Under the pieces are notes generated by a model, which ran no database searches, was not told the origin of the DNA, and saw only the letters and a list, made by a program, of their open reading frames with translations. This document shows positions 1 through 64,000 of a stretch of 64,000 nucleotides of DNA, in pieces. Location of the stretch: the NCBI GenBank assembly GCA_030295235.1, contig AP026135.1, positions 620,001-684,000 on the forward strand, written 5' to 3'. Each line of letters starts with the position of its first letter. The first letter of the stretch is position 1. A program made the position numbers and the translations under genes. The DNA comes from Fistulifera solaris. Its lineage: Eukaryota.

Positions 1-1449
1 CGAAGCCATACTGGGTATTGTCCGCCCCAGATCACTGTGCACAAACTCTTTAACGTACGTTCCAGCCGTTGTGGAAATTTGGAGTTGAAAATGGTGCTCG
101 TCAATGACCGTCGCCTGATACGAAAGGACGTACCGTGTGCGTTTGATGTTGCTACGTCGGTGGAGCACCCGAATGGGGGTAGCTTGCTGGATTTTTAAGG
201 GAAAGAGTGCCGTGAACTTATTCAGTATTTCTTGCGTCACGGGTTTGGCACTCCAACAATAACAGCCATAATATTTGACCTTATCTTCTGTTTCAGTTTG
301 TAAATTCTTGTAAGATGAACTAGGGCAAAACGCCAGTTCCGGTGCAATCCCCACTCCCAAAGGGTTGGTGCCGTACGATCGATGCGACGGCGACTCGTCA
401 CCATCATTAATACCACGAACAATTTTTGGCAAAGTTACCGTCGGCAAAGGCATTTCCAATGCATCCGTCACTTCGCACACAAATGGTCTCCCCGTGATAT
501 CCGAGTTTGGCTCGCTCGGTAATAACATTTTGACATCCATGTCTTCCCTACCCGACGCATGAAATTTGCACTTGCCGTAGACCAGATTCGAATCCTCGTT
601 ATTATTGCTGGTGGAGATCCCACCGACATGTTGGGTCAGAATGGGTACAATTTGCTCCTCGACGGACGTGACCCCTCGTTTACGCGTTACACCCGCATCC
701 ACCACCACAAAGGGAGTTTGGGATACATCTCGTCGCGTTTTCGTATAACAACTTTTGACGTAAAAAGGTCTTCTCCAAACAGCAACATGAATTTCTACAT
801 CGGTAAGTGCTTCGTCTTTCGGAGGATCCCACGCACCTTCGACCGGCTGTGTCGAACTGTTGATGGACCAGACGACTTTGCCCTGTTGCTCGATACGTTG
901 TTCGAGATTCTCTCGTGGATCACCTCCTTGCGATACCTCTTCGTAAGTACGCCTTTTTCTCTTTTTTCGTGACTTGTTCTGGTGGGATGTATCCAAGCTA
1001 GGCCGTTTTACGGTGGGTAGGACGACGACCGCGACACTCAAATGCCCTTGTTGCTCATCTTTGACGCAGGAAGGGAATGAGTCGAGTATCTCACTGGTAG
1101 CATAGTCAAGTTCAATACGTTTGAGACACTCGTGTAAAGTGTCTTTCCCATACTGCTTGAGTCGTTGCGTGTAATCGGCACATGCCTTCCGATTTCCACA
1201 ACGGGCCAATCGATAGATCAAATCTCCCGGTAGGTTGATGGTGTTGTTGTCGCTGGAAAATTTCACAAACTGACGGTACGGTTCCACCATGGTTCGTATA
1301 GCATCTTTGAGCCGTTTCGCAAAGGTCTCTTTTTGAAAAACTCCCAAGCAAACAAAACACGTTTGTGTCGTTGCCGTGTCGGTAGTAGGGTGGATGCTTA
1401 GAGCAGTCTGGCACGTTACGCAAAGCGGATACTCGTGTTCGGAACCCAT
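1..1449 (-). CDS. PUS10: tRNA pseudouridine synthase Pus10 (3' end beyond window edge)
   Basis: Translated by hand from ATG 1449. The frame stays open to base 1, so it has no stop and is absent from the ORF track. Pus10 motifs: YTKTRRDVSQTPF, catalytic FHASGREDMDVKML, KIQQATPIRVLHRR, TTAGTYVKEFVHSDLGRT. Confidence 0.93.
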   Translation of the reverse strand, partial: MGSEHEYPLCVTCQTALSIHPTTDTATTQTCFVCLGVFQKETFAKRLKDAIRTMVEPYRQFVKFSSDNNTINLPGDLIYRLARCGNRKACADYTQRLKQYGKDTLHECLKRIELDYATSEILDSFPSCVKDEQQGHLSVAVVVLPTVKRPSLDTSHQNKSRKKRKRRTYEEVSQGGDPRENLEQRIEQQGKVVWSINSSTQPVEGAWDPPKDEALTDVEIHVAVWRRPFYVKSCYTKTRRDVSQTPFVVVDAGVTRKRGVTSVEEQIVPILTQHVGGISTSNNNEDSNLVYGKCKFHASGREDMDVKMLLPSEPNSDITGRPFVCEVTDALEMPLPTVTLPKIVRGINDGDESPSHRSYGTNPLGVGIAPELAFCPSSSYKNLQTETEDKVKYYGCYCWSAKPVTQEILNKFTALFPLKIQQATPIRVLHRRSNIKRTRYVLSYQATVIDEHHFQLQISTTAGTYVKEFVHSDLGRTIPSMAS

Positions 1450-2270
1450 ACGGTGTACAAATTCGTCGAAGGGAGAGAAGACTCGAGCGATCAGGCCTCT
1501 GGTAAAAGGGTAGTTCTATTGATTTCTATGATTGGTGAGATTTGTAATGACACTTTATGTGTTTTGTTTACGGCTTGACGATGGATTCAGAATTCAGATC
1601 CTTTACCTGGTATTGTGCGGTTGCAAACGCGAGTAATTCCGGGACTGAAAGTTAAGTCGTGAGAGAAGTCGAAAACAATGTGTCAGGTTCACGTATCAAC
1701 TTTCAACATGATGATGATTCTTATACCATAACCATCGATAATAATTACTCAACGTAATAAATAATCAGAATGAAGTTCCCGCCTTTTGATCTCCTGTCAA
1801 TTATTGGGCGGCAATGGTTAGTAGGGCAGAGTTTCTCTTTTATAATTGATCCGTTATAAAGTCGCCAGACTTGAGACCCGATTGAGTCGGAGAATCCATT
1901 ATGTTCGTATAGTGCATTTGAAGCAATGTCCACGTGTCTAGATTACCGCGACTACAAATCCAACAAGAGCATCAACACCAGTAACAACTAACAACGCCAA
2001 TAAAAGAATAGTTTGCTCTGCCAAGAATTGGTCGACAGTAGTACCAGGTACAGAGAGCGTTTTCTTTTTTGATCGAAGTGTTCCGGGACTGCAATCCTTT
2101 TGAGTCACGTCAAGACTACACTTTACAGAATAGTGCTCTTCCGTCTTCCGCACCATCGACCATCTGCAGAAAGGATTTCCCGCCACCGTCGAAAATGAAG
2201 AAATAATAATGGTTTTAATTCACTTCATTCTTCGCGTCTAGCAACTATCCATCTAGTTAATGTAATCTTT

Positions 2271-5200
2271 TTGAATGCCGTAATAATGAAACGATTGGGA
2301 GTTTATGGTGCTCCCGTGTCGGCTGTCGCACTCGAAGCTCCGGACCATTGCCTCTGGGGACAAGGATCTTTCCTGCATCGCAACTCTCCAGCCGAAAAAG
2401 GAGAAGACGTCAAAGAAGAAGTAATACTGTTGTTTCCAGGAAACATTCATGGCATTTACTCTGCGGAGCCGGTGTCTATAGCGTTTGGGGGACGGCATCT
2501 GGCCTTTCTGCGATCGCTGCGAGATGCTGCACAGCCTATGCAAGTCCTTTCGATAGAGCTTCAGAAAGGAGATGACACCCCTCTTCTCGAGAACAATTAC
2601 TTGACTCTACCAGACTGGATATGGGATTGTCAATGTCAATGCAACAACAATGATGAGTCACATGCGTCGATGACAGTTACTGTCGCGCTCGCACATGGCT
2701 CGGTGCAGCTATGGAAATTGCAACTCGGACCGAGCGCGAAAAGCGTTCAACTCCAACTAATACAAACGATCACGTGTCAGCCGCCGTCACTAGTACAAGC
2801 CTTACGAATATGCTATAAACAAGTCGCCATGGCACAAGATGGTGCCATTCTAGTATGGTCACTCGACCATCCAACGCGCGTCTCGACCATAAAAGTACCC
2901 GTTGCCGGGACGATGCATGCACTGCGTTTCGACGATTCCGGTGAACGTTTAGCATCAGTATCGAATGATCGGAGTGTGCGTTTGTGGGAATATCATCCAG
3001 ATGAGAAGTGGCAAGAGAGATGGACTGTTTGGGGTCATACGGCACGGGTTTGGGATGTCGCTTTTGTGCAGCAGTATGTTGTGTCAACTGGTGGTGACAA
3101 TACAATTCGACTGTGGAGCGCCGAGAGCGGAACTGCATTGCATCTTTGGTATACACAACGCTGTATGCGGTCGCTGGATACTTGCGATACGTGGATTGCA
3201 GCAGGGGGAGAGGATGGGACCGTTGTCACTTATAATGTCGATGCGTTTCGCCGACCTGTTTTAGATTACGCGGCTCATTCGACAAGCCACAAAGTATCAT
3301 CTTTGCCGAATAGCAACATCTGTCGATTCACAGTACCCGATGATCGACCGGTAATCCCTACTCAATCATCAGGTGAAAACGGCGAAGAAACAAGTGAGGC
3401 GATGACCAAGTCTGCACTCGAATCCATGGCCAAGAAGGGAATAAAGCAAAAGAAGATCAAGGGATCAAAGCAAGTACTCGTCGGCACTGGATTCTGCACC
3501 CTGGAAACTCAACTATCCATGTTAGTTGTGACTCGTGTGGGTTCCTTGTTTGTTTTGGGCCTGAAAACTGGTAGTTGGTCGCAGCAAGCTGACTGGGAAA
3601 CGAGTCAGACTGCGAAAGACGGCTGCTGTATGAAAACTCATCCTGATCTTCCCATCGTGGCCATCGGAGATACGAATGGACGTATAGCAATTGTTCAGAT
3701 AAACAATCCTTACGGAGCAATGGCTACCAAGACAACTCTTGACGATGCATCGCACTACAGAGTCATTCAAGCAATGGAATGGATCAATTCCACCACCTTG
3801 TTGACGTATCACATTAATGGAGTGATTTTCTGGAATTTCAATCAGCTCAATTCCGCGGAGATTTCGCCCGACTCGTATTATTGTCTCGTACTGGAAACGC
3901 ACACGAAAGGAATGGTTGTATGTGGGGCTTTCAACAAAGAACGGAATTTATTCGCAGCGGGCGACACGAGAGGGAATTTAATACTTTTTGAGCTGGAGCA
4001 AAGATTAAAAGGCCCGGCAAAGAGCCACTTCATCCAGTTTCGTGTCTACCTTACTGTCATCGTAAAGAACACATCAATGCACTTGCGTGGGTAAACCAGA
4101 ACAAGATACTTTCCGTCGGAAATGATGGCTGCATTGCGGAAACGTTAGTAACTATAGATTGCAAGCTGGAACCGCTCATGTCTGTTCCTTGCAGACAGTT
4201 AACAGCAACCACTCACATTTTTCAGCAAACAAAACAAGGCCCGCAAACGAAAGCCTCGGGTGTTGAGCACACGCATGAATCTTGTCGCTTTGGAGATATA
4301 TTTATCGGGGGATACTTGGGAAACCGATTTTCGCTCTTGGATGCAAGCAGCGGATATGAGTTAGCCACTGTCAACACCGGTGGTCGTCAAAGGTCATTAC
4401 AAGTTCACTTGCCTTCAGGGTTACGTCAAACATTTTTGACTGCTGTTCGGGAAAGTAGACCCGATGGTAAAATCGATATCGTGATTGCCACTTGTGGCGT
4501 GCACAAAGAGGACGTGAGAGGCCATTCAGAGGAGTCCGATATAAAAATATCTTCCGTGCATGGGATCCCTCTTCATAATGATTCAATCTTTGGGTTATGT
4601 CTTTTCCCAGTAAATGCAAGCTGTCAACAGACAGCAGTTATTTCCGCGAGTGAAGACTGTTACACTACGACTTCCATCTTTCAAGATGAGAAGCTCGTGG
4701 CGGTAAAGCGTTTACCCCCATTGTTAGTGGAGTACGAGCTGTTTGCAGTAGCAGCTCTGTGGAGGGTCGGCACTTACTCGCATGTGGTGGAGGCCAATTG
4801 GAAATCATGTTTTATATCTGCGACGGTAACCATCACGACGACAGTCTCTTTCCGCTACTTTCATTCATCGGGTGCGGCGTTCCATCGGAAAAGCAGCTGA
4901 TCGATCAAAGAATTAATGCTATGAAAGCTGTCTTCTTGACTGGGACGGCTTTTGAATCGAGGCACTTGGTGGTGACTGGTGACTCGGATGGAGCTTGTTG
5001 TATGTATTTTGTAGCCGAGGAGAAAAGTAGGAGGACGATGGGGTACACATTTTTTCGTTCAGAAAGACCCATCCTTTCAGTTGAAATTTGGAAAGACGGT
5101 GATGCTAGTTTTATTATAGCTGGGACTACAAACGGCTTTTTGTATGTTTTCGAGGCGAGCGAGAAGCTCCTTCTTGACGTAGCGAAAGAAGGGACCCATC

Positions 5201-5655
5201 TGCGCCCTATCCTGACGTACCGAGGCCATTCGATGGGTACGAATGCAATCGCCGCTTGTATGACGCCGCTCAGCAAAACTAAGACACTCAGAATAGCGTC
5301 TGTCGGGGATGATCAAGCTATTTGTTGTTGTGACATCGTGAAGGATTCGCAGGACCAGGCTGTTATTGTGTCGAAAATTGTGAAACCAGAAGCAAGCTTG
5401 TCGGCTTTAAAAGGAGTAGAGTGGACAAGTGATCGCACACTGGTTACGGTTGGATACGATCAGCGAGTTGTAAATTGGAAAATCACAGATGAAATTGTGC
5501 CTCTATCTGTCACGCAAGTAAGTATCGGAGACGTCAATTGCCTCGGAAAAGGCAGAGGACCACGAGGAACTGTGGTCGCGGTCGGCGGAGCTGGTGTGGA
5601 ATTGATTACAATAGAAGATGATCAAACTGACAATGCAATAGATAGAATAAAATAG
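2271..5655 (+). CDS. WDR6: WD40-repeat protein, WDR6/Trm734 (Rtt10)-like tRNA methylation cofactor; two apparent frameshifts (~4010-4022, ~4715-4720)
   Basis: ORFs 2271-4094, 4178-4900 and 4759-5655 join by single-base shifts. WD repeats include LASVSNDRSVRLW, GHTARVWDVAF, YRGHSMGTNAI, IASVGDDQAI and LVTVGYDQRV; the ~1100 aa length fits WDR6. Confidence 0.75.
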
Positions 5656-5685
5656 AAGTAATGTTTTGTACAAGCTATTGCTTAC

Positions 5686-6772
5686 TCAAGCCTTTTCGGC
5701 TTCAACTATAAACATAGGGTCCCGATAGCTATTGTTCGGGACGGTCGCTGTAATGTCGAACGCTTTTCTCGGTTTGAATCCACCTGCGTATTGAAAGTAA
5801 CCATTAATTAACTCCAGGTGTTGTCGATCATTCATGTTTAACCACATCGCAATAGCTTTCGTTGGAAAACACCGATTCGACTGACTGATAATAACCTTGC
5901 CACCAGATCGAAGCACGCGACGACACTCTTTCAAAATGGCAATAGGATCAACCATGTAATCGATAGAGACAACGCAAGTCACCACATCAAAAGATTCATC
6001 CGGATAAGGTATGACAGGATCCAAATTCAAGTCCTTCGCTTTATAGCCACCCGTGAGCTGATCATTGTACTGCAGTTCCAAGCCATTAATACCTGTTGCG
6101 CAGATTGTTTTCATCGTTTTTGGAAATTCGAGCGGGTAATGAGAAACCCACGACGAACAAATATCCAGAATCCGTGAGCCCTTTGGAATATTGTTGCGAT
6201 AGTATTGCGTCAAAGCAGCGACGGCAGGTTCATCGATGTGATAAACCAGTTTGGGCACCGTGTAAAAATAGCCATCATCGTTGGAATCGGATCGGAAGAA
6301 GTCTTCTGGCGTGAATGGAGGTTGCTCCGGCCATTCTTTGACCAGTGATACGGGTTTCACTGGGAACTGATACGGTGTCGAGTCTCCGGTAAACCTACGA
6401 ACAAGGACTCCTCTAGTTCGCGGATTTCCGTCTAATATACGGACAATTGGAAAGCAAACATGAGGCAACTCTTCTCAATCATCGCACAGTTTTACAAATC
6501 TTCTTACCTTTATCCTCTCCGTACTTCATTTGCAGCTCCGAGTCAAGGTAGCGAGGCGTTTCTTTTCGCCCTCCGAAGCTCATTCTTTCGAAAACGGATG
6601 CCTCGCACTCCTCAGGGTTTCCTGTCACAACGGAAGACGACAACAAGAAGGCTGTCGCTGACGATGAGAGAAATTTCGCTCTAGATTGCGATGAACAAGA
6701 CCATCCCTTGGTGCGACTGAAGACTAAAATTAGAGAGAGTAGTAATTTTTGAAGATGGCTCGACTTTTTCAT
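5686..6772 (-). CDS. Class I SAM-dependent methyltransferase (Methyltransf_11-like), probably plastid-targeted; intron 6432-6507
   Basis: Exon 1 carries a signal peptide (TKG-WSC). A GTAAG...TAG intron of 76 nt restores EDK-D-GNP. Motifs FYTVPKLVYHID, ILDICSSWVSHYP, FDVVTCVVSIDY and SNRCFPTKA. Confidence 0.85.
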
Positions 6773-6881
6773 GTTTTATTGGTTTCTTTAGTCGAAAACT
6801 GAGTGGATTTTATGATTGTTACTTTTGCTTTGCAATGAAAGCCGTCCGCTTTTTTTATCGTAATGGTAAATGGTAAAGCTT

Positions 6882-6902
6882 GACGACGACGACGACGACG
6901 AC
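6882..6902 (+). repeat. (GAC)7 microsatellite upstream of the methyltransferase gene
   Basis: Direct read: gacgacgacgacgacgacgac. Confidence 0.85.
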
Positions 6903-7149
6903 CATCCTCAATCATTTCTCCTGATAACGCGTTGCGTACTCTGATTACATCTTGTCGCAGCAAGACTGCAAGACTATCTCTAATAGTTTGAAACATCCTC
7001 AAAAGTGCGTACCGATGCAGAAAAATCCAAAATCTGGGAGGCCTTACTGATGTAATTTCCGTGGTTACCTTGGAAAAAACAGCCAAATGTCATTTTCAAA
7101 GAAGAACCGTGCTCTTGGGTTCTGTAGAATATGCTCGTTAAGCTTTACA

Positions 7150-8613
7150 GTGAACAATTCGTGACACCGCGGTGGACATGGGCCGTTCCTTCCTAGTTTG
7201 GAGGTCGCTGAGGCTTTGCTTCTTTGTAATCCAAATACTTCCTGTGCCGTGTCGCTCACATTCCTCTCCGATGGAAGGCTCTCTGATGCTGCTATCGAAT
7301 CAGGTATGGGGAAGTACAAGTGCTACGAAATCATTGAGAACAAAGTCGGTGACTTGGCCAAGAAGTTTGGAAGGAGACTCACGTTCAAGGCAATCGCAAT
7401 TGGGGATTACGACAACTTTGATATGCTCAAACGGCTGGTAGATGCCGCAGATGATTATGGGGGCCATGCAGACTTTTGTCTTCCATCTATGACTTCTTCT
7501 GCCTTAGGAGAGGTCTTCTCATCCGTGGCCACCTCAATCTCCTCGATTCAACTCGAGTTGACTGACGCGATAACGAAGAAACAACGACAAGTCCGCAATG
7601 TTAGTCGCGAGTCTAAAAGTAAAACAGGGCAAAATTCTAAGGGTTTCATGTCATGACTTTTGGATCTACGCTCAAGATCAAATAACATGAAAGATCTATA
7701 GAGAATGGGTCGAAATGGGTTCAGAAAAAAGCGTATATAATGGTCACGAATGTGAAAAAACGGTGTTGCAACATCCAAAAGCTCGGTATGTAGCATTCTC
7801 TAAGAATCAATTTGGTGAAGGTGCGGAAAGGATTGCGCATCGATTCTTTGAACTCGCAGCGGACTTTCGGACGATTGTCGGCAAAGCCATGGTTCCAAAG
7901 GAAAGCCGCTTGATTCTAGATGATTCCGATGAGAAAGCTCAAAAATAATTTACTGCAACCTTTTGTGGGAGAGTTCAACGACAAAATGAGAGAATCAAAT
8001 CTTAATGCGCAAACGCCAACAGTCAGCTTCCTAGATTGCTCGATCTACGAGCTGTACGATTACAACTTAGGAGTATTGAGTGTCTTGGTTGCAGACAAGC
8101 TTGATCAGAGAAAGTGACAGAAATGGAATTCCAACAATGGTTTCGTCGAGGGGATGAAAAAGCCGCCTGTTTTTCGGAAGAAAGCCTACGTCAAGCTGAG
8201 ATGAAAATGACTCGAATCGCTTTTTTTTGAAGGTGACGTTATAGAAGAAGGTAGCGAGGAGGAGGAAGAAGATTCGGAAGTGGAAGAGTCACTCCATGGA
8301 AAGAGCTCTTTAGTGTTCACTCCATTTGAAGTTGCACAGGCTTTCTCACAGTACAGTTACTTGGCGTCGGGAAGAAAGCGACTTGTTTGTTTTAATTTTC
8401 TCAGACCCTGTTATACTACCACAACCCTCGTGTTTATGCAAGCTGGGAAAATGTTCACGGAAGGACCGACCACGGCAAGAAAGGAATGAACAAATTTTTC
8501 ACACCCATGCTCATTATTGTGGACCATTGTGCAGGATTGTAAACCGAGGATTCCAAAAAGTCGATAAGTTCGAGACGAATGATCCCGATGAAGGCGACTG
8601 TAAGATAAGCTGA
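7150..8613 (+). pseudogene. Degraded vWA + alpha-kinase (eEF2K/MHCK family) gene
   Basis: Fragments in several frames: vWA LTFLSDGRLSD; kinase FGEGAERIAHRFFEL, PKESRL, VSFLDCSIYEL, KWNSNNGFV, VAQAFSQYSY, FSDPVI, GRTDHGKKGM...HTHAHYCGPLC. In-frame TGA at 8115-8117, the DLQG catalytic segment is absent after RLVC, and the 5' part is missing. Confidence 0.8.
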
Positions 8614-9126
8614 ACCCACTCTCATACAAGCTTTTAGAAAACGCCCCATCAATAGTCTTGGCTTATTACTTCGTTCTGCCGTCGTCTTGTGGCCTGGGTC
8701 CCCACTTAGCTTTATCTTCTGGAATGTGCGAACGACTAAAAGGTCTTTTTAGACGATACAATGAGTCCTAATGATAGCTCCCTACTTCCGGGCCAATAAT
8801 TCATAGCCAGAGCATGGCGAGGACGATTGGCGGGTTCCATTTTCCCTTTAAATGCCCGCTAATTGAGAGATTCCAGCTTGCAATCTTACGTCCATGGCAT
8901 TGATAACTAGAATAAATAGGTAATAGAAAGACGGATACTTGCTTCGCGTATGAAACGTGACTATCTTTGCATTCTATTTAGATCAAACTTCACATAAGAA
9001 GTTGCCATTCTAACCTAATCCACAACGACTCAAAGAAAAGTGCCAAAACTTGCTTGACGAAGAGCGTGCTGATCGGAGCGCAATATCGCGAAAGTATAGT
9101 GCGCTCGTGGTATTGAACAAATTTTG

Positions 9127-11468
9127 TTACTCAATATCGAAGCCTGTGGCCACCATCGTGACAGCTAACTTCAGCTTTTCTCGAAGTTCATCTTTTGTCT
9201 CGTACATGGGCAAGTCGATGCGATTGAAGCACGTGTGCGCACGCGGATATAAACATACTCCCACATGTACGCCGTGAATGGTAAACTTGCGGATATTTCC
9301 ATCATTCCCTTGCAGCACGCCAAAGCCACGCGCAGGCACACCAGATGTACCCGTCACAAACTGTAAGAGACGCGCCTTCATCTCCTGATCAAACTCATCC
9401 ACAACCTCCCAAAACCAGTGGCAAGTCGGATAGTCTCCATTGACGTGTTCGTATTCTCCAGAATATTCCGTATGCTCTCGCCAATCGTCCATGTCTATTT
9501 TCGGCAAGCCACACATTAGCAACTCGATTTCCTGGAAATCGAAAACTGTCAACAACGGCTCGGGAATGACATCGAAGAACCCTAACAGTAGCTCTGTTAA
9601 TTGATCCTTCACTCTATCCATCATTCGATACCGTAAGCACGCTTCAAGATATTCTGGAAAGTTGTCGTTGGTTACTTCGATATTTGATCCGCCTGGTACA
9701 AGATCTACTTCCTCCTTTGCACCCATAAATTCCTGTGTCGTGGAGAAATCCAAACAAAGCATTTCTAGATCTTCCCCATTTTCGTGTAAGTCTTTTAGCT
9801 GCTTCAAGTTCTGATGATATTCTTCGTCTATGGTGGCAATATCTTTAAAAGTGATTGGCCAACCCAGTAAATGTTTGTATATATATTGTACCATGTGCCC
9901 ATTGACTAGTTGCATTTCAAAAAGTGCCTTGCCCATGACTCGACCAAGGAATCGATAGTAAACAAGATAATCGTCGCACACAAATTCTGCAAGACAAAAA
10001 CAGAACGGATTGTGAGACCTTCGAAATTTCGAACCCGTGAAAACGAAAGCACCACCCCTGACTTACTAGATGCAGGATTGATTTGCATGCACATTTGGTT
10101 CGTTTCACTGCTCATCCAGAGACCCATGTCAGGATCGAAAATTTCTTGCGTCACTAGTTCAAACCATTCTCGCGTCAACCCACCGGCATCAATTCCCATT
10201 TCACCAATAAATTCAAAGCGCCACACTTTTCGAAGATCTTTCCGATTCAAAGACATGACGGCATCTACGGAATCCTCTAGCAAGAAATTACGACGGACAT
10301 TGATTCGCATGTGCCCTTCACTCCATTCCACTCGCAGTTTTTGACATTTTTCTTGGAACCAAACTGCCTTTTCTTCAAAACCTTTGACTTGAGCTTCGGC
10401 GATTTCACTGTACGAAACAAGCACTTCGCCATTGTAAGCTTTGACACGTGAATCGACAAAGGCATCGCTGGCGGGCACCAGTGTCATGACTCCATCACGG
10501 ACGCGCTCGTCGCCACCTGGTTGGAACGTAAGTTTGCGTACATAGGCCGACTTTTCGGCATCAAAACGAGTATTGGTGTCAATATCACCATTGTCGTCCA
10601 TACGAACCCACTGAAATTTCATGTCCGAAACGCGAATTGTTCGTGTCCAGCCGTCTTTATCGTACGAGAGCTTGATCTCGACAGCCTCACTACGGGGCTT
10701 ACGTTTGGTGGTGAGAGCTTTCGGTAATTTGAATCGAATTCGCTGACCGGGCCCTGCATTCAAAGGACACGTGACCAGAACACGGACACCCGCCGCGAGC
10801 AAGGCAAACGATTGACCCGGTTTGACTCCTTGCGGCACTTGTACTTCAAACAATTGCGTCTCTTCGTCCGCCATCAATTTTCGTTTACTATCCGGATTCC
10901 CTGATATACCGACCGATGATTCGACATCGTCCGGAGGCGGTGGAGGCGGAACAATCCGTACTTTGGTTCCTGGAGCGGCGTTCGGAGGACATGTCACCAC
11001 GAGCTGTTGACCCTGAATGGTGACCGGAAATTGACTCCCACCGCGAATTCCTTCTGGTATCGTAACCATATAGGCTGGGGGTCCTCCGTCTCTGTCTTCT
11101 ACAGGGCATACATTCGGACTATCAGGGGGCAGTGACTTATTTGCTGCACCAGCATTTGGCTTGTTACTGTTGTTGTTGTTGCTGCTTTCGTTGGGGTCTA
11201 TCGGAACGGTAATTTGCAGGAACTGTCCAGGCTGACTATTGGGCGGACATTTCACTCTTACTATCCGATTCCCTGCATAAACCTGGAACTCCTGACCCGG
11301 TTGGACACTGTCAGGTATCGGAACACGAAAAACAGTTGATTTTCCGTCAGCGGAAACCGTTCCCCCGCCCGATCCTTTTGACTTTACGTTGACATTTGGT
11401 GAAGAGTTCGCCCGGTTCTTTGTATTGTTGCTGGGTCCAGAAGACCCCTTCTTAAATAGTCGCATCAT
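9127..11468 (-). CDS. HECT-domain E3 ubiquitin ligase with three N-terminal VP-G/CP repeats; intron 9987-10066
   Basis: HECT motifs FIGEMGIDAGGLTREWF, LLQFVTGTSGVP and catalytic PRAHTCFNRIDLP. An 80-nt GTAAGT...GCAG intron joins the two ORFs in frame. Confidence 0.92.
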
Positions 11469-12631
11469 TTTCTTGTATTTTGTTTCGATTCAATCGTCAA
11501 AAATATGAAAATCTGGCAGAGAGACCCGTAATTCCCTCTTGGCAATGTCAATGTAATGATGAGTTAATTCGGAAGCAGATACCTCTTTCGTTTAATCTGC
11601 CCCTGTAACTCGTTTATGAATAAACCGCTTCAAAGATTGCTTTCAATAATCTTTAGAAAAAAGACGCGAGAAAGACTTGTTGCAGATGGTGTTAATAATA
11701 GTGCTTGTTCATCCCGGTCTTTTTTTCCGAAAGGGAGTGCCGCAAGCAAGATGGCCATTTACAAGAAATCCTCTGCTATGAGCTATGAGAGCTCGGAGAC
11801 GCCAACGACCAACGACATGATACTTGTACATGATCAGTTGGCTTTTCGAGTCTTTTGATCCCCAAACCGTCTACTTTTGATGTCATAGTCATTCTTGTTT
11901 TCGTCGACCGAAGTCTGATTTTTTGCGGACGATTTACGGTCGACGGTCGGTCGGGGTAGTCTTTCCCGTCTGTCTGTCGACGGGAGGCGCATATTTAGCT
12001 GTAGTTTAGGCACGAACAAAAATGCCAACTGGCTATCCATTGTCAATTACTGACGCAACAACGTGATTGAGAAGAAAGATGGAGTGGTGCCAGGTATTCG
12101 TGCGAAATAGACCCAAGAATGAGCGCAATTTTGGCATGAATCCAATATCCCGGTGACCCCTACACCGATAGATTGATTTCCTACTAGGCCAACGTGAGAA
12201 GGCGTAGGAAGAGTGGAAACTTCTGTTCTGACTCCCATAAAGGTTAGTAGTCATGTGCTGACATGAATCTAGACAATTGTGATGCGTATTGAAGGTGCCA
12301 TTCAAGCAAGAGATACACAAAAGGAGGGCTACTGAAGAAGACGCCCAATTTAGAGACACTCCATATCCGGGTATCCTACATTGATTGTCGATAAACTTCC
12401 TGCGAGGTCAGTGAAAGTAGCGTACCGGTAGTCAAAATTTCCCGCCGGAAGTGCAGGCGAGAAGCACGACAACAAAACCTGTTCACACATCATCATTATT
12501 CATTCATATCACTGCTTTCATCCATTTCACTCTCATCTGCGGTAACACGGCACAGAGAATAGCATCTCTGTATCGCTCGGCATAATAATCAATACTGATT
12601 CACTGCTCGTTTGCGAAGAAAGAAGCAACAT

Positions 12632-13490
12632 ATGTCGTCATCGGCCGAAACAGCACCTCCATTTCTCGTGGCAATGCTGGCCGGCGGACTCGCTGGTACC
12701 TCTGTCGATGTTACCTTATTTCCTCTGGATACACTAAAGACACGACTACAGGCACCTGGGGGTTAATAAAAGCCGGAGGCTTTCGCGGCATATACAATGG
12801 CTTGGGCGCCGCGGCATTGGGATCGGCACCGGGCGCGGCGCTCTTTTCAGTACGTACGAGACCATGAAAGTGCTCCTGGTGGAAAATGGAGATCAGCCAG
12901 ACGCTGTGTCACACATGACCGCGGCATCGATCGGGGAAGCTGCCGCTTGTCTGGTACGAGTCCCCACAGAAGTGGTAAAGGCCAAAATGCAGACGAGCGC
13001 GACCCAAATGTCTTTACAAGAAACAATTTCGAGTGTCCTGAAGGAGCGCAGCGGCAGTTGGTTGAGTCATGTTACGGGTGGTCTTTATCGTGGCTATGGT
13101 ATTACCTTATTTCGCGAGATTCCCTTTGCCATGATCCAGTTTCCCCTATACGAGTACATGAAGCTAACCTGGGCTCGGCACCAGAATCTCGATCAATGCA
13201 CACCGGTGCAAGCCGCAATCTGCGGTTCATGCTCGGGCGGCTTAGCAGCTGGACTTACGACACCTTTGGACGTGCTGAAGACGCGCTTAATGCTGGGCGC
13301 AGACCAGCACGGAACACCGTACACCGGTGTCTCGGATGTTTTGCGTCGGACTCTGGCCTCGGAAGGGCAGATTGCCTTGTGGAGCGGTGTGCAACCGAGG
13401 GTCATGTGGATCTCTATCGGTGGATTTGTATTCTTTGGAGCGTACGAAACGTTCAAGACCTTACTGATGACGTCTTCACTCGCCCATTAG
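12632..13490 (+). CDS. Mitochondrial carrier, S-adenosylmethionine carrier (SLC25A26/Pet8)-like; apparent frameshifts ~12763 and ~12845
   Basis: ATG at 12632, [40 protein letters not shown]. Three Px[DE]xx[KR] signatures (FPLDTLK, VPTEVVK, TPLDVLK); [14 protein letters not shown] and [13 protein letters not shown] are typical of SAM carriers. Confidence 0.88.
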
Positions 13491-16151
13491 AGAGGGCGCG
13501 AGACACAGCGTGTAATTTTTGTTCATATACTTCTGTGTAAGACATAGAGCGATACCTAGATTTGAAACTTCGTGAATTACTGCATCTTGACTTCCGACCA
13601 GGTAATCTATTTTCTACGACTCGTAATTAGCGAGAAACTCGTCTACCGCACGTAACTTCAACTTCACTCTCGCGAGACCTAATCGAGAACCAGTATGACT
13701 AGGTCAGTTTGTCAAAAGATACCGACGTTTTTCTGCGAAAGCTTTTTTACGAAAGATCGGTCAAACTTAAACGGATCTTTGACGAGTAAAGATTCATATC
13801 CTTCCTATTTCCTTTCTTCACGCAATGAACTGCTCTCAATAATAAAAAATACTCCAAAATAAAGGACAGAATCAAGCTGGAAGAAAGGGAAAATCAAGGG
13901 GCGCCACAGCAAGCAACCGGCCTCGAGCAACCCTCTGCAATTGCAAAGGGCCAAGGGCCATCGCTACTGCCGCCAGTTCAAAACGCATGCGGGCCTAAGA
14001 AAGCAACACCCGATGATGCGACGGCTGTCAGTGGTGACTATTACGCCATGTACGTTGCGGTTTCATAATTAGTTGTCACAAAACGCCTGCCTCAGCTCGA
14101 AAATGCTTGCTGTCAATGAATTACCGCAAGGGAGTCGATCAACTTGCGAAGCATACATGAGAAAGAACGGGCAATCCCAAGATTCAAGCTGCATTTATCT
14201 ATTGATGAAATGCGTTGTTGTGACCAATGCTGCTACAGAATGTGTGTAGCAAGCGGGGAATGAACTGGCCATCAATCACCCCCATCTAGCCTCACTTTAT
14301 CATGTTCTTGTGCTTGTCTTTATGACCGAAATAATGGGAGAAATTGAGAAGCCGATCGGAAAGAACAGGTTAAAGAAGACGCCGCACATGGCTTTGCAAT
14401 TCTTGGCGGAAATTGTTGAATCTTCATTTCACTATCCTGGACAAGCAAGAATTCATTCCATATGAAGCGCTTCATCGAGATGAGGGCATAGATTCACTTT
14501 ATGTCGAGCAACTGCACAAGCTGCTTATACCCTTATCTCCTATGAGACTCTTTTGAAGGTCAACGAGCGTATTAATCTAGGTCAAACTGCCTATCTGGCT
14601 GGATGTGGATCGGAGCCTCATTCGTGGCTCACACTTAGCGGGGGCGATTGCTGCGTATTGAATACCAAGAAGTTGGTGCAAATGAAAATGGATCTCCCGA
14701 AAGACGACTGGAAATTCGATGACCGGCCGGGATTTTGGGGACAGTTGTCCGACGAAAGAAAGAATCCTGCCAGGTGCATTCGGGGCGATCTAGACGAATC
14801 ATTTGTATCAAGTATCTTAGCGGATGTTTTTGAAATTTGCAGATATTTGAATTTTCAAATTTTACCAATCAATACACATGTGATTACTATGCACAACCTA
14901 TTGCAAATTGCAAGAGCATCTAAACGGACAAAACCACTAGCTTGCTCTATCCTTCGGTTTGCATGCGGTTCTGATGTCCATACTTGTTCTTCACGATGAT
15001 GGCGATTAAAGACTCATTGCTGCATATTCAAACAAACAAATAACAGACTCTTTGAGCAGGTCGGATCAAAGCAAACCACCCGGCAATCCCTCTAAATGTT
15101 ATCACCTAGTTTCGAGGTTTACCAGTCTTGTAGCGTTAGCACAGCCATATGGTATTAATGTCGATCAGTTCGTAGAGTTGATCCATTCGCCGCAGAAAAC
15201 ATTGCATTCTGGAACCCTGTTATCGGCGGAGAATATATGTTGTATGCAACATACATGTGCTCGATCGGTCTGGTGTCGGCAACTGTTGATACCTTGGGTC
15301 AGCTGCGATCGGTGTTCTACTTATAGGACGGACTCAGGATCCTTTATTCTGTCTTTGAGGTTCCTTTTCTACAAAAAACGACAAAGTGTTTAGCAATACA
15401 AAGGCAGTCTGGGTGCGAGAGAAGCCCGAGAAGGGATCATGCTGTAAAGTGTTCTGGATGTCGTTTGGATTGAACGCGAGTGACCTTTACTGCTATCAGA
15501 ATGATTTTGTTGGAATTTGTGAACGCCTTGGCTGATCTACCGTGGTCCAAGGTGTTCTTCAAAATGATCCCACTAAATTATCTGGCAACACAGCAAAGGG
15601 AACTAAGATGAGAGGATTTAGTGCGTCTGAGCTCACTTTCAAGTCCCACGTTCTAACTGACATTTGGGGGTATCTTTTATGGTGCATAGATATTGACTAC
15701 TCTAAACACTCGTTCCTACCGATATTTGAGATGAACGACTTAGCTGCATTCACTAAGCCGTTTTTTGAAAAGATTAAGAAAAGTCGCTGTATGTTCTTTT
15801 GCCGATTCGTATTGACGATTGATATCAATCATGAAGAAGCGCACACCATGCCAGTAACTGGTGCGGAAGAGTCGAAGATGATAGGTCCACACAAAGAAAG
15901 GTACTCCTAGATGGACTTTCCTAGTATCTAGCTACAGTAACTGTGGTACGTAGTACGGGTGCAAAGTCGAAGTGCTGAATTAACCACAATCAATCACAAG
16001 AATAAGAGAAACTGATTCGATTGCTAAATTATTAATGGCGGATCACTAAAATCGATTCAAAGGATCTCCACCACGTACTACGATGTCTACAGCTCTCTCC
16101 TTTTGGTTTGAGGATCCCGCAACAGGAGCGAAACACGCAGAGACTACCAAT

Positions 16152-16767
16152 TTACCGCCGTTTCGGAGGCCCACCACGAGTCACTCCCGCCGCTCCCGTT
16201 TTGGTAGCTGTGGTACCCGTGCCCGTCGTTCCCGTCTTGGGCGGAGCAGTCGACTTACCAGGACGCGGTAACTTGACCCCAAGCTGTCGTTCTAATTTAC
16301 TGATGATCTGACCATTGGGAATCGCTTTGCCGCTCTCGTATTCGGCAACTACCTGGGGCTTTTCATTGATGGCCGTGGCTAATTCTTTTGTGTCATCTTT
16401 TTTGCCGTTCGTGCCTGTAGAAAAGCAATGTAAAATTAAGTGAGACGAGTCATTTCATTCGTTCTTTTCCGAGTCTCCGTCAAACACTAACCTGCATGAT
16501 CGCCTTACTCAAACTCTTATCCACTTTCGCCAAGGTACCGACATCGTCCGCTTCTTCCAATTTTCGAACCGACAATGCCGTAGCCGAATGCGCACTCTTG
16601 TTTCCTCCCGCGCCGTAACGCTTTTCGGTCGTCAAAACGCCGGCCGCTTTCAACATGCTGACTTCACGCGCATTCTTGGGAGCCGCCGGTCGTGCGCCCA
16701 TTAAACTACCGCGTCCGGCGTTGACGGGTGCCCAGTCCTGACCTGATTCAACTCCTCGTACTGGCAT
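16152..16767 (-). CDS. MBF1: Multiprotein bridging factor 1 (HTH coactivator); intron 16415-16491; apparent frameshift at ~16388
   Basis: QDWAPV N-terminus and [15 protein letters not shown](K)[39 protein letters not shown] after a 77-nt GT-AG intron; stop TAA at 16154-16152. Confidence 0.92.
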
Positions 16768-17417
16768 TGTTTAAACAGATAATAGTATTGGAAAAAGATA
16801 AGAAAAAGACTAGCTGAACTTGCTGGATAATGAAGCTGTTGTTTTTGACCGTTTGGCGGTGTGCGGTGTGCGGTCATGTTTTATTATTGTCCACCGCAGC
16901 GACTTCTTCGTTCTTCGAGAGTGATCTGCGCGACTGGGAATTCCGTAGCGACGGACAGTCGCGCCACTATAGACTTAAAGTGTGGCATCAACTTCGCTAC
17001 GACTGCATCTCAGTCACGAACACCTACTATTCCGTGAGATACTGCTACTTTGGCCTGGTTCTTCCTGGTTCTTTCCGCAACCAAGGTAAGCTGAACGTGT
17101 CTTCATCACATCGCCATTGCCTTCACCATCCTTTCATATTCTTGGCTCAATTCAAACCGTCGAAAAACGTTTTGGATCATATTCCTAACAATTAACTATA
17201 GCCCAAAGTGTAGACTAGCTTTTATCACGACTGATAAAATTCATTCATCTCTGTCCCGTGTATGACGTAACGATAACGAGCGGAAACCACCATGGCCGCA
17301 TGGACACCATGCACCATGCCCTTCATTTCTCTCCCGATACGTACTTATTGTTTTATCCCTCCAATCGGAGAAGATTTGGATTCATTTAGTCTTTCGCAAG
17401 CGTGCTTCACGACGAAA

Positions 17418-18251
17418 ATGCGGAGTAGTTGTGGACTACTTTATTGTGCGCTGCTCGTTCCCTTCCTCCAACCATTTTCGTGGGCGGCCAGTCACTACAA
17501 TGCCTATCAATACGACATGACCGGCGCGCAATTTACACCGGATGGACGTCTCCTGCAGGTTGAATACGCTTCCGCCGCCGCGGATCATTCGTCTCCGATC
17601 GTGGTGCAACCACTCGATTCCGATCTCTGTCTCATTTGTACGACCCATCGAGCTGGTGTTTACACGGAACGTCTCGTACTGATTCCGACGGGCAGTTTGA
17701 CCACAAAACAGCCACCGGTAGTCATCGCATTGTCGGGAATTTTGGCCGACAATATGGCGCTACTGGAAGCATTGCAAGAAAAACGGTGGGAACAAATGCA
17801 ACTTTACGAAGTGCCCTTGTCGACGCAGCAAGTGGCCCAAGCCATTGCGGATGAATGTCAAAAGAAGGCCTTTGGTGGGGGCATTCGGCCGTTTGGGGCG
17901 ACGTTACTTGTGTGTGGTATGGATGGAGTGTATCAAACCGATCCGTCTGGGGGAATTTTAGAAACTTCGTACGAAAAATTACTAGGACAAGAGGACAAAA
18001 GTCAAAAATCTGTTGTGGTGGGTGGGACCGCCAACAGTGCGCGGTCATTGAAGCGACAAATTGCTTCTGCTCTGACAAATGATAATACTCGAAAACAGAT
18101 CAAGGATATTTTGTCGTTGGTGCGCAGTGAACAAACGAATCGATATGCGGACAAGGACGAAATGGAACTCGAAGCTGTTTTAATATCGAAAAGTAGAGGA
18201 GTCTTGAAATTGACGGCAGAGCAAATTGAGGATTTCAGAAAGGAACAATGA
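17418..18251 (+). CDS. Divergent 20S proteasome alpha-type subunit with N-terminal signal peptide (candidate periplastid-compartment subunit)
   Basis: Alpha-subunit signature YDMTGAQFTPDGRLLQVEYA, plus GIRPFGATLLVCG and VYQTDPSG. Preceded by hydrophobic MRSSCGLLYCALLVPFLQPFSWA from ATG 17418. Confidence 0.82.
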   Translation: MRSSCGLLYCALLVPFLQPFSWAASHYNAYQYDMTGAQFTPDGRLLQVEYASAAADHSSPIVVQPLDSDLCLICTTHRAGVYTERLVLIPTGSLTTKQPPVVIALSGILADNMALLEALQEKRWEQMQLYEVPLSTQQVAQAIADECQKKAFGGGIRPFGATLLVCGMDGVYQTDPSGGILETSYEKLLGQEDKSQKSVVVGGTANSARSLKRQIASALTNDNTRKQIKDILSLVRSEQTNRYADKDEMELEAVLISKSRGVLKLTAEQIEDFRKEQ

Positions 18252-19099
18252 CCGACTAACGATTAGTCTCAGAGTCGCAGCATGCGCTGCTGAAACCATC
18301 GCGACTAAGGTCATCTTGAAAAACAAAAATTTTTGTCGAGGAATGCGCTTAGCAAGATAGGGAATCGGTCCCCCAGTATAACAGTATTGGACAATGTCAT
18401 GGATGTAGATTCAAGTGGGTTTTGCTAAGAGTAAATACGATCACGTATTCACTAAAAAAAAGTTGCTACAGTTTATAATAAAAGCTAGGTCACCTGACCA
18501 CTGTTACCACAGACGAATTATTTAGCCAAGGCATCTCCCCTTTCTACATTTTGCTCGCAAACAATCACAAAAGATTTTAAAAGCTATCGTTTCGTTAGCA
18601 TTATCATCATTTATCTTGAATCTTTGTTCACGAAACTTTGCCTACACGAGACCCGAGTATCGAACAGAGAGCTTGATCGAACCATTCCATTGATGCGTCA
18701 TGTGTCATGTTCCGCAATTGCAAATCAGGTTCTTCAATCTTCAATAAGAGGCCATTTATTCTTTACTGTTGAACTTCAATATCCGACCTTTTACGTGGCG
18801 CCTCATGCCTCCATGCACTCTCCACTTGGGAGTACGGATCGTATGCAAGTGCAACCATGCTACCATGTTTTACTGTAATGTTAATTGCAAAACACAACGC
18901 TCAACGCTCAGGACAAATTGAAATCAACGAATTTCGATGCACAACGAGAAAAAGGGTTCATGTGACATGTGACAAGTGATATATGAGACGTTCTTAGCCC
19001 AAGGCAGACAATAAACAGTTGCACGTTGCAATTATAGGTCCTTGGCACGTTGCAGTCCCGTTTTTCTTTCCTTAACTTTTAACTTTTTACGACATCAGA

Positions 19100-19225
19100 C
19101 ATTACACATTACCTATTACCTACGTACGTAGGAGAAGTCCAAGTTTTTGGGCTGGAGGCATTACACATTACACATTACCTATTACCTACGTACGTAGGAG
19201 AAGTCCAAGTTTTTGGGCTGGAGGC
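19100..19225. repeat. Two identical 60-bp direct repeats (19100-19159, 19166-19225), each containing the 14-bp palindrome CCTACGTACGTAGG
   Basis: Direct read: cattacacattacctattacctacgtacgtaggagaagtccaagtttttgggctggaggc x2, period 66. Confidence 0.93.
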
Positions 19226-20103
19226 TAACTTGAAGTTTTACGATGACCGTAAGCTGCAAGCTGCAGCAGGCTCAGGTTACAGTTACAGAGTGTAGCTGGT
19301 GCACTGAACAGTGAATCTCTGTGTTTTGTAAAAATCTGTTTTCTGTTAATCATTACTCCGTACTCCATACCTGTCAATAGACTCACGACTCAAGACGACG
19401 ACGACTGACTCCTCATTTATTACTACTTCGTACAATTTACAAAGGGCCCAATTCGCGATTCTTTTTAGTTTTATTCAATTGAATTAGATTTAGGTCTAAG
19501 GCGTAGTCTTTTGAAATCGCACAGGTTTCACTTTAGACTATGATTTCCATCCTCTCCGGTACTGGAAAGTATCGATGTGAAATCTGGCTTACGTAGTACC
19601 AAGCACCTGTTTACGGCGCAGAAAAGTTGCCACGTTTGCAAAGCATGAAAGGTTTTGCACACTTGCTTTAACAGTACTTCCCGGTTTCACGCATTTCACA
19701 CTTCACCGCTCACTGCACACCGCACCACTCCGAGCTCCGCTGCGCTTTCCGACTCGCCCCTCGTCACGTTCTGATTCTTCCGTACCAGGCAAGGATCACA
19801 AATAGGAGTAAAAAAGAAACTGCAAGGCCCTGCCGAAAACAAATGACTGTTTCTACGTTCAATCGCGCGAATGCAATTTCTCCGTTCTACACCATCGCCT
19901 TATACTTATGGGACGGAACAATCCCGATTTCAAAGGCAAGGCCTCGAGAAAATTTCCTCCGGTAGAACGATGTTCGCGCTTGGCGCCTTTCCACTTTGGC
20001 CAACGACCAACGAAAAGGCCACAGTTCTCTCACAATCTCAACAACTTGACGACTTTCTCACCCATTCAAATTCCACCGCCAGACAACCTTACTACTTCGA
20101 AGC

Positions 20104-20835
20104 ATGGAAATGGAAATGCAACGCTACATTGATTCGCTGATCACAATAAACAATGATGCCATTGAGCTTATGCAGAATGCTCACTTCGAACAAAGCATTT
20201 ATGCACTTCATGACGGACTTCAGTTATTACACTCCGTGCAACATGCACCGTGGATGCTAAGCGCATCAAGGAAAGGCTCACAAACAAGCTCATTCGGAAG
20301 CGAAGTTGTCTTACTAAGCGTTGAACTCAACAACGGTACATCTGACTTGGAGGATGATATTGTTGTCTTTTTCAATCGGGCTTTAAAAATTGACGACGGC
20401 TTCTCTTCTCTCGTCAAAGATAGTCCTACATACGCCGAATCCAATTCTTTTTTACTTGGCGTATTGCTTTACAACTTGGGACTTGCGCATCATCTTTTGG
20501 GCGTCAGACGGGGTGATTCAGAACTCTACGACAAAGCGCTTGACTTTTACTCGCTATCACACGGGAGTTTCACGGACCAGTTGTATCCCTTCGGCTATCC
20601 CACTAATTCCTTACATGTTGGTATTTTGGCCATAACGAATAATGTTGGGCATATTCATGCTTACTTCCGCCGTACAAGAGAAGTCCAAATCTGCATTGAC
20701 GAACTGATCCTTCGGCTAAGTCAGTACTCAAGTCGAAACAACCAAATACCAGAATTCAATGGAGAACAAAAAGTATTCTTGATCAATGCATCGTTCTACC
20801 AAGAAATGGCTTTGAATGCTGCCCCCGCTGCCTGA
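20104..20835 (+). CDS. TPR-like helical protein of the diatom family ending in A-P-A-A
   Basis: Intact 243-aa ORF with INNDAIELM, FFNRALKI, LLYNLGLAHHLLG, ALDFYSL, ITNNVGHIH and C-terminal NAAPAA*. Confidence 0.75.
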   Translation: MEMEMQRYIDSLITINNDAIELMQNAHFEQSIYALHDGLQLLHSVQHAPWMLSASRKGSQTSSFGSEVVLLSVELNNGTSDLEDDIVVFFNRALKIDDGFSSLVKDSPTYAESNSFLLGVLLYNLGLAHHLLGVRRGDSELYDKALDFYSLSHGSFTDQLYPFGYPTNSLHVGILAITNNVGHIHAYFRRTREVQICIDELILRLSQYSSRNNQIPEFNGEQKVFLINASFYQEMALNAAPAA

Positions 20836-20963
20836 ACATTCGTTCATCTGCATCTCTGTCTTCATAACAAAATGGCAACTGTTTGGAAGATAGCTTAATT
20901 GCCATGCTTGTACATATATAATGACGTAATAGACTAGCTGTTTTCTATGTTCATCAAGCGGAA

Positions 20964-23417
20964 TTACAAATTATTTTCACTTTCGCCAGAAGTCTCAGGA
21001 AGCTCGTCCCCATCTGGTACAGATCCACGACTCCTGGCATTACTCATGCGATCACGGATACGCTGATATCGCGCTTCCTCTCTTCTGGTAACAGACGGCA
21101 TGACTGAGCTAAAAGCAATATCGAAATGTCTAGCAGAAATCTGCAGACTCCTGTTCTCCTGAAGCGAATCGTTTAATGCCGTGTCTTCTTTCAATACTGC
21201 CAGTCCCGCCTCGCGTAACAGCGCTGCACAATCGGCACCACTATAACCATTCGCTCTTGTACTCATTCCTATCACCTCAAAGTCCACATCGTCTGCAAGT
21301 GCAATGTTGGACGACAACGCTTTCAGGATCGAGACTCTATCTTCGGGGGGTCGGCAAGGGCACGTAGAGCAATTTATCGAGTCGACCAGGTCGCAACATG
21401 GCTGGATCAATCAACTCAGGTCGGTTTGTGGCAGCGATAATAAACACACTCCGCCTACCGTCCAAGCCATCCATTTCAGTCAAAAGTTGATTGACAACCC
21501 TTTCGCTTACGCCACCTCCTCCACCTCCGTCACTACCTCGTTTCGGAACCAACGAGTCCAGTTCGTCGAAGAAAACAACACAAGGACTCGAACATCGTGC
21601 TCTCTCAAATACCGTGCGAACTGCACGCTCGCTCTCTCCAACGTATTTGTCCAAAAGCTCTGGACCTTTCACGCTAATAAAGTTGGCACCACTTTCATGT
21701 GCGATGGCTTTCGCGAGAAGCGTTTTTCCACAACCGGGTGGCCCGTAAAGTAAAATACCCGCAGGTAGTGACAGTCCCAGTCTCGTGAACTTTTCTGGAT
21801 TTCGAATTGGTTCTAAGACAGAAATAGCAAGTTCTTCTCGGATACTTTCCAGAGCGCCAACGTCCTCCCAATCTACGTCAGGAACCATCGCAAATCCTTC
21901 TCTTTTACTGGACGGCTGCACCAGCGGGATTGCCGTCAAAAAGTCCTCCATAGTGACAAACAAAGGATCCATTTGTGCCGGCGTAAGCGGAGTTACTGGA
22001 CTCAGTCCACTTTCAGTGTATGTTATCGACGCCGGAACTGCTTCATCTATGCTCAGAAGATCATGGCCTTTCAGTACATTAGAAAATATCCGGTTGATAG
22101 CAATAACGGCAGCTTCCTTGGTCAAACTCCGTATATCTGCTCCGACAAAACCAGGCGTTTTCCGTGCGAGTACTTTGTAATCAAAATCACCAGACAAACG
22201 CATATCTTTGGTCATTGTCGCAATAATTTTCTCACGAGCCTCTTCGTCGGGAATGCCCATGAGAATCTCTTTGTCAAATCGGCCCGCCCGACGCAGTGCA
22301 GGATCCATAGCATCCGGACGGTTTGTTGCTGCGAGAACAATTACTGCGGCGTTATCTCGATTGTTTTCGGGAGATAACATATCCATACAGGTCAAAAGCT
22401 GTGCCACCATTCTCTTTTCCATACCTCTGGAACTCCCCCCTTCGCTTCGTTTGGGAGCAATGGCATCAAGTTCGTCCATAAAAATGATGGAAGGAGCCAA
22501 ACTTGACGCTGTTTTGAACAAATTTCGAATTCTTCCTTCCGACTCACCAGACATCCCCGTTACTAATTCGGGTGCAGACACACGAAAAAAAGTGACGTTA
22601 AGTTGTCCAGCAACTGACGAAAGCAAGTGAGAATCCATACAATGTGTTTTTGCTGTATACGAACAGAGCAACACATAGCCATACGTACCAGCATTGGCCA
22701 AAGCAGATTTGCCAGTTCCGGGCGGTCCGCGTAATAAAACTCCTCTTGGTGGTTCAATACCAAGATGACGATAAAGTTCCGGTCGCACCAGGGGATACTC
22801 CACCAGCTGCCTTATTTCGCGAATAATCTCATCCATACCTCCAAGATCAGAATATCGCTCAGTAGGTCTCGGAACAGGCGTAAGAAAAGCTGTGTCGTCC
22901 GAGCCATCTCCGCTAGGTGGACCAGCGACCGAAGACTTTCGAATAATTTTCCGACGCTTGATTTTTGGCGATTTCTTCTCCGATGAGGACTCTACACTTT
23001 CCACAGGCATTTCACAGGACAAATCCTCCGAAGACTTTTTTTGCCATTTCCGTTTCGGTATGATTTTCTTTCGAAAGTTGGCGATACCGATTCCGCAGAG
23101 AGGCGTTCAAACCACCGCCCAAACCGTGTTGTTCTCTCATGGCGTCATTCTCACGCGCTTCTTGTTCATACTTGTCTTCTTCTTCGATCGATTTTCGTTT
23201 GTTGCGGGCATTCGATTCGTCCGCAATCTGCTCCAGTAATACACTGACTTTAGCGACGAGCATCGGGACATCTTTGCGCTGATACTCGCGATATTTGTAC
23301 CGTAGCTCGGTGACGACGGCCTCGGCATCGGTGGCTTCCTCATCGCTGCCTTGAATGATTTTTTCGGACTAGATGCGACAGCTTGGGGTCGTTTTCCAAA
23401 ACTATTTTCTTTCCCAT
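20964..23417 (-). CDS. NVL: Nuclear VCP-like AAA+ ATPase (NVL/Rix7, 60S biogenesis); intron 22614-22688; apparent frameshifts ~23360, ~23040, ~21347
   Basis: Two AAA modules (GPPGTGKS, GPPGCGKT; DELDAI, DELDSL), linker VQPSSKREGFAMVPDV and N-domain LRYKYREYQRK. The 75-nt in-frame GTACGT...CAG intron is read through in the ORF track. Confidence 0.9.
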
Positions 23418-23710
23418 GATTCTATGATCTTAATTCTTGAAATCAAGAAAAGAGGGCAGGTGGAGTGAAAGAAAAACATTTGCGTAGTGACAAATTTTTG
23501 GTTGGTTGCGATTTCTTTGCGACAAAAAATAACCGTCCAGCCCTGAAATGTCTTACTGGTTTTTGTAGTATCTGATTTGATCACACGTCACGAGGACGAA
23601 TTCCTTATTTATACCTTTACAAGCAATTTTAAGATACTGTTCTACTATCTAATGTTAGCAGCATTGTTCTGTATCAATATGTTTGAATTGATTTGGTAAA
23701 GCAACGTAAG

Positions 23711-25233
23711 TCATGCCCAGTCATGGTCGGCCTTTTCATTTTCTTCCACTATTTCAGAAATGCTTCTTAACCAGTCTTCCGCTCCATCATCGCGGTCCAT
23801 ATACGCCTCCATGGCTGTCGCGGCTGCCTCAGATTTCGATTTCTCTCCGTTGACGTCGACGGGTTCTATGGGGGTAAAAGGGACCGTTTCTGCAATGACT
23901 CGGTCAAGTCGAGGTCCTTCCGCGCAGACACATTGAACAACATGTTCGGGCCACTCTCTACGGCCGGTATTGGAGAACTCTTTACAGAAGTGTCATCAGT
24001 CTCAGATGAAATTGAATCACGATCTCTCGAACCCATAGTTAAAAGCGAAGCCCCACCAACGAGTGAAATTCCCGCTAAACTGGCGAATGCCGTGGGAGAA
24101 ATGGGTGCGTCAACTGGATCTCTCTGTCGGGCCACTAACTTTTGATTCTGTTTTTCTTCCACAAGCTTTCTCTTTCTTTCCTTTTCTTGGTATGCCTTAT
24201 CAATGGCAATGCGTTCTTCTTCCAGCTTTACATCCTTCAGGCTGACAATGTCCCCGGTTTGCTTTCGCAGAATTGCCAATTGTCGGCGACCCTCCTCCAG
24301 CACGTCAAGATACTCTGACATGTCTTCTTGCCTTGTCTTCCACAGCTCTAACACGGAATTTTTGGTGACATCCAATCGAATCTCGCCGGGAAAGAACTCC
24401 AGTTCGTGAATTCTGTTATAGGGAATACCCGCAATCATCGCTGACAACAAAGCCGGCCCTGTCCCATCAGGGAAAATTAGTAGTATGGTATCTCCCGAGT
24501 ATTGCGACTCTAATATTGATAGCAATTGTCGCAAGCGAATCGCTTGATCACTCAACGTCTCGTGCGGTGTTCCGTCGATATTCGGTGGAGGACGGGCCCC
24601 CAGCCCCGACGGACCCGCATCATCATTGTCGAAAGCCCAGACAGCCGCTTTGGTACTTTGCAATTCCAACATATCCCATCGTCCAATCGCACGAGGATCC
24701 AAGAAGGTGAATTCCGGAATCAATCGATCCCGTCCTAATCGAAGTTCTTGTCCGATTAAGTTGCTGGTATCAATGCACGAGGCCGCGAGACTGTATTTCA
24801 CCACGGTCGGCAAATGAAATAGACTGGCAATTTTCTGACAGGCTGCCACGACTTGTTCCTGACCTTTACGGGAAAGTGCATCCTCACGATTGGTTAAAAA
24901 CAACGGATTGGTGCTCCAGATGTTTTCTTCCTCGAGTAAACTGATTCCGGCCCTCATGAAATGATATTTGTTCCCCAACTGTTCGCAGGGAAATTTGACG
25001 AGTCCTCGGGCCTGTGCCGGTAATGAGAGCAGCATCAAGGGAAGAGACCAGAGGAACTGACGCCGCGGTGCGCTGTCGCACTTTCCGTCGTCGGGCGACA
25101 GCATTCTTTGACTCCTCCTCGTTCGTCGACAGGATCTTTGGGTGAACGATCGAGTAGAAGGCATTATCCACGCCTTCAGACCCGGTGCATTGCAACAGAG
25201 GAATAACAATACAGTGATACTCCTTCGTTTCAT
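23711..25233 (-). CDS. Plastid-targeted histidine-phosphatase/phosphoglycerate-mutase-like protein; apparent frameshift near 23870-23890
   Basis: Signal peptide LKA-WIM and RRQFL...AQA lumen-like motif. Degenerate PGM motif YHFMRAG...LSRKGQEQ; RLRQLLSILESQYSGDTILLI. An alternative frame gives C-terminal AMEAYMDRDDGAEDWL and TGA at 23713-23711. Confidence 0.7.
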
Positions 25234-25933
25234 TCTATTGTGCTTGCAACGAATCAAATATAGTTTTAAACAACTTTGTTGACGTTCTCGTTGTACAGAA
25301 GAAAGTGATGGCTTTTCCTTGCGGAACTTTTTTGTTAGTCAAAACTGGTGTACTGGTAGTGTTTGCGTTCCTTCCTTCTGGATCTTTTGCCCAAATACCT
25401 GGAAGCGGTACCTGGGAACGGCGTTAAAATTCTGCCTCGTCGTAGACGTTACGTACAATCTTGTACTGGGAGGCAGAATTTTAACGTCCTTCCCTGGTAC
25501 TTTGTACAGCACGAGAACATCACGCGCCGCAAAGGTGCACGCAATGCTGTAAATTCTTCAGTGGCGCATCGGTTTTCACCTCGGTTATCGCTAATAAGTT
25601 ACAAGTAATTACTTGTACAAGAAAAACCGTCATACGCAACAAACCGCAGATTGATTATAAGATTAACCTACGACGACGGACGGACCAGAGTTGAGGGTGT
25701 TTGCGTTTGATTTCGCTCGGGGTCATCCGCGGTCTTTTTACCACAAAGGTGGGCGTGATTGTGTTGGTTCATTTTGCTGTTATAGGAAAGCAACATAAGT
25801 GAAAGAGAAAGAGACCTTCACAGACTTCTCTCTTTATTGAAGCGAAGGCATCGCATAACAAAGCGAGGGACAGCGAGCGGAAGTTGCAATTAAACAAACA
25901 CAAAACTTCTTTTTACTAATTGTCACTGGCACC

Positions 25934-27298
25934 ATGGCCGACGATCAAAAGTACTCAAGAAGCGTCTCAAGGTGCTCATGTCGCTTCCGGAAAATCAAGT
26001 TTGTTCCGATTGCCCGGAACGTCAGCCTCGTTGGGCATCCCTCATCGTTCCTCCTCCTGGAGCTCCCCCCGGATCCCTCCCCATCGGCGCATTTTGTTGT
26101 CTCGAATGCAGCGGATCGCATCGGCGGCTCGGTGTCCACATTTCCTTTGTACGATCCATCAATCTGGATTCTTGTACGTACTAGTCTTGTGTTGTTGTTC
26201 GACAGAAGGCACTAGTTTGATTGTATCTCGCTGACTCCCCTTTTTCTATTTTCTTGAAACTCATAATGAAACAGGGAAAGAGAAGGAAGTCCTAGCTATG
26301 GAAAATGGCGGAAACCTCAAAGTCAACGCAATCTTTGAAGCGAATCTAGCTCGATCGGGTGTGCAAAAGCCGTCGAATCATGCCGATGGTCCGACTCGAG
26401 AACGTTTCATTCGAGACAAGTACGAACGCCGCAAGTTTTATGACCCCGTTTCCTTTTCCAACTTGCCGGCTCCTGCCAGTGTACCGACGACAGCCCCGCA
26501 AGCACAGGCGGAAGTGGGTCCACCTTCCGATGCCGCTCGGCAACGCATGGAGCAACGTCGTTTGCGAAAAATACAGTCGGCACCGGCGACTGAAGAAACG
26601 CGCCCACCTCCCAAACCAACACGCAGCAGTTCGACGGACCGCCCCGCTCGCGCACTCCTCCCCGCCTCAACGCCAAGCCGGGTCCGCGTCGAACGACGCG
26701 CCGACAGCCATCGGATGAATCACTTGAAAAGGAAATGGATTTGTTGGATTTGAATTTTGTGGCTCCCGCAACCGAAACCAAGCCAAATTCGTCTTCGTCT
26801 CATGATCTCTTCAACTTCTTGGTTGTCCAAGATCCGGCACAGAATAATAGTCAGCCCAAGCAGCCTCCGAAATCATCGACTCTCGATATCATGTCGCTCT
26901 ACGGTAGTAATAACAACAATAGTGACTACCAGCGCCAGAACTCGTTGTCGAGTTTCGGCAATTTGACGGTCAGTAATATCATGGATGATGCGAGCAGTAT
27001 GAACAGTGGTGGATACACCGCTCAGCAAATGCAACAAATGAATATGCGACCAAACATGATGCCGAACGTGCAGCAACAGCAAATGATAATGATGCAGCAG
27101 CAACAACAAATGATGATGATGCAACAGCAACAACAACAACAACAGCGCATGATGATGATGCAGAATAACGCCATGAATGGCTTTGGTACTCCTATGGGTA
27201 GTGGACCTCCCGTGTCGTCATTCCAAGGACAGACTGTCAACAAAGCACCCGAGAAGGAAGATCCTTTTGCCCAATTTGGTGTCAATCATTTCCGATAA
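25934..27298 (+). CDS. ArfGAP-domain protein with Q/M-rich tail; intron 26174-26274; apparent frameshifts ~25948 and ~26650
   Basis: CSDC...WAS...CLECSGSHRRLGVHISFVRSINLDS|WKEKEV, GGNLKVNAIFEA, RERFIRDKYERR; DLLDL and DPF adaptor-type motifs. Confidence 0.88.
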
Positions 27299-27662
27299 AT
27301 TTTGGAAAAGATAAACCTCTAAGCGCAGCTGATCCATATGTGGTTCCAGGTAGATGCACGTCTAGATCTAAAAATCAGCTCCTCATAATAAAGTCTTGAT
27401 CTTAGCTGGGAGGTATGAGGCATGGGCAATTTTTTTTGTAAGAAACGTTTGCAATTTCATTTGTAGAGGTCTTTTCCGGGAGTAATCATTTCTCTAGCTT
27501 TAGAGCAGACATCCTCCGGTATGAAAATACAATGGGGAAAATACCGCGGGTTTTGACGTGAGGTCCGAATGGCGGCTGCCGTCTGGCGGACGACCATTGA
27601 AATTTTTTGTTCACTCTTCCTTTATTAGTTGGCGGCGCATTTTCTTTTCCTTTCCTCCATTT

Positions 27663-27683
27663 GAGAGAGAGAGAGAGAGAGAG
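27663..27683 (+). repeat. (GA)10 microsatellite upstream of the DnaJ gene
   Basis: Direct read of gagaga... run. Confidence 0.9.
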
Positions 27684-27775
27684 CGACGTCTACCAGATAA
27701 TATAGCATAACATTTTGAAAAAGTCACAAGGTTGTTGTCAGCTTTTCGTTCATTTTTGATTTTTGTACAACAACC

Positions 27776-29107
27776 ATGTTCTTTGGCGGCGATCCTTTTG
27801 AGCATTTTGCACACCATGGCGGCGGTGGTTCTCACCGAGGTCCTCGCCGGGATGTCGATACTACCAAACTTTACGAGACCCTCGGGGTACGTTCCCTTGC
27901 GGCTCACACAGAACCAAAGTTGCTGCTGACTTACGAGCGAAGCTAACTAACTGATTTCATCTTTTTGACTCGTCGCGTCTCCAATTTTCCTTTTCAGGTA
28001 GAGAAAACAGCCACACAACCAGAAATCAAAAAAGCCTACCGAAAGCTGGCGGTGAAACATCATCCCGATAAAGGCGGAGATGAACACAAGTTTAAAGAAA
28101 TTAACGCTGCTTACGAAATATTGAGTGACGAAGAAAAGAGAGCGAAATATGATCGCCACGGCCTCGAAGGAATTGACGATCACGGCGGAGGAGACGGAAG
28201 TGCCGATATTTTTGATCTGTTTTTTGGAGGTCGTCAGGCTTCGCGTGGGCCCCGTCGCAGCGACGATGTCAATCACGCCATCAAAGTAACACTGGAAGAT
28301 CTTTATAATGGAAAAACTGTCAAGCTCGCCATCAATCGCGAGGTTATAGTCGGCAAGCCCAAAATGTGTCGACAGTGTGACGGACGGGGCATGGTGGCCG
28401 AACTTCGTCAAATCGGCCTTGGAATGGTTCAACAAATACAACGGCACTGCACGTCGTGCCGTGGCGACGGATATCAGTGCGAGAAGAAGCGGGAGCGTAA
28501 GATTGTTGAAGTGCATGTTGAAAAAGGTATGAAAAACAAGGACAAGATCACATTTCGCGGCATGGCGGATGAAAAGCCAAATATGGAACCTGGCGATGTG
28601 CACTTTGTTGTGCACGAAAAAGAACACGATGTGTTTAAGCGGAAAGGAGCTGATTTATTGATCACGAAGAATCTTTGTTTGAAGGAGGCCTTGACAGGCT
28701 TCGCGTGGAGGGTCAAACATCTGGATGGGCGATCCTTGATCATTGCTTCGAAGCCGGGCGAAGTTATTCGAGCCAATGCGGCGAATGAGAAGCCGTATGT
28801 CAAGATTGTACCGAACGAGGGCATGCCTAGTCGAGGAAACCCTTTTGTCAAGGGTAATCTTTACGTCGTTTTCACTGTCAAGTTCCCAGAAGACGGAGAA
28901 CTCTCTGCCGCGGCTTTAGATAGTTTGCGCGCACATTTACCTGGTCCTTCATCGATGGACATGGAGGCACAAGAGGAAGAAGAGAAAGTACATTTGGAGG
29001 TAGCGAACATTGCAAACTTTGGACGTGGTGGTGCTCAAACACAGGAGTCAGCTTACGACTCGGATAGCGATGAAGGGCCCCGTGCAGTAAATTGCCAGCA
29101 ATCCTAA
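27776..29107 (+). CDS. Type I-like DnaJ/Hsp40 (DNAJA/Ydj1 family) with CaaX; intron 27887-27997
   Basis: Exon 1 [11 protein letters not shown]...[11 protein letters not shown]-domain [16 protein letters not shown], two CxxCxGxG motifs and C-terminal CQQS. Confidence 0.94.
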
Positions 29108-29263
29108 ATAGTTTGTAAGGACGATGCGAAAAGGTTTTGTTCACTTTTGAAATTATTTAGCAATGTCCTATCGAATGTCGCGTGTTATTATTCAAGCCTT
29201 CTCTCGACGATGTAAACGTTGCCTATAGCCTTTTTCATACAGACCTTATTTATCGTAGTCAGC

Positions 29264-30985
29264 TCACACTATTCCGTCCTTTTCCCACAAGCTTTTAATT
29301 TTTACCACAATGGCGGTGATGTCATCTCTGTATTCCCCTTCCTCTTCGTGCCATTTTGCGGCAGCTGCTTCTATCAATGCCTGACACGCCTTCGTTGCCC
29401 CACGATCCAAATTCTCGCCAACAATTCGTACAGCATCTGCAGATGTAATAAACTCCCAAACTCCATCTGACGCCAGGATCATGAAGTCATCTTGAGCATT
29501 GATCTCATACGTGGAAATAACAGGTTCAGCGATGACTCCTACTTCACTGACGGCGTGGTCTCCGATTGATCGAGCCATAGCTAAACCAATCTGAGTGTAA
29601 TGCGGGTCCAACCAAACTCTTGCAGAGAGCCCAGGAGCAGGAGCTGGCGACACATAACCACCTTGTGCTGTAATGCGTTCCATTTCTTCGGGTAGATCTG
29701 GATTTTGATCGATTGTTAGATCCACAGCATCCCAGCTGCTACCTTCGGCCGTTTTCCGAGCCATCACAGCACGCGAGTCCCCAGCATTTGCCAGGGTCAA
29801 TATATTCTTCGTAAGTAAAGCAACACATGCCGTTGTCCCTGAATACCATGGTTCGATAAGTGGCTCGTCCTTGAGAGCCTCGTCAACGGCTAGAAAGACA
29901 TCCGTCAAAGCCTTTCCATCGTTAGTGCCAAAGTCCGGATGTTTTTCCAGTCGCCTTTGTACTTCGTGTAAAGCAAACTGAGAAACGAATTCGCCACCTT
30001 GGCCATGACCGTCATAAACTGCAAAGAGAGCAATGCGACGATTATTGCCATACGGATATGCGACACCACCTCGATCCTGATTTATCTTCGCCACCATTGT
30101 AGGCCTCTCCTCGGGACGTTTACGTGCTGCGGATTCGTTTGCTTCGGCATCTTCCGTATCCGAAGAAGACGAGTCGTAACGTTGATGAGTGCCTGCAAAG
30201 GCTGCTGGCTTTCCGCTCTGAGGAGGAGGCCAGGCTTCTTCCTCGTCCTCGTCCTCTTCGTCATCTCCGTAAATGGGCTCCACACCGTGACACGAGTAAG
30301 TCCCAACAATTTCTAAAGGAAACGGTAGCTTGTGTTCTTCTTCGGCTGCAACCGTTTGTCGATAGCTCCATCGGGGTATGCGCTGCAGATCGGATCCCTT
30401 ATTATCTTCTTGCTGTTTCTCTTCGTCTCCATCCAGATCATCACTTGGCTGAAATAGAAGAGAGCTCGATGACCCCGGTCGGACAAGAGGTTTGTTGGTG
30501 TACAAGACATTGTCGCGGTGAATCGCCGGTGAGGGTGGTGCTCGACCCGCCGACAGTAACTCATCGGCATGTACTGTTTTGGTTCTACGACGCTCCGGAG
30601 TACTCTTGATCGAAGTCGAACTAACTTCCGAATAGCGTCGCTGTCGCTTATTGCTACCTGCCTCGTCGTGAGCGTCATCCGATGACTCGCCTCTCGCCGC
30701 GTTGTGACTCGAAGTGGTGAGTGACAAGCGGCGTTTACGAAATGTATGAGCCTTCTCATCAGCAGAGGGACTAGTGACTTCACTTTGTGATTCAGCACTT
30801 TGGTTCTTTTCTTCGGTCTCGTCTTTTGTGTCTAGGTTATCGGATTGCTCCTTTGTCGGTGAACTCGGCTGCAAGTGATGTTTCGGAAGACTCAGCCTAC
30901 GTTTTCGAAACGTCGAGCTCTTCTTCTTGTCTTCATTTTCGTCATCATGAGAGTAATGAAGCTGTTCATCCGATTCGTTTTCCAT
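29264..30985 (-). CDS. Protein phosphatase 2C (PPM family) with long disordered N-terminus
   Basis: KINQDRG, VYDGHG, SGTTA, ANAGDSRAV, GLAMARSIGD, ILASDGVWEF and DDITAIVV. The start is uncertain (30985 chosen; an acceptor-like CAG lies just upstream). Confidence 0.92.
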   Translation of the reverse strand: MENESDEQLHYSHDDENEDKKKSSTFRKRRLSLPKHHLQPSSPTKEQSDNLDTKDETEEKNQSAESQSEVTSPSADEKAHTFRKRRLSLTTSSHNAARGESSDDAHDEAGSNKRQRRYSEVSSTSIKSTPERRRTKTVHADELLSAGRAPPSPAIHRDNVLYTNKPLVRPGSSSSLLFQPSDDLDGDEEKQQEDNKGSDLQRIPRWSYRQTVAAEEEHKLPFPLEIVGTYSCHGVEPIYGDDEEDEDEEEAWPPPQSGKPAAFAGTHQRYDSSSSDTEDAEANESAARKRPEERPTMVAKINQDRGGVAYPYGNNRRIALFAVYDGHGQGGEFVSQFALHEVQRRLEKHPDFGTNDGKALTDVFLAVDEALKDEPLIEPWYSGTTACVALLTKNILTLANAGDSRAVMARKTAEGSSWDAVDLTIDQNPDLPEEMERITAQGGYVSPAPAPGLSARVWLDPHYTQIGLAMARSIGDHAVSEVGVIAEPVISTYEINAQDDFMILASDGVWEFITSADAVRIVGENLDRGATKACQALIEAAAAKWHEEEGEYRDDITAIVVKIKSLWEKDGIV

Positions 30986-31760
30986 GGTTACTGAATGTAA
31001 AAAAATGAGCGCGATACTTTGATCGGTATGCCTTTTTGTCACTATGGCGTGGTGTTTTCGGATACAAACTATTTCGATTATTAGATTAGCGTCTCGTTCC
31101 AGCTCAGTCTAAAGGAGAGGACTGACGATGAACCCTTGTTCTAACAAAGTAGAATATCGAATAGACAGGAGAGGCGGGCAGTCAATGACATCACAGTCAG
31201 TGAAGAGGACTTTGGCGCAACTCTCTGTTCGAAGGCGAAAAAGGGCAATTGATGGGGAACAAAACATCGGGAGGAGAGGACTTCTCTCGTCCGTAATTCG
31301 ATCGGAACGCCAGCAAGGTGATTTTACATAAGGAAATTCTTTGCGCGCCCATGTCCTTTTGCTTGCAACACGTTTTGTGTATAGCTTTTTGATAAAGCGC
31401 GCCATGGAAGTCGTCAATAGTGCAATGTGCAACGCCACATCAAGTTCAATGTTCAACGTTTTTCGTTTATGGCAGGAAGCTGCCGCCTTCACGAAAACGA
31501 GCCATCCGATGATGCAATGGAATGGAAAGTAACCATCGAGAGCTAAAAATACCAAACAACAGAAGCTACACTTTTTGGACGACAGCACTTCGCCGGAAAT
31601 GGGTCCCTATCACCCTCGAGAGTGCTGCTCTAGTTGGCATAGATGGTCGAGACTTCAAGAGGAATGAACCCGATTCAAAGCACTCAAATACAAAGGAAAG
31701 AATCGAATGAACGAACTTTTCAAATACTCTTAACTAGAGGATCAAGTTAACTAAGTAGCT

Positions 31761-32033
31761 CTAAACGACTTCCGTTTTGGAGAGGTGCTGCCCGTTGGCG
31801 TCGTGAAACGAATACTGGTTCCTATGAGGCTTGGTGTCGCGGGGAAGAACCAGACGGATACCATTCTCGGGAACGTAGACTCCAAGATGGTGCAACTGAG
31901 CCATTTCGAGCATCGAAATCCGTTCTTGGATGTTGGGCCGTCGACTGGGAGGCAGGGGTACGACGACTTTTCCCGCAGGACTGTTGACGAGAGGCTTGTA
32001 GTTGGACTTCTTCTGGCGGCGAAAGAACTTCAT
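31761..32033 (-). CDS. Small hypothetical basic protein (90 aa)
   Basis: ATG in ACCATG context, MKFFRRQKKS...; locally GC-rich coding-like composition; no recognised domain. Confidence 0.45.
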   Translation of the reverse strand: MKFFRRQKKSNYKPLVNSPAGKVVVPLPPSRRPNIQERISMLEMAQLHHLGVYVPENGIRLVLPRDTKPHRNQYSFHDANGQHLSKTEVV

Positions 32034-32893
32034 GGTAAGGCGAGCTTCTGTTCCAGCTTGAACGTTATTCAAGCACACGATTCGGCTTTGTGCGAGAAAT
32101 GGGCTGGTTGATTCAAGTGCATTCGATTTGATGGATAAATCGGCAACATTTTTGTTGTTAGTTTCATTTTTTGGAAACGCCCGAGTACTCAACGTGGTAC
32201 AGTCTATATTGTGACGGGACTGAAGTTGCCCGACTGACCGCTGTCGAAACGAAAACGAAACGACGAGAGTTTCTCGCCGTTTTTCGAACATTTCATGAAC
32301 ACGGACATGTAGCTTTTCTTTCCTTCTTCACATTGATTTCCCCAGGAAAAACAAGACAGAAATCTCTTCCTTCCGTTCACCAACGTGGACGACAGGTGGG
32401 AATGCTATTTTCAAGCGAAACGGGGACGTGTCGAACTGCTTTTCTATAATGATCTTTCCGCCGGATCATCAACTCTTGACGTTGAAAGCGATTCACAAAG
32501 TTTGTCAACTTAGTTTCCACTCGTCTATGAATCATTCCTTACATGCAATCGTTTGTGCTTTCGGCAAGAAAAAACGATACGAGGACGATAAGAAGTTCCC
32601 TGAATACTTCGTCGCAGTGGGAAACATTATTTGTTTATCCGAATGTCTTGGGTTTACCGTGGGACATTCGTACTTAAGCACGTTTCGCCTAAGTTGTTGG
32701 TCAACCGACGCATTGTATCGTTTAAAATGTACATGAAAGCCCGACCGTGACGAAAAACAGAAGGAAAAGGTCGTGAAAATCGATGCACCCGAACCGCCCG
32801 AACCGCAGAACGATAAAAACCTTGTTCTTCTATATTTTCTCTTACCAGGTATCTAATAGGCTTGTTTCATTAAATCCGAAGTAATGTAATAGA

Positions 32894-33987
32894 ATGTCAG
32901 ATCCTATGGACGAAGGGTCGGCACCTCGCAAAGAAATATACACATACACTGCGCCGTGGACCGTCTATTCCCTGGCATGGAGTCGGAGGTACGTCTATTG
33001 TAAGAAAGAAACGGTTGCATCGTGCCCTTCCCTGACGTTATTCTTCTTATAGACAAGACATTCGATCTCAATTTCGCCTCGCCATCGGTTCGTATGTCGA
33101 GCAATATTCGAACGGTGTGCAAATTATCGAAAAACAACATCGTAACGCCGACGACGATGACGGATTGACGTCTCTGTACAAGACGGGCGAATTCGATCAT
33201 CCGTATCCGTGTACCAAGATTTTGTGGAACCCCGCCGTGAATGGTCGCGATCTGCTCGCCACAACGGGTGATTATCTGCGAGTATGGAGTGTACAAGAAG
33301 GAATGAACCCAAAAAAGGAGTGTCTTCTCAACAACAATAAAACGTCGGAATACTGTGCCCCTCTCACATCGTTTGACTGGAATGAAACGGATCATAACAT
33401 CGTGGGTACATCCTCGATTGATACCACTTGCACAATTTGGGATATTGAAGCGCAAAAAGCCAAGACGCAGCTGATTGCGCACGACCGAGAAGTCTTTGAT
33501 ATTGCCTTTGCGCGGGGGGAAAGATGTCTTTGCGTCGGTCGGAGCCGACGGTAGCGTACGAATGTTTGATTTGCGGTCTTTGGAGCATTCTACAATTATT
33601 TATGAATCACCGAATTTGGATGCACTCTTGCGTCTGGAATGGAACAAGCAAGATCCGAACTATTTGGCAACCTTCATGGTGGATAGTCGGCGGACCATTA
33701 TTTTGGATATTCGAGTACCGTCCATACCGGTGGCGGAGCTGGGAGGGCATATGGGGTGTGTCAATGCCGCCGCTTGGGCTCCGCATTCGTCTTGTCATAT
33801 ATGTACGGTAGGCGACGATAATCAGGCACTCATTTGGGATCTGAGCAGCATGTCGAAACGGCCCGTGGAGGACCCCATACTGGCGTATAATGCTGCTGGT
33901 GAAATAAACAATCTGCATTGGTCGGCGGCAAGGCCCGATTGGGTATCGATCGCCTTTCATGATAAACTACAAATTCTACGTGTATAA
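32894..33987 (+). CDS. DCAF7: WD40 protein DCAF7/WDR68/HAN11 (AN11/TTG1-like); intron 32989-33052; apparent frameshift in G-run 33514-33519
   Basis: [87 protein letters not shown] and [11 protein letters not shown]. Confidence 0.95.
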
Positions 33988-34176
33988 TAACCAGAGCTTT
34001 TTGATCAAAGTGATGTTTTAACGAAAGACGCAAAGGCGACAACAAGAGAGTGTGACATGAAAGGTGACAATATTTGTGTTCAAAGAGCTAGGCTTCAAAG
34101 AAACTTTTTAAGCTATCTTCGCTCGACACTGTCGTGAAAACAGGACTATGACGAATTCTGAATCGTTGATTGTCAA

Positions 34177-34316
34177 TAGCGGCTACGACCAGATTTACGC
34201 TGCTCCAAATAGCGAGTATATACATTACGATCTTAAACTGCTTCATTAGCGGCTACGACCAGATTTACGCTGCTCCAAATAGCGAGTATATACATTATGA
34301 TCTTAAACTGCTTCAT
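34177..34316. repeat. 70-bp tandem duplication (34177-34246, 34247-34316; one C/T mismatch) spanning the stop codon of the minus-strand gene
   Basis: tagcggctacgaccagatttacgctgctccaaatagcgagtatatacatta[c/t]gatcttaaactgcttcat x2. Confidence 0.93.
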
Positions 34317-35013
34317 TGACTTCGAACACTGGTTTGATAGACTTTCCTTCTTCACTCTTTTCAACACGCAAACCGCCTTCGGTTCGTTCTTCTCCAACAT
34401 AGATTTCCGGATTGTATCCCACCAAATTCGCATCAAAATCATCCGGTAGATCCGCCGCACTTCCTTCGACTTTCGTCAGATTCACTTGATTTCGTACGAC
34501 ATCCATTTCCGAATCACCCGGCGCGTACCACAATTCCAGGGCCGACGCGTACGAACCACCCAAATTTTGGGGCCGTAATTCGCGTTGACTGTATTCGAAA
34601 ATGACGCGTTTCTGTGCCAAACAAGCATGTGTCGGTAAAATACCCGGCTTCGCCGCGACTTTTCCGACGAACCAAAAAGTAGTGGGACTATTGAGAGGGG
34701 AACGAATGTAGACATCATTGCAGGCATCCTTTCCGTGTTCTTTGCGAATGACATCAAAGGTATTCGCTGCTTTGCGCAGTACTTTGGAGCCCGATCCCGT
34801 ATGTTTGCTGGATATCGAGCGAAGCTTTTTGTTATTTGGGGATGCTTTGGTGCTACCAAACCCTCCTCCACTTTTGCCGCTATCTGCAGTGGTCGTTGAC
34901 TTTTTAACGGCCGAGATGATGCACGTTCGAAGACGGCTCTCTGCAGGAGTAATAAATGCGCCGCAAAATTTTCGAAATAACAGCGTCACGTAAAGGATGT
35001 GGTGGTACTTCAT
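34303..35013 (-). CDS. Plastid-targeted protein of unknown function
   Basis: Bipartite presequence MKYHHILYVTLLFRKFCGA-FITP, GGGFG linker, globular part FWFVGKVA...QKRVIFEYS...LRPQNL...LELWYAPGDSEMD. Confidence 0.75.
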   Translation of the reverse strand: MKYHHILYVTLLFRKFCGAFITPAESRLRTCIISAVKKSTTTADSGKSGGGFGSTKASPNNKKLRSISSKHTGSGSKVLRKAANTFDVIRKEHGKDACNDVYIRSPLNSPTTFWFVGKVAAKPGILPTHACLAQKRVIFEYSQRELRPQNLGGSYASALELWYAPGDSEMDVVRNQVNLTKVEGSAADLPDDFDANLVGYNPEIYVGEERTEGGLRVEKSEEGKSIKPVFEVNEAV

Positions 35014-35088
35014 AATTAATGGATCTTTCTCTTTGTTTTCCTTAGACACAATATTTGCCACGTTTTGAATAATTGAGTGGCTCTGCAT

Positions 35089-35128
35089 GAATAATCATAA
35101 TAAATAATAATCATAAATAATCATAATC
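35089..35128 (+). repeat. AT-rich degenerate (AATAATCAT)-type simple repeat
   Basis: aataatcataataaataataatcataaataatcataatc. Confidence 0.7.
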
Positions 35129-35701
35129 GCCTAGTTCCAGAAATTCTGGATACGGTGTTAAGAGAGGTAATTAATTTACCTCGAACCTTATTAACTTGAG
35201 TAGCCCCGGCAGCCCATTTACTATGGCGATAAGTGTTCTGTCTACTTTTCCAAGCCGTCGAAAAATCAGCAATGAAAGAAACGAAGCAGATTTTTAATCA
35301 ATAAATTTATAAACTAATGTCATGGTGAGGCGACCAGTTATTGTTCATACAGCAATTCTGTATATGTCCCAGAAATTTTGGAAGAAATCATCGGTGTATT
35401 TCATATTTCATCATACAGAAAATCTGGATGTTGTGTTATTAGATGCAGACATTTTGTGTTAATTCCTGAAGTTCTGGAAACCGTTACGTTCTTGGGTTTA
35501 CCCTCTACTAGGTATACTCTCTAGAGAGCGACGACTCCTCGCTATACTCCTCGCATCTTAGTGATTTTTTCTTTTTGCATACTTTGAGTCAAATGCAACC
35601 AAGTCTTCTAATAGAGATAATTACTAGGTTTTTTGCACAAAGATCTTTGATGAGCACTGTCCGCTACGATAGAACAAGAAGGCATCTTTCTCTACATTCT
35701 C

Positions 35702-37744
35702 CTATTTCAATTCAAGAGACTTGCACAACTTCATGTCAGCGTGCTTCGTCCCAAGAATGAGTGGATCATGGCGACTCTGGCAGTACTTGTGAAAGCATTC
35801 GGTGATAGTTCCATTTACAGTTTGTACACGAGCGGATCGTTGAAATTGCATGTACCCCTGTCCTACTCTTGTCACGTTCACATTGTGAGTGTCTGCCGTC
35901 CATTTCAGTATCATCTCCGTATTGCAGCCTCGCTTTCCTTGCTTCGTAAAAGAATCAGTTAAATTTGCTGCGCATCCGGCCAGGTCAAGCTTGAACACGG
36001 TGGAAAAATAACGACCGAAAATGTCCGCCACACCCCGTCGCGCCACCATACCATGATCGCACAATTCATGAGGATCCCTGGGTGGATCTCGTGCATCACA
36101 GGCAGGAATGAATAAATCGCCACCCAAGGCGACGACGCCACTGAGATGAAAGTCCCGGAACCAAAGCGAATCGTCTCGTAAAAACAGTATATAATTGTAT
36201 TGCTTTCCGCTCGCGCGCTCTCGTTCGACAGCGCTCTCCCATAGATTCTCGACGGCGCGGAACAAACGCAAAAAGTTGAGGTTACCAACTGCATTACGCG
36301 TTCTCACTTCATCGTTTCTGACGTCCAACGCTGGGAAATACTCGAGAGGGTTTTGATTGGCATATTTTTGTTGTATTTGCCGAAACATTGGGGTAACCAG
36401 CGGGTCATTATCAACATCAATCTGATCCGACACAAAAAGAGTTTGCACAGATGCTCCCACTCGGTTAACTTCGCTGATGATAGTATCCTTCAATTCTGTT
36501 CCGTCTTTCCCATTTAACAAGGGATCAGGGTGGAAACTTCCTTTGAAACGGTAAGAGTTTGTTTTGGCGGTGGTCAATGACAGGTAAAGATCGACGTTGT
36601 GACTTTGTCTCACCAGTGGCGCAAGCACATGTTCGACATTGGAACTGAACATGAACCTCTGATACGTTCCGGCTATAACGACGGCCACTCGAAAATTTTC
36701 ATAGTTGGGACCATAGCAGATATCAAGAGCTTGGAAATACCAGTGACAATCTGGCCTAGCGATGTGCACAGTGGGCCTATTGTCTTTGAAGAATATTTGG
36801 TCGCCGTTTGGGAGTTTTTTCGACACGGATACCCCACTGGCATCTAGAGCACGTCCAAAGCTTACTTGATCGCGATCCGAGAAGCAGTGAATTTCATCTA
36901 GCCAAGAGCAGCCCAGATCTGGAATGTACTTTTTACATCTTACTGTTCGCATGTCCCAAACCATGAGAGCGCTATCGATGAGCGTCCTGTCGAGAAACAT
37001 CGTCCCATCGATACGTGGCTCTGCTTCGTAGTGCTGGAGCATGAGCTGGCATTGATCTACCAGAGTTTCCAGTCTGTCGGAAACGGTGGGTCGCTTGATG
37101 GCAGCGTCGACAACAGCCCCGCAGTGCGCCTTGTACTCCGGAAACTCCAAGTCTTCCCACCTATTTCCCATACTGGAGTCGTGAATCGGTTGACTCATCA
37201 TGCTAGCACAAGTATCAAGTCGCTGCACTGTCTTGTTGAAGTAATCCATGTAGCTGTGGGGAAGTACCTTTTTAGAAAGTAATTTCGTGTCGCGCCATAT
37301 CACTCGTTCCGCCCAAGGAAATAAATCCAGCGGACTCATTTTTAGAATTTTCACATTGCGCCGCATAGCTTTGTAGGGCATTTTTGAGCCGTCTACTCGA
37401 ATGACGTATTCATTGTTGCGCAACGTTTCGATCGCGTGGCTCGTCGGATAACTTGGAGACACCGCGTATGTCGGGGTTGCAAGTGCCGGAAAGAGGCCAG
37501 GGGACATCTTTCTCCGGTGACAAGCAAATACGAGACTCGAGGACAGTTTTATCTTGTCGAAATATCCCTGGTGCTGATATGAATGTGCTCGAATGAAACA
37601 TCGTCAGGTCATCATAGATACGCGATGATGTATGAGCGATGTGATAACAGAACCAGAAAAGTATCAGTAGGCACAGCAGAATGGTTACACCGAGAGAGGT
37701 GAAAATGATTTGATGAAATGAAAATCTTTTTCAAAAGACCTCAT
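35702..37744 (-). CDS. Type II membrane two-domain glycosyltransferase-like protein (DUF616/TOD1-MUCI70-like + second GT-A-like domain); apparent frameshifts ~37730 and ~37410-37520
   Basis: TM anchor IIFTSLGVTILLCLLILFWFCY in an upstream frame. DUF616-type RRNVKILKMSP..LFPWA..VIWRDTKL and WLDEIHCFSDRDQVSF. Second domain RVAVVIAG...YNYILFLRDDSLW...NTEMIL. Confidence 0.65.
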
Positions 37745-38239
37745 GCCTCGTGAGCTTCCTTTGCTGCTCGATTGTTTTGTGAAGAAAACAAAAAAAAAAC
37801 GAGTGAAAAATCGGATCCGTTTATCGGAGTCGCGTAAGAGCAAATCCGTTACAGTGGTGATTACTGTATTATTTATTTTTTATTTATTGTTTATGTGTGC
37901 CTCTCGTTTTCTATATACATCACTTCGTGCCTTATAGTGGGAGTCATTATTTTTTTCGGGTCAAGGGTCAAGGGTCGGGGTTCCAACGACGTACAGACAT
38001 TTTTCAAGCTCCAACCGTAAGATAAACCGCAAGGAAAAAGCGTCATCGAGCGAGGTAAACGGTGGTCCCTACAAAGTAATCACCAAAGTCACGCAAAAAA
38101 AAGTCGTCAATGGTTCAACGCATAGTCTCTAGAGAATCTTGTTATATCATTTGCGATAATTGACAACCGAGAATTATTATCCCATAACCTCCTATTTTCA
38201 CAATAATACTCCAGGATCAGCCAAGGCGCCGCAGAAACA

Positions 38240-40159
38240 ATGAGCGAAGGCACCTACACTTCATCGGCACGCGTCGCCTGCCGTACCTTTCCCGACAGTG
38301 ACATCGAAGCCGCCCTGCACTTTTGTCAGCAACACGAGCAATTGTGTCCATTCATGGGGACGTCGAATGATCGCTTGGTCAAAATGGGCCGTAGTATGCG
38401 CAGTCTTCTTGATTTACTCGAGGGCGAACCGCTGGAATTGAGTCTCGAACGGTTGGTGCAAGAGTCACAGCTGTTGGTAAACGATTCGATTTCGTTGCAG
38501 GTTCCGCGAGTGCGATTCGGTAAGACTGACCTACAAATGCCCATTGTCACATTGGGTTGTATGCGGTTTCAACAAGAGTGGGGTCCGCGGATTACCAACA
38601 TGAACATGGTGGGCAGTGACTGTCAGGACAATCTCGTCGAAATTCTCAAATTGGCCATTCTCAAGTACGGCATGATTCATATTGAAACAGCACGAGGATA
38701 TGGTAGTAGCGAGCTGCAATTGGGTTGTGCCCTGAAACAACTTTTTCTGACGACGGACATTAAGCGTGAAGATCTGATCATCCAAGTGAAAGTGCGGCCA
38801 ATGAAAAGTGTCATTGAGTTTAGGGAAACAATTGGAGAAAGCTTTCAGAACCTCCAAATCGACTACTGCGACTTGTTTTCGTTGCATGGCTTTAATTATG
38901 AAGAGCAAATGAAGTGGGTGTTCGGAGAGGAAAAGATGACTGTTGTGTCACAGACAGAAAAGAAAAAATGCAGAGGGCAACGACGAAGACGAGGCGAAGG
39001 ATGCGAGTACACAAGAAGCCGATGAGACATGTATGTCTGTCTTGACCGAATATATGGAAGCTGGAAAGATCAAGCATCTTGGTTTTACCACACATGGACC
39101 TACCGAACTCATTTGCCGACTCGTTGCGAAGGACGTTTTCTCCTACGCGAACATTCACTACCATTACTTTGGATCGTATACAGCTACCGGGGGTCCTGAC
39201 GGAAAGGGAAACGATTTAGCGGTCAAAATGATGCAGGAACGGGGCATGGGAATCTTTATCATCAGTCCCTTTGACAAGGGAGGGGCTCTGTACAAGCCCT
39301 CCAAGAAACTTCGCTCGCTTACGTTGCCGGATATGGAGCCGATAAACTTCGGCATGAACTGGATTTGGAATCATGACAAATTAGCCGATAGCAATGCGCA
39401 ACTGCATACATTCACCATCGGAGCTGGCAGACCGTCCGATCTTGACAATGCTGCAGTTGCAGCGTATTTGCATAAAACAAGACCCGACGATATCGTAGCA
39501 AAGACAAAAGCTGTCGTAGAACGTTTGAATCGCGCCAAAAATGATGCTCTGGGGAAGGATTTTGCGGATCACTGGTGGAAAGGACTGCCGAAAGCTTATC
39601 AGTGCAAATCTTTGATCGAGCACAACCAGATTGTATGGATCTATACAGTGATTAAGGCGTACGGAATGCTTGAATTTGGAAAGATGAGGTATGCCTCTTT
39701 GAGAGCAATTCTTCCAAGTGGAATGCAACCTCTTCGGCAGAAGAGAACATTGAAAAGAATATTGGCAAGGACCCTTGGGGATTTGTTCCCGGACTTGCGC
39801 TCGATCCGAAGAGGGATTATGCCGACGAACTTGTAGGTGTACCTGAAGAAAACAAATTGAGGGTCAGACAAGCACAAGAATGCGTCATCAAATGGTGCAG
39901 CAAGGATCCACCCGTCATCGAGCCTAAGAAGAGTTGGCCGAACATTCGTCGGATGTCAAACATGCTCTCGCGAAAGCCGAAAGCAAATCCAAGTCAAGCT
40001 GGGGAAAACGGTGAAAACGGAGATGGTACAAGTGAGGTATTCATCGAGGAGGATTTCACCATCAAGCCGGACTGGGAAACATCGTATGATATGCGTCCTT
40101 GGCCCGACTATCCTGATCAGCCAAAAGGGAGTAGATCATTGCCATTTAAATGCTTCTAG
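38240..40159 (+). CDS. Aldo/keto reductase; apparent frameshifts ~38930-38970 and ~39700
   Basis: RVRFGKTDLQMPIVTLGCMRFQ, IHIETARGYGSSE, REDLIIQVK, IDYCDLFSLHG, GKIKHLGFTTHG and GIFIISPFDKGGALYKPS. Confidence 0.85.
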
Positions 40160-40225
40160 TGTCCCTAATTATTCATTTCTAGTTCACTCTGGTGATAGGA
40201 CGGTTGCCGGTAATTAAAGTTTACT

Positions 40226-42388
40226 TTAGAGCAAAGTTTCCTTACGTCCGTAATCATTATTGTTATCACCAGCTTGACGACAAAGATCGATTCCATGTAC
40301 TCCCTCGCAGCCCTTTGGAGTGAACCAAACCAAACTGAATCGTTCCCCTTTGAACGGCATTGTCCAATGTCTCTGTGTCCATCCATTGAATTCGACAGCT
40401 TTATAGCGAATATCCTTTTTCTCTCCCTCCACAACAAGTTCACCACCAGCGTAAGTCCCAAGCCCCACGATCAAGCTCGTGCTTTGGCCAGCACCAGCTC
40501 CGCTGTCAGTATGAGGGCGAAATTGGGCGTTCCGATTGATTGCAATGGTACTGCTCGGTTCTCTGTCTGGTCTCAAAACCATCTCGAGTTCAAAAGCTGC
40601 TTTCATCAGCTCTGGGAAAAGAGAATTTCCCTTGGGCTGAATGCATCGATCACCGGGCATGGCTCCAACGGAAAAACTACCCGACGCCCCGCCTTCTCCT
40701 TCGGCAAATATGTAGGCGGAAGAACGTTGACCCTTGTTATTTTTAGCTTTACCATGCGCGTCCGCCAAAGAATTCGGAAGAAAATCCTCGTCTGTAGCAT
40801 TTGGATCGGTCAAACTGGAAATCATAACCATTTGTCGCTTGGGAGTCGTGCTCGGCCATAACCCACTTGCATCCGCTTCCCGTAGACAACGCAGCACTTT
40901 CTCAAATACAGCCGGTACAGTAGGATCTACCAAGTTGAGTGAAGGAATGAGTTCCGACACTTCTGCAGCCGACTTACGGCTTACAACGAGAGAAGCCTGT
41001 TTCCATTGTCGATACTCTTCTAACTGTTGGTTGGCTCTTTGCGACCACGGCTCAAGCACAGTTTCGGTCCATTCACGCTCCGCAAGCAGTCGCCCATCCT
41101 CATCGAACCCACCCGTCAACCATGCCCGCGCAACTCGCTCGCGCACCAGGTCTTTCCAGTACTCGTATCTTTTTATCGTATTAGCATCATTCCATCCTTC
41201 ACTAAAACGATCGGCAATGCGAGGGCTTAATACCGCCTTGACTTTCCCTTCCCAGTTTACATAATAAGCTTCACCGGCAATCATGCCCATCGATGGTGCT
41301 GCTGGGGTGGGAATCAAACTTCCGTACTTCTCATCAAACAAACACTCGACCATATCTTGATCTACTAACCCGCGAGCCAGGGCTAAAAATACCCCGATGA
41401 CACGGCACACTTGACCGTGCAAGAACAAATCACCCGTGAGTGACAACACCAGAAAGGGACGGCGTTCACCGTCGAAACGAATCGTTGCCCGGTGATAAAC
41501 ACGATCCATCCGTCGATATGCCACATATTCATGCGCCATGCACGATGGGGTGAAATTGTGAAAACGCCTTCTTTTGAGCAAATTTGTCTTGGGCTTATTG
41601 CCATTCTTACTTTTTTGCTGACTTTTGGGTCGCTTCGACTGTTGCTCTCGTTCCATCTTTTTCGCGCTGGAATCATGTTCGTCCGCGTCCATGGGTATAA
41701 TTTGTGTAGTAAGACTCTGCATTTTTCGTTTAAGCCCAAACAAATACTTCACAGTGGCCAGTGTCGGATAGTCTCGTCCTACCTTTGAAACGTATTCCGA
41801 CGTCTCCGTAAAGTCCGGAAGCGTGTCGAAGAACTCATCACGAGACATGTTCTCAATATTGCTACAATACAGAAAATCCAAGGGAAGCATATATTCCACA
41901 CGACGATGTGTGACATCGATTTCGGCATTGAAGGTCCCCCCTTTTCCTTTCATTTCGTGACGGCCTATCAAATAAATTCCCTCGGGCTCCAGTTGGGTAT
42001 TCATTCTATCAATCCAGTTATCCACTGGTTCCAGTATAGAGGGTAGACGTGTCGCTAACACTTCCGATATGACACCGCCCGTCCCCTCATCTTGCTTGAC
42101 GAGTTGCGTGCGACGTCCTATGTTCGCGTACGATCGATTGATTTTATCCGGCTTGACGTCTTCTCCCTGTACAATTTTGAGCAACTTCTGGGCAGCCTCC
42201 GTCCCTTCCAGTCCACAATATCCATACAGAAGCAATACTTTGTGACGATCCTGTTCTTGAAGATACTGAAGATAACCTTGATATTCTTCTTTCGACAGAC
42301 ACTGACCGCTGGTTTCTTTGAGGTGCCGAAAGATAGCGCTTCGGGAAGGAAACTCTTCGCCACAGCCATGACATGTAGCTTTCTGCAT
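40226..42388 (-). CDS. Fusion protein: C2H2-like zinc finger + PUS1/TruA-like pseudouridine synthase domain + C-terminal 2OG-Fe(II) dioxygenase (TET/JBP-like)
   Basis: Intact 720-aa ORF. CHGC...FPSRSAIFRHL; KVLLLYGYCG, FNAE...RRVEYMLP, RFHNFT, LTGDLFLHGQVCRVIG, PAAPSMG; TIAINRNAQFRPHTD...SLIVGLGTYAGGELVV...FNG..RHWTMPFKGERFSLVWF. Confidence 0.85.
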   Translation of the reverse strand: MQKATCHGCGEEFPSRSAIFRHLKETSGQCLSKEEYQGYLQYLQEQDRHKVLLLYGYCGLEGTEAAQKLLKIVQGEDVKPDKINRSYANIGRRTQLVKQDEGTGGVISEVLATRLPSILEPVDNWIDRMNTQLEPEGIYLIGRHEMKGKGGTFNAEIDVTHRRVEYMLPLDFLYCSNIENMSRDEFFDTLPDFTETSEYVSKVGRDYPTLATVKYLFGLKRKMQSLTTQIIPMDADEHDSSAKKMEREQQSKRPKSQQKSKNGNKPKTNLLKRRRFHNFTPSCMAHEYVAYRRMDRVYHRATIRFDGERRPFLVLSLTGDLFLHGQVCRVIGVFLALARGLVDQDMVECLFDEKYGSLIPTPAAPSMGMIAGEAYYVNWEGKVKAVLSPRIADRFSEGWNDANTIKRYEYWKDLVRERVARAWLTGGFDEDGRLLAEREWTETVLEPWSQRANQQLEEYRQWKQASLVVSRKSAAEVSELIPSLNLVDPTVPAVFEKVLRCLREADASGLWPSTTPKRQMVMISSLTDPNATDEDFLPNSLADAHGKAKNNKGQRSSAYIFAEGEGGASGSFSVGAMPGDRCIQPKGNSLFPELMKAAFELEMVLRPDREPSSTIAINRNAQFRPHTDSGAGAGQSTSLIVGLGTYAGGELVVEGEKKDIRYKAVEFNGWTQRHWTMPFKGERFSLVWFTPKGCEGVHGIDLCRQAGDNNNDYGRKETLL

Positions 42389-42832
42389 GCTTTTTCACCG
42401 TAATAGAATAGTGGAACAAAGCCGAAAGTAATACTCCGTAGCGTTTAAAAAGTTGGGCTTCCAATAATTTTTGACGCAGAAAAAATTCGTTTTTTTTCGG
42501 TTTTTGGTTCGCGTTTATTCGCCGTGATCCTGTGGAGCGACGGCAAGACGATGTGATCATAACGTGATGAAAATCATCATCGTCAATCACGAGTTCTGAC
42601 ACCACGCAGAGTGGTGTGTGTGTGGTTGCGAAGAAAAGTTTTGGTTGACACACATCATCATTCTTCTTTCAACTATCGTCCATTTTGGTTGTTGCTTATC
42701 ACAACATCTTTCAACGCGACGATCAACCACTGAGCCTTTTGACACCCAAGTGAATGCAAGTTCAGAGTTTGAAAATTTATTTAAGAACACCAAATTGAAA
42801 GATACAGTTCCTCATAATACTGTTCGACAAAG

Positions 42833-43672
42833 ATGACCGTCCTTCTGCAACCCAGCCGTCCCGCATCGAGTGGCGAAATATCCACCTACATGACGGTAGT
42901 TCTATTTTTTGTCACGCACGGTATTGTCAATTCTCTACTACTGGCATTCAGTCCAATACGGTGTATTTACTGGAAACGGGCCGAATGCAATCAAGATGAG
43001 GCGTGGATGTTGAATTGGCTCGCGTTTGGAATGTTTCATGTCAATGTTCTCATTGCCTGTCTCGCCAAGAAAGCTCGTGGTCACGTGATTCTGGAACAGC
43101 GTCTTGTTTTTTTGGTGACTGCTCTTATTGTATCGTATCTTTCGACCGGAGTCTTTCTTCTCGATCACATCAACAAAGCCATTGCGGGAGTGCAATTGGC
43201 ATTTTATGTGGTTCTACTCGTTGTCATCATTCAGCATCAATCAACGGCTCCATTTCAGGTACCATTGCCGGCACAGTTGCGATCGAGCTCGTTTGATTTT
43301 CGCAAGCAATTCCCCATTGCGACTGTTGCAGTGGCATTGCAATGTGTCCTTTCGCTTTTCCAAGTGTGGGACATGACCTTTGGAAATGGACGATACTATT
43401 ACCTCGGAGACCTCAGTGGCAGTATCTTTAACAGTATTTCTCATGCTGCTGTCACGCAAATGTTGTGGGTGACTCTGATTTTGGGTTTCAGCATTTTATT
43501 AGCGACACCCGAACAACAAAAATTTATGTTGAAAGGCGAAGCATTTTCGTTATTCATTACGCTCGTTCTCTTATCTGGTGAGCAGGGCTCGAAAATGGAC
43601 TTGACGCAGACAAGGGCAGCATGTGTAGGAACATTCTTTAGCATGCTGATTGCACTGTTCGGATCGGCCTAA
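42833..43672 (+). CDS. Hypothetical polytopic membrane protein (~8 TM segments)
   Basis: Intact 279-aa ORF with multiple hydrophobic stretches in two groups separated by a polar linker. Confidence 0.7.
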   Translation: MTVLLQPSRPASSGEISTYMTVVLFFVTHGIVNSLLLAFSPIRCIYWKRAECNQDEAWMLNWLAFGMFHVNVLIACLAKKARGHVILEQRLVFLVTALIVSYLSTGVFLLDHINKAIAGVQLAFYVVLLVVIIQHQSTAPFQVPLPAQLRSSSFDFRKQFPIATVAVALQCVLSLFQVWDMTFGNGRYYYLGDLSGSIFNSISHAAVTQMLWVTLILGFSILLATPEQQKFMLKGEAFSLFITLVLLSGEQGSKMDLTQTRAACVGTFFSMLIALFGSA

Positions 43673-44306
43673 TCGAATGCAATAATCAGCATGCATTGGC
43701 AATGTGGGTTAACAAATCGTTTTTTCCATGCTGTGACTCGTTGCATGTGTTAAGATGCAACCGTAGTTTTGTAAGTAGAAACCGAATACCTTTGCCCCGA
43801 TGTTCATCAAGCGGAGACGCAAAGGAAAGAGATCATACACAAGTGTAGGTAAAGGTTTCTTGCAACTGACTGCCGACAAAATCCTTGAAATGCGTTTCTT
43901 AAATTTCCTCCCAGATTGTTCTTTTGATAGTTTAGATGATCGCCTGTTTTCCGTCTCGATAAGGTCTATTCATGGGTCGTCTTGCGAATGGAGTACGAGT
44001 GGTAGTGCGACAACACTTGGAACGAACGCGATGCGATCTCGTCGCGTTTCCACTTTTTCGCCCGCAGTTTCCGCTATTTGGCGTTTCACCACGAATGACA
44101 ATTCATTCGGAAGTCAACAAAGAAACGGAATCATAGAACAAGACTGGAAACGGAATTATCTTCCTGTGTACTAGAAACGAACCTCACAAAATGGAAACGG
44201 TGAACCGTTCGATCGAGACGGATACGATGGTTTTATTCTCACAAAAAAGCAATCAAGTGCTCGTATCCAGATATTTGCAAACCAACAATAGATTATTTAT
44301 CGAACC

Positions 44307-45108
44307 ATGAGCATTCAGTCAGCACCCGCTCTGTCTCATTCAGGAATCCCCAACGAGAAAATTGTGCGCTCCACGCACTACTTCTCCTTCCCCGACGATC
44401 TGACGGAGACGACGGGATCGTCTTCCAACGAAGTCGGCTCGCTTTCACCAGTCGAAGCTCACGAACAGCAAGCTGAGATGAAAAACACATTCAAAGCCGT
44501 TTCCCAATCGTTTCCAGAACAAGTACCTGACAAGTTGCATGCTCCCCACTAGCATTCCTCATCGTGCGGAGGAACCATTGGTTTCCAATTGGATCGTTTC
44601 TCATGATGCTTCGAGCACTGTATTGTCTGACATTTCTTTGGAAAGCGGATACTCGTCGGGTGACGACTCAAAAGTCGACGTCTGGGACCTCCGTGACCAT
44701 CCAAGTGCTGTAGATGGTTATTGTAAGCATTCTTGGACCATTGAGGTCTACGGTCGAGATCATCTAGCCGGCGATACAGTTTGGTTTCGAGCGTTCAAGA
44801 ACGGGATAGCCGGTTACCGTGAGTGCGAAGATTGCGAAATCCTTGATTATATTGATTTGACCATCAAATCGGATCCGCGCTCGTGCTTTTATGTCAAGAC
44901 CACTTCAAATGACCAAGATTCTATTTCATTTTTCAGTTCCGATCTCATTCTTCATGCACTACACGCAATCCTTCGGCGAGCAGAATACGAAGATGGGATT
45001 GTGCTTCCAACGAAAACAGGGGGTAGCCGTAAGCGAGTCTCAAAAGGCGAGAACAAGGAGAAGAAGAGCTTCTTATCGTGGCTGTTTCGCTTCTCGTCCG
45101 ACGTTTGA
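44307..45108 (+). CDS. Hypothetical protein; apparent frameshift at C-run ~44545
   Basis: ORFs 44307-44552 and 44539-45108 overlap at a CCCC run. Ser-rich N-half and globular C-half (WTIEVYG...VWFRAF...CFYVKT). Confidence 0.55.
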
Positions 45109-45744
45109 AAAGGCAAACAAACGTTATCTTGTTAGATCCTTCCGCGGTCAACGTCATCTTTGTGATAGAGTCAAGTAAGACAGTCTTTTATTACTCCGTA
45201 TCCATTATCCGTCTTGTTGCAAAAGCTTATGTGACCACTCGTTTGTGTTGTGGACCCATTCAGTGACGCCTCTTTTATGTCATCCTTGTTTTCTAGGATT
45301 CGTCTCATCCCCCATTCTGGATGAAAACCTAGTCCAAGGTACATAGATTGGCCAAGGATACCTTAGCTAAAGGTTGCTGGAGGTTGGAGCCCGCTATAGA
45401 GGGATTATTCGATTATTCACCTATATCTTTATCTCAAAGCACGATAAGACTTACCAGTACGACAGTCCGACCGTTCCACCGTCTTGTATTCAGCAGTGCG
45501 TACAATGTTGGAAAGAAACGTTGTGTCGATGAGAAAAAGGTAAAGTATATTGACTGTTGCAAGGAACATGGAAAATTCCTTGAACACGTTTCTTTCTTAA
45601 CAAAAAATTGTGGCAAAATTTCATGAATTCAAAACTCGAAAACCCCGCAATTGGTTTCGTGGTTGTTTGTTGCTGCTTCGTTGTGAGGACAAAACGATCA
45701 AGAGGCACAGTTGTGATAGCATTAATCTTGCGTAAAAGATCAAG

Positions 45745-47244
45745 ATGAAGTTTAGTTCAATTACTCTATTGTTATTACCTACCTACACGGCAGGTTTCTT
45801 TTTCAACAACAATTTAATCCGACCTCCTCAGGCTGTCGCGACGAAGCCGAAGGTTTCGTCGGATGAAGAGCGCGCTGCTGCCATGTCACAGTACTTAGCG
45901 AAAGCTCACGAGGAAAAGTTGCGAGCTGTGAAGGCGGCAGAAGATAAGAAAATGGAAGAAATTAGGTTGCTCAAAGAAGAGATTGCTGCTCTGAAAGCGG
46001 CAAAGTCTCCGGTTGTTATGTCGTCGTCGCCGCCACCGGGCCCGATTGGAGAGTTAGCGAAGTATCAAGAGTTCATGAAAACCTACATTGTCAACGCTCA
46101 CAAACAGAAAGTCGATGCCATCAAGGCAGCTGAAGCAGCACTCAACAAGAGATGGGAAGCGAAAATGGCAGAACTTGGTTTCGGAGCTCCATCCGCAGTC
46201 GCTGATCCTCCAAGTGACATGCTGAAACCCAAGGTCGTAAATGAGCTTCTGGCTGCTCGTAATGAGGGCGTGAAAGCATCAGCCTCTGCAGGAAAGAGTC
46301 GTTGGGGAGAATCAGAGGTGCACAAGGTGAAAACAGGGACTGAGTTGGGCTCTTTCGTGAAAAGCGATGCACCAGCGACCTTGTCAGCGCCGCCTCGAGG
46401 ACCCGTCATCGCATCGGCGCCGGGTGAAAAAATTACTGAGACCCCTGAAATCATTGCTGCCAATCATGGTCTGCGAGCAGATGGCGGAGTCGGGGGACCA
46501 TCGCTAGCTGAACGTGTCGCGTTGGGTCCTAACATCGGAGCCAAAATTGTTGCCTTGGCTTCTAACGCACATGCCAGCACTATAACATTAGAAGAGCGTC
46601 TGGCTGGTGGCGTGAATATCGGGGCCAGAATTGTCAATAAAGTCAGCACAGGTATGCCTGTTCCCATTGCTGCTGATGACTCCTCGTTCTTCAGCATGCG
46701 AAACAGCAAGGTCCTACACGAAGCCGAAGCGGGCAAATCACGTTGGGGACCTCAAGAGATTGAACGCGTGCGCAGTCTTCCCCTTAGTTCCACTGCAGTA
46801 GCAGAAAAAGCGACAGTTCCCGTTCCGCCTGAAGTCGAGGCTGCTGATCATGGCTTGAGGGCAGACGGTGGAGTTGGCGGACCAACATTGGCGGAGCGAG
46901 TCGCATTTGGAGCCAACATTGGAGCCAAAATCGTCGCACAAAGTGCTCCTTCGTCGACGAGTCTTTATGAAAAACGAAACTTGCATGTTGCTGCCGCTGC
47001 GGCCGCAGGAAAATCTCGTTGGGGTGCCCAAGAAGTGGGAAAACTGTCGAGTAAGACAATTGACTCGGTGGAAATCGTCAACAGTCACGAGGATATATTT
47101 GAGCAGCGAAATAACAAAGTGCTCGCCGAATCAGCCGCTGGAAAGTCGCGCTGGGGAAAAGAAGAGATCTCACGTCTCCAGATGCACAGTGGCTCGGCCA
47201 AGGGCTTTCCTGCGAAAATAAACGGAAGTATTGTAGGCGTCTGA
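45745..47244 (+). CDS. Plastid-targeted coiled-coil + repeat protein (AGKSRWG x4; HGLRADGGVGGP[ST]LAERV x2)
   Basis: Intact 499-aa ORF, presequence MKFSSITLLLLPTYTAG-FFF, two helical coiled-coil blocks, then Ala/Pro/Ser-rich linkers with conserved repeats. Confidence 0.85.
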   Translation: MKFSSITLLLLPTYTAGFFFNNNLIRPPQAVATKPKVSSDEERAAAMSQYLAKAHEEKLRAVKAAEDKKMEEIRLLKEEIAALKAAKSPVVMSSSPPPGPIGELAKYQEFMKTYIVNAHKQKVDAIKAAEAALNKRWEAKMAELGFGAPSAVADPPSDMLKPKVVNELLAARNEGVKASASAGKSRWGESEVHKVKTGTELGSFVKSDAPATLSAPPRGPVIASAPGEKITETPEIIAANHGLRADGGVGGPSLAERVALGPNIGAKIVALASNAHASTITLEERLAGGVNIGARIVNKVSTGMPVPIAADDSSFFSMRNSKVLHEAEAGKSRWGPQEIERVRSLPLSSTAVAEKATVPVPPEVEAADHGLRADGGVGGPTLAERVAFGANIGAKIVAQSAPSSTSLYEKRNLHVAAAAAAGKSRWGAQEVGKLSSKTIDSVEIVNSHEDIFEQRNNKVLAESAAGKSRWGKEEISRLQMHSGSAKGFPAKINGSIVGV

Positions 47245-47440
47245 AACTATAGTTTTACGAGTTCTATTTGTTATTATTCTAGAATGATGACGGTGGCCGG
47301 CCACACTCCGTAGTATTTGGTATCTATTGTCGATCTTTGGCCTACATTCTGGTTTGAAGGATCGATAAAATTCGTTGAAGTTATATTTCCACAATTTTCA
47401 GCGAAGCAGCGCATGTGAGAACATGGCAGAGGTTTAATAT

Positions 47441-48583
47441 TTATGTTTCTTTGTTATTTTCTCCTTCATCGTGTTTACTTGTGTGCTCCTGCGCGAATGG
47501 TTTGCTATCTTCGCTTTCGTCAGCTGCGCCATCCTCTTCGGCCTCGTTACTAAACTTTACTTTCTTCGGTGAATGCATTACTTCATGGTCGTCGTCGCCG
47601 GCATGTTTCACCCCACTTGTAATTTGATCGAACGTTGCAACTTCCACGCCAAGAACCCCAGCTACTTCCCCTCTTAACTCAAGTAACTCCTTTGTGTTTG
47701 GACCTCGCCCATGTTCATCCCGAAATTTTTTAATGACTTGACTGAGCAACATATTGAGCATCGCCGATCTTTCTTCCTCATCCAGATCTTCATCCTCACC
47801 CAAAACAAAATCTTCTTCGTCGTCGTCGTCATCATCATCGGTATTGCCATCATGGTCTTCCTCGTCTTCTTCCTCCTCGTCGTCATCTTCCTCCACTTCT
47901 GGAGCAACGACATCTGTCCGTGAAGCGAAATGAATGTACTCCTTGCGTGTGTAATCGAGGAAAAAGTCTTGATTGCTCGGTACTTGCAGCTTGGTCTTCT
48001 CGGCTTGTTCGTCGTCTGCGTCATCCTCTTGATCTAATTCTTCTTCTGTTTCAGCTACTTTCATAATGAGAATATCCCCAAATACGCGAATTCCATCCAA
48101 CGGCGGCTGCAATAAATGCGGATTCAAGGGCAGTTGTGCCCTGCTGAGCGCATTCACCAACTCGGTTTTCTCCACAAAGCCTTTCGTATCAATTTGAAAG
48201 TCGTGACACAGTTTCCGCAACTGGGCGACAGGCAGTTCTTCCAATGCAGCATCGTCCGGGATTTCTCGGCGCGCCATGACGACCGTCCCTTCCGTGGGAA
48301 ATTGTCCTATAAACGTAAAAGGCCCCCCGAGCACTTGCGCCGCAGCACTCTTGCTGGGCGTTGTGTCGAGTTCGATTTCTTCTACGAGTTCCGTGAGGAC
48401 CTGCCTTTGATGCAGTTCGTCCGCATTTGCATAAGCGGGATGTGGTTTTATGTCTTTTCCGTCAGGACGGGCGTGTCGAAGGAGAACGCACTTGACCACG
48501 GGTCCTTGCGACGCAAGAATGGCACCAATGTCGACACCGGCTAGTAAATCAGCTCCAACAGTTTTATCGTTTTCTGTTGACAT
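47441..48583 (-). CDS. Acidic protein with a SAP/ARMET-like helical motif inserted in a DUF5880-like domain
   Basis: Intact 380-aa ORF: VLGGPFTFIGQF...LPVAQLRKLCHDFQIDTKGFVEKTELV...LNPHLLQPPLDGIRVFGDILIMK...DYTRKEY, a long D/E tract, FRDEHGRGP and NLS-like PKKVK. Confidence 0.7.
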   Translation of the reverse strand: MSTENDKTVGADLLAGVDIGAILASQGPVVKCVLLRHARPDGKDIKPHPAYANADELHQRQVLTELVEEIELDTTPSKSAAAQVLGGPFTFIGQFPTEGTVVMARREIPDDAALEELPVAQLRKLCHDFQIDTKGFVEKTELVNALSRAQLPLNPHLLQPPLDGIRVFGDILIMKVAETEEELDQEDDADDEQAEKTKLQVPSNQDFFLDYTRKEYIHFASRTDVVAPEVEEDDDEEEEDEEDHDGNTDDDDDDDEEDFVLGEDEDLDEEERSAMLNMLLSQVIKKFRDEHGRGPNTKELLELRGEVAGVLGVEVATFDQITSGVKHAGDDDHEVMHSPKKVKFSNEAEEDGAADESEDSKPFAQEHTSKHDEGENNKET

Positions 48584-49045
48584 TGTATAGTAATACCTAT
48601 AGTGTTACGTTTGAATGATTTGTTCGTACAATGAATTTGTGCTTTGATTGCCTCCTTCGCAAATCATCTTCATAATAAGCGAGGTGAGAGGTTCGCATGA
48701 AGTGCAAATAATAATAAGGGAGGAGTTTGGATTTGGATATTCCAACGAGGCGCACCACTCGGATCTATTAAATACAAAACATCATTGTGGTCTCTACGTA
48801 CTATCCTTCTAAAGCTAGCCTAGGCATAAAAATAGCTCATGCACCCGTTGCTGATAGTACCTCCATCACCCTTTCTAAACGTGTACCAGGAAAGGGCGCG
48901 AACAGCGGACGCGCCACATTTCTCCTTCCGTATGATAACATGTACTCCGTACCAGGCAACGCCTTGTCGACTTCAAAACACAAATGCATCCAAAGTCTAA
49001 ATCTTGCATTCAATCATATTAAGAGGAAGAAAAGAAAAAACAAGA

Positions 49046-50628
49046 ATGACGACACCACCCATCGTCTCACCTGCCAATTCTCAGGATGAAAGCAACCCAA
49101 GCATACATACATTTTGTTATTCGAAAATACAAGATGGAATGCCACTAACCGAAGCGGATTGGCTGGCTCTCGGCGAAGAAAAGGTACGGTTCGTCCGAAG
49201 GAGCTTGCGGCAGTAACACCACTCTTGACTCATCGTTTCTTTTAGTCGAATCTCCCACTATTTGATCATGACAACAAACATTATTCCGGACTCGTTCGTT
49301 GCCTGGGAATGGTGCAAGATATGCTCGCACCCGAATACGATGCAGCCAACAACTCCACCTTCATGGAACGAACACCGCTCGTGATTGCACCCATTCCACA
49401 AGCGACTCCCTGGTTTCATCACATGATATACGACAGTATCCATCGGGACAAGCGATTGTGTTTGGACGACTCGTGTCGCGAAGACGCCGATCAGACCCTA
49501 CTGGCCAATTTTTTCTACGATCAATACATGAATCATCAACCAAAACTTCGACTCAATGAACTGGTGGAAGTTGTTGGCGTCATGGAACAGGACGTACTAA
49601 TGGAGAATCATCGACGAGAAACGTCTTGGAAAGACACGCTCATTTCGGCGTTTCAGGACGAGGGAAGAAGAAGCGATTCCCCCTCCACGTGCCGCGCATA
49701 CAAGTGTTGTGGTATCGAAAACTGGATCTTGATCAGTTGATATTGCCGCCTCTGCAAATGCCCGATATTCCCTCCAACGAAGTTGTCGCTACTGCACTTT
49801 CTCGGGCACTGTCGATCGACACACTCACGGCGAGTGCTATTTGGATGGCTTTGCTTTCTCTGGCGGAACGAAAACCGTGTGGAACACCTCGAAGAACGCC
49901 CTACGCAACGACTTTGGGGTGTGCTTCCTTGGCAATTCTTTTGCCGGACGCGAGTGCTTGTCACCAGTTTCAGAAGCGACTGGAAGGCATTCTTTCGTCA
50001 ATGTTGCCCTTGTTGGTGACGCCTCATTTGAAAGATCTCAAGATACCGAACAAGAAAAGCGGTCGACTGGCACAAAGTCCTCTGCAGTTGCCCAAGGGAG
50101 CGACGGTTCTTTTGAACGCGAGTGAGATACAGGCAGGTCCACTTTCACCGCAAGGGTTGCAAATGTTACAAGGCGTCCAAGAACTGACCAGTGGTCACCA
50201 AGTCCCTTACCATTTTGACGGTGGAATGCGTATACCATTTGAAGCGGATGTTCGCGTCATTGTGCTCTGTACGGCTGAAACCAAAAGTCTACTCCCGTGC
50301 CTGCTGCAAGTCAAGGGCCAGCCGGGTTTGGAACCGTATGATTGGTCTGAGTCAATGTGCCAAACGATTCGGGAGCACTTGGCCCATGCACGATCCGGCC
50401 CACCGATCGATTTACCGTTACAGCTACTAACCGACGCCCAGCAAGACTTTTTTACAACGGCGCCAAGAAGCTCGCCAGCGTAACGTCACCGTCGATGAAA
50501 TGGCATTTCATCGTTGGCTGACGTTGACGAGGTTAATTGCCCGCGGCAGAAGAGCCGAACAAGCGGCGAGCTGCGACTGGGTGTTGGCCTTGCAATTAGA
50601 CGATTCTATGCTCAGTTCTTTGTCGTAG
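49046..50628 (+). CDS. MCMBP: MCM complex-binding protein; intron 49184-49245; apparent frameshifts ~49660 and ~50450
   Basis: LVRCLGMVQDMLAPEY, LRLNELVEVVGV, VPRIQVL, GRLAQSPLQLPKG, VPYHFDG...FEAD and FHRWLTLTRL; stop TAG at 50626-50628. Confidence 0.85.
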
Positions 50629-50684
50629 CTACACAAATTAAAAATATGTTTTTTTAACTAATGCAGGATTAACGAGCTTACTCT

Positions 50685-53677
50685 TTAATGACGTCTATGT
50701 CTGTTCAGTTCCTGACCAAGCGTAATGACAAGCTGCGCAACACGCACATCGCCGTCTCCGATGGCCCCAGCTGAAGCTCGCTGCTGATAGTCATCACAAC
50801 AGCCGACAGTTACCATCCACGCGTCATCTTCGCCTGCTTCTACCGAGCCATCCAACTGAACAAGCATTGAGCTCACGTATTCTTCGGCCTTTACGCGTTT
50901 TACGTGATGCGGGGAAGAAAGTAGACTCGGGGCGAAAGAGAATAAATAGTGAAAGATTGTAGATGGTCTAATATCTCTCGTCCAGGGCTCTCGCAAAGGG
51001 CCTTTGCAATTTCAGTCGAGCTCGTATTCTTTGACTCTAAGCCTGTCCAAAAGAGCATTTGTCGTACGCCGCGAAGTTCGGAATACGGCTTTCCCTTCTC
51101 GATTTGGCTCAGTGGCTTACTCGCGCCACCACTAATCTTGCCCAAAAACTGCTCCAATACCAACTCAAGATCAGCAAGATCCTGAGTAATGTGCAATCGA
51201 GTCATTTCTTCCAGAGGTCGCACGAGACACACATTCGAAATGTATGTGTAAATAGTGAAAGTTGAGACTGTCGACGCCACAGTGCTAGAATAGGGCGGTG
51301 GGAATTTCACCAAGAAACTCTTTGCAATGGAATCAAAAGTATTTGACAAGTGTTTTTGAACGAACGATGGCTGACCTTCTCCTTCTTTATCACTAGAAGA
51401 TTCCAGGTAAACCCCCATGTGGATTTTCGCTAAGACAGACGCAATTTGTCGATTGAGAGCACGGCACAATGGATTCAGAATGGTACTTTTCACCATGCGG
51501 TCAATAGAGTCGATAGCTGGCGCCAAGGCCCTTTGACATATCTTTGCAGCTTCATCATGTTGAGGAAGCGTCGCTGGTACGTACGGACCAACAAACGTCT
51601 TGTAAGGTGCTTCCCGTAAATAATTGGCGAGAGTGAACATGATAGCGGCTACTTTGCGGTCGTGCTGTAAATTCTCAGTCATAGCAAACGAATTTGCGGC
51701 AACATAACCATTTTCGCCAACACCGCTAATGGCATTTTTTGCACGCGTACAGAACTCTACTATCAAGTCGACGACACAGTCGGCAATCATCGTTACGGTA
51801 GAGAAATCTCCTCCTCCATCCTTTGGATCCGCAAGAGACAGCTCCTGGCGAATATTTTGCTCAAAGCGCTGCAAATCATACTTGCTTGGTAGGAGTACGG
51901 TGGTGACTGCTCCAGCTACCGCAACACCATCATCATCGACAGCAATATGCTCGGGGAACATGTATTGCAGTGGCTCATGTAAACGATCTTTGCATTTCTC
52001 AAGAAAAACTTGTTCCAGTCGGAATATGCCACTTCCTGTTTCCTTATTGCCTCTGAACTCTTCCCACTCTATCGAGTTAAATACAGCAGAAAGAGACGCA
52101 CCTGTCAATGCTGTGACCTTTGATTCTCCGGGACTTTCCGAGTTCAGCGGTCGTGTCCACGTGTCTGCTGATACAGCCGCTTGAGGGTTATCAGGCAAAC
52201 CGGCCACAGCCTTCCCTTGCGTAAAACGCTCGTCATACATTGCAAAGGAGCCACCCAGAATACCAGAAGTACCGGCTGAAGAATCTTCGATCCCTGTAGA
52301 AGACGAGAATGATGCTCCTTTGCTATCTTGAATTCGCGCGAGCAGCTCTATAGAAGCAGATCTGACCGCAGGATAAAGACTGGATATCTCCGCCTTCATT
52401 TTCCCTTTATCATACTGGAGCGCATTGGTAATGATTTTGGCCAAAGAGCGTGACAACCGCAACCAATACAGAGTGAACAGAGAAAATTTTTCTTGTGAAT
52501 TCAAATTGTATTCGGCTGGAATAGGTCCGGCAGCTACAACATCCAGAAACACCCTACGACTAACGGGGTCAGTTTTACGAAGCAGCACCGTCTGCAAGTG
52601 AAACACTTGTAAAGCAGCTTCCACCATATGGCTTGACCACTCCTGTACGACTTGCGTTCTTGCTTCCGTCAAATTCTTCGCAAATGACTTTGTATCTCCT
52701 TTTGCCGCTTTCTTTGCCTGTTCCTGAATCCCCGACAGCGTAATGGGGTTCCACAGTTCTCGGCAGGCAGCCTCTGCTTTAGTGTGCGCATCATTGATAG
52801 CTTTCCATACAGCATCTGATAATTCACCAAGATGATAATAAACTTGGAGTGTTGCACCTAATTTCTGTAAGGCGTGCATTTTTGTAGTATTCTGATTCTG
52901 TGCCATTAGCGAAGCCGCAGCTTTACGGACCGCTCGGGCGGTGCTTTCGGCCTCTGGTCTTAATTTTTCTACAATGTCAATTTTTTCCTCGTTTGTTTCC
53001 TTTAACAGATCTTCTAGGACGGCGACAGACGCAGCCGCTCTGGTGAGATCTCGCAGATCCTCCAAGTCATAGCTCTGCAACTTTTCATTTTCGAATTGCA
53101 TGCGGAGAATTTTCTTCAATCTAGCGCTCAAAAGCAAAACACGCTCTAGATTCTTGCACGAAATTTCCATGCGAGCTAGTCCACGTGCGAGGGACGATTC
53201 CACGCGACGTGTCACCGTCTCGAGTGACTCTGCCTGTTTTTGCAATCGATCTGCTTTCTCACGCATCGCTTGCAAAGTGATTGTGGATGATTCTGCTTCA
53301 ACCTGACGTTCTTCAACATTGTATCCGTGCAATTCAAGGAAATGGCCAGCAACTGCTTCGGGGCTCGTACGAGACAATTTCACAGCCAAAGATTGGACGA
53401 GAATCAGTTTGCGGTCGACGTCTTGCAAAGCAAGCTCGGCCTGCTGCTGTGTATCACCCCGTTCACCCTCTTTCTGTAGTAAGGTAGAAGCGTACGCGAA
53501 AGCTACTTGATCGCCCGATCTGGACGCTTCCGTCAGTCCAAACTGTTTCAAGAGCGGATCTTCTTTGAGTAAGACTTGCAGACTCGCCGCCGCGGCGGAT
53601 GCAGAATCATTGTGAAGACCGTCGCCTCGACCCGCAGATTTTCCGGAATCATGCTGACCCCGACTTGAGGAATCCAT
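50685..53677 (-). CDS. COG5: Conserved oligomeric Golgi complex subunit 5; apparent frameshift ~50995
   Basis: N-terminal coiled coil, LQVYYHLGEL, VFHLQTVLLRKTDPVS, YPAVR, VRPLEEMTRLHITQDLADLE and GKPYSELRGVRQMLF. Confidence 0.8.
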
Positions 53678-54345
53678 CACACAGAGTTTGCAAATGAAAA
53701 AGTTAGCTTTTCTTTGAGTCTTTTCAACGCTTATGTTTTATTTACCGTGTTCGAATAAATTAAATATAATGCTTTGCGAGATGGATAACCCGCCGGGCAT
53801 TTTGTTGTGGCCCTACCAGGTATTTGTCCTGATTAGTATTAAGGATATAGGTGCTGGTTTGTCTTGTGGCAAGTTAGTGGCAAGTGGCAAATTAGATTCT
53901 CGAAAACAGAAATAGAATCGCTCAAATTAAATACAATAATTACGTAGTCAAAGTTTCAAATGATTAACTTTAAGCTGCTAAAGCTGCGTCAACTTCTCAA
54001 CCTAGCAGAATGAATTCAGACTGAGTTTCGGTTCATGACTGAAAGGCAGTCGTGCCAGTGAAAAGCCAACACTTCAGTCTATAGTAAATACGATCAACAA
54101 CGATCCGCAACAAACTTTGGTTTTTGCCACTCTCTGCACTCCGCATTGCCGTAAAAATGGTATGAATATTAACAAAACAGAACTACCTCGAAAAGTAATG
54201 CTAAAGTCAGTAATTCAAATTTATCTCTCAATTGACAGGAAATACAAGTGATGAGATAGGTGCAAAGGTCTAGTCTTTATGGCTTGCTCCTTAAAACAAA
54301 GGTGCTGCTTCGAATTCCTATAAGTATATTGAGCTGTGAGAGTTG

Positions 54346-56091
54346 TTAACCGTCGCGCCTTTTTGATCCCGAGACGATATCATCAATGCGCAGAATCATA
54401 CACGCACTCTCAATTGCCGTCTTAATCGTTTGCTGTTTGACGCTTAGTGGTTCCCAGATACCATATTCTTTCATGTCGACCAATTCTCCTGTCGTTCCAT
54501 TGACTCCCCACGTACACTTTGTATTCGCCTCGTAAGCTTCCGCATGTTTCGCGCGCAACGCGGTGATCGATCGAATCACACTTACACCGCAATTTTGCGC
54601 TAATGTTCGGGGAATCACTTCCAGGGCTTCCGCGACGGCCAAAAAAGGTGCTTGTTGAACTCCCTTGATTTCGCGCTGACCATAGCGCTTAAGGGCTACG
54701 GCAAGTGCCATTTCGGAGGCACCCCCGCCCGGTAGCAGCTGAGGGTTCGTGACCACATTTCGCGTCACTTGCATGGCATCTTGTAAGTTGCGTTCGACTT
54801 CGTTGAGAACATCTTTTGATCCTCCCCGTAAGATGATTGTGCATGCTTTGGGCTCATGGCATTCTGTCAAGAAGCAAAACCACTCATCTCCTACTTTGCG
54901 CATTTCGTATAACCCGCAGCCCTTTCCAATATCTGATTCTTGAATTTCATCCGTTCGACTCACAATCGTAGCCCCAGTTGCTTTCGCAACTCGATTGTTA
55001 TCCGTCTTTCTCAAACGACGAAAGGCAGCAACACCAGCTTTGGCAAGATAATGTTGCGCTAAATCGCTCACGCCTTTTTCCGTGATAACGACATCCGGCT
55101 TGTGCTCCAAGATATCCCGACACTGCTGAGCGACATATTCCTCTTCCAGTTGCAACAAAGCATTCCAGTCATTTTCTTTTGAGGCGTCAATCTCGACATT
55201 CGTTTGCGACTCTCCTTTCTTGTACTCAAGAGGCGTATCTAAAAGCAAGATGCGAGGATTCTCGACTCGGCGCGGCATGGACGAATGCACCGTGTCTTTG
55301 TTGAACATGACTCCTTTGAGTACCTCACATTCCTCAATCTCTCCGCCAGGGATTTTTTCTACCTTGGCGTATCGTTTAATGTCCACTTGTGCTTCGTTTC
55401 CACCCGCAGACTTTGGTTCTGCGACAGTCAAAACTGCCTGTAACGCAATATCCACCATCAAATCATTCCAGCGGCTACTGAATTTTGTTCCCAATGTCGA
55501 CTGAATCAACGATTTCATGAGCTCTTTATCTTTTTGAACATCAATGTCAATAGCCTGTATTTTCAGTAACTCCAAGGCCTTGGCCAAAGCTTTGTGATAA
55601 GCCGAAACGAGTACAGTAGGATGTACATTGCTGGTTTCATTGCGAAGAAATGGTTCCGCTTGTCCAAGAACTTCTGCCGCCAAGACAATGACCGACGTAG
55701 TTCCATCACCAACCTCCTCATCTTGCGCACGGCTCAATTCGATCATACTCTTGGCGGTAGGATGCGATACATCGACTTCTCGCAAGATGGCGTGTCCGTC
55801 GTTGGTGAGAATGACACTCCCCATCGGATCCAAGAGCATCTTGAGCATGCTTCGCGGACCCAATGTGGTACGAATAATATTCGCTACAGCACGAGCGGCT
55901 TGAATGTTCGCAATTTGTGCTTCTCTACCAGTTTGTCTTTGTGTTTTCGAGTCTATTTGTGACAAACAGAAAGGTGAGATCATGGGATGTAATGTAGTAT
56001 TTAGATGATAGAGCCAAAATCCGTTGTAGATCGACTTACTTAAAACCATAATTGGAGGACCGCCGCCTCCCATACTTTGACCACCCATCAT
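54346..56091 (-). CDS. CCT3: Chaperonin CCT/TRiC subunit gamma; intron 55953-56039
   Basis: TTLGPRSMLKMLLDPMG, TNDGHAILRE, QDEEVGDGTTSV, DIKRYAKVEKIPGG and LEYKKGESQT. The 87-nt in-frame GTAAGT...TAG intron is read through in the ORF track. Confidence 0.96.
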   Translation of the reverse strand: MMGGQSMGGGGPPIMVLSKSIYNGFWLYHLNTTLHPMISPFCLSQIDSKTQRQTGREAQIANIQAARAVANIIRTTLGPRSMLKMLLDPMGSVILTNDGHAILREVDVSHPTAKSMIELSRAQDEEVGDGTTSVIVLAAEVLGQAEPFLRNETSNVHPTVLVSAYHKALAKALELLKIQAIDIDVQKDKELMKSLIQSTLGTKFSSRWNDLMVDIALQAVLTVAEPKSAGGNEAQVDIKRYAKVEKIPGGEIEECEVLKGVMFNKDTVHSSMPRRVENPRILLLDTPLEYKKGESQTNVEIDASKENDWNALLQLEEEYVAQQCRDILEHKPDVVITEKGVSDLAQHYLAKAGVAAFRRLRKTDNNRVAKATGATIVSRTDEIQESDIGKGCGLYEMRKVGDEWFCFLTECHEPKACTIILRGGSKDVLNEVERNLQDAMQVTRNVVTNPQLLPGGGASEMALAVALKRYGQREIKGVQQAPFLAVAEALEVIPRTLAQNCGVSVIRSITALRAKHAEAYEANTKCTWGVNGTTGELVDMKEYGIWEPLSVKQQTIKTAIESACMILRIDDIVSGSKRRDG

Positions 56092-56924
56092 TTTTACAAG
56101 ATAAAGGTTGTTATTAAAGAAGATGAAAAGGTAGCAAGCAGAAAAGTAGAGCGAGAACAGCAACTAAAAAAATGTTCGTCTTCTGTTACTGTTGCCTCTT
56201 TTTTCATCTCGCATCTTTCATCACGCAAATGCGCGGACGAGAAGGCAGTCTCGTTTGCTCATCTCCCGTGGATAATAGTTTGTGTCGGAGTGGTTTGAAT
56301 CACTATAGCATAAAAAGAAGGGCCTTTATCCGACATAAATCAATTCCAGTCCCGGATAGTTATTTCTTGTTTGTTTCTACTATTTTCACAAGTACGACGT
56401 CCAAATCATCTCTTTTCAGAGTGATGAGTGCTCGTAGCAAATATTGAGTTACATATATTTATATCACTGTTTTTCATGAGAATGCTGATGTAGTCATGAA
56501 TTCGTGTTCGTGCGCAAGCTAGTTTCGGGAGGATCGAATTAACGTTGGGAGAACCAAAGGGCCGGAAAAGATCTCCGATAACCCATAAGTCATCTAAAAG
56601 CGTTGGCAATGCAAAACTACTTAGAAGTAAATACAAGAGCAATCATCTGCCAGACGTATTCTACATGAGAGATGAAAGCGCCAGGCTTACATCGATATCG
56701 AACGCTCTGTAACAATACTACATTCATTATATCAGCGCATTAACGTTGTTCTGTATCTAAAAGGGTGCTGCTTCAAATGGTGGGATTCTCGAGACTGTCA
56801 TGTACATTATTTAGTTGGTTGGTTTCGGTTGTTTCCTTCTTTCTCAACGATATTTTTTCTCCTCACCCCGACTTCGGGTCCCGAAGAGTGAGTGGCGTGA
56901 GTATCCACGTGACCGACTTTATTC

Positions 56925-57452
56925 TCATTCTTCTTGTTCGTCCGGTTCCTTCCCAATCAACTTGGCCACAACCGGCGTCAAGAGAACCGTCGGTGGGAAA
57001 CGAATGGGCGAAGCGGCCTTGTGGGCGGCATACGCAATCGCAAATGTTCCCGCCGTCTCGGTGTTCTGGTTCACCTCAATACCCACATTGCTCAAAAGTC
57101 CGCCGACGTCAACACCATTGTCGACGAGCGTATAGCAGATGGCAAACGAAACGAGAGCGAGAGGAATCGAAGTGGCCAAGTACGCAATGCCGTAACGCTT
57201 CAATAATGACTTCGCGGTGGCACCGCCGTCTTTCTGCTTCAAAGACTCTAGCAAACCTACTTCCAGCCCATATTTCTCTGTCGTTTCTTCGATACTCTGT
57301 TTCGCCTCTTCTTTAGTGGGCGTAGCTCGAAGCACTGTAGAAGGTGTCAGCTGTCGTTGTGAATTGTGACATGCTCCGTTGACTGGAGCCCATGCAGTAA
57401 CGCTGCTCGTCCAGAGCGTCAAAACAAGAAGAATTGAACTTCGTCCTAACAT
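56925..57452 (-). CDS. Plastid-targeted DUF1279/FAM210-like membrane protein
   Basis: Presequence VTA-WAP; LLKRYGIAYL...NGVDV...AGTFAIAYAAHKAASPIRFPPTVLLTP. Confidence 0.85.
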   Translation of the reverse strand: MLGRSSILLVLTLWTSSVTAWAPVNGACHNSQRQLTPSTVLRATPTKEEAKQSIEETTEKYGLEVGLLESLKQKDGGATAKSLLKRYGIAYLATSIPLALVSFAICYTLVDNGVDVGGLLSNVGIEVNQNTETAGTFAIAYAAHKAASPIRFPPTVLLTPVVAKLIGKEPDEQEE

Positions 57453-57923
57453 GTTGGAGAAATCAATATTCAACGATGGTTTCAGTAGCAAACAAATCTG
57501 TGTTCTGCGAGAAAGAAAGGAATCAGTTGGATGACAACAACAATGTCGGGCGATCGGTTTGTGCGAGAAAAAAGTCGATGATGGCTCCAACAACTGTACG
57601 ATTAATCTGTAGGTGGTTTAGCCAAGAGAATGACGTGCCCCCGTTCTCTTCACCGTCTGTACATGTACCGTAGTCCGTCGTTTTCAACTTCAACTTTATC
57701 GAGGATCGTCCACGTGGAGCTATCATCCGTGAATCGTTTTACCCAAATAGTTGGAAATGCGACTATCTTGAATTTAAGACACAACAAAGAATCTAGGGCG
57801 TACAGTATCGAAACAACAAACCGTGTATCAGAGGGTCGATCGTAATTTTCATAGGGCGACACTTTCGTTTTTCTCTTAAAGAATACAGTATGTTTGTTGT
57901 TCTTACTTCAAGATTAAGCCAAT

Positions 57924-58835
57924 TCACCAATTTATATCTAAGCCAGCATGTTCACAGGAGCGCTTTTTTCTCTCTTGTAAGATAGCCTCCGCAACGTCCA
58001 TATCTTCGGGTGTCGTTATTTTCAAGTTCGTATACTCCCCCAGTGTCAATTTGACAGGCTCTCCCAAAGCTTCCACAATCGATACATCATCTGTCACTTC
58101 CAAATTTTCGGCCTCCACTTTAGCGAAACCTCTCTGCAGTGTCTCAATGCGAACAACTTGTGGAGTATGGACTTCCCACAGTCGAGCCCGCGGAATAGTT
58201 CGTAACACGGTCGATCCATCTTCACTTTCCTTGATAGTAGCTTTACAAGGTACGCCAAGAACAGCGGCTCCGTATTCCTTGGCGTCTCTTACGACATGAC
58301 AAACTTCTTGGATGGTCACGAGAGGTCGTGCCGAATCATGAATGGCTGCGTATTGGCATTCGCCACCCGATAGCTCCACCAATTTCGAGAGGCCATTTTC
58401 CACCGAACCTTGTCGTTCGACTCCCGGATTGGCAAAGGCTAATTGATTTTTATAACGATCCACAATGGGTTGGTACTCGGGTTGATAAGTAGGATCCATA
58501 ACCAATACAACAAACGGTGGAGGAGCTTTTCCTTCTTTCTTGAGGAAGGACGGCAGTCGCTCCAAGAACAGTTCCAGAGAATGATGAAGGACAGGGACAC
58601 CTCGCAGTTCTAAGAACTGCTTGGGCATCGATGCTTTCATACGACTGCCTTTTCCTCCCGCTAATAAGACAAAGCCGGTATCGCCCATGTCAATGGCATA
58701 ATCGTCGCCATCGGAAAGTGCCAAAAAGGACGGTCTTGGGAGAAGCAGGCGATGATCCGCTTGCAGGAATGAGAAAGCGAATCGAGGTAGGAAAACTAAG
58801 AATAGAATCGTGATTGCTCGGCAGGAATACATCAT
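57924..58835 (-). CDS. ispD: 2-C-methyl-D-erythritol 4-phosphate cytidylyltransferase (MEP pathway), plastid-targeted
   Basis: AFS-FLQ presequence; LLAGGKGSRM..PKQF, ERQGSV.NGL, IHDSARPL, HTPQ, VTDDVS and NLKITTPED. Confidence 0.95.
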   Translation of the reverse strand: MMYSCRAITILFLVFLPRFAFSFLQADHRLLLPRPSFLALSDGDDYAIDMGDTGFVLLAGGKGSRMKASMPKQFLELRGVPVLHHSLELFLERLPSFLKKEGKAPPPFVVLVMDPTYQPEYQPIVDRYKNQLAFANPGVERQGSVENGLSKLVELSGGECQYAAIHDSARPLVTIQEVCHVVRDAKEYGAAVLGVPCKATIKESEDGSTVLRTIPRARLWEVHTPQVVRIETLQRGFAKVEAENLEVTDDVSIVEALGEPVKLTLGEYTNLKITTPEDMDVAEAILQERKKRSCEHAGLDINW

Positions 58836-59165
58836 GGCAAATCTTTTTGAAGGTTGAAGTCTAATAGGGATGTCTTATCATGGTCGTTTTCAATTTTTTT
58901 TTGGATCGGAGGATGATAAGTTTATACCGCAGTGACGTGCGCGAAGGAGTACTCGTAATCTCTGTCGCTGTCGCACTGTACTTTTGGCCTGGTGTGAATC
59001 TGTGAAATACTTTGTCATGTCGTAATGAAAGCTGTATCTGTTGACCGAAACGCGTTCCTGACGCCGCCGGACAACAACAAAACCATTTTGTTAATCGCAG
59101 CCATGTTTTGTTATTACCCTTACAAATAATTATCACCAGTTGCTGTCCTTCACTTGTTCTCCATA

Positions 59166-59767
59166 ATGCTGAAAGTCCGTATCATTCTCGTGCTTTTCTA
59201 TCTCCATCTCCTAGGCGAGGGAGTCGCATTTATTACACATACGCCAGCCTTTACCGTGTCATCAGTACGTGCAACAAGAATATTTTGACTGGCCCTCCAC
59301 TGGACGCGCTCTGATTTTCTCATTTATCTGACTTTGAGCATTCATTGTCGCAGACGAGTCGATTACAATTCACATCCATTTCCACGGAACATTATTACAA
59401 TCTCGAAGAATTGGAAGACAAGGAGACCTGTACGACCGAAATTTTTCTCCGCTCCGACAAATCGCTCCAAGTGGGCAAGACCGATGGCCCACTCTACGTG
59501 AATGCTGCGGGAAGCTGGAGTCAAGAAGCCGACGGAACTTTTCGCATGACGTTAAAACGCTGGTATAATGCGGGAAGGACGCCGGCGAGCAAGACGGACA
59601 TGGGCGAGTTTCAATTTGAGGTGGAACGTTTATTCGTCGGTGAGGTCGCAACCGTAGGTGGAATAGCAGCGGTGTCGGGTTCCATGCACCACATTGACGG
59701 GGATATTGACAGGGAAGTCGGATTTTTCAACTTGATTGATACATCGGCCGAACGAAAGAAGAACTGA
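59166..59767 (+). CDS. Plastid-targeted beta-rich hypothetical protein; intron 59265-59353
   Basis: Exon 1 MLKVRIILVLFYLHLLGEGVA-FIT..., an 89-nt phase-0 GT-AG intron, then LEELEDKETCTTEIFL...TDGP...GSW...FRMTL.R...VGFFNLID. Confidence 0.75.
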
Positions 59768-60620
59768 ATACTTGAGTACTTCGGTTTTCGGCAAAGCAAT
59801 GCACCGGTATGAAAGAGGCAGAATCTGCGAATAGAGAATGAATATTCTGTTCGATGAGTCTATACATCCTTTTAATTCAGGCACTTTATCTGAGCGATTG
59901 ACCCTTCAATTTTTATTAGACGACGATTTAGCAATACCCCTCGTTGTTGTCGTCCCTATACACTGTTGGCTAAAACCCTTATTTCGTACATGATTGATTG
60001 GGTTTGGTAACGTGTATCAATTCCTAGGCTCGTTTGGATGGCATTGGTCAAGGATTTGAAGAGTTTCGTCGAATTGGAAGTGTCATCGCTACACAACAAC
60101 ATCATGGGATTCATCACGAGTCCCCCAGTCACACTTTCAGTCACAGATTTTCTGCTCCGAAATAGAATACCGCTAAGACAATTTGGGCCATTTTGTTAAT
60201 CGTGTAGAACCCTCCGCTTTATTCTATATTTAGATCACTGTGTACCGAGTCAAAGATTGTTTCTGGCTCTCGTTGTACACGAAAATATACTGGTGGAAGA
60301 AGTAGTAACGAAGTTTCCGCACTTTCTTTTCCTTCGTGACAGCAAAAGTCAGCCATAAGTGAAAAACCATTGACGAGAAGATCGAACGGAGATCCTTGCA
60401 GCTTTCACATTTGTCAACTACTCCGTAACACTTACTTTATTGATGATAAAACCACCCTTGGACACCAATTGATTAAGCCCGCACTTGATGTTAACCACAG
60501 CGCGTTTTTGCATGATCTGATCCTGGTATAATCTGTTTGAAACAGCGGGTCGCCTGCCCATCGAATTTATTATGGACGTACGAAAAGAATCGCTCCGCAA
60601 CGCCTACGCGGCAGAGTGGG

Positions 60621-61740
60621 ATGCTGCGCTCGCAGCTCAATGCGACCCCACAACGACGCAAACCACTCAACACTTCCACGACAAGAATTTATCGGGCACC
60701 GCAAGCGGCTGTCCGCGACGAGACGGATGGAAAAACGCGGCGCCGACGCCAACCCGAGGATTCGTCTTTCTCGACTTTGGAAGCGCCGTTGGGACGACGA
60801 CTCGGATCGTGGTAATCGATCGAGTCGGAGGAGTTTGACGTTGCGACAGGGATTTGAAGAATTCTCCGAGTCGTTTGTTAACAACAACGATTATGATGAC
60901 TATCACAATGAATATTATGTCGAACCGCGACGCAACTTATGGGTCGTGTTACGAACGACAGTGAATTATCAAACGGCAGTACAAGTCCTTATTTTGCTAG
61001 TCTTTGCCGCCATGATTTTTGATTCCCATTCTCGGGTTCAGAAGCACCGAGTCCAGCTAGCACAGTACGATGAAGAACGAGCGCACATTTTAGAACAAAT
61101 GATGTGGATTGATAAAGCGGCAAAAAAGGTACACCGAAAGTACGCACAAAAAGACATTTGGGAATCATTGGAAGATCAAAAGTTAGAGCACGAATCGCGA
61201 GGGGCGTTGTTGGAAGATACGGAGGGCTTGCGCGATGCCATGAAGAAACTACAGCTGCGTGTGCAACTGAATGCTCGAACACGTATTGAGGATCGTTTTG
61301 GGATCCGTAATGCTTTTATCAATTTAGCATTGGATGAAGAGGGAAAGGAACACGTACAGATTGGATTAACGGATGACACTCCTCATGCCGCCGCTATTTT
61401 GCTGGAACAATACGACCGCCATTTGTGGGACAAAGTGGAGCTACAACGCATCGGTGATGATGTGATACAAATATCCACTGATCAAACAACCACATCACCT
61501 ATTTTAGAATTTATAGAGTCATCGCATTCCTGTCACGAGGTCGGATCGGTAGTGTTGCGGCAATTGGAAGCGGATACGATGGACTTGAATGTAGTGGTAC
61601 TGCGTGTTCATATGACGGAACATGTACCCATGGGCGGGGAAGATGTCTGTATCGGAAAGGTGACAGTCGGTCTTGAGTATCTAAACAAAGAGGGCATACC
61701 TCGCATCCATGAGACGCCACCTAGAGTCTACGCTTCATAA
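60621..61740 (+). CDS. Single-pass membrane protein with coiled coil and degenerate cyclophilin-like C-terminal domain (start uncertain; probable frameshift ~60790)
   Basis: TM AVQVLILLVFAAMIF, coiled coil, then VQIGL..DTPHAAAILLEQ...LWD, ILEFIE and DVCIGKVTVGLE. Confidence 0.6.
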
Positions 61741-62295
61741 GGGGTTTATTTGTCGACTCGCACCTCGACTAAGTAATATAAACTCCTTGTTACCGCCCTT
61801 AGAATACTGTCGTGTTTTCTCTCATGTATAAATTGTTGCACCTTTGGAAAACCCTGCATTTCTCTACTGTAGGCAAGATGTAGCTATTTCTCCTTCGTCA
61901 ACACGTTTTGTTCGGGCGAGTCACGAGTCACGAGTTTCATCCATGATAATCTAACGTAACTATTTACTACTGAGTATTACAGTAGAAGTAGTATCCATGA
62001 CCCTCCACCACGCAGGACGCGCCACGTGACCCCCGAATTCTCAGAACAACCGCAACCTGGGACTCGGTCTATCTGATTTCCGTTGTTTATAACGGTACGA
62101 TGTTCAAGTCGCCGAAAATATTAAACACAATTCCTGTTCATGGCCCGGCGGGCAGGGAAGTTGTGAAGGAAACTTGAATTTTGAAACCGGACCATCACCG
62201 CTCACCCGCGCTAATTTTCTACTCTGCTCGCGGCGCCCAAGAAACAGCCACCACCAAACAATACTGTCATACTTCTCGTTTTCGTTTCACGATTC

Positions 62296-63784
62296 ATGTA
62301 AGTGATGTTCGTTCTTCTTTGTGTGAAAAGCCCCCTGACTTCTTTTGCTTCTCGTAAAACTAACTAATCAATGTGTCGTTGTATTGTTATTCGTCCCCGC
62401 AGGGCTGAACTTTTATCGGACGAAGTCCAATTGGGCTATGCGCTCGAAGCTTTCGCGTATGCGCATCAAATGGGTGTAGGATGGGCCACTTCCAAACTCG
62501 TGTATTTGAAAAATTCCGGCATTAACAATCTCAGTGAACTATCGCTCGGTTGTAAAGAAGATACATTGAATTTAGATCTCGAATTATTCGGTGTACCACC
62601 GGAGGAACTCTTTAGCGCCAAAACACTTCAACGCCTCAATGGCTTTTTTACCGGGTCCGGTGGGCATTCGATGCTTTCGTTTGGCTCAGAAAGCCGCACA
62701 AAAGGTAAAGAAAGGAACTGCCGATACAGAATATGTGCATCGCCCGGAAAATGGCAAAATTGGGGAAGAAGTCTGGTTGACTCCGTCGAATGAAGAATGG
62801 GTCTTGCGCGTCGACTGCGCCGGCTTTGTCCGCAACTGCCTCAAGCACGTGACGAAAGATCCCTTTGTCATGTCACTTAGTGACCGGGATTTCATGCGCG
62901 CCAAGGATTTCTTCACATTCTTCTCCAGTACACCCCATACCGTCATGGACACGGAAGTTATGCCCGAAACGGATCGACGTATGAAATGGCGACAGTTCAC
63001 CGATTTGCGACTCGTCATTCCGGGGGATGTCATCTGTTATCGACCGAAAGGCAATGCAGCCGGGGGTGCCGCCTTTACTTCAAATGATCGAAAGGATCTC
63101 AAGCGGCTATTGAAAGCGGTCAAAACGGCCCAGCTCTGGCATGCAGAAGGGGGGAGCTGGACGAATATGGTAACGCGAAATGTCGCCAAAGACCCCGTGG
63201 TCAAGACGTGGGTCACAAAAGTCAAAACAAAATTAAACGCCATCGATATTCACACCGTCAAACAACTGCATCGGAATCTCGATTCAATTAACAGTAAGCT
63301 CACCTCCCTGGATTACCCCGCTCTGAGTCAAGATACGTTGGATTTGATCCGAGAATGTTGCGAAAGTACTACAGTCAATACTGGGCATATTGTGTTTGCC
63401 GCCGGACCGGCGGTACGGCTAGACGACGATGGTTTGTATCGTATTCGGGTAGTGCACTCGACCAAGTATGGGATTGTGGGGAAGGACGGTCAAAAGACAC
63501 AGGGAGTTCAGGAATATTATCGACGATTCCAGCTTTTACCGAACGGTCGCTGGACGCGACATAAGGAAGTGACCGTAAAGAAGGAAGTCAAAGTAGTCAA
63601 CACGTATGAGAGTGATGGCGAAGATCCCTTTGATGACATGGAAGATGATCCGGAAGACAATGAAGGGAGCGGCAGCGGCACGGAAACGGAAACCGATACG
63701 CCTTCCAATGGTGAAGCGGAGCCAAACGACGATTTATCGGATAAAGACATGGTGGAAGTGATTGTGGCCCGTATGTGTTTTTGA
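62296..63784 (+). CDS. NlpC/P60-like (papain-fold) cysteine hydrolase with duplicated helical module and acidic tail; intron 62298-62402; apparent frameshift in T-run 62644-62649
   Basis: AT|gtaagt...cag|G GCT GAA rebuilds the ATG. Motifs TEYVH, VDCAGFVRNCL, RAKDFF, IPGDVICY, NTGHIVF and IRVVHST. Confidence 0.75.
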
Positions 63785-64000
63785 TTAGTGGTTTCCACTG
63801 AATCATGTCCTGTGTCGTAGACGGAACGAGACATTACCTTAGTAGCTTTTGCAGCATAGAATAGCATAACTATTAGGCCAAACATATCAATTGCTAATTA
63901 GATTTCATTCCTTTAACTCGATTAGGGTCAAACTTGCGTTTTTAGAATTTTAAGATTACTATTCGAATAACCCGGCAGCTTTTCCTCGCGGAACACGACT

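Follow-up and report, generated by a model that had tools for sequence, protein, structure and literature searches.

The window, that is, the whole stretch of 64,000 nucleotides of Fistulifera solaris DNA under analysis, carries a locus that is best explained, with a probability of about 0.6 for the explanation as a whole, as a copy of a nuclear diatom gene of which a second, diverged copy exists; the family of this gene is small and unannotated, and every member with an organism name comes from a diatom. Structure predictions support an NlpC/P60-type papain-like fold with the canonical order of Cys before His for the encoded protein, and, judged from the alignment of the family, the candidate catalytic triad (Cys, His, then His, Gln or Glu) is conserved.

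The 381-residue open reading frame P0001 is the translation, with the standard code, of positions 62639-63784, and all four motifs named in the first-pass annotation (DCAGFV, PGDVI, GHIVF and VVHST) are present, with the Cys and the two His at the codons given there, both in the window sequence and in this translation. The frame (frame B) encodes the NlpC/P60-fold domain including an insert, with an acidic linker that leads on to the last strand; frame A (62404-62643, forward strand) encodes AELLSDEVQ...TLQRLNGF. The best match in a protein search, the F. solaris protein P0003 (470 aa, 97% identical), reads on past the end of frame A as ...RLNGFLPGPVGIRCF. The intact protein would have approximately 460-470 residues and comprise five parts: a SAM/HhH-like N-terminal helical module of approximately 80 aa; a first NlpC/P60 half-domain in which an N-terminal helix is followed by the Cys helix and then by the PGD strand; the helical module again, placed in a loop that is approximately 10 residues long in bacterial enzymes; a second half-domain in which two further strands accompany the His strand and the His/Gln/Glu strand; and a disordered acidic linker that leads to a final strand with a Cys-Phe end. 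The features of the locus are as follows.

62296..62297, forward strand: 'AT' of a putative split start codon, completed by G62403 if the intron is spliced; uncertain.
62298..62402, forward strand: proposed 105-nt intron, GTAAGT donor at 62298 and CAG acceptor ending at 62402, from sequence signals.
62371..62373, forward strand: alternative in-frame ATG (MCRCIVIRPRRAELL...), the start in the P0003 gene model.
62404..62643, forward strand: N-terminal helical module, copy 1, in frame A; pLDDT above 90 in the P0003 model.
62639..63784, forward strand: open frame B, 381 aa, its ATG put in frame by an extra T; TGA stop at 63782-63784.
62644..62649, forward strand: T6 homopolymer, one T in excess of an intact frame, giving a +1 frameshift in the window.
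62816..62818, forward strand: candidate nucleophile Cys60 in VDCAGFV (P0001 translation), first residue of helix 60-72 by DSSP of the model.
63020..63028, forward strand: PGD (P128-D130) of PGDVI (P0001 translation), which opens strand 131-137; equivalent of the NlpC/P60 motif GDLVFF.
63053..63376, forward strand: helical insert, copy 2, approximately 105 aa (residues ~139-246), from hhalign against copy 1.
63386..63388, forward strand: candidate general base His250 in NTGHIVF (P0001 translation), first residue of strand 250-260 by DSSP of the model.
63455..63457, forward strand: candidate third triad residue His273 in VVHST (P0001 translation), within strand 266-275 by DSSP of the model.
63581..63724, forward strand: acidic linker, residues 315-362, predicted to be disordered; pLDDT below 50.
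63752..63781, forward strand: last beta strand and C-terminus (VEVIVARMCF), strand 372-379; pLDDT above 90.

Evidence for the fold came from an AlphaFold model of the window ORF (pLDDT 85.2, pTM 0.83), which was compared by VIA-align with 48,161 PDB representatives. A total of 26 PDB chains had Z scores of at least 8, and the best 25 rows (Z 9.2-11.3) bore the titles NlpC/P60, P60, CHAP, endolysins, autolysins and DL-endopeptidases, two of these rows (8v3w_H and 7v6s_A) having uninformative titles. Target residues were aligned nearly or entirely throughout in 8er5_B (Z 11.3, rmsd 2.6, 123/125 residues), 7cfl_A (Z 11.1, 127/127) and LytE (Z 10.6, 118/118), and MepS (8xud_I) was matched at Z 9.5. 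CHAP endolysins (Z 9.4-11.0) were among the best matches, and the fold search does not separate P60 from CHAP. A model of the 470-residue P0003 (pLDDT 82.3), independent of the window model, gave the same picture, and the matches listed for the two models number 50 together. Foldseek searches of PDB and BFVD gave no match at E ≤ 0.001, the best P60 row in PDB having an E-value of 0.97. The NlpC/P60-type fold proposed from the sequence motifs is supported by the AlphaFold models, which are predicted structures, with Z scores of up to 11.3 in VIA-align and with Cys ahead of His.

For conservation, 181 proteins of the family, a large number of them fragmentary, were aligned with hmmalign, so that each count below refers to the sequences that cover the column. 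The Cys60 column contains Cys in 122 of 123 sequences and the His250 column His in all 137, while the His273 column contains His in 128, Gln in 6 and Glu in 4 (n = 138). Within the PGD motif, G129 is kept in 149/150 and D130 in 147/149, and near the C-terminus R378 is found in 124/124 and C380 in 112/122. A further motif, LSDRxFMRAKDF, is near-invariant and specific to the family. The order of Cys, His and polar residue put forward in the first-pass annotation therefore holds across the family (122/123, 137/137 and 138/138), and by these alignments the family-conserved motifs are more than a product of chance. In the model Cys60 opens a helix and His250 opens a strand, which are the places of the catalytic Cys and His in NlpC/P60 enzymes.

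No sequence method gave a significant link to NlpC/P60. When a family profile trimmed of the insert was aligned by hhalign with four E. coli NlpC/P60 domains, a probability of 79.6% was obtained (E 1.5e-5, score 36.8; maximum score 20.2 among 30 shuffles), with Cys60 aligned to the Cys of these domains. The confident portion of this alignment begins at the Cys helix and ends with the PGD strand; in the low-confidence portion the first His is off by three columns, and His273 falls on the third His of MepS. Removal of the acidic linker as well gave 73.5%, below the 79.6%, and the untrimmed profile gave 14-28%, covering only the Cys motif, against MepS alone or the four E. coli paralogues. A search for MepS homologues returned close orthologues alone (79-100% identical), which are unfit for building a diverse profile. 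Among 41 family members, none reached the 23-bit gathering cut-off of Pfam NLPC_P60 (PF00877), two having sub-threshold matches (E 0.0014 and 0.0025; 19 and 18.2 bits), and none matched Pfam CHAP (PF05257) at E ≤ 0.1. P0001 matched only FBO_C in Pfam (E 0.022), with no NLPC_P60 match; NCBIfam, searched with five members, returned only PTS IIB (E 0.02-0.055, cut-off 163.6 bits); and neither phmmer nor the family profile found anything among PDB sequences. Leads from the ESM Atlas, all below 0.9, included Nucleocytoviricota and Myxococcota clusters at 0.86 and NlpC/P60 and CHAP clusters at 0.85. The protein is thus outside Pfam PF00877 as currently defined, though the fold is common to both.

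The insert that separates the two halves of the catalytic domain repeats the N-terminal helical module, a relationship newly recognised here. Alignment of the two by hhalign gave a probability of 79.5% (E 1.5e-5, score 31.8), whereas 30 column shuffles reached at most 20.1 and a reversed template 9.3. Because approximately 120 residues lie between PGD and His250 in P0001, compared with 12 from the D of GD to the His in E. coli MepS, a genuine insert of about 105 aa is present, in agreement with the approximately 100 aa given in the first-pass annotation; its pLDDT in the window ORF model is above 90 except in one loop. The N-terminal module resembles the SAM domain 5jti_A (62/63 residues, rmsd 2.1), the HhH domain of PolX and the helical domain of eIF2-alpha at Z 6.0-6.6, values below significance for helical domains, and sub-threshold Pfam matches were to DUF4332 (4/41 members), SAM_EPH (2/41) and IMS_HHH_1 (1/41). 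Downstream, the acidic linker varies in length among relatives, and the C-terminal strand rejoins the fold core, with fold alignments reaching residues 379-381.

The gene had been described as bacterial-type, derived by horizontal gene transfer and domesticated, a view that the searches did not bear out, as a bacterial origin of the diatom family is not supported by sequence comparison. None of the likenesses to bacterial NlpC/P60 proteins passed a sequence-search threshold, and a motif scan combined with tblastn in 185,579 prokaryote genomes yielded 58 candidates, of which none was confirmed; in IMG/VR, 0/39 candidates were confirmed. Also counting against a bacterial origin, the family has just 75 representatives among 1.84 billion clusters, none of them with Pfam NlpC/P60 above the cut-off, and the matches named by organism are diatoms in four of four cases. 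The taxonomic range rests on these four named matches, which do not include the divergent members P0126-P0183, and when nine divergent members were used for a profile search, just three proteins were scored, none of them with an organism name. Members are annotated as 'hypothetical' or 'expressed unknown protein', with no Pfam domain, and among the papers listed on NlpC in diatoms, none deals with this family by its title or the opening of its abstract. One of them describes a fusion of an NLPC_P60 domain with a solute carrier, which is found in oomycetes and red algae (PMC5592239). As no prokaryotic relative was confirmed in these genomes, no bacterial homologue can be aligned at the level of sequence and the named matches are from diatoms only, the donor and direction of any transfer cannot be inferred and, with no identifiable bacterial donor, recent transfer is not demonstrable. 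The case cautions against taking a 'bacterial-looking' eukaryotic fold, on its own, as evidence of horizontal transfer.

Among characterised systems, bacterial DL-endopeptidases (MepS/Spr, LytE, CwlO and C. innocuum CI_01448; PF00877) match the window ORF model in fold and in the succession of elements, at Z 9.5-11.3 across 118-131 residues, and share with the diatom family D-C-[SA]-G-F, an H-[A]-S-T-like motif at the third residue and a G-D strand. The diatom proteins differ from them by the 105-aa module between the GD and His strands, by an acidic linker of approximately 50 aa ahead of the last strand, by the LSDRxFMRAKDF motif of their own, and by the lack of a visible signal peptide, lipobox, LysM or SH3b. 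Trichomonas vaginalis NlpC1 (6bim) is likewise a eukaryotic protein with a canonical NlpC/P60 domain (Z 10.8-10.9 to the diatom models), and the Trichomonas genes are reported to be lateral acquisitions encoding peptidoglycan hydrolases directed at bacteria (bioRxiv 10.1101/320382, PMC6299479). For the diatom family, in contrast, no bacterial relative could be detected and no secretion signal is visible. Gsp and trypanothione amidases of the CHAP type (3a30, 2io7 and 2vpm) share the superfamily fold at Z 6.4-6.7, although the nucleophile motif of the diatom family is of the P60 type. These amidases provide a cytosolic precedent in which the same fold cleaves an amide outside peptidoglycan. LRAT/PLAAT (H-REV107) and PPPDE/DeSI proteins are intracellular eukaryotic superfamily members that use Cys-His chemistry and are circularly permuted, with His before Cys. 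In the diatom protein, in contrast, Cys60 precedes His250 and His273, and no LRAT/PLAAT or PPPDE/DeSI title occurs among the 50 fold matches listed. LRAT and PPPDE had been named in the first-pass annotation as closest relatives that would refute its reading, a placement at odds with this unpermuted order and with the titles of those matches. The NlpC/P60 fold with a predicted intact triad makes this unannotated diatom family a testable enzyme, one that would give a branch both intracellular and non-permuted to a superfamily whose canonical members are nearly all secreted cell-wall hydrolases of bacteria and phages, and its domain-insertion architecture arose through internal duplication.

The most likely mechanism would be that of a thiol hydrolase or transferase, in which Cys60, activated by His250 with His273 orienting the latter, would attack an amide, isopeptide or ester bond to give an acyl-enzyme, and the two helical modules may constitute the part that binds the substrate or a partner. 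Inspection by eye found no hydrophobic N-terminal signal in the window protein, whether it begins MAELLSDE or MCRC..., or in the orthologues L007, L009, L010 and L011, which agrees with the absence of a signal peptide claimed in the first-pass annotation; an N-terminal extension that is hydrophobic does occur in one relative, P0009. Pfam searches of the window protein and 41 members found no LysM, SH3b or similar cell-wall-binding domain. Given the absence of both a visible signal peptide and a cell-wall-binding domain, we take the protein to act within the cell, a location judged by inspection of N-termini, and purely infer a substrate other than peptidoglycan.

Several more specific readings of its function can be weighed against this background. 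That the family represents a eukaryote-specific intracellular NlpC/P60 isopeptidase or amidase, arisen without recent bacterial input and constituting a new class of regulatory enzyme in diatoms, is, with all of its elements taken jointly, rather improbable; for such an enzyme, recruitment by the SAM/HhH-like modules to a polymeric partner (a nucleic acid or a protein assembly) is a comparably long shot, and the removal of a gamma-glutamyl-, polyamine- or ubiquitin-like amide modification is no less speculative. Use by the diatom, against bacteria, of a horizontally acquired bacterial NlpC/P60 peptidoglycan endopeptidase or amidase appears quite improbable: the best fold matches are indeed peptidoglycan hydrolases, including Trichomonas NlpC1 (6bim_A, Z 10.9), DCAGFV is similar to DCSGFV of MepS, and the literature on Trichomonas (bioRxiv 10.1101/320382 = PMC6299479) provides a precedent, but this reading is difficult to reconcile with the N-termini of the window protein and four orthologues, in which no signal peptide is visible by inspection, with the lack of cell-wall-binding domains in Pfam, with the failure of all 58 motif candidates from the 185,579 prokaryote genomes, with a likeness to bacterial enzymes that stays under every sequence threshold, and with the LSDRxFMRAKDF motif, which is missing from E. 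coli NlpC/P60 domains. A lipid-directed acyltransferase or phospholipase akin to LRAT/PLAAT, in which the conserved C-terminal Cys-Phe would serve for lipidation or as a membrane site, is similarly doubtful. Eukaryotic members of the NlpC/P60 superfamily are often lipid enzymes, and such a role would suit a protein that looks intracellular, has a predicted thiol active site of this superfamily and keeps C380 near its C-terminus in 112/122 sequences; however, Cys stands ahead of His here, whereas LRAT/PLAAT are permuted, neither is titled among the 50 fold matches listed, no transmembrane helix is predicted in either model, and the C-terminal strand belongs to the fold core. A catalytically dead scaffold that retains the fold, as in some NlpC/P60-like proteins, is very hard to reconcile with a practically invariant Cys (122/123) and His (137/137) and with the restriction of the third position to three residues (His, Gln or Glu), as expected of an active triad, even though the large insert adjoins the active-site strands in the model.

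A different kind of alternative concerns the state of the window copy itself. The frameshift reported at 62644-62649 was found there, on comparison of frame A with its continuation in P0003, and a P0003-like reading of the window requires T5 at this position. T5 is present in contigs of all four sequencing runs (X1 33.5/33.5, X2 127.5/127.5, X3 153.9/153.9 and X4 110.5/183.3, contig depth being a single mean value such that the T6 path may be rare) and is the sole form in three of them. In X4, record 25 (62619-62779, 161 nt, 0 differences, 0 gaps) has the window-like T6, while record 2 of X1 combines window-type letters with T5; differences between the two copies flank the run at 62628 and 62671. 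Of 40 listed differences between the window copy and the second copy, 37 are synonymous, third-position changes, including all four of those in frame A, upstream of the frameshift; from this excess of synonymous differences, the gene is judged to be under selection. It is unlikely that the window copy is a pseudogene, with a real T6 and with the full-length protein made from the P0003 copy alone, such that the window copy would give at most a truncated protein starting at ATG 62639. The presence of T6 in the window and in the otherwise identical X4 record 25, and the absence of an identical match to the window ORF in the protein search (closest match, 97% identical), would fit with this, but T5 in the contigs of all four runs, its occurrence together with window-type letters in X1, and the preponderance of synonymous differences on both sides of the frameshift argue against it. 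The synonymous excess also implies that any lesion in the window copy would be very recent. The +1 frameshift probably reflects a minor variant or a mistake in the assembly, and the expressed gene would lack it. In runs X2-X4, depth was 40-700 on the gene body and 0-5 upstream, a pattern that looks like transcription, the RNA nature of the runs being a guess, as none of the listed runs is recorded as RNA.

The 5' end of the gene involves a proposed intron at 62298..62402, with a CTAAC-like branch site approximately 40 nt upstream of the acceptor and a pyrimidine-rich tract. Its splicing would yield MAELLSDEVQ, in agreement with the starts of orthologues, which lie 2-11 residues ahead of an S/T-D/E-E motif. 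The GTAAGT and CAG signals of the intron that had been claimed are thus present in the sequence, but its use was not borne out: contigs of the four runs contain no spliced joint in 62200-63850, those of X2-X4 giving no coverage between 62319 and 62420, and the donor is read through unspliced in X1 record 1 (62200-62448) and X2 record 9 (62200-62318). The same intron had been offered as proof that the gene is nuclear, for which, with no spliced contig, it does not serve; nuclear status holds by way of the orthologues, as GT-AG introns of approximately 50-110 nt interrupt the coding sequence in three of seven metagenome loci, at four different places, indicating a nuclear eukaryotic gene. In the extension that would begin at the alternative ATG 62371, the two copies differ at three of the first seven residues (IVI vs NIL), compared with 3% elsewhere, and this high divergence suggests that the extension is not coding.

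The 381-aa protein encoded in the window (P0001) received no identification from sequence methods (Pfam, NCBIfam, and both phmmer and a family profile against PDB sequences), and Foldseek returned no match at E 0.001 or better. Its top database relative, P0003, is 97% identical, 470 aa long and named hypothetical protein FisN_36Hh034, Fistulifera solaris, by NCBI. The codons of the NlpC/P60-like motifs were all found where the first-pass annotation had placed them, as follows.

Features read in the window
62404-62643, + strand: second, upstream frame (frame A), AELLSDEVQ...TLQRLNGF, then nonsense (translation)
62639 (ATG) to 63782-63784 (TGA), + strand: open frame P0001, 381 aa (translation)
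62816-62818, + strand: candidate nucleophile Cys60 in VDCAGFV (codon)
63020-63028, + strand: PGD motif (codons)
63386-63388, + strand: His250 in NTGHIVF (codon)
63455-63457, + strand: His273 in VVHST (codon)

AlphaFold models were obtained for P0001 (41 sequences; pLDDT 85.2, pTM 0.83) and P0003 (with 40 relatives; pLDDT 82.3, pTM 0.82). When the P0001 model was compared by VIA-align, without Foldseek, with 48,161 PDB representatives, 26 chains gave Z 8 or more, and rows 1-25 (Z 9.2-11.3) are by title NlpC/P60, P60 or CHAP domains, endolysins, autolysins and DL-endopeptidases, two titles being silent; the P0003 model yields the same list. Where Foldseek gives no clear match, a model's best score is typically 7-8; these values lie above that, and a single fold makes up the list. 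Target coverage was 123/125 for 8er5_B (at 2.6 Å), 127/127 for 7cfl_A, 118/118 for LytE and 115/115 for NlpC B3; Trichomonas NlpC1 (Z 10.9) and MepS (Z 9.5) were also matched. The alignments extend over residues 2-381 of the model, so the first helix (FLPGP...KVKKG) and last strand (VEVIVARM) are part of the domain, from which the insert, a helical stretch of ~105 aa between the PGD and His strands, and an acidic linker are predicted to be excursions. The models show an NlpC/P60-type fold, bearing out at that level the domain assignment of the first-pass annotation.

Profile comparison was made with four E. coli NlpC/P60 domains (mepS and three paralogues, identified on the K-12 chromosome by PF00877). 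Once the insert columns had been taken out, hhalign aligned the family profile to them at 79.6% probability (E 1.5e-5, score 36.8), against 11.8 for a reversed template and a maximum of 20.2 in 30 column shuffles. In the confident part DCAGFV lines up with DCSGFV, and PGDVICYR with GDLVLFR; a relaxed extension pairs VVHS-T with FVHAST, the first His being off by three columns. Pfam NLPC_P60 was touched by 2/41 members, both below cut-off; since fold and trimmed profile agree while Pfam scores do not reach threshold, the protein is assigned to the NlpC/P60 fold and superfamily and kept outside the Pfam family as now defined. In 3/41 members, Pfam FBO_C (F-box only protein C-terminal region) is matched weakly and below threshold (E 0.022); the match spans P0001 residues 260-325 (window 63416-63613), the His strands and following sheet, and may be meaningless or a sign of a related sheet in FBO_C.

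The candidate triad is conserved. The family alignment comprises 181 sequences, many being fragments; its Cys column holds Cys in 122/123 covering sequences and the first His column His in 137/137, while the third column (n=138) holds His in 128, Gln in 6 and Glu in 4. In the P0001 model Cys60 opens helix 60-72, His250 opens strand 250-260 and His273 lies in the next strand; a Cys at a helix start and a His at a strand start are the canonical arrangement of NlpC/P60 enzymes. D59, G62, S81-D82-R83, R87, K89, D90, W117, G129-D130, S274-T275 and R378 are just as invariant, and the LSDRxFMRAKDF motif (S81-D90 region), restricted to the family, probably lines the substrate site. The C-terminus (window 63770-63781) is nearly always A-R-M-C-F (R378 124/124; the penultimate C380 112/122); the E. 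coli domains have an invariant A-R-R ending.

The insert duplicates the N-terminal module. The two (P0003 13-96 and 236-336) aligned by hhalign at 79.5% (E 1.5e-5, score 31.8, 49 columns), or over 74 columns including the first helix under relaxed settings; a reversed template scored 9.3 and 30 shuffles at most 20.1. They have in common the pattern W-x7-L-x3-GI-x-[ST][VM]-x2-L ... N-x2-L ... LS-x2-T[LI]-x2-L. The module's likeness to SAM and HhH domains is weak (Z about 6), and its Pfam matches (DUF4332, SAM_EPH, IMS_HHH_1) are sub-threshold.

A thiol acyl-enzyme mechanism is suggested, on an amide, isopeptide or ester other than peptidoglycan, with the helical modules perhaps binding substrate or partner. 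Action would be inside the cell, because no export signal is visible at the N-terminus by inspection; the relative P0009 does carry a hydrophobic extension. An antibacterial role directed at peptidoglycan is decidedly unlikely. A lipid enzyme of LRAT-like kind is unlikely, and a catalytically dead scaffold, considered next to the counts in the Cys and His columns, very improbable.

A word-indexed search gave 138 relatives, with no precomputed Pfam domain among the best 120 of them; among the matches listed, all four rows with an organism name are diatoms (F. solaris, a name beginning 'Entom', Seminavis robusta and a Bacillariaceae sp.). Exhaustive phmmer over 1.84 billion cluster representatives yielded no more than 75 with E of 0.001 or lower. 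Prokaryotes and viruses were scanned with the two or three motifs of highest conservation and candidates checked by tblastn, which confirmed 0/58 in 185,579 prokaryote genomes and 0/39 in IMG/VR. Horizontal acquisition from bacteria, as first proposed, is not supported. The family is a new, eukaryote-specific form within an enzyme superfamily already known, and is unusual in its architecture; no paper on it was found in open-access texts. The ESM Atlas clusters nearest P0001 by features are unnamed Nucleocytoviricota and Myxococcota proteins (0.86, the level that counts being 0.9), ahead of NlpC/P60 and CHAP clusters (0.85); the giant-virus lead drew no support from BFVD or IMG/VR. A distant relative, P0182 (735 aa), has a different architecture: the domain's Cys half (CDCSGFI ... 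PGDVV) follows a 440-aa N-terminal extension that contains short peptides repeated in tandem and weakly matches a BspA-type LRR (E 0.0034).

The coding sequence is split across frames in 3/7 related metagenome loci, where four canonical introns were read at four different, non-shared places.

Introns in orthologous metagenome loci (coordinates approximate)
L009, 2663-2795: GTAAGT...CAG, just before VDCAGF (sequence reading)
L010, 1566-1647: GTATGT...TAG, after NPFVM (sequence reading)
L011, 2581-2702 and 2820-2896: GTATGA...CAG, inside MRAK/DFY, and GTACGC...TAG, inside PG/D

These introns within orthologue coding sequences show the family to be eukaryotic and nuclear, independently of any intron at 62298-62402. 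All are short and GT-AG, and two interrupt the most conserved motifs (MRAK/DFY, PG/D); the coding part lacks introns in the window copy and in loci L007 and L008.

The intron originally cited as proof of a nuclear gene is itself plausible from sequence signals: a GTAAGT consensus donor directly follows 'AT' 62296-62297, and a CTAAC-like element ~40 nt before the acceptor and a pyrimidine-rich tract precede CAG and G62403. The spliced product would read MAELLSDEVQ. Orthologue starts in metagenome contigs (MSMLSDE, MPILSEE, MGTFLSDE, MDLSAINGTLTEE) lie 2-11 residues ahead of the conserved motif, which counts for the intron, as does divergence at the alternative start ATG 62371 (MCRCIVIRPRR) chosen in the P0003 model, where 3/7 first residues differ from P0003 versus 3% elsewhere. 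Against it, contigs from four runs of one study (X1-X4, 62200-63850) contain no spliced joint, and X1 record 1 and X2 record 9 are unspliced across the donor; the RNA-like runs have no contig coverage over 62319-62420. Nuclear status therefore stands through the orthologue introns, while the window's own intron is unconfirmed.

P0003 is continuous across the junction of the window frames (...TLQRLNGFLPGPVGIRCF...), so frame A and the P0001 frame join once the T6 run at 62644-62649 reads T5, one T fewer; the first-pass annotation had put the frameshift at the right place. In the X1-X4 contigs aligned to 62200-63850, each of the four runs has contigs lacking one T at 62644; T5 is the sole form in X1, X2 and X3, occurs with window-type letters in X1 record 2, and makes up 110.5 of 183.3 depth at 62644 in X4. 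T6 is read in X4 record 25 (62619-62779), which has zero differences and zero gaps against the window; because depth is a single mean value per contig and both gene copies are identical over 62629-62670, this path may be rare. At least three combinations of flanking differences occur within 62524-62790 (alt-T5-ref in X2, ref-T5 in X1, ref-T6-ref and T5-alt in X4), pointing to contigs that are partly mosaics of the two copies or, alternatively, to more than two haplotypes. The second copy, also present in the runs, differs from the window at 7-9% of positions. Since 37/40 listed differences are synonymous third-position changes (31 more lie outside the listing), including 4/4 in frame A, 5' of the T run, purifying selection has acted on both gene halves; the same 3 amino-acid changes distinguish P0001 from P0003. 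The extra T probably arose in assembly or reflects a minor variant; if a lesion at all, it is a very recent one, and a real broken allele, to which record 25 would belong, is doubtful. Upstream, a 399-aa stop-to-stop frame (60541-61740, + strand), with nothing in Pfam at E 0.01 or better, contains a hydrophobic segment and a region resembling a coiled coil and is presumably a separate gene.
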